Source: Coprobacillaceae bacterium (GTDB lineage Bacteria; Bacillota_I; Bacilli_A; Erysipelotrichales; Coprobacillaceae). From it: 32,000 bases of DNA. This document shows positions 1-32,000 of this stretch, piece after piece (within the stretch, counting starts at the first letter, position 1; each line of letters begins with the position of its first letter). The position numbers and the translations under genes are program-made. The stretch lies in the NCBI GenBank assembly GCA_963675515.1, contig OY776328.1, positions 2,490,001 through 2,522,000 of the forward strand, in the 5' to 3' direction. The notes under the pieces are model-generated. The model worked only from the letters and a program-made list of their open reading frames with translations. It ran no database searches and was not told the origin of the DNA.

Positions 1-197
1 CGTTTCATTTGAGGAATCATGGCAGAGCAGGAATTGTATGTCCGACCTTTACCGGTACTGTTATACTCTTCGTTCCAAAGATTCAGGAAATAATTGTAGA
101 CAAATCGGGCACATCCGATCGTTTTACAGATCAATATCTCCTGTTCCCTATTAGGGTAGATCCTGAACTTGTATGCCTTATGGTGCAACATCATCAT
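1..197 (-). CDS. tnpB: TnpB-like (IS605 OrfB family) protein, N-terminal fragment; the gene runs off the left window edge
   Basis: Minus-strand translation gives MMMLHHKAYKFRIYPNREQEILICKTIGCARFVYNYFLNLWNEEYNSTGKGRTYNSCSAMIPQMK, the typical OrfB_IS605/TnpB N-terminus. The ATG run at 197-189 overlaps the tnpA stop (178-180). It is absent from the ORF track because there is no stop inside the window. Confidence 0.8.
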   Translation of the reverse strand, partial: MMMLHHKAYKFRIYPNREQEILICKTIGCARFVYNYFLNLWNEEYNSTGKGRTYNSCSAMIPQMK

Positions 198-606
198 CAC
201 CGGATTTCTTTTTCTGACTTTTTATATAATCTCTTATTTGCTGTTGAGTATTATCACTAACAGTGGCTACGAAATAGCTGGGATTCCACAAATGACCTTT
301 CCATAGACGATTTTTAAGCTCCGGATGTTGCTTGAACAGGAATCTTGCAGATAACCCTTTGAATGCTTTTACCATACTGGGAATATGGTGTTGGGGCTTG
401 CAATCGATAAGCAAGTGGATATGGTCCTTATCCGATTCCATTTCAACGATATTTATGTCATTATCAGCTGCAATCTTAGTCAACAATTTCTTAACATCAT
501 CATCAACTTGACCAGTCAAAATATCTTGACGGTATTTCACACACCAGACCAGATGGTATTGAATCGAATAGACATAACCCCGTCCGTAATTAATATCACC
601 CATCAT
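178..606 (-). CDS. tnpA: IS200/IS605-family Y1 (HUH) transposase TnpA
   Basis: 142 aa. Contains YHLVWCVKYR, the HUH motif HIHLL, and the catalytic Tyr context NPSYFVATV. A GAGGTG Shine-Dalgarno lies upstream of the ATG at 606. Confidence 0.95.
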   Translation of the reverse strand: MMGDINYGRGYVYSIQYHLVWCVKYRQDILTGQVDDDVKKLLTKIAADNDINIVEMESDKDHIHLLIDCKPQHHIPSMVKAFKGLSARFLFKQHPELKNRLWKGHLWNPSYFVATVSDNTQQQIRDYIKSQKKKSGDDDVAP

Positions 607-746
607 TTATCACCTCATATACATTCTAACATACGATTGTTGAAAATTATAGCTTTTAAGCACTTTTAGTGAGCAATATTCGATAATATATACACCTTAT
701 CCCGCACAACCGAAAAGATGCATGCCTGGTCGATTCATCTCATAGC

Positions 747-777
747 GATAGGTAAGATTTTGATGTCATCTCCATCT
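747..777 (-). ncRNA. Candidate group II intron domain VI with bulged branch-point A
   Basis: Minus strand reads GATGGAGAT-GACATCAAA-ATCT(TA)CC(T)ATC. This is a hairpin immediately 3' of domain V, with an unpaired A a few nt before the presumed 3' splice site. Confidence 0.5.
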
Positions 778-791
778 TTTCCCCCGCTCCA

Positions 792-823
792 CACCGTGCA
801 TGCGACTTTCACCGCACACGGCG
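792..823 (-). ncRNA. Group II intron domain V, 3'-proximal copy
   Basis: Minus strand reads CGCCGTGTGCG-GTGAAAGT-CGCATGCACGGTG: an about 11-bp helix with a 2-nt bulge and a GAAA-type loop, the canonical DV shape. The triad position reads CGC. Confidence 0.75.
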
Positions 824-841
824 TTCCATCTAATTCTTCTT

Positions 842-1270
842 TTAATTTATTTCAGTTAAATTACATCTCTTACGCAACATGTTCAGCTTTTTATGCTGTG
901 TTTTGTTTAGATTGAACTTTTTCAATAGCGTTTTATCAGTTTCCTGATTATTACCGTGTATTGGTTTATGTACTTCTTTGTGAATAATGATTAGATTATC
1001 GAAGTTATCGGTTCCACCATCTCCAATGGGAACAATATGATGACAGTGTATTTCCTCGGCCGTTAGAAACAACTGGGTGATTCCACAACGTCCTTTTTGC
1101 ATTGAATACTTTGATATTGTGTTATCCCGATACTCTACGCTTCCATTTTTTGATGATAGTTCCAGTGACTTCTTCATAACTGAGGTTACATTATTTTCTA
1201 ATCGTTTATAAACTAACTTACGTCCCTCTTGGGTATAGTTGCATATTTTCTGATTGAAGTTTGTCTTCAA
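842..1270 (-). pseudogene. Second, diverged copy of the intron ORF 3' part (HNH domain) in the 3'-proximal tandem unit
   Basis: Translation KTNFNQKICNYTQEGRKLVYKRLENNVTSVMKKSLELSSKNGSVEYRDNTISKYSMQKGRCGITQLFLTAEEIHCHHIVPIGDGGTDNFDNLIIIHKEVHKPIH is contiguous here, unlike in the upstream unit. Confidence 0.75.
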
Positions 1271-1284
1271 TTTCCCCCGCTCCA

Positions 1285-1316
1285 CACCGTGCATGCGACT
1301 TTCACCGCACACGGCG
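1285..1316 (-). ncRNA. Group II intron domain V, second copy in the upstream tandem unit
   Basis: Same sequence as 792-823, offset by exactly 493 bp. It is followed directly by the repeat junction rather than by a domain VI. Confidence 0.7.
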
Positions 1317-1334
1317 TTCCATCTAATTCTTCTT

Positions 1335-1850
1335 TTAATTTATTTCAGTTAAATTACATCTCTTACGCAACATGTTCAGCTTTTTAAGCTGTGTTTTGTT
1401 TAGATTGAACTTTTTCAATAGCGTTTTATCAGTTTCCTGATTATTACCGTGTATTAGTTTATCTACTTCTTTGTGTATAATGATTAGGTTATCAAAATTA
1501 TCGGTTCCACCATCTCCGACAAAAAGAATGTGATGACAGTGTATTTCTTCGGCCGTTAGAAACAACTGGGTGATTCCACAACGTCCTTTTTGCATTGAAT
1601 ACTTTGAGATTGTGTTATCCCGATACTCCACGTTTCCGTTTTAAATTGGCAGTTCCAACAACCTCTTCATAACTGAGGTTACATTATTTTCTAATCGTTT
1701 ACAAACTAATTTACGCCCCTCTCGGGTATAGTTGCATATTTTCTGATTGAAGTTCATCTTCAATTTCCACTGCGTATCCGCCAGTGGAAACTGTGAAATA
1801 GCTCCAATTGTGAATGTGCGATAGTTATTATTAAATAACTTCCTGTACAA
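1335..1850 (-). pseudogene. Group II intron ORF, 3' part (remnant of thumb/X region plus HNH endonuclease domain), frameshifted
   Basis: 1851-2011 still reads GVLSPLLSNVVLNDLDWW in a different frame. I could not find a YADD motif. 1335-1631 encodes an HNH-type CGITQ...HCHHI..GDGGTDNFDNLIIIHKEVDKLIH. There is a frameshift between 1641-1850 and 1335-1631. Confidence 0.75.
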
Positions 1851-2011
1851 CGGCGGGGGACTCCTGGGTACTTAATATTTAGCTATTGGTTTCAATCGGC
1901 ATTGTATGTTTCCCATTGGTTGCTTATCCACCAGTCCAGATCGTTCAACACTACGTTTGAAAGTAATGGCGAAAGCACTCCTGCCCTGTGGTGTCCCACA
2001 CTGTGGGACAC

Positions 2012-2427
2012 CTACTCCTTGTTGTCCTTGATGCCGATATTCCAGAGTTGTTTGATTAACTTGGTATGATTGACATTGTCAAAGAATGATTCGATATCCA
2101 AATCAACAACATAGTGATTGTGCGTCATATTGGCGATAAAGCAACATCTTGACAAAGCATTATGGGTTGAGCGATTGGCTCTAAAACCATATGAATGCTT
2201 ATGAAACTTCGCTTCGCAGATTGGTTCAAGTATCTGTTTGAACATCTGTTGAATCAGTCTGTCATGCATCGTTGGTATTCCCAATGGTCGTAATTTTCCA
2301 TTAGGTTTAGGTATTTCTACTCTTCTTACCGTTTTTGGTTTATAGTCCAATAGCGATAGTCTAATATCCTGAATAAATTTCTCAACGTTTTCTATCTTGT
2401 AATCATCAATAGTGATACCGTCAGTAC
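2012..2427 (-). pseudogene. Group II intron RT, domains 1-4 piece
   Basis: Translation TDGITIDDYKIENVEKFIQDIRLSLLDYKPKTVRRVEIPKPNGKLRPLGIPTMHDRLIQQMFKQILEPICEAKFHKHSYGFRANRS...DLDIESFFDNVNH is classic RT motifs 1-3. It ends in a stop at the palindrome scar (1991-2011). Confidence 0.85.
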
Positions 2428-2503
2428 TGGATAGGTTACAATAAATTAGACAAGATTATAAGGACATGATAAAATCTTGTTAAATTTGTGGAGGATATTC
2501 AAA

Positions 2504-2797
2504 ATGACAAAACGCAGACCTAAACGTACTTACACCGATGAATTCAGAATCAAAATGGTTCAACTTTACAACAATGGGAAACCCAGAGCGGAAATAATCC
2601 GTGAATACGATTTGACAGCTTCAGCGTTCAATAAATGGGTTAAACGCTTCAATGACACGGGTTCGTTTACTGAAGCCGACAATCGATCAGATCATGACAA
2701 GGCGCTTATCAAGCTCCAAAAAGAAAACGAACGACTGAAGATGGAAAATGATATTTTAAAGCAAGCGGCGCTGATAATGGGACGAAAAGACAAGTAA
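2504..2797 (+). CDS. IS3-family transposase OrfA (HTH)
   Basis: MTKRRPKRTYTDEFRIKMVQLYNNGKPRAEIIREYDLTASAFNKWVKRF... followed by a leucine-zipper-like KLQKENERLKMENDILK. GGAGG lies 8 nt upstream of the ATG at 2504. Confidence 0.9.
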   Translation: MTKRRPKRTYTDEFRIKMVQLYNNGKPRAEIIREYDLTASAFNKWVKRFNDTGSFTEADNRSDHDKALIKLQKENERLKMENDILKQAALIMGRKDK

Positions 2798-3612
2798 TCT
2801 TTGCCAATAAACACAAATACTCTATCAGCGCTATGTGCAAAGTCTTGAAAATCTCTCGGGCAACTCTCTACTACAAACCCAAAGGGCGTAAAGTGGATTC
2901 GAAGCTTGAAGATGAAGTAATAAAATCATTCAAAAACAGCAAGAAGAATTATGGAACACGCAAGATAAAAGATGACTTGGATGATTTAAACATGGTTGCC
3001 AGCAGAAGAAAAATTGCTCAAATCATGGACAAATACGGCTTGATTAGTAAATACACCATCAAGCAACGACCAAAGCATTATGGCAAAGTAAATAATGACG
3101 ATATTGAAAATATGATCAATAGAAAATTCCAAGCAGAGCGGCCAATGCAATATTTAACCAGCGACTTGACCTACATCAAGGTGGCTGGAAAATGGAACTA
3201 TATTTGTCTGATAATTGATTTGTACAATCGTGAAATCGTTGGTAAATCTAGTGGTCAAAACAAAGACGCCAACTTGGTTATTAAGGCATTAAACGATATA
3301 AAAAGTGATCTCAGTGATGTCGAGATATTTCATTCAGACCGAGGATCGGAGTTCAAAAACGAGATGATTGATGGGATATTGGCATTGCATGGAATCAAGA
3401 GATCGTTGAGTGCCAAAGGAAAACCGATTGATAACGCGGTATCAGAATCAATGTATAAAATACTCAAAACAGAATTCGCATTCAATCGACAATTCCGCAG
3501 TATCGACGAATTGTCATTGGAACTGTATGATTATGTCAACTGGTTCAACAACAAAAGGAAGCATGGGAGCCTTAATTACAAAACACCCGTACAATACAGG
3601 CTGTCCTTATAA
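2752..3612 (+). CDS. IS3-family transposase OrfB (DDE/rve domain), expected to be made as an OrfAB fusion by -1 frameshifting
   Basis: The frame is open from 2752, in the -1 frame relative to orfA. DDE context: LTSDLTYI, FHSDRGSEF, NAVSESMYKILKTE. Confidence 0.9.
   Translation, partial: YFKASGADNGTKRQVIFANKHKYSISAMCKVLKISRATLYYKPKGRKVDSKLEDEVIKSFKNSKKNYGTRKIKDDLDDLNMVASRRKIAQIMDKYGLISKYTIKQRPKHYGKVNNDDIENMINRKFQAERPMQYLTSDLTYIKVAGKWNYICLIIDLYNREIVGKSSGQNKDANLVIKALNDIKSDLSDVEIFHSDRGSEFKNEMIDGILALHGIKRSLSAKGKPIDNAVSESMYKILKTEFAFNRQFRSIDELSLELYDYVNWFNNKRKHGSLNYKTPVQYRLSL
2755..2761 (+). promoter_or_regulatory. Candidate programmed -1 ribosomal frameshift heptamer T TTA AAG
   Basis: X XXY YYZ pattern in the orfA frame (att tta aag), located exactly where the orfB frame opens, 34 nt before the orfA stop. 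The mirror site in copy 2 is at 7746-7752. Confidence 0.6.
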
Positions 3613-3641
3613 AAATTGTCTAAAAAAGTGTTGACTATCCA

Positions 3642-3826
3642 GTACCTTTTGTGTGACTTCCGGTGTTGCTTTTGATGTTTCGATAGGCGAGGAGTATATT
3701 GTTCCTGGATATGACCAGATTATAAAGATCTATCCCGTAAGTATCATTGTTTAAACTCATTTGATACAACCAGTCAAAAGTTTCCTGCAAACTGTAATAT
3801 TCGTTGTTTCGTAATTCCGTGCTCAC
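3642..3826 (-). pseudogene. Group II intron RT/maturase, N-terminal piece (cut off by the IS3 insertion)
   Basis: Translation ...NILLAYRNIKSNTGSHTKGT is RT domain 0/1 of intron-encoded proteins. The frame continues at 2427 once IS3 and one GTAC copy are removed (...HTKGTDGITIDDYKIENVEKF...). Confidence 0.85.
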
Positions 3827-4522
3827 CGATGGATTATTCCTTTCATTTAGAACAATTGTTTCCCATCATCTTACCAGACCCTGTGAGCTTCATTTAACTG
3901 TAACTAATTTTTAAAGAACCAGACTTGGGGCTATCCCTCCACCATTTTTCGTGGCTTCATCGGTACTGTGCCCCTACTTTCACGAGAATAAAAACATTTC
4001 GTTTACACTTATAGTTACCGTCCCGATAACAGTCGTTTGATAGACGTTTCTCGCTTACAACGTTCCAAATATTCTAGCTTTACATTTATCCTTAGGTTCC
4101 TGCTATGAGCCTGATGAATTATACCCTCATCGTTGAGTATCTCGAATTTCATAGCAATGACTCTTACTTTTCGATATTCATCGTTGCGCACGCAACATAC
4201 TATCTTTCAATAGCACGATATTCTAGACCCGTACATTCGCAGTTTCGTCAGTCCTTACACGGACATTCTCACCATAGATAATTTATAGCGTCCCGGCCTA
4301 TCCTTTACCATATGATATATCACTTAGGTATTGTTCAGCCGACTTCACCTAGCTTCACACATGATTTTACTGTTATAACCTCATGCGTGTAGGAGTATCA
4401 GACTACTTGTTTCAGGCTAACATGACAGCCATCATTCCAAGTATTGAATATTCAGTTGTGATTTTCCAATTGGAAAATCCTCCCATTTCATGCCTAGGCA
4501 CTTATAGGGAAACGTTTCGCAC
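3827..4522 (-). ncRNA. Group II intron 5' ribozyme segment (domains I-III region)
   Basis: Has the consensus 5' GUGCG, has no long ORF, and sits directly upstream of the intron-encoded RT start (GTG at 3826). Confidence 0.65.
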
Positions 4523-4576
4523 CATGGCTAAAGTCACGAGTGTTCTCGACCAGTTAATAAAGTAAACATCACTTTT

Positions 4577-5197
4577 TCATTCGTAAATAAGATAAATATA
4601 AATTTCTGAACCATTTTCTTCGTTTATACCTTTGGCCAGCACTCTATCATTCCATTCGCCAAATGTGTTATAATTGTGGTATTTATTTACAGATAGGTCT
4701 AGACTAAACTCATAATCGCAAAAGTTAATTTCCTTTGAAAGACCATCTCTAGTTGCAACGGCGGATATTGATTTGTAATTATCACTTGACGAATAAATCG
4801 CAATGTCATTAGTCTCAGGTTCGATTAATAAAGTAATAGTGCCTCGATCACTTGTCTGTCGCCCCATTATTTTATTAAACATATTGAATACCTCGAAATT
4901 GTTAATGTGTAATGCATTGTTAATAATATAACTTCCGTAATAACTTCCCCACATATCATTGATCACAATTTCTTGATCATTCACAAACGAAACCATGTAT
5001 TTAATGCGACCAACATTATGCGTTTCATAATGGTAACTAACATATAAGGGATTCTCAGAATCTACCGAAATTTCTTCCAAAACAATTGTCTTGTGTTCAT
5101 CAAAATTCACAACATTAATAATATTAATAATAATCAATAACAAAGTAACAAGTGCCAGTACACACAAAAAAGAACTTTTAGCAACCCTTTCAATCAC
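4577..5197 (-). CDS. Hypothetical membrane-anchored protein (one N-terminal TM helix), no family recognised
   Basis: 206 aa, GTG start with GGAGGTG 10 nt upstream. The hydrophobic stretch FLCVLALVTLLLIIINIINVV is followed by an Asn/Tyr-rich soluble domain. Confidence 0.6.
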   Translation of the reverse strand: MIERVAKSSFLCVLALVTLLLIIINIINVVNFDEHKTIVLEEISVDSENPLYVSYHYETHNVGRIKYMVSFVNDQEIVINDMWGSYYGSYIINNALHINNFEVFNMFNKIMGRQTSDRGTITLLIEPETNDIAIYSSSDNYKSISAVATRDGLSKEINFCDYEFSLDLSVNKYHNYNTFGEWNDRVLAKGINEENGSEIYIYLIYE

Positions 5198-5263
5198 AAA
5201 GAATATTCACCTCCCCTTTATATTGTTACTAACGTTGAGAAAAATTTATGAAACAAAAATATA

Positions 5264-6040
5264 CTATAGCCACGGTGAAATGCTATCTGTTGCAGGGTTA
5301 CTAACGATTCTCCACGGTTTCATATTACTTTTCTCCAAGTCTGTGCCAACATATCCGTTATTTACTATGTTGTTACATTGCGCACTAGTTCTTGCTTCTG
5401 CAAAATAGTTTAGATCACCCGCTTCTTTATTATTGTTGTAAATATAAGTGTGATTCCATGTAAAACTATTTATCAAATTTCCATATTCATAGACTTTGGT
5501 GGAATATTCTGCATAAGTAGTATAACCTTTGAATCGCAAACAAGAAAATGATTGACCGCTAGCAACTGCTTGTTGTTCATCAGGTAGCAGCGTATATGTT
5601 TTTGTTGAATTCGAAGTTTCCATATCCACTGGGAATGATACGCCAAAACCAAATAATGAAAGAGATAAAGTATATTGAGCCCCCCCTATTGATATTGAAG
5701 TCCAAGTACCTCGGAAATCATCTTTAGAATATCCTATCCAATCATAATCTCTCTTACGCATTTTTGTACAAGTTGTGATAGAGTATGTAGTAGATATTGG
5801 CGCAACTGCGCTAGAATAAAACGTATTTTCACCTAATATGCTGTTTTTATTTGCCGACTCATCATTATAAGAAATGATCGAATTGTAACCTTCTGAAAAG
5901 ATTTCAGCCATCTCATCTTCACTCAAATTACCTTGTGCAATGTATGCTTCACCTCCAGCTGTTTCCTCTGCGAATGATTCAATTGAATTGCCTCCAATTA
6001 AAATCGCAAATACCATCATCATCGTTAATATTTTTTTCAT
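5264..6040 (-). CDS. Hypothetical secreted protein (Sec-type signal peptide), no family recognised
   Basis: 258 aa. MKKILTMMMVFAILIGGNSIESFAEE looks like a signal peptide. The mature part is Ser/Thr/Tyr/Asn-rich, beta-like. Confidence 0.6.
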   Translation of the reverse strand: MKKILTMMMVFAILIGGNSIESFAEETAGGEAYIAQGNLSEDEMAEIFSEGYNSIISYNDESANKNSILGENTFYSSAVAPISTTYSITTCTKMRKRDYDWIGYSKDDFRGTWTSISIGGAQYTLSLSLFGFGVSFPVDMETSNSTKTYTLLPDEQQAVASGQSFSCLRFKGYTTYAEYSTKVYEYGNLINSFTWNHTYIYNNNKEAGDLNYFAEARTSAQCNNIVNNGYVGTDLEKSNMKPWRIVSNPATDSISPWL

Positions 6041-6234
6041 AGTTCTAATTCAATTTTCTTTTCAATTTTTTGTACCCCTGGCTTATGTATTACAGTCAAA
6101 TAATAACTTAATTGACCACCAAATACATCCTGAAATCTAATGATGATTTACACGCCGTTTTTCCGCCTTCTAAATTCTTGGTTTTTAGTGATTAGATTTC
6201 ATCACTTTGGTATGATATTACCGAGGTGATATCA

Positions 6235-6865
6235 ATGGCAATAAAACTAAAACCGAAGAAAGATTCTTTAATAACTCTTACTAGAAAATATGCTAATGAC
6301 AATGATGAATGTGTGAAGTTCTTCTTCACTATCAAGTGGCCTGAAGGGTTCTACTGTGAAAAGTGCGGTTGTACGCATTACTACTTCATTGAAAGTAGAA
6401 AAGCTTATCAATGCAAGGAATGCAAACATCAGCACTATCTGCTAGCAGGTACCATATTCCAGGACACCAAGCTCGAACTTTACAAACTGATCTTAGGCAT
6501 GTATATTTTCTTTACCTCCAATAAAGGTGTTTCAGCAATAGAACTCGCAAGTGAACTCGACGTCAATTACAAAACAGCCTTACTTCTTGCCAGAAAATGT
6601 CGAATTTTGATGGCTCAAAGCTGTAGTGAAAAGATGCTCGATAGCTTGTTTTATGAAGCTGACGTCGCATATATTGGATCCAAGAGCAAAGAGAAGAATC
6701 GTCAAGGTTGTGCTACAGAGCAACAGCCTTTTTTGGTCGTACTTTCGACGGATGCAGAAAATCATTACCCAAAATACATCAAACTTCACCCTATTCCAAC
6801 CGACAATCAAATCCAGGTAAAAAATGTCATCTCGAAGAGCATCAAACTATCAAAGGATCGAAAAC
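6235..6865 (+). pseudogene. IS1595-family (ISXO2-like) transposase, N-terminal part with zinc ribbon
   Basis: FFFTIKWPEGFYCEKCGCTHYYFIESRKAYQCKECKHQHYLLAGTIFQDTKL is the characteristic transposase zinc-ribbon region. GAGGTG lies upstream of the ATG at 6235. The frame is cut at 6865 by IS3. Confidence 0.85.
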
Positions 6866-6894
6866 TGGATAGTCAACACTTTTTTAGACAATTT

Positions 6895-7755
6895 TTATAA
6901 GGACAGCCTGTATTGTACGGGTGTTTTGTAATTAAGGCTCCCATGCTTCCTTTTGTTGTTGAACCAGTTGACATAATCATACAGTTCCAATGACAATTCG
7001 TCGATACTGCGGAATTGTCGATTGAATGCGAATTCTGTTTTGAGTATTTTATACATTGATTCTGATACCGCGTTATCAATCGGTTTTCCTTTGGCACTCA
7101 ACGATCTCTTGATTCCATGCAATGCCAATATCCCATCAATCATCTCGTTTTTGAACTCCGATCCTCGGTCTGAATGAAATATCTCGACATCACTGAGATC
7201 ACTTTTTATATCGTTTAATGCCTTAATAACCAAGTTGGCGTCTTTGTTTTGACCACTAGATTTACCAACGATTTCACGATTGTACAAATCAATTATCAGA
7301 CAAATATAGTTCCATTTTCCAGCCACCTTGATGTAGGTCAAGTCGCTGGTTAAATATTGCATTGGCCGCTCTGCTTGGAATTTTCTATTGATCATATTTT
7401 CAATATCGTCATTATTTACTTTGCCATAATGCTTTGGTCGTTGCTTGATGGTGTATTTACTAATCAAGCCGTATTTGTCCATGATTTGAGCAATTTTTCT
7501 TCTGCTGGCAACCATGTTTAAATCATCCAAGTCATCTTTTATCTTGCGTGTTCCATAATTCTTCTTGCTGTTTTTGAATGATTTTATTACTTCATCTTCA
7601 AGCTTCGAATCCACTTTACGCCCTTTGGGTTTGTAGTAGAGAGTTGCCCGAGAGATTTTCAAGACTTTGCACATAGCGCTGATAGAGTATTTGTGTTTAT
7701 TGGCAAAGATTACTTGTCTTTTCGTCCCATTATCAGCGCCGCTTGCTTTAAAATA
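6895..7755 (-). CDS. IS3-family transposase OrfB (copy 2)
   Basis: Protein identical to 2752-3612. Confidence 0.9.
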   Translation of the reverse strand, partial: YFKASGADNGTKRQVIFANKHKYSISAMCKVLKISRATLYYKPKGRKVDSKLEDEVIKSFKNSKKNYGTRKIKDDLDDLNMVASRRKIAQIMDKYGLISKYTIKQRPKHYGKVNNDDIENMINRKFQAERPMQYLTSDLTYIKVAGKWNYICLIIDLYNREIVGKSSGQNKDANLVIKALNDIKSDLSDVEIFHSDRGSEFKNEMIDGILALHGIKRSLSAKGKPIDNAVSESMYKILKTEFAFNRQFRSIDELSLELYDYVNWFNNKRKHGSLNYKTPVQYRLSL

Positions 7756-8003
7756 TCATTTTCCATCTTCAGTCGTTCGTTTTCTTTTTGGAGCTTGATA
7801 AGCGCCTTGTCATGATCTGATCGATTGTCGGCTTCAGTAAACGAACCCGTGTCATTGAAGCGTTTAACCCATTTATTGAACGCTGAAGCTGTCAAATCGT
7901 ATTCACGGATTATTTCCGCTCTGGGTTTCCCATTGTTGTAAAGTTGAACCATTTTGATTCTGAATTCATCGGTGTAAGTACGTTTAGGTCTGCGTTTTGT
8001 CAT
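7710..8003 (-). CDS. IS3-family transposase OrfA (copy 2)
   Basis: Protein identical to 2504-2797. Confidence 0.9.
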   Translation of the reverse strand: MTKRRPKRTYTDEFRIKMVQLYNNGKPRAEIIREYDLTASAFNKWVKRFNDTGSFTEADNRSDHDKALIKLQKENERLKMENDILKQAALIMGRKDK

Positions 8004-8079
8004 TTTGAATATCCTCCACATATTTAACAAGATTTTATCATGTCCTTATAATCTTGTCTAATTTATTGTAACCTATCCA

Positions 8080-8423
8080 AACTGAATACCGATGGCAAAA
8101 CTACATTTAACAAAATTGAGGATGAGATTGAGTTGTGTAAGGAAAAGATCATTTACAAAGAGGATGATCATCGCTTGTATTGGATTAACACTTTGATTGG
8201 TGATATCAAAAACAATATCACTGGAATATATCATGGCGTAACAAAGCGGTATCTGCCTTTATTCCTAAATGAGCAGGAGTGGCGCTTCAACCACCGTTAT
8301 ACAGGTGCTTATTTCATGGATAAAATAAGAAAATATCTGCTACTTTCATCGCCGATGCCAAAAAGAAAAATCGTAACGGTTCTTAAATTAGCAGAATCAT
8401 ATTTTTCAAGTACATGTATCTGA
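8080..8423 (+). pseudogene. IS1595-family transposase, C-terminal part
   Basis: After removing IS3 and one AAC, the frame reads ...KLSKDRKLNTDGKTTFNKIEDEIELCKEKIIYKEDDHRLYWINTLIGDIKNNITGIYHGVTKRYLPLFLNEQEWRFNHR... Confidence 0.85.
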
Positions 8424-8965
8424 TGGTCAATTAAGAATAATAATAATCAAGCCTCCTATCATAAAAGGTTTCAAACTTGTAATCAATGCGCTATTTAACT
8501 CGTTACAAGCGGTGTACATAACATATTTTACACCATATCCCCCAATTTTGCAAACGTTTACACAATTCGTTAGATAATCTTTAATATCTCAATAAATTCT
8601 GATACTATCAAATATATATTTTTGAATGACCACATGTTACAGGAAGCAACAACGCCTATTTTCTAGAGTAGAAAAATGATTTGAATCCATGAATTGTCTT
8701 GTCTTATAATCTATAAATTTAGACATATCGAAACTATTAACATTACCTTGAAATAAGCGGTCAATAAAAATTTATCAAAAAGCAGTAGACAAACAAGCAA
8801 ATAGTTGACAATCGTCCAAAATTTGAGAAGGAAGTCAAATGCCGCTCAACAGCTCACCTGAATGCTTTCGATTCCGCCTTGAAACTGTCGGTTACATTAT
8901 AATAGCTCAGGCTTCCCCAATAAAAAAGCAAGATCAGGTTAATTTGGGTAAATATGGATGAACAA

Positions 8966-8998
8966 TCAAAAGACACTCTTCAATGTCAAAGAGTGCCT
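8966..8998 (-). terminator. Rho-independent terminator downstream of the 4Fe-4S protein gene
   Basis: Minus strand reads GGCACTCTT-TGACATTG-AAGAGTGTC followed by TTTTGATTG: a 9-bp stem (one G-U pair) and a U-tract, 14 nt after the stop at 9012. Confidence 0.7.
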
Positions 8999-9011
8999 TG
9001 ATATTTGTATT

Positions 9012-9719
9012 TTATTCTAGAATTCTACCATCGGTCGAAATGGTAACAACTTGCCATGGGATGAATTTGCCGCTGCCCTGGAGCGCCCTTTTGGCCGCGT
9101 TTTCAATTCCGCCACAGCATGGAACTTCCATTCTTACGATTGTCACTTTTTTGATATCGTTGTTCGCGATGATCTGGGCGAGCTTGTTGGTGTAATCACC
9201 TTCATCAAGTTTTGGACAGCCGATAAGCGTAACATGATTCTTGATGAACTTATTGTGGAAGTCGCCATAGGCAAAAGCCGTACAGTCGGCCGCAATAAGC
9301 AGATTGGCCTCATCGAAAAACGACGCATTGATCGGTGCAAGTTTGATCTGTACCGGCCAGTGGGTAAGCTGGCTGGCATTTTCCTGGCTTGCCACTGGAG
9401 CCTTTTCGATCTTGATGTCGCGTTTGAACACAGCCGCCTGTGTCCCCGGACAGCCGACATGACCAACGGTTATCTTACCTTTGGCTGCCATGTTCGCCTC
9501 GACCGCAGCCTCATCATATTCGGCCGCCTCGCGCTTTTCGAAACTGATCGCCCCGGTCGGACAAGCCGGCAAACAGTCGCCTAAACCATCGCAGTAGTCA
9601 TCCCGCAGCAGGACCGCTTTGCCTTCGACCATTCCGATCGCACCTTCATGGCAGGCCTGGACGCACAAACCGCAGCCATTGCATTTACTCTGGTCTATTT
9701 TAATAATTTGTCTTATCAT
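9012..9719 (-). CDS. 4Fe-4S dicluster domain protein with a C-terminal Cys-containing domain
   Basis: 235 aa. Has the ferredoxin motifs CNGCGLCVQACHEG and CDGLGDCLPACPTG, and a later VPCCGG. GAGGTGG Shine-Dalgarno upstream. Confidence 0.8.
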   Translation of the reverse strand: MIRQIIKIDQSKCNGCGLCVQACHEGAIGMVEGKAVLLRDDYCDGLGDCLPACPTGAISFEKREAAEYDEAAVEANMAAKGKITVGHVGCPGTQAAVFKRDIKIEKAPVASQENASQLTHWPVQIKLAPINASFFDEANLLIAADCTAFAYGDFHNKFIKNHVTLIGCPKLDEGDYTNKLAQIIANNDIKKVTIVRMEVPCCGGIENAAKRALQGSGKFIPWQVVTISTDGRILE

Positions 9720-9821
9720 ATTCTATCCACCTCAGATTTTCTCCATAATATTTTTATGCAGGAACATCTTACTTCATTTCCGGCAACAATTATGTTGTAA
9801 ATCCAACGGTCATTGGATTTT

Positions 9822-10664
9822 TCAATTATTTTTATCTCCCATATTACTGATTATCTCCTGGAACCGTCCTGTTGCCAGGATACTTGGTTTCCCTTTCTGG
9901 CAGAATGAAAGTTTCGCGAGTTTGGGGACCACCCGCTCGACAACGACCTGGCCGTCAACAAGCTTCGATTGCAACAGCGCGAAAGCTTCCAGGAACCGTG
10001 AATCCTTCCTTGCATATTCATAGAATGAAAGGACATAGACATAGAAGAATAGATTGTAGGTGCGAAACGGATATTCAACCTTCATGAACAGGCTGCCAAT
10101 GCCATAGTGGCAAGGTCCAAGGGGCGCCCTGGTGATCCAGTGTGAAAGCAGGAACTCCACGGCCCGGTCCAATTCCGGCTTTCTGTTGGCATGGCCGCTT
10201 AACCGGAAGACGTTAAGGGCCACCAGGGTCGGAAACGGGTTCGAAGCCTTTGTTTCCTCTCCCCTGCCAAAGGCGAACTTGTTGCAGCGCCAGCCACCGT
10301 CTCTTTCCTGGATTTCGAACAGGTGGTTCAGGCTTTTTTTGACCCGGGCATCCTTGGAGTGCCCCATAAGGCACAGGACATTGAGGGCGTGGATTGTCTG
10401 GCAGGGATAGATAGCGCCCTTTGGGGCCAGTCTGAAACGACCGTCTTCCTGCCAGGAATCCAGAATCAAAGCGGCGCTGTCTTTCAGGATAGGATCATCA
10501 AGATCCATCCCCGTCTCCACCAGGTATCCTACACATTCCAAGGTCGAAAAGGGCGACCCTTTGATCAGCCGCCGGTCCGGTGTTGTCCACAGATCCCCGC
10601 CTAGATCAAAGCGATGTGAAATTATCTGCTCCCTGTCCAAATCGTATAGGTGATTGCCTTTCAT
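9822..10664 (-). CDS. Prenyltransferase / terpene-cyclase-like alpha-alpha toroid repeat protein (tentative)
   Basis: 280 aa from the ATG at 10664 (GGAGG 8 nt upstream). Repeated QxxDGxW-like elements (SWQEDGRF, EIQERDGGWR) resemble prenyltransferase/squalene oxidase repeats. Assigned from motif memory only. Confidence 0.5.
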   Translation of the reverse strand: MKGNHLYDLDREQIISHRFDLGGDLWTTPDRRLIKGSPFSTLECVGYLVETGMDLDDPILKDSAALILDSWQEDGRFRLAPKGAIYPCQTIHALNVLCLMGHSKDARVKKSLNHLFEIQERDGGWRCNKFAFGRGEETKASNPFPTLVALNVFRLSGHANRKPELDRAVEFLLSHWITRAPLGPCHYGIGSLFMKVEYPFRTYNLFFYVYVLSFYEYARKDSRFLEAFALLQSKLVDGQVVVERVVPKLAKLSFCQKGKPSILATGRFQEIISNMGDKNN

Positions 10665-10870
10665 GATGTAGCCTCCATATTCAATCAAGATTGTTGACCA
10701 TTATTCAAAATAAGATTACCTTGTTGTTTCCTTACTTTATTTATACACCCCTGTTATCCTGTTTTCAACACCCTCAATGCCTCCCTTCACTTAAACACAA
10801 GACAACGTGATTATCGGAATTGGAAATATAGCGAAGAGCGAAAAAGTGTCGCAGTCCAGGACACCTTTGA

Positions 10871-11188
10871 TTATTTGATATTGTCTTCACTCCATTTCCC
10901 CAGTGATTCGAAAATCGGGATCAGGCCTTTCCCGCTTTCACTTAGCGAATATTCAACATGGGGCGGGATTTCATTGAACTGGACCCGATCCACCAGACCC
11001 TGTTGCTCGAGCGATTTCAATGTCGTTGAAAGCATCGTGTTGGATATGCTGGGAAGGGCCTTTCGCAATTCCCCAAAACGCATCGGCGAGTTGAAAATAA
11101 GTTCGAATATGACCACCGAATTCCATTTTCCTTCAAAGATCGCCAGCCCCTTGTGGACCGGGCAATTGATATATTTGTTTTCGAGCAT
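10871..11188 (-). CDS. HxlR-family winged-helix transcriptional regulator
   Basis: CPVHKGLAIFEGKWNSVVIFELIFNSPMRFGELRKALPSISNTMLSTTLKSLEQQGLVDRVQFNEIPPHVEYSLSESG is the HxlR signature. The start is taken at MLENKY. Confidence 0.9.
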   Translation of the reverse strand: MLENKYINCPVHKGLAIFEGKWNSVVIFELIFNSPMRFGELRKALPSISNTMLSTTLKSLEQQGLVDRVQFNEIPPHVEYSLSESGKGLIPIFESLGKWSEDNIK

Positions 11189-11324
11189 TATTTTTCTCCT
11201 GGTAAGCCTTATCTTACTATCTAAGTTAAAACTGCGTACTTGATTCATATTTCGTACCTAGTATAATCATATTGCAGGCATTTGTCAAATGACTGTTAAA
11301 CTTAATATGTGAGGAGAATTTAAA

Positions 11325-11729
11325 ATGACAAACAATGAAAAAGTGCTGGATTATCTATGCAAAGCGGGAATCTTCTATGTGGCGACCATGGAAGGCAATC
11401 AGCCCAAATGCCGGCCGTTCTCATTAACCATGGAACATGATGGCAAGGTCTACTTTGGGGCGGGAACATTCAAGGACGTCTACAAGCAGCTCCAGGACAA
11501 TCCCAACATTGAAATCTGCGCTTGCACCGGACGAGGATTTTTACGATATTATGGCACCGCAGTATTCAATCATGACCCGGAAATCTCTCAAAAGGCCCTT
11601 GAAAAGATGCCAATGCTAAAAAACATATACAATGAACAGACAGGCAAGAGACTTGGAATGTTCTATCTCGAAAATGCGACCGCCGAGTTTCGGAGCATGT
11701 TCCAAGTTGAAGAATCACTGTCAATGTGA
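11325..11729 (+). CDS. Pyridoxamine 5'-phosphate oxidase-like FMN-binding family protein
   Basis: 134 aa. ...FYVATMEGNQPKCRPFSLTMEHDGKVYFGAGTFKDVYKQLQDNPNIEICA... is a split-barrel PNPOx-like pattern. Divergent from the HxlR gene, a common pairing. GAGGAG Shine-Dalgarno. Confidence 0.7.
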   Translation: MTNNEKVLDYLCKAGIFYVATMEGNQPKCRPFSLTMEHDGKVYFGAGTFKDVYKQLQDNPNIEICACTGRGFLRYYGTAVFNHDPEISQKALEKMPMLKNIYNEQTGKRLGMFYLENATAEFRSMFQVEESLSM

Positions 11730-11745
11730 CATCCTCTTATGGAAA

Positions 11746-11774
11746 GTACCCGCCAGTAATGGCGGGTACTTTTA
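11746..11774. terminator. Bidirectional rho-independent terminator between convergent genes
   Basis: GTACCCGCC-AGTAAT-GGCGGGTAC followed by TTTTA and preceded by AAA: a perfect 9-bp GC-rich stem. Confidence 0.85.
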
Positions 11775-11802
11775 TCATGGCTTTCTTTCCGGATTGGAAA
11801 TC

Positions 11803-12210
11803 CTATTCCTTGTGGGCATACCGGGCGTAGATATACGTTCCCACCAATATGCCAATAAACGTCATCCCTCCAAGAATCTTACCTTCGCCAAGCTGGGCCA
11901 GAACGGTGCCCGGGCAAGCTCCGGAAACTGCCCAGCCAACTCCAAACAAAATCCCGCCGATGATCGTATTGCGATTGAAAGGTTTCTTGTTTATCCCAAT
12001 TTTATCGCCTTTTATATCCTTGTTGCCCAAGACCCTCAGGACAGCCATCAAGACTCCTCCCACAATTATCGCCGTCCCCATCAACAAGGCGAGCTTGAGA
12101 TTCTCACCGGTAAACATGTGATAAATGTAATCATAATGGGATGCACCGGAACGACTCAAGGCGAATCCGAAGAATATCCCACAAAGCAAATATCCGATTT
12201 TTCTGGCCAT
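11803..12210 (-). CDS. YeeE/YedE-family sulfur-compound transporter subunit (C-terminal-half type)
   Basis: About 135 aa from MARKIGY. Hydrophobic, with GVGWAVSGACPGT, the conserved Cys-containing loop of the YeeE/YedE (sulphur transport) domain. Confidence 0.75.
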   Translation of the reverse strand: MARKIGYLLCGIFFGFALSRSGASHYDYIYHMFTGENLKLALLMGTAIIVGGVLMAVLRVLGNKDIKGDKIGINKKPFNRNTIIGGILFGVGWAVSGACPGTVLAQLGEGKILGGMTFIGILVGTYIYARYAHKE

Positions 12211-12211
12211 C

Positions 12212-12748
12212 CTAAACACCTCCAAACAGAACCATTCTTATCAAGAAGGTAGTCAAAAAGCCAAACAGGAGAAAGAGGATTGTCGCTATGATGCTTGATT
12301 TCTGGATAGTGGCAATCCCGTGAATGGAGTGGCCCGAAGTGCAGCCCCCAGCCATGCGGGCGCCAAACCCCAGCAACACACCTCCACCAAAGAACCAAAG
12401 CGCATAAAGCCCATAATTCCAGGAGACATTATCGGTGAAAAGGCCCATCCCATATTCCAATAGTCCCATCCCGGAAACCCTTGCCGACAGGAAGCCACCG
12501 ATCACCATCCCCGCAATGAAGACAAGGCGCCAATCGAACGGGTCTTTGTATTTGCTCGAAGCCAGCCATTTGAACTTGCCGTCCAGTTTGAGCGCCTTTA
12601 GGATACTGACATATCCGGTGGAAACGCCAAGGGCGGTATTGAGGAAATAGTACATGATTGGGACCAGGATTCCAATGGCGATTCCTCCAAGCCACCAGGG
12701 CCAAAGATCAACGAACAGGAATTTCACAGGTATCATCCCCTTCCACAA
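12212..12748 (-). CDS. YeeE/YedE-family sulfur-compound transporter subunit (N-terminal-half type)
   Basis: Has the GFGARMAGGCTSGHSIHG motif and multiple TM segments. The start is uncertain (TTG at 12748 or ATG at 12736). It overlaps the upstream gene's end, which suggests translational coupling. Confidence 0.75.
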   Translation of the reverse strand: MWKGMIPVKFLFVDLWPWWLGGIAIGILVPIMYYFLNTALGVSTGYVSILKALKLDGKFKWLASSKYKDPFDWRLVFIAGMVIGGFLSARVSGMGLLEYGMGLFTDNVSWNYGLYALWFFGGGVLLGFGARMAGGCTSGHSIHGIATIQKSSIIATILFLLFGFLTTFLIRMVLFGGV

Positions 12749-14111
12749 CGAGCTGGTAGCCTAGGGCAAGCCAGGCCGTTGTTCCACCAATGACATTGAT
12801 CACATTTTTACCTTTGCTCAGATTCAACATCAGACTGGCTGCCAAGAGTGACCGGTTCCCGGAGTTGCAGATGAATGCGACCGGTTTGTCTCCTTCGAGT
12901 TCCTGATATTTCTTTCTGACATCGGGTGCGGGGATATGCAGCGTTCCTTCGATATGGCCGCTGTCCCACTCGCTTTTAAGTCTGGTGTCGACAAGCAGGA
13001 TTTCACCCTTATCGAATCGGCTTTTTGCTTCTTTGACCGATATGCTCTCAATTCTGGAAGTTTCCAGTCCGCTTTTTGCGTAGGCGTCCATTCCGCCTTG
13101 AAGATATCCAGCCACATTGTCAAGGCCGACGCTATATAGCGCCTTTAGCACGACCGGCAAGTCACTAAGATCTTCAAGCACCAGCAGAATCGGTTTGTCC
13201 GGCGGCAATACCCAACCGGAGAATGTCGCGAAATTGCCTTTAAGGCTAAGTCCATAGGCCCCTGGAACGTGGGCCGCTCCAAATGCCAGCTGATCCCGGG
13301 CATCCACAACCACATGACCGTCCCTGGATAGCTGTAAAAACTCAACCGGGGAATAGCCTGAGGGTTTTACCAGACTGGAAAGTGTGGCAGGACCCATCCG
13401 GTTTATCTGCGAGCACCTTGAAAAATGGTCGGGAGCCTCGGGCATATCAGCCAGGAAGCTTTTGACAAATTCCTCTTGAGGGTGCTTGAGCATTGCCTGA
13501 TTTTGCATCTTCTCGGTTCCGATTGTCGATGAAAGCTTGGAAGAAAGCGATTTGCCACATAGCGAACCCGCTCCATGGGCCGGGTACATTTCGATGTTGT
13601 CGCTTAGCTGTTCGATCCTTCTAAGACTGTGATAGAGACTGGATGCGAGTTCTTCCTTTTTGTCGGGGAACAGGTCAGGTCGGCCCGCATCACCCACAAA
13701 AAGCGTGTCACCGGTAAAAGCCATTACCGACTCTTTGCCCCGTGACAGGTCGGACATGACAAATACCGTGCATTCCGGTGTGTGACCAGGCGTATCGAGC
13801 ATCCTGAACAGAAGTGTATCGATTTGAAATTCTTCTCCATCTTTTAAAGCGTGGTGGGCGAACTTGGCGTCGGCCTTTTTGGTTATATATATCGTCGCTC
13901 CAGTGAGTTCACTGAGTTCCACATGGCCCGACACAAAATCGGCATGGAGATGGGTTTCAATTATCCCCTCGATTTCAAGACCCAAGGAATTGGCAATGTC
14001 AATATACTGTCTCACGTCCCTGGCGGGATCGATAACAACACAAGAATGATTTCCGCCGACCACATAGGAACAGTGCGCCAGGCCAGGCGTGTAAATCTGT
14101 TTAAATTCCAT
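12708..14111 (-). CDS. MBL-fold metallohydrolase fused to two rhodanese-like domains (CstB-like persulfide dioxygenase-sulfurtransferase, inferred)
   Basis: 467 aa from MEFKQIY (GGAGG 9 nt upstream). Has the metal motif ETHLHADFVSGH and DTPGHTPE. The C-terminal rhodanese domain has the active-site loop FICNSGNRS. Confidence 0.8.
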   Translation of the reverse strand: MEFKQIYTPGLAHCSYVVGGNHSCVVIDPARDVRQYIDIANSLGLEIEGIIETHLHADFVSGHVELSELTGATIYITKKADAKFAHHALKDGEEFQIDTLLFRMLDTPGHTPECTVFVMSDLSRGKESVMAFTGDTLFVGDAGRPDLFPDKKEELASSLYHSLRRIEQLSDNIEMYPAHGAGSLCGKSLSSKLSSTIGTEKMQNQAMLKHPQEEFVKSFLADMPEAPDHFSRCSQINRMGPATLSSLVKPSGYSPVEFLQLSRDGHVVVDARDQLAFGAAHVPGAYGLSLKGNFATFSGWVLPPDKPILLVLEDLSDLPVVLKALYSVGLDNVAGYLQGGMDAYAKSGLETSRIESISVKEAKSRFDKGEILLVDTRLKSEWDSGHIEGTLHIPAPDVRKKYQELEGDKPVAFICNSGNRSLLAASLMLNLSKGKNVINVIGGTTAWLALGYQLVVEGDDTCEIPVR

Positions 14112-14143
14112 TTCTCTAACCTCCAGATTCATTCATTTAATTT

Positions 14144-15445
14144 TCAACACCATCTAATGTAAATTACAAACGTTGCAGTAATAACAGCGACCGTGGCGAT
14201 AAAAGCCCCGAGGATGATAAAGCTTTTTCTAGGAAAATCCATGCTTTCCATGACGACGATTGTCGCCTGATGGCTGGGCAGCACGATACCCAGGCTCGCT
14301 CCGGCGGCAACGGCCATAAAAAGAGCGTCGGGATTGAATGCAACGACACCCGTTCGCCACAACATCAAGGCTACAGGAGCCATCAGCACCGCAGCCACTG
14401 AATTATCAAGAATATTTGCGAACAGTGCGGTCACTAAAACAAATACAAGAATCATGCCAAAAGGCGGCAGCATCGAAAACAATGGCACAACCAAACCAAC
14501 CGCCACACTCAGGGCACCTGTTTCTTCAAGAGTGGCCGATATCCCGAACATGCTTCCCAAAAAGATGATGATGGGAATATTTATATGTTCGATCGCCTTT
14601 TGATAGGGTAGCACACCGGTGATGATCCAGACGAGGGTCACCAGGCCAAATCCCATCGCGGGATGGATAAGCCGGATGCTGGTAGCGACCACAACTGGAA
14701 CAAGTGTAAATACAACAATGATGCTTTTTGCTTTGTTTCGCGGGATTGGCTCTTCAATCACCTGGATCTTCTCAGCCAAGAGTTTTTCATCATTGCCTTT
14801 AACCTTTTCCAGCGGGCGAAGATTGCAGATCTGACATATGAACAGCACAAATACACCTGAAAATATTAATGCAAGTCCATTAAAGGAAAAATCAAACATG
14901 CCAAACGGCTCACCCAATGCGCCCATGCGATAAGTTGATACAATCAAGTTTGAGGCAGTTCCTATCAGCGTCAAGGATCCACCCAGGATTGATGCGTAGG
15001 CAATGGGAATCCCAAAAGAAGACTGGGAAATTTTCGACCTTTGGGCCATCCGCTTTGCCGTAGGCAATACTATCCCGATCGCACCGACGTTGTTCATGAA
15101 CGCCGAAATCAATGCCGTTGTCACAAATAATGCGAATACCTGATTTTTGGCATGTTTCATCCTGGCGCCGATACTTTTGCCAAACCCTGTAAGCAGTCCT
15201 GATTCAACAATTCCCGAACTCATCACAAGCACTGCGGCAATGGTGAAAAGCGCCGGAGAAGCAAAGCCGGAGAATAGCTGATCCTGCTCCCTGATTCCCA
15301 GCACCCCGAGAAACAGGAGACCACCCAAAGCTGCCAGTTCGTAGCGGATTTTTCCAGAAACAACCGAATAAAGCACCGCCAGAAGAACAAGCCAAGTCAC
15401 AGCCTGCTCCCAGTTTTCAACTATAGCTATGGTACTCACCTCCAC
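14144..15445 (-). CDS. SLC13/DASS-type (ArsB/NhaD superfamily) anion permease
   Basis: Polytopic membrane protein with ...ALISAFMNNVGAIGIVLP... and ...GGSLTLIGTASNLIV..., the hairpin-loop motifs of this fold. The start is uncertain (GTG at 15445 or 15439). The long N-terminal extension in the ORF track is unlikely to be real. Confidence 0.7.
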   Translation of the reverse strand: MEVSTIAIVENWEQAVTWLVLLAVLYSVVSGKIRYELAALGGLLFLGVLGIREQDQLFSGFASPALFTIAAVLVMSSGIVESGLLTGFGKSIGARMKHAKNQVFALFVTTALISAFMNNVGAIGIVLPTAKRMAQRSKISQSSFGIPIAYASILGGSLTLIGTASNLIVSTYRMGALGEPFGMFDFSFNGLALIFSGVFVLFICQICNLRPLEKVKGNDEKLLAEKIQVIEEPIPRNKAKSIIVVFTLVPVVVATSIRLIHPAMGFGLVTLVWIITGVLPYQKAIEHINIPIIIFLGSMFGISATLEETGALSVAVGLVVPLFSMLPPFGMILVFVLVTALFANILDNSVAAVLMAPVALMLWRTGVVAFNPDALFMAVAAGASLGIVLPSHQATIVVMESMDFPRKSFIILGAFIATVAVITATFVIYIRWC

Positions 15446-16316
15446 TTTTTCACTTGCACGCTTCCATGCAATTGTAAAAAAACACATGTATATTTGTAAT
15501 GGTTTATGCATCAGTTCACCAGGATATGACACTAACACTTATAATCGGGAATAATACGAATGATCTTTTGTCGTGTCATCTTAATACATTTGTTTCACCC
15601 ATAGTCAATCACGACACCCGACCCAGTTCCATTCCACTTGATTACCGGGATATGATTGACGATGTGGGGGACAAGCCTGATCTGCTTTATTTTTCAGTGA
15701 ATGTCCCGGCATATGGGCGTCATTATTATGTCGACGTCACCACTAAGAGGTCCTGTGGCAGCGATATCAAAGAATCATATGTGGAAAGTGAACTCTTGAA
15801 ACATTTTCAAAATATCGTCTTGGCCAATCCACTTCAACAAGAGAAGAAAATTAAAACATGTATGCTTATAGGTACATTATACCCCCTCGACATATACTGT
15901 ACAATACGAATATGGTTATTTTTACTCCATTTGAGTGAAACAAACAAAGAAAATCCGCCTGCAATGACGGACAAAAAATTTTCGTACCATATTCTATTGC
16001 TGAAATTTTGGTTTGATCAACCGAGATATCAAGACATCAAACCCAGGATTGTCCAACAGTCAATAGTCAAAGAAATGGGCAAGGGAGTTGTTTCTGGAAT
16101 ATCAAAACAAATTTTCATTTCATCATTTTACAAGTTGCCAGATGGTCCGCTTCCAACTGATTATTACTTCGACCAAAAAAGGCATTGCTCCCGGATTTGT
16201 TCCAGTAAGCAATGCCTATCGTTAGATATTATGAAACGCAGTTACAGTAATGAAGCACAGTCACATAATTACTGACTGGTTTTCAATCAGTAATGTGAGA
16301 CATTTCCCTTAAATCA

Positions 16317-16745
16317 TCAGATTTCCTTCTGGTCCGTCCACATGAAATTGGCAACTCGGTTTTTGATATACCATTTGTTTTCAATCTTCACATATTCATC
16401 ATGATATCTGACCCCTTGGGTCGACATCGTTTTTTTGCCATCGAACTCCCCAATAAGGACAACCTGGCAGTAACATGTTCCTTTGGCATTGTCACAATCG
16501 AATTCCAAGGTCTGTTGCCCGTTGATATGATAGACAGTATCGAACAAGTCCAAAAAGTTGGTGAAGGAATTTAACAGCGCCTGTCTCCCGGTCAGGTCGG
16601 ACACGAGTTCATTTCCATTGTAAGATTTCACATTCGCATTTTCCACAAACAATTCGACCTGGGCTTTGATGTCTTTGACATCAGCCAGATTCGAAAACAA
16701 GTCAACTAATTCTTTCAACGCCAAGCGGTCTTCTATTCTTTCCAT
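16317..16745 (-). CDS. SnoaL-like / NTF2-fold family protein
   Basis: 142 aa. The MERIEDRLALKELVDLFSNLAD... start and the size are typical of SnoaL_4/NTF2-like proteins. Sits directly downstream of the MATE gene (11-nt gap). Confidence 0.6.
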   Translation of the reverse strand: MERIEDRLALKELVDLFSNLADVKDIKAQVELFVENANVKSYNGNELVSDLTGRQALLNSFTNFLDLFDTVYHINGQQTLEFDCDNAKGTCYCQVVLIGEFDGKKTMSTQGVRYHDEYVKIENKWYIKNRVANFMWTDQKEI

Positions 16746-16756
16746 AATAAGCTCCT

Positions 16757-18157
16757 TTATTCTATTACAATATCTTTCTTGATTCCATAATTCTCAATTG
16801 AGTCTATTGTGCTTCTATAAACCTGCCTCATGACATATAGCGAGATCATCGCAACAATGCATTCGCTGATCAAAAAGGCGCTCCAGATTGTGTACACATC
16901 CCCGACTCTCGACAAGGTCAAGGCCGAAACAAACAATATGGCTATCTGGACGATCGAGACAATCAGCGTCTTGTTGCTGTGTCCCAGCGCCTGGAAGAAC
17001 GATCCGCAGATAAGGGTCACCGCCATGAAAGGCAGGGCCGGACCTACGATGCGCAGCGCTACAATTCCGATATCGTAGATCAATCCTGTCGCACTGAAGA
17101 TATTCAACAGCCCGGCTGGAATGATTACAAATATCGCAGTTCCAAGCAAGGTAACTGCCAGAACCGCAATCACGCTTGTTTTTATGGCCTCGATTATCCT
17201 GTTTTTATAACCTGCGCCATAATTGTAGGCGATAATCGAAACAACCGTGTTTTTCAAACCCCAGACCGGCATCAGGAAGATGCTTTGAAGGCGGATGAAA
17301 ATCACATAAACCGCTGGCGCAGCTGTCGTAAAGCCTAGCAGGATCTGGTTCATCCCAAAGAGCATCAATGGGCTGATTGCCTGGGTCAGGGCCGTCGGAA
17401 TGCCGACAACCAGGATTTCCTTGATTATCCCTAGGTCGCTTTTTAGCATCTTGATGCCAAACTCGATTTCCTTGTTGACCTTCAAATTGAACCCAAAAGC
17501 CACGCAGGCAGCCGCGAACTGGGCGATTACGGTGGCTATGGCCGCACCCTGGATTCCCATGGCCGGAACCGGTCCAAGCCCGAAAATCAGAATCGGATCC
17601 AGGATCGTATTGGTGATCGCTCCGGTAAGTAACGAGAACATCGAACCCATTGTCTTCCCGGTCGAGATCAGCAACCTTTCCATGATTACCTGGTTGACTA
17701 TCCCAAACGAAAACACGCAGGTGATCGTGGTGTATGTTGTTGCCATCGCCCTGATTGGAACATCGCTTGTCTGCATTGCATAGAAGCCATTGGCGAAAAA
17801 CAGTCCGAATACCATGAAAACCACGAAACAGAGCCATTCGACGATAATTCCATTCCCTGCAGCCTTGTTGGCCATTTTAGCATTGTTTTCTCCCAGTTTT
17901 TTCGACAGTACCGCATTAACCCCGACACTAAGACCGACCGAGATGCTTGCAAGCAAACTCGCTATCGGTGTCGTCAGCGAGATCGCAGTCAATGCATCAC
18001 TTCCCAGGCGGGAAACGTAGATGCTGTCGACTACATTGTATAAAGACTGGACCAGCATTGAAAATATCACCGGAACCGCCATTTTCAACAGCAATCTGTT
18101 TATCGGCAGCACACCCATGATGTTTTCGCTGGGATTCAAATCATTTCTATCCATCAT
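16757..18157 (-). CDS. MATE-family efflux transporter
   Basis: 466 aa, about 12 hydrophobic segments. The N-terminus ...LLKMAVPVIFSMLVQSLYNVVDSIYVSRLGSDALTAISL... is the MatE repeat signature. Confidence 0.9.
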   Translation of the reverse strand: MMDRNDLNPSENIMGVLPINRLLLKMAVPVIFSMLVQSLYNVVDSIYVSRLGSDALTAISLTTPIASLLASISVGLSVGVNAVLSKKLGENNAKMANKAAGNGIIVEWLCFVVFMVFGLFFANGFYAMQTSDVPIRAMATTYTTITCVFSFGIVNQVIMERLLISTGKTMGSMFSLLTGAITNTILDPILIFGLGPVPAMGIQGAAIATVIAQFAAACVAFGFNLKVNKEIEFGIKMLKSDLGIIKEILVVGIPTALTQAISPLMLFGMNQILLGFTTAAPAVYVIFIRLQSIFLMPVWGLKNTVVSIIAYNYGAGYKNRIIEAIKTSVIAVLAVTLLGTAIFVIIPAGLLNIFSATGLIYDIGIVALRIVGPALPFMAVTLICGSFFQALGHSNKTLIVSIVQIAILFVSALTLSRVGDVYTIWSAFLISECIVAMISLYVMRQVYRSTIDSIENYGIKKDIVIE

Positions 18158-18170
18158 AAAACTCCTCTCA

Positions 18171-18254
18171 ATTTACACTGTGTCAGCAAATATATAATAA
18201 CTGATAAATTACATAGTGTCAATAATTATTTTACTTAGTGTTTGTTATATTGCG
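18171..18254. promoter_or_regulatory. Divergent MATE/TetR promoter region with three copies of a palindromic TTACA-N3-TGT-type operator motif
   Basis: ATTTACACTGTGTCA (18171), ATTACATAGTGTCA (18208) and TTTACTTAGTGTTT (18229). A TATAAT at 18274-18279 lies ahead of the TetR gene. A 49-bp block is about 80 percent identical to 20991-21040. Confidence 0.6.
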
Positions 18255-18303
18255 TTGCAGCCGGTTTGGTGCTATAATGGCTTCAGACAAGTGGAGGTAA
18301 AAT

Positions 18304-18942
18304 ATGAATTTTCAAAGAGCCCGGACCCAGGAACAGGTTGAGACCCGCCAGAAGGAGATAATGGATTCCTGCCTTGCAATTTACACAACACAAGGCTACG
18401 AAGCAGTGAATTTCAAAGTCATTTCAGAACAGACATCGTTCACGCGACCTGCTATCTACAATTACTACAAGACCAAGGAAGAGATATTTTTGGATGTTCT
18501 CCTCGAGGAGTACCTGAGCTGGGCAGACGATCTCGCCAAGGCGTTTGATTCAAACGAGTCGATGGATCTCAACGCTTTTTGCCGCCTGCTCAGCCATTCC
18601 ATCGCCAAATACCCTAAAATGCTTGAGTTGCTGTCAGTCCATCTCAATTCCATCGAAAACAACAGCCGGATGGAGAAACTGGTTGTTTTCAAAAAAGAGG
18701 TCGCCCAGGTTTTCGCGACCCTCGATTACGGACTTGACAAATTTTTCCCCAACGTCACCAGGGAAAACAAGAACGAATTCAAACGACATTTCATAGCCTA
18801 TATCCATGGGCTGTACCCCACAACCAATCATTCTGCTAAGCAGATAGAAGCAATGAAACTAGCCGGTATCAAGTATCAAAAACAGGATTTCAAGAAACAA
18901 TGTTTGAAAGGCGTCACTCTCCTTGGAGCTTTGCTCAAATAA
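18304..18942 (+). CDS. TetR/AcrR-family transcriptional regulator
   Basis: 212 aa. N-terminal HTH ...GYEAVNFKVISEQTSFTRPAIYNYYKTKEEIF... GGAGG Shine-Dalgarno. Divergent from the MATE pump. Confidence 0.9.
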   Translation: MNFQRARTQEQVETRQKEIMDSCLAIYTTQGYEAVNFKVISEQTSFTRPAIYNYYKTKEEIFLDVLLEEYLSWADDLAKAFDSNESMDLNAFCRLLSHSIAKYPKMLELLSVHLNSIENNSRMEKLVVFKKEVAQVFATLDYGLDKFFPNVTRENKNEFKRHFIAYIHGLYPTTNHSAKQIEAMKLAGIKYQKQDFKKQCLKGVTLLGALLK

Positions 18943-18973
18943 TCCGCTTTAGTTATAGCCGTTTTGAACAAAT

Positions 18974-18998
18974 CAGCCCGATTTTGGGGCTGTTTTTA
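18974..18998 (+). terminator. Rho-independent terminator after the TetR gene
   Basis: CAGCCC-GATTTTG-GGGCTG followed by TTTTTATTT. Confidence 0.7.
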
Positions 18999-19052
18999 TT
19001 TATATTTTGAATAAATTTATTGACCGGTCATGTTCATAAACTGAATCAATGC

Positions 19053-19085
19053 AAAAAAATCACCCCACCGATGGCAGGATGATCC
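19053..19085 (-). terminator. Rho-independent terminator after the aldo-keto reductase pair
   Basis: Minus strand reads ATCATCC-TGCCATCGGT-GGGGTGAT followed by TTTTTTTG. Confidence 0.7.
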
Positions 19086-19097
19086 TAAACTCAAATA

Positions 19098-19952
19098 TCA
19101 ATCAGCCGGTTTGAATCCACCCAGGTTCTTCTCCTGCTGTTGCAATGTCATGTTGAAAAAGCGAGTATTCTTGTCCAGTTTTTTCATCTGTTCCATCTCG
19201 TCTGTTGACAATTCGAAGTCGAAAACAGCAATGTTTTCCTTTATGTGTTTTGGGTTTGTCGATTTGGGAAAGACGATATTGCCCGACTGGATATGCCACC
19301 TCAGGATGATCTGAGCGGCTGACTTATTGTATTTTGCAGCCATTTCCGAAATCACAGGTTCGTTTAACAGATCCTCGTTGGCATGGCCAAGGGGATACCA
19401 AGATTCCAATACAGTCCCGTATTTTCCGATTCTCTCCTTTAGTTTTTCCTGCTGGAAATACGGGTGGCATTCCACCTGCAAAACAGCCGGTTTGATTGTG
19501 GCAATCTCAAGCACTTCCTCAAGTCGATCAGACTCAAAATTGGACAGACCGACCGATCTCACTTTCCCCTGGGCCACGGCTGTTTCCATTGCCTTCCACG
19601 CGCCGATGTAGTCCCCGAACTGTTGATGAAGCAACAACAGATCGATATAGTCAGTATCCAACCGCTCAAGCATCTTGTCAATCGCCTTTGCAGTTGCAAC
19701 TTCGCCATATTCGCTTGGCCACAATTTGGTCGTGATCCAGATTTCCTTCCGATCGATTCCGCTTTGTTTTACTGCCTGACCCACACCCCGCTCATTCTGG
19801 TATGCATGGGCGGTGTCGATATGGCGATAGCCTTCCTTGAAAGCTTCCAGGCATGCTTTTCTTGTATCCTCGTCACCATTGATCATGTAGACACCCAGAC
19901 CGAACTGGGGAATCAGGTTACCATCATTCAACTTCACATATTCTTGTTTCAT
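19098..19952 (-). CDS. Aldo/keto reductase (short, about 280-aa DkgA/YtbE-like type)
   Basis: 284 aa. GYRHIDTAHAYQNE, ...ITTKLW..., ...LLHQ..., ...VECHPYFQQ... and ...IVFPKSTNPKHIKEN... are canonical AKR blocks. Confidence 0.9.
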   Translation of the reverse strand: MKQEYVKLNDGNLIPQFGLGVYMINGDEDTRKACLEAFKEGYRHIDTAHAYQNERGVGQAVKQSGIDRKEIWITTKLWPSEYGEVATAKAIDKMLERLDTDYIDLLLLHQQFGDYIGAWKAMETAVAQGKVRSVGLSNFESDRLEEVLEIATIKPAVLQVECHPYFQQEKLKERIGKYGTVLESWYPLGHANEDLLNEPVISEMAAKYNKSAAQIILRWHIQSGNIVFPKSTNPKHIKENIAVFDFELSTDEMEQMKKLDKNTRFFNMTLQQQEKNLGGFKPAD

Positions 19953-19978
19953 TTAAAATACCTCTTTTCTTTTCTTGT

Positions 19979-20947
19979 TTATCTAAAACCGAACTGATTA
20001 TGAGGAACATAGGGTTCCTCGATATGTTTGATCTCTTCTTCGCTCAAATTTATATCCATTGCCTCAATCGCGCTTTGAAGATACTTTAGCTTTGCAGCTC
20101 CTACTATCGGTGCTGTGACATATTCCTTTCCAAGCACCCATGCCATTGCAACTGCCGACGGATCCACATTTCTGCTGGTTGCGACATCACGCACCCGTCG
20201 AATGATTTCTTTGTCATGCTCAAGAACATAGTCATTTTGCAAAAGGGCTACCCCATCCGTTCTTGGCTCGTCTATTTCCTTGGAAAACACCCCGTGAGCT
20301 ATCGGCGAAAACGGAGTCAGGGCTATCTTCTCCGATATGCACATTTGAACCATCTCTTTTTCTTCTTCCCGGTAGACCAGATTGATCATGTTTTGCATCG
20401 AGACAAACTTCGACCAGCCATTTTTATTGGCTATGGCATTTGCTTTGACAAATTGCCAGGCGTACATTGCACTAGCACCGATATAGCGGATTTTTCCCAT
20501 TCTGACAAGATCGTTCAAGGCCTCCATTGTTTCTTCAATCGGAGTCGTATAATCCCAGCGATGAATTATGTACAGATCGATATATTCCATCTGGAGCCGT
20601 TTCAAGGAATTTTCCACTTCCTGAAATATTGCCTTGCGCGAAAGTCCCTTGGCATTGGCACCATCAGACATCGGATAATATAGTTTTGTGGCGATCACCA
20701 CTTCGTCCCGGTTGGCAAAGTCCTTGATCGCCCGGCCCAGAATCTCTTCACTGACCCCCAATCCATAATAGTTGGCAGTGTCGAAAAAATTGATTCCGCT
20801 TTCCAGAGCCGCTTTGATAATTTGCCTGGCCTCTGTCTCATCAGTCTTCCCGACAATACCGCCACTGTCCGGTTTTCCAAATCCCATGCAACCTACACAC
20901 AACCTTGATACTTTTAATCCCGTGTTGCCTAAATTCACATATTCCAT
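19979..20947 (-). CDS. Aldo/keto reductase (long, about 320-aa Tas/YajO-like type)
   Basis: 322 aa. ...LGNTGLKVSRLCVGCMGFG..., GINFFDTANYYG, ...IDLYIIHRWD... and ...IRYIGASAMYAWQF... Confidence 0.9.
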   Translation of the reverse strand: MEYVNLGNTGLKVSRLCVGCMGFGKPDSGGIVGKTDETEARQIIKAALESGINFFDTANYYGLGVSEEILGRAIKDFANRDEVVIATKLYYPMSDGANAKGLSRKAIFQEVENSLKRLQMEYIDLYIIHRWDYTTPIEETMEALNDLVRMGKIRYIGASAMYAWQFVKANAIANKNGWSKFVSMQNMINLVYREEEKEMVQMCISEKIALTPFSPIAHGVFSKEIDEPRTDGVALLQNDYVLEHDKEIIRRVRDVATSRNVDPSAVAMAWVLGKEYVTAPIVGAAKLKYLQSAIEAMDINLSEEEIKHIEEPYVPHNQFGFR

Positions 20948-20990
20948 TGTAACCTCCTATTACTTACCTGATATAATAAGGATATCATTT

Positions 20991-21040
20991 AAATTACAGT
21001 GTGTCAATTAATGAATTACACAGTGTTTGTTATATTCGCG
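20991..21040. promoter_or_regulatory. Operator-like block upstream of the aldo-keto reductase operon, homologous to the TetR/MATE intergenic block
   Basis: AAATTACAGTGTGTCAATTAATGAATTACACAGTGTTTGTTATATTCGCG, compared with 18206-18254 AAATTACATAGTGTCAATAATTATTTTACTTAGTGTTTGTTATATTGCG. Confidence 0.6.
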
Positions 21041-21143
21041 TTCAATTATTTTTTTATCGCTGCCTTTTCCTGATTCCACAATACTAATTGAAATGTGGAT
21101 ATGATATAATTTAGTCACAAGAACATCAAAAGGAGAACAGGAA

Positions 21144-21350
21144 ATGAAGGAAGAAAAGTCAGTCTGCAAGTTGAATAATCCGTTTATCTACATTTTAATT
21201 CTTTGGTCACTGATCTGGAAAGGCATCGGTCTTTGGCGCTCGGCCCGGGACAATCGCCCGACCTGGTTCATCTCAATTTTATTTGTGAATTCACTGGGCA
21301 TTCTTGAGATGGCCTATCTTTTCTTATCCAGACGCAAGAAAATTCAATAA
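21144..21350 (+). CDS. Small two-TM membrane protein (resembles DUF5652-type proteins, from memory)
   Basis: 68 aa. AAAGGAG Shine-Dalgarno. ...ILWSLIWKGIGLWRSARDNRPTWFISILFVNSLGILEMAYLF... Confidence 0.5.
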   Translation: MKEEKSVCKLNNPFIYILILWSLIWKGIGLWRSARDNRPTWFISILFVNSLGILEMAYLFLSRRKKIQ

Positions 21351-21532
21351 TGATGGTTTCCAACTGAACCAGCAGCTAGCTTGGACCTCTCTACCCGGCT
21401 GATACACCAATCACTTGCATAAAAAAAGCAAGTCATGTATCACCTAACCGGATCACGGACTTGCTTGTTGCTGGATTATTTTGATTGCGTTATTGTCGCT
21501 TTACCTCAATAAAATCGCCATCATTACCGAAT

Positions 21533-21572
21533 AAAAAATCAGACCAAACAATGTTCAGGTCTGATTTTTTAT
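21533..21572. terminator. Bidirectional rho-independent terminator downstream of glnK
   Basis: AAAAAATCAGACC-AAACAATGTTCA-GGTCTGATTTTTT: an 8-bp stem flanked by an A-run and a T-run, ending 4 nt before the stop at 21576. Confidence 0.85.
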
Positions 21573-21575
21573 TTA

Positions 21576-21926
21576 TTATAGTGCGTCTTTTCCCTCTGAA
21601 AAATCACTGATGCGGATGACATTGGATACGTCATATATGAAAATCTTTCCATCACCGATATTCCCTGTATGGAGGACCTGTTTGACTGTCGCCACAACGG
21701 TTTCTACCGGAACCGAACAAACGACAATCTCGATTTTAACTTTTGGAAGAAGTTTTACCTCAACCTTAGTTCCACGGTAATATTCAGTATGCCCCTTCTG
21801 GGCACCGCAACCTAGCACATTTGATACCGTCATACCGGTGATTCCGATCTTGTCGAGTTCCTCGATCAATTCGTCCATTTTTTGTGCGGTTGTGATGATG
21901 TCAATCTTGGTTATTTTATCACTCAT
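21576..21926 (-). CDS. glnK: P-II family nitrogen regulatory protein (GlnK/NrgB-like)
   Basis: 116 aa from MSDKITKID (AGAGGGG Shine-Dalgarno). GITGMTVSNVLGCGAQKGHTEYYRG...LPKVKIEIVV...GDGKIFIYDV are P-II signatures. Sits downstream of amt. Confidence 0.9.
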   Translation of the reverse strand: MSDKITKIDIITTAQKMDELIEELDKIGITGMTVSNVLGCGAQKGHTEYYRGTKVEVKLLPKVKIEIVVCSVPVETVVATVKQVLHTGNIGDGKIFIYDVSNVIRISDFSEGKDAL

Positions 21927-22067
21927 ATTCAAACCCCTCTTTTATTATTCTAGTCGATAGACTTTGGATTGTCAAACTCATACCAGTCGTTGTTTGGCCT
22001 TTTCAACACAAGTCTCCATTCTATCAGTATGTTTCAACTACTATCAGTTAAAACATCCGCAATTCAA

Positions 22068-23294
22068 TTAAAAAATGCTATATGCATTTTCCCCATGGAG
22101 CGACACATCCAATCCTGCCGACTCTTCTTCGTTTGAAGTCCGCAGCGCCATGAATTTGCTCATAACCTTCAAGATCACAAAAGTCACAATTGTTGCATAC
22201 ACAACACATGAAACAACTGCCAGTGCCTGAATCAGGAAAGTGTGGACATTACCATAGATCAGCCCTTGGGATGCGGCCGGATTGACAGCAGTGGTTGAGA
22301 AAATTCCTGTCGCCAATGTTCCCCAGATACCTGCCACGCCATGGCATCCGAATACATCAAGGGTATCGTCATATCCCAGTTTTGATTTAAGGAATACGAT
22401 AGCAAGGAAGCACAATACTCCACCCATCAGTCCGATGATCAAAGATGAATGAGGGGACACGAATCCACACGCCGGTGTGATCGCAACCAGACCCGCCACG
22501 GCTCCAGTAAGAATACCAAGGGCGGTCGGTTTCTTGTGAAGGATCCATTCGCAAGCGCCAAAACCGATTGCTCCGGATGCCGCCGCCATATTGGTTGTCA
22601 CAAACGCATTGATTGCAGTTCCCGTAACCGCCAAAGCGCTTCCGGCATTGAATCCAAACCAGCCAAACCAGAGGATCCCGCCACCCAATACCGCCATAGG
22701 AATATGATGGGGATCTGATTTGACTTTTTTGCGTCTACCCAGCATGATCGCGGCGACCAGGGCTGACACCCCTGAATTGAGTTCCACGACCAGACCGCCT
22801 GCAAAATCCTGAACGCCTAGCTCTTTTAGCCATCCCCCAGAACCCCATACCCAATGGGCAATAGGATCATAGACAAGCGTTGACCAAAGAAGTGTGAATA
22901 TTATAAATGCCGGGAATTTCATTCTTTCGGCAAAAGATCCCGAAATGACCGCTGCAGTGATAGCGGCAAACATCAGCTGGAAAACTGAAAACAGCAATGC
23001 GGGAATCGTTCCTGCATAATTCAGATCCGGAAGAAAACCCACATTATCCAGGAAGGAAAAATTCAGACCTCCGATAAATCCACCGATATCTTCGCCAAAA
23101 GACAGCGAATAGCCGATTACCAGCCATTGGACCGAAATAACGATCAATGCGACATAACTTTGAAGCGTTATGCTAAGAACATTTTTGCTTTTTACCATGC
23201 CCCCGTAAAATATCGCCAGTCCCGGGACCATAAACATGACCAAAGCGGCGCATATGAACACAAAGGTCATATCGCTTCCATTCAATAAATCCAT
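22068..23294 (-). CDS. amt: Ammonium transporter (Amt family)
   Basis: 408 aa, 11-12 TM. ...DFAGGLVVELNSGVSALVAAIMLGRR... and ...DVFGCHGVAGIWGTLATGIF... are Amt signatures. GAGGAG Shine-Dalgarno at 23304-23309. Confidence 0.95.
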   Translation of the reverse strand: MDLLNGSDMTFVFICAALVMFMVPGLAIFYGGMVKSKNVLSITLQSYVALIVISVQWLVIGYSLSFGEDIGGFIGGLNFSFLDNVGFLPDLNYAGTIPALLFSVFQLMFAAITAAVISGSFAERMKFPAFIIFTLLWSTLVYDPIAHWVWGSGGWLKELGVQDFAGGLVVELNSGVSALVAAIMLGRRKKVKSDPHHIPMAVLGGGILWFGWFGFNAGSALAVTGTAINAFVTTNMAAASGAIGFGACEWILHKKPTALGILTGAVAGLVAITPACGFVSPHSSLIIGLMGGVLCFLAIVFLKSKLGYDDTLDVFGCHGVAGIWGTLATGIFSTTAVNPAASQGLIYGNVHTFLIQALAVVSCVVYATIVTFVILKVMSKFMALRTSNEEESAGLDVSLHGENAYSIF

Positions 23295-23505
23295 ACACCA
23301 TTTCTCCTCATCAATATGGTAGTGTCAAAACCAGTTAGTTATTTACAACCATAATTAACTGGAAAACCGCATTCTACCTTGGTTTTTTATATATTTAGGT
23401 GAATTCCCCCGGATTTCACCCTATAATTTGACCATTTTGTTTACAAAAAAAGGTAACAGCCTCATAATTGTAAGTGTCTAAACCACAATAAGGAGGACTG
23501 TTACC

Positions 23506-23571
23506 ATGGTCAAAATTATATCATTAATAATCAATTTTTTAAATATCATTCGTAGATTTTTGTACAAATTT
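23506..23571 (+). pseudogene. IS6-like transposase, first 22 codons (separated from the rest by the IS1202-like insertion)
   Basis: AAGGAGG lies 9 nt upstream of the ATG at 23506. MVKIISLIINFLNIIRRFLYKF continues in frame as ECFLLKHLPSDG... at 28472. Confidence 0.75.
23545..23571 (+). repeat. 27-bp direct repeat (target duplication), left copy
   Basis: ATCATTCGTAGATTTTTGTACAAATTT is identical to 28445-28471. The flanking bases differ on both sides. Confidence 0.9.
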
Positions 23572-23683
23572 TCTAGAACGAATATGATATTGTCTTAATG
23601 TAAGGAAGATGATTATGTCCCAAGGTCCTATATCAAATCCTGGAAATATGGTATCATAAACCTCTATGATTTTATGGAGGTAG

Positions 23684-24031
23684 ATGATGAGAAAGGTTGA
23701 TCTTAGAATGAACGAATTAGAAAAATATAAAGTAATCAAGAAACTGGTTGAAACCAACGGCAACAAGAAGCGAGCGGCTACGAGACTTAACTGTTCAACC
23801 AGGACAGTCAACCGGCTAATCTTGAAATATAAACAATTTGGTAAACAAGGCTTTGTCCATGGCAACCGCGGCAATCTACCGGCACATACTTTTGATCCCG
23901 AAACAAAGGCGATGATTATTGACTTGTATCTCGCTAAGTACACCGATGCCAATTTGGCTCATTTTGCCGAAATAGTCGAGGAGGAACTAAAGATAAAAGT
24001 TTCCGACACAACCATCAATAACTGGCTGAAG
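23684..24031 (+). pseudogene. IS1202/ISNCY-like transposase, N-terminal HTH part
   Basis: MMRKVDLRMNELEKYKVIKKLVETNGNKKRAATRLNCSTRTVNRLILKYKQFGKQGFVHGNRGNLPAH... The frame is broken after ...TTINNWLK by the inserted element. Confidence 0.8.
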
Positions 24032-24239
24032 TGTAGATAGCCTTTTTATTTGATTCAATATAACCATAATCTAATCATAATAAATAAAGGTCAATTCCAG
24101 ATAATTTGATGAATTTTTCTTCAAATTACTTGAGATTGACCTTTTACTTTGTTATTTTATTGGTAATAAATTAAAAGAAAGAAAAAATGAGAGACGCAAC
24201 CACCAAGCAGTTTCTCTCATTTGCCATATAGACAAGAAG

Positions 24240-24794
24240 ATGATAACGTATCACGGAGTCAAAATCAATAGTAATTTTATAAAAATTGATTCACAGGCCA
24301 AACTCCAGGCCTATTATGATGAATTGGTTTCCAATATTAATCGTTTTTCCCTGAGTTGCGCTGGTGACTGCCAGGGCAATTTCATAATTCATGGTTATTA
24401 TTTCCGAAGGGTTAAGCTACCTTTTGGATTTTTTAGCTTACGGATAATGCGGCTAAGATGTAAGGATTGCGGTAAAACCCACGCAATCCTTCTTTCCTGC
24501 TTGGTTCCATATTCAAGCATCCCGTTGGCAGTTCAGGTAGAAATTGTCAGAAGTAGAAATAATCGGGAAAGATTGAAAACTATTCTTGATCGAAACCCTG
24601 AACTGTTTGAATGTGATATTCATAGTATTGTCGTTAGATATGTAAATTACTGGCTGCAACGATTGTTATCGTCGAGGACTGATCTAAATGAAATTAACTT
24701 TCTTGTTGAAAACTGTTTTTCAAATTATTTGATGCAGTTCATGCAATGTCGAAATACCATAAATATCTTGTATACCGTCAACCACATAGGATGA
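24240..24794 (+). CDS. Hypothetical protein with CxxC-containing region; first gene of the transposon
   Basis: 184 aa. ...SLSCAGDCQGNFIIHGYYFRRVKLPFGFFSLRIMRLRCKDCGKTHAILLSCLVPYSSIP... Weak Shine-Dalgarno. Possibly related to DUF6431-type proteins, but that is from memory only. Confidence 0.55.
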   Translation: MITYHGVKINSNFIKIDSQAKLQAYYDELVSNINRFSLSCAGDCQGNFIIHGYYFRRVKLPFGFFSLRIMRLRCKDCGKTHAILLSCLVPYSSIPLAVQVEIVRSRNNRERLKTILDRNPELFECDIHSIVVRYVNYWLQRLLSSRTDLNEINFLVENCFSNYLMQFMQCRNTINILYTVNHIG

Positions 24795-24842
24795 GTTAAT
24801 TAATCGACTTGAATAGTCTATATTGGCTGAGGGAGGTATTAT

Positions 24843-26090
24843 ATGGATAAGAAAGAACAAGAATACGTTGCATTGATGCGCCATCGGATCATTCATGACA
24901 TTATTACTGGAAATTATGATTCTTCATGGTCCAAGAATCAGGCAATAACGGAAGCTACCAAAAAAGTCTATAAGAGTTTCGATAACCGTGACTTCACTGT
25001 CTCGAGCAGCACCATCTCCAGGTGGATTGCTGCTTATGAAGAAAAAGGTTTTGATGGATTGATTCCCCAAAAGCGGAGTGATTGTGGCAAATCAAGAAGA
25101 TTGGATGATGACATCGTTGAAACAATCAAATACTATAAGACAACCTATCCGAGGTTGCCAGCCACGGTCATCTACGGCAAGTTGATTGAAAAGGGAATAA
25201 TCAAGAAAACTGATGTTTCCCTGTCTACTATCAACCGATGTGTCAATCAGATAAAGTCAGAAATGCGGCTGTCAAACAAGAAAGACATGCGCCGCTACGA
25301 AGTACCCCATATCAATATGATTTGGGCCGGCGACAGTTCGGTCGGTCCTTACATTACTATTAACGGCAAGAAGAACCGAACATACATGATTGCCCTAATA
25401 GATGATGCTTCAAGAATGATCGTCCATCTTGATTTGTATTTAAATGACAACACAGTCAATTTGATGGATACCATGAAAAGTTCGGTCACCAAATACGGAG
25501 TACCTGAGATGTTCAGGTTTGACAATGGCTCCAATTATCGAAATCACCAGATTAAGATGATTGCAGCACGAATCAATTCAACCATCAGCTACTGCAAACC
25601 CTATTCTCCTGAAGGAAAAAGTAAGATAGAAAGGGTGTTTCGGACGATTAAAGATCAATTCTTCGCCCAAATCAACATCAAAGATTACACAAACAATCTG
25701 GCGGGTTTGAAGCAGGATTTAAGCCAGTTCATCAATGATTACAATAACAAGGTTCATTCCTCTTTGAATGGTATGACGCCTCATCAGCGTTTTTTCCAGG
25801 AAAGCAACCTGATCAAAAGGCTTGATGATGATGTTATCGACAATACTTTCCTATTCGAAGTGGAGAGGACTGTCAGTGCTGATTCGGTAATCAAGATAGA
25901 TAATCGGGAATATGAGATTGATTATATCTATTCTGGTGAACGGCATATGTTCCGATACACTCCGGACTTGGAGAAAGTCTATATTGTAAACAAGAATACC
26001 GGTGAACTGGAACGGATTCATTTACTCGATAAAAACGCCAATTCAAAAGTAAAAAGAGTGCAGCCTAAATTATGTGGAGGAGAAGATTAA
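24843..26090 (+). CDS. DDE (rve/integrase-core) transposase of the MuA/TnsB/TniA type
   Basis: 415 aa. GGGAGG Shine-Dalgarno. N-terminal HTH-like region (SSSTISRWIAAYEEKGFDGLIPQKRSD). Catalytic blocks are MIWAGDSS, FRFDNGSNY and GKSKIERVFRTIKDQF. C-terminal beta-rich domain. Confidence 0.85.
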   Translation: MDKKEQEYVALMRHRIIHDIITGNYDSSWSKNQAITEATKKVYKSFDNRDFTVSSSTISRWIAAYEEKGFDGLIPQKRSDCGKSRRLDDDIVETIKYYKTTYPRLPATVIYGKLIEKGIIKKTDVSLSTINRCVNQIKSEMRLSNKKDMRRYEVPHINMIWAGDSSVGPYITINGKKNRTYMIALIDDASRMIVHLDLYLNDNTVNLMDTMKSSVTKYGVPEMFRFDNGSNYRNHQIKMIAARINSTISYCKPYSPEGKSKIERVFRTIKDQFFAQINIKDYTNNLAGLKQDLSQFINDYNNKVHSSLNGMTPHQRFFQESNLIKRLDDDVIDNTFLFEVERTVSADSVIKIDNREYEIDYIYSGERHMFRYTPDLEKVYIVNKNTGELERIHLLDKNANSKVKRVQPKLCGGED

Positions 26091-26893
26091 TGGAAAAATA
26101 TTGGACCAGATACGGATTGGAATTCAACCCGTTTATCAAGAACTCAAAGAATTTATTTATTGAAACCAGTGAATACCAGGAATTGAAAGTGCGACTTAAC
26201 AGCCTTTTTGAAATCAAGGGATTCGGACTAATAGTCGGGGAACCCGGTCATGGCAAGACAACCATGATCAGGAACTATATCAAAACACTACCCAAATCGG
26301 CTTACAAGATAATTTACTTGTCGATGTCGACACTGACAGTCAAGGAATTCTATATGCAACTGGCTGAGTCGCTAGATCTGACTCCTCGTTATCGCAAGAA
26401 TGATCTGTTCAGGGAAATTCAATCAGCCATAAACCAGTTGATTTACGAAAAAAGGATTACTCCGGTATTTATCTTTGATGAATGTAATTACATGAATAAC
26501 GCCATCCTAAATGATTTGAAGATGATCTTCAATTTTGATATGGATTCAAAGGATCATGCGGTAGTCTTGATGGTCGGATTACCGACAATAACCAGGAACC
26601 TGAAATTGACCGCTCATGAACCACTGCGTCAGCGAATGATTATCAATTATAAACTGGAGCCGTTAAACAAAACTGAAAGTCTTGCTTATATCAAAGACAA
26701 GCTCCAAGGAGGAAAAACAATTCAAGAAGTGTTCAATGAAAATGCCATCGAGGCAATCATCAACGCATCCAACGGTACCTGTCGGGTGATTGATCGGATA
26801 TGCGACAGGGCAATGTTTATCGGAGCAATCAGAAAAACAGAAGTGATTGATTCCGATTTAATACTAGAAACAATCGAAGAGGTAGTAATTTGA
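26090..26893 (+). CDS. AAA+ ATPase of the TniB/MuB/ExeA (AAA_22) type
   Basis: 267 aa from MEKYWTRYGLEFNPF. The ATG overlaps the transposase stop (TAATG). Walker A GEPGHGKT, Walker B PVFIFDECN. ...VVLMVGLP... Confidence 0.85.
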   Translation: MEKYWTRYGLEFNPFIKNSKNLFIETSEYQELKVRLNSLFEIKGFGLIVGEPGHGKTTMIRNYIKTLPKSAYKIIYLSMSTLTVKEFYMQLAESLDLTPRYRKNDLFREIQSAINQLIYEKRITPVFIFDECNYMNNAILNDLKMIFNFDMDSKDHAVVLMVGLPTITRNLKLTAHEPLRQRMIINYKLEPLNKTESLAYIKDKLQGGKTIQEVFNENAIEAIINASNGTCRVIDRICDRAMFIGAIRKTEVIDSDLILETIEEVVI

Positions 26894-27198
26894 AAATCGA
26901 ATACTTCTGCAACTATGATGAAAAAACATGGGCCAACGAGATAGTGATCGTATCGCAGAACCCAGATAAGTGTGAATTTCAGCTAAGATATGATGGAAAT
27001 GAAATAGAAGTGATAATAGGTAAATCGGCCAAAGGAAACTGGATTTGCATCCCGTTGATGAAGCTGGGACTGGAACTATCATATTTCAAAGACAAATTTT
27101 GGAACAAGTCAGCGTTATCGCGCGAGATAGATCCAATCAGCAGCGAGGCTATATCCCAAGCCATCTACAAATTGAACGAAGCAAGGATAATCGTCTAA
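26890..27198 (+). CDS. Hypothetical 102-aa protein; last gene of the transposon
   Basis: The TTG start overlaps the ATPase stop (ATTTGA), so the two appear translationally coupled. No motif recognised. Confidence 0.45.
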   Translation: MKIEYFCNYDEKTWANEIVIVSQNPDKCEFQLRYDGNEIEVIIGKSAKGNWICIPLMKLGLELSYFKDKFWNKSALSREIDPISSEAISQAIYKLNEARIIV

Positions 27199-27352
27199 AC
27201 AGGCGATTATTTTATTTATCTTCAAAAACACCATATCAAATAAACTGAATATCCTATTCAAATAATTTGAACAGCATCTAAAAAAGGACCCAAAGATGGT
27301 CCATATAATTTGAAGAATCATACATCAAATAAATTGACTAGCTACACTGAAG

Positions 27353-28411
27353 CAAGAATACGTTTTGTCTCCAAGGGCCAGAAGAAAGACCAAGAAGGCC
27401 ATGAGAATTGCTTTAGCGGCCAAATTGGATAAAACCAAATCCGCAAAAGCTGCCAATAAATTAAAGGAATCTATAGCCGTTATTGAAAGCAACAAGGCTC
27501 ATCCTCGCCGTCCACGGAGTAAATACTTCGGTGAGATGATCCAGATGGATGCAAGCAGCTTTGAATGGGTCCCTGGTGAGATTTGGCATCTCCACCTGGC
27601 CGTCGATGATTCAACCAGTAAAGTAGTTGGAGCTTATTTCGACACCCAGGAAACGTTAAAGGGCTATTATAATGTATTCCATCAGATATTGACTGATTAT
27701 GGCATCCCGGCTATGTTTTACACCGACAGGCGGACAGTTTTCGAATACAAAAGAAAAAACACCGCATTCGATGACGAAGATACCTTCACGCAATTTTCTT
27801 ACGCCTGCCATCAATTGGGTGTTGAAATCAAAACAACTAGCGTAGCACAAGCCAAAGGCCGTGTAGAGAGAATGAACCAAACATTTCAATCACGATTACC
27901 TGTCGACCTGCGCCGCGCTAATATAACGAAAATAGAGGATGCCAACGAGTTTCTGAAGTCCTACCTAAAAAAACTTAATGACAAATTCGCTCTACGACTA
28001 AATAGTACCAAAACAGTTTTCGAAAAACAACCATCTTTGGAAAAAATCAACCAGACGCTCGCTGTCATTTCACCAAGAAAAATCGATGGCGGACATTGCA
28101 TAAAATACAAGAATGCCTACTATATACCTAAAACAGATAAAGATGTAAGGGTATTCTTTAAAAACAAGACCGATAGTATGGTTATCGAAGCCTACGATGG
28201 AAATCTCTATGTGAATATCTTGGATAATCTGTATTTACTCGAGAACGTGCCTGATCGGCAAATGTATTCGAAGAACTTTGATGAAGAACAGGCTACCAAG
28301 CCAAAGAAGAAAAAGCAATATATACCGCCATTGAGTCATCCATGGAAACAAGCTTCCTATATGAATTACTTGGCAAAACAAAAGCACCGTGAAAACAGTG
28401 CTAATGTTTAA
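27353..28411 (+). pseudogene. IS1202/ISNCY-like transposase, C-terminal DDE part
   Basis: QEYVLSPRARRKTKK...HPRRPRSKYFGEMIQMDASSFEW...WHLHLAVDDSTSKVVGAYF...MFYTDRRTVFEY...SVAQAKGRVERMNQTFQSRL shows D, D and E blocks. In frame with 23684-24031 after excision (468 aa restored). Confidence 0.8.
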
Positions 28412-28444
28412 CAATTTTTAAGACATTATCAATTTCGCTTGACA

Positions 28445-28471
28445 ATCATTCGTAGATTTTTGTACAAATTT
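28445..28471 (+). repeat. 27-bp direct repeat (target duplication), right copy
   Basis: Identical to 23545-23571. Confidence 0.9.
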
Positions 28472-29857
28472 GAGTGTTTCCTGCTAAAGCATCTTCCCAG
28501 TGATGGTACGGATTCAAGTAAGAGTGAACCATATCGTCGTTTCAAAATGCATCCGCTTCCTGTTATTGAACCGCAATTAATCCCCATCCCATTTCAACAG
28601 GCCAGGGATGAGTATGAATCCAAACATAAACGACCTTTGAAACCGGTGTTTAGACATGAAGGCAAAGACTATCCATCTGAAGATACTGTTTGCCCACATT
28701 GCGGCGCCACTCATGAATACCTGACTTTCAACAACGGAATCAAGAAATCCCAAGTTAAGTGCAAAGTTTGTGATACGACTTTCTCACTTAATAAGAGTTA
28801 TTCGCAACAATTGATCCGCAAGTGTCCTCACTGCGGCCGCAAGTTGACGTTGATCAAATCACGTGATGGTTTTGATGTCTATAAATGTCAAAACTCTAGA
28901 TGTTCTCACTATAAGAGTGAGTTGAAGAAACTAACAAAAGAAGATAAAAAGAAATACAAGGTAAATCCTTCTAAATTCTCGCTTCACTACATAACCCGCG
29001 TCTTCGATGCTTCAATCGAAAAACTTGAAAGCATCCAGCTGAAAATAGCACCATCAAAAGTTGATCTCTCCAGAATCCACAATTCTAAGCATGTTTTAGG
29101 CCTAGCGTTGACGTATTACGTTAATTATGGCCTGTCTCTTAGAAAAACCGCTTTGGTTTTATACGAGATTCACGATATCAAAATATCCCATCAAACAATA
29201 GCTAACTACGCTCAGGCAGCCAGCCATCTCCTATTTCCGTGGATGGATAACTACAAGCACGATTTGAACTCGTATCATTGTGGAGACGAAACATACGTCA
29301 AAGTTTTAGGAAAAAAAGCCTATGTATTTTTCATGTGCGATGTTAGGAAAAAAATAATAACTTCGTATCGAATTTTCATGAAAAGAGATACCTTTGCGGC
29401 TATAAATGCCTTTTATTCAGTCATGAGAAAATTCAAAAAGTTACCGACTGACTTTGAGATCGTTGTTGACGGAAATCCGATATATAAAGCCGCTCAACAG
29501 TATTTTCAAATCAAAAGAGTATTTTTTAAAGTGACTCAAGTAATTGGACTTACGAATGATGATCCTGTATCAAAAGAACATCGCCCTGCCAAACAAATAA
29601 TAGAGCGTTTGAATAGAACATTTGGAGAAACCTACGCGATCAAAAATGGCTTCAACTCATTGGATGGCGCAAATGATTTCATGTGTCTGTTCACAACATA
29701 TTTCAATTTCCTAAGAAATCACACCTCCCTGGGATACAAGCCACCAGTTGAATTGGATTGTTTGAAGAAAACTCATAACATGCCAAACAAGTGGAACATC
29801 CTCATGGAAGAAGCGCTTAAGTATTACCGACAAAACGAACACGAAACTCTATTATGA
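28445..29857 (+). pseudogene. IS6-like DDE transposase, main body with N-terminal double zinc-ribbon extension
   Basis: CPHCGATHEY...CKVCDTTF and CPHCGRKLTL...CQNSRCSHY, then DDE blocks HCGDETYVKVLGKKAYVFFMCD, EIVVDGNPIYKAA and QIIERLNRTFGETY. The TTG start at 28439 in the ORF track lies inside the IS1202-like end and is an artefact. Confidence 0.8.
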
Positions 29858-30035
29858 AAAAATCACTGTTTTTCCATAACGAATTTGACACTACCATCAA
29901 TATAATTGCTTGCTTACAACTTGGTCTTGACAACAGCTCTGTGAGCTTTTTCATGGATAGATTCCATAAGCAGCATCGTACACAACAAGAGGGAAATCGA
30001 AACCAAGACAAGATTGCTTAATTAAATTAAGCGAT

Positions 30036-30105
30036 ACGTTAATAATAATTAATTATATTAATAAAATCAAGTATTTTGTTTATTAATATAATAATTTATT
30101 AACGT
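30036..30105. repeat. Long imperfect AT-rich inverted repeat
   Basis: ACGTTAATAATAATTAATTATATTAATAAA ... TTTATTAATATAATAATTTATTAACGT. Preceded by the perfect 17-bp palindrome GCTTAATTAAATTAAGC at 30016-30032. Confidence 0.7.
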
Positions 30106-30456
30106 TATCAATCATTAAGTCAGACTTTAAAACTCCATCCATTGTTTCCGTGGGTGTCATGAAACATTACATATAATGAATGCTCCCTTCAACATATACC
30201 CGAACTTAATAAAGGCAACGGGCATCATCTACCATCCAAGGAAGCAATATTGCAATAAAAAATTATCCAGCTAATAAAAAGTTATCTTTTTTGTTTACAT
30301 ATAATTGTTTAATGTTATAATGCAGTTGTTAGGTTTTATATTGTTTAGTCATGTTTATTTAATTAAAACACCAGGAATATTAATGTTTTGTTCGGTTTGT
30401 TATCATGACATGCACCTAACCTTACACAAATTTTCTTATACAGGGGGAGAAAGAAA

Positions 30457-31263
30457 ATGAAAAGATCAAAGAAGACATTTATCGTACCGCTAATTTCCAT
30501 GGCAATAATGCTGGTAAATGCGGGTTGTAGCAGCACTGGCGCTACTGGGTCAACTGATGCCGGGCAGTCCCTGAAGTATGCGGGCGAAACCTTGACAGTC
30601 TACAGCGGAGCCGGCTTATCCAAGGCGATGGATGAGATAGCAACGGCGTTCGAACAGGAATATGGGGCAACAGTGAATTTCAACTATGCCGGATGTGCTC
30701 AGCTACTTGGCCAGATGGAAATAAACGGAACCGGTGATGTTTTTGTGGGCGGTTCGCTTAGTGATGCCGATACCGCTTTGCAAAAGGATTTTGCCGATGC
30801 ATACGAGGAAGTAGTATACCATATTCCGGCCATAGCGGTTCCAAAAGGCAATCCGGCTGGCATAACTTCACTTGAAGATATGGCACAACCCGGGGTCGAA
30901 CTTGTTTTGGGCGACACAAAGTCCAACGCTATCGGTAAAAAGGGCGAAAAGATATTCGCGAAAAACAACTTGTCAGTTCCCATCGACGCCAATGCGGTGG
31001 CAAGAGACGCAACTGTAAATGAAATTATCACCCATATAAGCCTTAACCAGGGTGATGCAGGATTGATCTGGGAAGACAACGGATATGGAGCAACCGATAT
31101 AGAGGTCATATCAATTCCCGAGGACCAGAACGTAATCGACAAGGTGCCGGCATGTGTGCTCAATTTCACTCAGAACGAGGAACTTGCTCAGTCTTTTGTG
31201 GATTTCATGATGTCAGATGATGGCATGGCAATATTCGCCAACCACGGCTTCGAAGAGATTTAA
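30457..31263 (+). CDS. modA: Molybdate/tungstate-type ABC transporter substrate-binding lipoprotein (ModA family)
   Basis: 268 aa. GGGGGAG Shine-Dalgarno. Lipobox LVNAGCS. ...LTVYSGAGLSKAMDEIATAFEQEYGATVNFNYAGCAQLLGQ... is the ModA-like fold signature. Confidence 0.75.
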   Translation: MKRSKKTFIVPLISMAIMLVNAGCSSTGATGSTDAGQSLKYAGETLTVYSGAGLSKAMDEIATAFEQEYGATVNFNYAGCAQLLGQMEINGTGDVFVGGSLSDADTALQKDFADAYEEVVYHIPAIAVPKGNPAGITSLEDMAQPGVELVLGDTKSNAIGKKGEKIFAKNNLSVPIDANAVARDATVNEIITHISLNQGDAGLIWEDNGYGATDIEVISIPEDQNVIDKVPACVLNFTQNEELAQSFVDFMMSDDGMAIFANHGFEEI

Positions 31264-31376
31264 TTTAAAAGCAAAACAGTTTTTACCGGATATAGGTCAA
31301 GTACATGGGGTCACTGAATATGGCAACCATGACTTGGTCATATTTCCAAAATCACAAATTTGATTGGAGAATCGTT

Positions 31377-32000
31377 ATGACCACACACGAAAATCACTTG
31401 GAAATCAAAAAGAAGATGCCTCACGGCCATCAATACAAAACGGTAAACAAAATATTCCAGCTTGTCATAGTGCTTGTTGTCGCCGTTTTGGTCAGCTTTT
31501 TCTTTTTGGCGCTAGCCAATGTGGTGTGGAAAGGGTCGGCCAGCCTCTTGGAAAACATAGCCAGTCAGGAAATCCAATTCGCAATCAAACTTAGCATAAT
31601 GACATCGATAACCTCAACATTCATTTGCCTGGCTTTTGCCATTCCGGTAGCTTATGGGCTGGAGCGCTTCAATATCCCAGGAAAGAAGATCATAAATGTA
31701 ATATTGAGCATACCGCTGTCTTTGCCACCGCTTGTTTCCGGAGTGGCACTGCTTCTTCTTTTTTCCACCACACCTTTTGGAGATACGCTCTCAAAGCTGG
31801 GCCTTCGTTTTGTGTTTTCGACAAACGGGATAATACTTGCCCAGTTCTTCATCATCACACCTTATATGATAAGGGTCCTGCGAACCACATTTGCCGGGAT
31901 TGATCCACGGCTGGAATTCGTCGCCCGTACCCTTGGATGCTCAAGATGGCAGGCCTTTTACAAGATAACTTTGCCCATCGCAAAAAGCGGGATCATTGCC
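31377..32000 (+). CDS. modB: ABC transporter permease (ModB/CysTW type), partial; runs off the right edge
   Basis: My own translation from the ATG at 31377 gives MTTHENHLEIKKKMPHGHQYKTVNKIFQLVIVLVVAVLV...ILSIPLSLPPLVSGVALLLLF...IDPRLEFVARTLGCSRWQAFYKITLPIAKSGIIA (EAA-loop motif), open to the window end. The track ORFs at 31364-31594 and 31625-31903 are in other frames. Confidence 0.8.
   Translation, partial: MTTHENHLEIKKKMPHGHQYKTVNKIFQLVIVLVVAVLVSFFFLALANVVWKGSASLLENIASQEIQFAIKLSIMTSITSTFICLAFAIPVAYGLERFNIPGKKIINVILSIPLSLPPLVSGVALLLLFSTTPFGDTLSKLGLRFVFSTNGIILAQFFIITPYMIRVLRTTFAGIDPRLEFVARTLGCSRWQAFYKITLPIAKSGIIA

Follow-up and report, generated by a model that had tools for sequence, protein, structure and literature searches.

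The element at positions 24032-27346 of the window (the whole 32,000-nt stretch of Coprobacillaceae DNA analysed here) is likely an intact, autonomous and cargo-less insertion sequence of the DUF6431-DDE-AAA+ trio family, a grouping defined in the present analysis, with a DUF6618 gene as an optional addition. By analogy with characterised systems, its mechanism most likely resembles that of Mu, Tn552 or IS21: a helper that binds target DNA in an ATP-dependent manner would activate the transposase.

The element has a length of 3315 bp, and its ends, TGT...ACA, were placed at base resolution. It is flanked on both sides by CTGAAG (24026-24031 and 27347-27352), an identical 6-bp target-site duplication in direct orientation, and its terminal inverted repeats, TGTAGATAGCCTTTTTATTTGAT at the left end (24032-24054, plus strand) and TGTAGCTAGTCAATTTATTTGAT at the right end (27324-27346, minus strand, given as the reverse complement), are identical at 19 of 23 positions. 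A search of the 32-kb window with a degenerate pattern of the termini returned only two sites, both of them the element ends, while none was expected from 100 shuffles. In silico excision of the element together with one CTGAAG gave an uninterrupted host ORF of 469 codons, reading ...TTINNWLKQEYVLSPRARRK..., and the rejoined 469-aa protein scored 398.8 bits against the ISNCY/IS1202 transposase model (cutoff 250); the interrupted host gene is an IS1202-type transposase. An earlier note, made from the DNA letters alone, had proposed these boundaries, the 19/23 termini, the duplication and the rejoining of the host frame upon deletion, all of which were reproduced at base level, the ends also recurring in multi-copy relatives. 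Its description of an intact, cargo-less 3.3-kb element is borne out by the four intact ORFs, the clean ends and the similar build of those relatives, and the nesting order by which the element had been called the most recent arrival in a three-deep stack is correct. One visible copy of the element is present in the window.

Four plus-strand ORFs (24240-24794, 24843-26090, 26090-26893 and 26890-27198) make up the element, and the start/stop overlaps noticed before, TAATG and ATTTGA, are present between them. The second ORF encodes an integrase-like DDE transposase of 415 aa with Pfam rve and HTH_32 matches and an RNase-H core, the catalytic residues of which are D164, D227 and E263, plus K270; this DD(35)E triad and the K at +7 are invariant among the transposases of the family. 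The AlphaFold model (pLDDT 85) comprises N-terminal HTH domains, the RNase-H core and a C-terminal beta-barrel accompanied by a conserved tail. Foldseek comparison of the model gave TnsB (E 5e-22), IstA (2e-17) and MuA (1e-14), and the protein matched the PHROG Mu-type transposase family 310 with an E value of 5e-53, in agreement with the proposed MuA/TnsB-type assignment. The top curated IS model, however, is IS481 (NCBIfam NF033577), with 169 bits under a cutoff of 224, and the C-terminal beta-barrel extends past the end of that model.

The start codon of the third ORF overlaps the transposase stop (TAATG), and its product is an AAA+ ATPase of 267 aa (AAA_22, 72.8 bits). Walker A (G53-x-G55-K56-T57) and Walker B (D130-E131) are both invariant in the family, and the N-terminus carries an ExeA-like YGLxxNPF motif. 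The earlier designation as a TniB/MuB-type ATPase fits loosely: the nearest solved relative is MuB (E 1.4e-6) and the protein matches PHROG 296, 'DNA transposition protein' (E 2e-25), whereas Pfam TniB (PF05621) remained sub-threshold (19.4 bits, cutoff 22.4) and the top full-length match was the secretion-associated ExeA-like model TIGR03015 (115 bits). Alignment with the Tn552-type ATPase is full-length but weak, and no tblastn match was found in 50,697 phage records.

Two small ORFs that had been left unassigned could be identified by Pfam, as a DUF6431 protein found family-wide and as a DUF6618 protein found in a minority of copies. The former, orf1 (24240-24794, plus strand, 184 aa), matched DUF6431 with 32 bits (cutoff 26.6) and contains a zinc ribbon, with C40, H51, C74 and C77 invariant in the family alignments, followed by a helical HTH-like region (AF2 model, pLDDT 83). 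The zinc ribbon weakly resembles the N-terminal part of the ISH6 transposase, and the orf1 homologue from Cupriavidus matches HTH_28 and HTH_Tnp_ISL3; searches of PDB and BFVD gave no significant structural neighbour for the orf1 product itself. Orf4 (26890-27198, plus strand, 102 aa) begins with a TTG codon overlapping the ATPase stop (ATTTGA) and matched DUF6618 with 33.4 bits (cutoff 27), a domain with the conserved motif G..GN(Y/F).CIP....G.EL....D.FWN. Of the 80 loci surveyed, no more than 23 had a recognisable DUF6618 gene, and orf4 is an accessory, sporadic gene and not part of the core. In Clostridium estertheticum the gene at the same position is annotated as 'DUF6618 family protein'. 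TnsA, resolvase and TniQ were absent in Pfam scans, as the earlier note had it, and a TniQ signal was missing from orf1 (Pfam, E up to 0.1), from 64 ORF1 homologues and from the structural matches of orf1. Neither a recombinase domain nor any additional ORF emerged for the element from the ORF list and the Pfam scan.

Both subterminal regions contain repeats of the terminal site. On the left (24055-24239, plus strand), a site-like repeat at 24120-24134, TTCAAATTACTTGAG, matches the terminal site at 11 of 15 positions and falls within a palindrome with 28-nt arms (24086-24144), which overlaps a promoter-like site at 24130-24158 (TTGAGA-17-TATTTT, preceded by TG); the repeat and the promoter-like site are a putative binding site and a putative promoter, respectively. 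On the right (27235-27323, minus strand), two motif copies read inward from the right end, TTCAGTTTATTTGAT at 27235-27249 and TTCAAATTATTTGAA at 27257-27271, match the terminal site at 13 and 12 of 15 positions, and a terminator-like hairpin at 27286-27302 faces inward. A further terminator-like hairpin at the operon end (27184-27213, plus strand) has a stem of 13 pairs with a T-rich tail behind it and is recognised by consensus only. Repeated site-like motifs also occur in both ends of a Geobacillus relative.

Other genomic copies, which the earlier note had named as a check on its termini and duplication, bear these out. Nine copies (L001-L009) with about 88-91% DNA identity are present in the Coprobacillaceae MAG OY780959.1, and all nine have TGT...ACA boundaries at the same positions, with the same type of left terminus and an identical right terminal repeat. 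Eight of them are flanked by eight different 6-bp duplications (GTTGAT, GTTAAC, CTATAT, TGATGA, GTAATA, ATATTC, GAGAGG and CGATCT) and one by a 5-bp duplication, CTAAG. More distant relatives with about 50% protein identity (L023, L066, L068 and Butyrivibrio AC2005) likewise have TGT...ACA ends and 6-bp duplications, so that the duplication is 6 bp at 13 of 14 insertion sites. At locus L005, two copies lie head to head with about 0.5 kb between them, which argues against strong target immunity of the Mu/Tn7 style. Within OY780959.1, variation at the left end goes together with variation in the 5' part of orf1, the remainder of the element being identical.

Among 80 loci surveyed, orf1 was found in 73, the DDE gene in 80 and the ATPase gene in 77, in the same order; the codon overlap between the DDE stop and the ATPase start recurs across the family loci, and the compact size of 3.0-3.3 kb is kept family-wide. 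Many homologues lie on 3.0-3.4-kb contigs that start and end exactly at TGT/ACA, in the manner of collapsed repeats, and a circle or tandem junction was seen in none of the 80 loci. The trio shows about 50% identity across Clostridia, extends to Bacillales and is annotated in Geobacillus, Metabacillus, C. estertheticum and Cupriavidus necator, all four genes being carried by the C. estertheticum plasmid pCF007-A. It is probably present in Rhodococcus as well, where the trio is annotated and the orf1 match is weaker. The core genes are co-inherited across phyla. In BLAST comparisons, the trio-type transposases scored 118-400 bits among themselves, 58-92 against a Tn552-like transposase and 22-77 against classical IS481 transposases, and the trio-type ATPases cluster in the same manner; on these scores, the transposases appear as a cluster of their own, apart from both classical IS481 and Tn552. 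The element has the features that define the family, namely DUF6431, a DDE protein of ~415 aa and an AAA_22 protein of ~267 aa in this order, TGT...ACA ends and a 6-bp duplication. As to whether the layout was already catalogued, which the earlier note had left undecided, it is widespread and machine-annotated, and the literature searched (ISfinder and TnCentral lay outside this search) yielded no named family of IS or Tn elements built in this way; the family is very widespread in gut and soil bacteria but apparently unnamed.

Among known systems, Tn552-like elements share a DDE transposase with a Mu-type C-terminal barrel and an AAA+ ATPase of ~270 aa encoded directly downstream. The Staphylococcus pair is homologous over the full length (transposase ~27% identity, E ~1e-17; ATPase ~24%, E ~2e-4), and ISNCY examples also end in TGT. 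Duplications of 6-7 bp have been reported for Tn552. Unlike the trio family, which has neither resolvase nor cargo and carries DUF6431 in the resolvase's position, these elements have a serine resolvase beside the transposase as well as cargo (Staphylococcus; ISArsp14-type elements with resolvase), and the trio-type proteins cluster separately from theirs. IS21 is likewise a compact insertion sequence with coupled transposase-then-ATPase genes and multiple repeats in its ends, and IstA is the second-best structural match of the transposase. However, the IS21 transposase model NF033546 scored 59.5 bits (cutoff 160), the ATPase belongs to the AAA_22/ExeA/MuB type and is not DnaC-like as IstB is, and IS21 has no third, zinc-ribbon gene; IstB_IS21 was absent among the 25 of 28 Pfam matches listed, and no IstB chain occurred among the PDB sequence matches. 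With Tn5053/Tn402 and Tn7/CAST the element shares TGT/ACA ends, several internal binding sites (putative in the element) and the logic of a transposase, an AAA+ ATPase and a small zinc-binding DNA-binding protein, TnsB being the best structural match of its transposase. It differs in lacking TniQ, resolvase, TnsA and cargo, in its sub-threshold TniB score and in duplicating 6 bp instead of 5 bp, and no attachment-site or res-site targeting was evident among the 14 insertion sites. Both PHROG matches, the structural match to MuA and the proximity of the ATPase to MuB point to Mu, yet the 3.3-kb element has no phage genes and is not a phage; Mu duplicates 5 bp, and the head-to-head copies at L005 speak against Mu-like immunity.

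We consider it improbable that the element is a plain IS481-family insertion sequence, in which the DDE protein alone would transpose and the ATPase, DUF6431 and DUF6618 proteins would be unrelated cargo. Classical IS481 elements are ~1-1.3 kb long with a single transposase gene (301 and 353 aa in the examples compared), whereas this element has 3.3 kb, four genes, an extra beta-barrel, an ATPase and a zinc-ribbon protein. In BLAST, its transposase reached 56-76 bits against classical IS481 members. IS481 is nevertheless the top curated model, and passenger-bearing IS481 members such as ISArsp12 and TnRErm46 are known. The Geobacillus relative, named 'IS481 family transposase' by NCBI, scored 255 bits and the Metabacillus relative 221, so that with the 169 bits of the present transposase the family straddles the cutoff of 224. 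The TGT...ACA termini and the 6-bp duplication are also typical of IS481, in which a short duplication is most often 6 bp (PMC10045372), and the DD(35)E triad with K at +7 is shared. Passengers vary between relatives, however, while here the transposase keeps the same two partners all the way from Clostridia to Betaproteobacteria, with gene order and overlapping stop and start codons preserved, and these partners are of the types used by Mu, Tn552 and IS21. The transposase moreover possesses, outside the IS481 model, the type of C-terminal beta-barrel that engages an ATPase, and the trio-type transposases lie no nearer to classical IS481 than to Tn552. Homology of both main proteins to the Tn552-type and Mu-type pairs could also be read to mean that the element is a decayed, immobile remnant of something larger, either a Tn552-like transposon or a Mu-like prophage. 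This reading is very improbable given the perfect duplication, the matching ends, the four intact ORFs, the recurrence of the same boundaries in nine copies that are nearly identical yet inserted at different sites, and the constant size across the family; the element contains no phage genes, and its ATPase lacks a match in the phage collection.

As to the DUF6431 protein, it is possible, and we hold this tentatively, that it acts as a negative regulator binding the ends or the promoter, like InsA of IS1 or OrfA of IS3. It is a small zinc-ribbon and HTH-like protein resembling the DNA-binding N-terminus of ISH6/ISL3 transposases, it is encoded by the first gene, directly 3' of the left-end palindrome that overlaps the promoter-like site, and its 5' coding part covaries with the left end in the Coprobacillaceae MAG. 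The available observations fit activation equally, though, and the near-universal retention of the gene across phyla is no less compatible with an essential role. The resolvase at the equivalent position of the Tn552-type module hints instead at a role in DNA processing.

For the autonomous insertion sequence favoured here, homology with Mu, Tn552, Tn7 and IS21 suggests the following course of transposition, and homology and conserved gene linkage suggest that the ATPase and the orf1 product both take part. The N-terminal HTH domains of the transposase would bind several repeated sites per end and the ends would be paired, after which the transposase would free the 3'-OH at the terminal CA and join both ends to the target with a 6-bp stagger. 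The ATPase would assemble on target DNA with ATP, recruit and activate the transposase via its beta-barrel and conserved C-terminal tail, and ATP hydrolysis would reset the complex afterwards. Such helper action of AAA+ proteins in transposition has been described, TnsB, MuA and IstA engage their ATPases through a C-terminal beta-barrel, and the ATPase-activated strand-transfer mechanism of IS21 has been solved (PMC11208146). The zinc-ribbon/HTH protein may serve as a third, sequence-specific DNA-binding component, acting either positively, at the left end or on the target, or as a regulator. Since neither a TnsA-like nuclease nor a resolvase is encoded, the element may move by a copy-type route, namely the copy-out/paste-in mode that is assumed for IS481 and IS3, or through cointegrates resolved by the host. 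All catalytic motifs of the element are intact, and it may well be active in its present host.

The 3315-bp insertion occupies window positions 24032–27346 between two copies of the target duplication CTGAAG (24026–24031 and 27347–27352). Its left end reads TGTAGATAGCCTTTTTATTTGAT and its right end is the reverse complement of TGTAGCTAGTCAATTTATTTGAT, the two agreeing at 19/23 positions; a degenerate pattern of this terminus matched two sites in the window, both of them element ends, against a chance expectation of none. In silico excision of the element together with one CTGAAG yielded an unbroken ORF of 469 codons, encoding an ISNCY/IS1202-type transposase (398.8 bits, cutoff 250). The earlier note had placed the CTGAAG pair, the ends and the restored host frame at base resolution, and these boundaries proved accurate, as did its four plus-strand ORFs with TAATG and ATTTGA overlaps. 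The element is a real, intact insertion sequence. Its G+C content is 37.6%, compared to 41.3% for the whole window and 42.2% for positions 1–23000.

The interrupted IS1202-group element spans 23572–28444, the insertion subtracted, with a left end reading TCT... and a right end reading TGT..., and is bordered by a perfect 27-bp direct repeat (23545–23571 and 28445–28471), in agreement with the 27–28-bp duplications reported for the IS1202 subgroup. It lies in turn within a gene for a zinc-finger-rich DDE protein (28439–29857 plus a part upstream of 23545), for which IS6 is the top-scoring model (82.9 bits, under the cutoff). Subtraction of the IS1202-type element and one 27-bp repeat lengthens this outermost frame upstream to 491 codons, confirming the three-deep nesting.

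With each species represented by a single genome, a search for transposase relatives yielded 293 loci, 80 of which were kept for analysis. Nine loci reside in OY780959.1, the complete chromosome of a Coprobacillaceae MAG, as full-length copies with 88–91% identity to the window element; the TGT and ACA end positions are identical in all nine, eight carry their own 6-bp direct repeat and the ninth a 5-bp repeat. TGT...ACA ends and 6-bp duplications were also observed at three loci with about 50% protein identity (L023, L066 and L068). The contigs of Butyrivibrio sp. AC2005, which harbours a 3016-bp three-gene version, break precisely at the element ends, and joining two contig ends recovers a CTATAT duplication. 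Many homologues from metagenomes are found on contigs of 3.0–3.4 kb, and multi-copy repeats usually assemble as short contigs of that kind. The possibility raised in the earlier note, that other copies might differ in their termini or lack the 6-bp duplication, was thereby checked, and the element held up. No target-site consensus was evident among 14 duplications. The plasmids of PLSDB gave no megablast match to the full-length element, and an exact-sequence look-up in public assemblies found neither the window transposase nor its ATPase on record. The element is probably active in this host.

Two of the OY780959.1 copies, L001 and L003, are 100% identical except for the first ~400 bp (element positions 1–400), a stretch of 66–77% identity that takes in the left end together with the 5' portion of the first gene, orf1. 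The left termini of the two variants read TGTAGC... and TGTCGC..., and both are multi-copy in this chromosome, each with its own duplications. The left end thus moves as a unit with the N-terminus of orf1, which would reflect swapping of modules or else co-variation between orf1 and the left end. One copy of each variant is present in locus L005 (1–6503), arranged head to head with the left ends ~0.5 kb apart, which argues against strong target immunity of the Mu/Tn7 type.

The DDE transposase (24843–26090, plus strand, 415 aa) contains HTH_32 and rve domains, with the invariant residues D164, D227 and E263 forming a DD(35)E triad and K270 following seven residues past the Glu. The best curated IS model is IS481, which scored 169 bits against a cutoff of 224 and covered residues 49–317 only, followed by IS3 (89 bits), ISNCY/IS1202 (85 bits) and IS21 (59.5 bits). 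Structural modelling in AlphaFold (pLDDT 85) revealed a beta-barrel at residues 338–394, and the whole-model matches, namely type V-K TnsB (E 5e-22), IstA (2e-17), Tn7 TnsB and MuA (1e-14), outrank retroviral integrases. Sequence profiles concur (TnsB 4e-10, IstA 4e-8), and the Mu-type PHROG 310 was matched at 5e-53. Conserved residues K404, R405, L410 and G413 mark the C-terminal tail.

Walker A and Walker B are both invariant in the AAA+ ATPase (26090–26893, plus strand, 267 aa), which belongs to AAA_22 in Pfam (72.8 bits), with TniB under threshold; it aligns over its full length with the ExeA-like TIGR03015 (115 bits). Its nearest solved relative is MuB (E 1.4e-6), and PHROG 296, 'DNA transposition protein', was matched at 2e-25. 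The alignment with the ATPase of Staphylococcus Tn552-type modules is full-length and weak (~24% identity, E ~2e-4), and tblastn against phages gave no match.

The product of orf1 (24240–24794, plus strand, 184 aa) belongs to DUF6431. Across 20 and across 64 aligned homologues, C40, H51, C74, C77 and H81 are invariant, as is the MIT start, and a C-terminal FMQ motif is present; in the AlphaFold model (pLDDT 83), four helices come after a three-hairpin zinc ribbon. In the Cupriavidus and Rhodococcus homologues, matches to HTH_28, HTH_23 and HTH_Tnp_ISL3 lie directly past the ribbon, which itself bears a weak likeness to the N-terminus of the ISH6 transposase. We read orf1 as encoding a putative sequence-specific DNA-binding protein. 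A plain sequence search recovered three close homologues and a profile search was required; the exhaustive profile search gave 1,904 clusters at 50% identity, and the top matches listed are nearly all stand-alone proteins of ~170–220 aa. The orf1 profile found nothing among PDB sequences, and Foldseek of the model against PDB and BFVD gave no significant neighbour, the best being an ISCth4 transposase at E 0.27. A relationship of orf1 to TniQ was considered and rejected, given that neither the window protein nor any of 64 homologues (0/64) gave a Pfam TniQ match. The E. coli plasmid match H43, considered for supplying a Tn402 TniQ to a profile comparison, proved to be no Tn402 module. The last gene, orf4 (26890–27198, plus strand, 102 aa, DUF6618), encodes a conserved GN(Y/F)xCIP...FWN motif and was detected in only 23/80 loci; it is treated here as a presumably optional accessory gene.

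The order orf1–DDE–ATPase was found in essentially every locus long enough to reveal it, with the DDE stop and ATPase start overlapping or abutting across these loci. The trio is also present on annotated plasmids of Geobacillus thermodenitrificans, where NCBI labels the transposase 'IS481 family' (255 bits), Metabacillus, Clostridium estertheticum, Cupriavidus necator and Rhodococcus; the C. estertheticum plasmid carries all four genes, a 'DUF6618 family protein' included, and the Rhodococcus trio has a weaker orf1 match. In an all-against-all BLAST, trio-type transposases scored 118–400 bits among themselves, compared to 58–92 bits with the Tn552-like transposase, 22–77 bits with two classical IS481 transposases and <50 bits with IS1202 and IS3, and the ATPases clustered in the same way. 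By these scores the trio is a coherent lineage, approximately midway between IS481 and Tn552 and inside neither. Transposase homologues number in the thousands, and single genomes hold 9–15 copies (OY780959.1; bioRxiv 10.64898/2026.08.16.744336); the genes of the family carry no annotation beyond 'DDE-type integrase' and 'AAA family ATPase', plus a pair of DUFs. The element is a member of a large, apparently unnamed three-gene family.

The element most likely functions like the transposase-plus-AAA+ systems, and for every named family at least one defining test failed. Its transposase falls under the IS481 cutoff and it is not a single-gene IS; it has neither IstA nor IstB signatures as in IS21; unlike Tn552 and ISArsp14/ISBli29, it contains no resolvase and no cargo. 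Compared to Tn5053, its TniB score is under the cutoff, TniQ and TniR are missing and the duplication is 6 bp instead of 5 bp. It lacks the TnsA and TniQ of Tn7 and, unlike Mu, is not a phage. The Tn552-type module on the Staphylococcus shinii plasmid p14AME19-3 (L087, 1882–4697) comprises a resolvase, a 480-aa transposase and a 271-aa ATPase, with the resolvase in the slot held by DUF6431 in the trio family. In the literature searched, ISfinder and TnCentral entries aside, neither DUF6431 or DUF6618, nor ExeA combined with a transposase, nor IS481 combined with an ATPase led to any account of the layout as a family. The closest mention is a 2026 preprint on Clostridium sp. JS66, in which a 15-copy 'DUF6431 - DDE integrase - AAA ATPase' cassette is reported to have mediated a 63-kb deletion and is left unnamed (bioRxiv 10.64898/2026.08.16.744336); a Ruminococcus gnavus paper has DDE and DUF6431 genes in a table, uncommented. 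The Geobacillus transposase scores above the IS481 cutoff, and eight 'IS481' copies are listed by ISsaga for G. kaustophilus; trio members may therefore well be present in ISfinder already, filed under IS481. We can propose only tentatively, and with some doubt, that the DUF6431–DDE–AAA+ trio is a distinct, undescribed IS family of Firmicutes, Betaproteobacteria and probably Actinobacteria, in which a zinc-ribbon/HTH protein of unrelated fold is an obligatory third subunit replacing TniQ/TnsD or a resolvase. If so, no three-component, ATPase-gated machine for DDE transposition smaller than the trio, at ~3.0 kb, would be known. The element represents ATPase-assisted DDE transposition, a known kind, and current understanding is uncontradicted.

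Two further copies of the inner 15 nt of the terminal repeat (13/15 and 12/15), oriented alike, lie no more than 110 bp from the right end, and one further, weaker copy is present at the left end; the Geobacillus relative has a different motif, repeated several times in both ends behind TGTAAA termini. Several internal binding sites are typical of the ends of Mu, Tn7, Tn552 and IS21. Consensus matches to a promoter upstream of orf1, overlapping a palindrome, to a hairpin past orf4 and to an inward-facing hairpin in the right end are anatomically sensible and statistically weak. A junction promoter formed by abutted ends (TTGACT, 7 nt from the right end) was dropped, owing to its misfit spacing to any -10-like hexamer and the missing motif in the Butyrivibrio relative.

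Precise ends, 6-bp staggered insertion, multi-copy spread, three-gene co-inheritance and intact catalytic motifs are all observed for the element. By analogy with the solved transposase-plus-AAA+ systems summarised in PMC11208146, the transposase would pair the ends, expose the terminal CA-3'OH and join it to the target, and the target-DNA-loaded ATPase, with ATP, would activate the transposase via the beta-barrel and conserved C-terminal tail, with the zinc-ribbon protein as a likely third DNA-binding partner, acting as either a cofactor or a repressor. The joint variation of left end and orf1 N-terminus in OY780959.1 is one hint to that role. The element has no resolvase and no TnsA-like nuclease, and neither circularly permuted or tandem contigs nor circle or tandem junctions were found among the 80 loci (0/80). 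The pathway may be either copy-out/paste-in or replicative with host resolution.

Regulated DNA integration is best understood from ATPase-gated DDE transposons such as Mu, Tn7/CAST and IS21, and programmable insertion tools have been built on them. The parts and logic of the trio are familiar and overturn nothing; it offers a very compact three-protein system in which to compare the coupling of transposase and AAA+ helper, and its abundance and universally linked zinc-ribbon partner merit a proper family description. The annotation of IS elements in gut Clostridia would benefit if the trio were recognised as a single mobile unit, and repeat-mediated deletions, such as the 63-kb loss in Clostridium sp. 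JS66, would be accounted for.

Elsewhere in the window, two inverted 1216-bp copies of an IS3-family element (2428–3643 and 6864–8079), 100% identical and encoding a 106-aa OrfA and a 259-aa OrfB, enclose a 3.2-kb segment in a composite-transposon arrangement. A 300-nt direct repeat with 95% identity is located at 778–1077 and 1271–1570, the starts being 493 bp apart.
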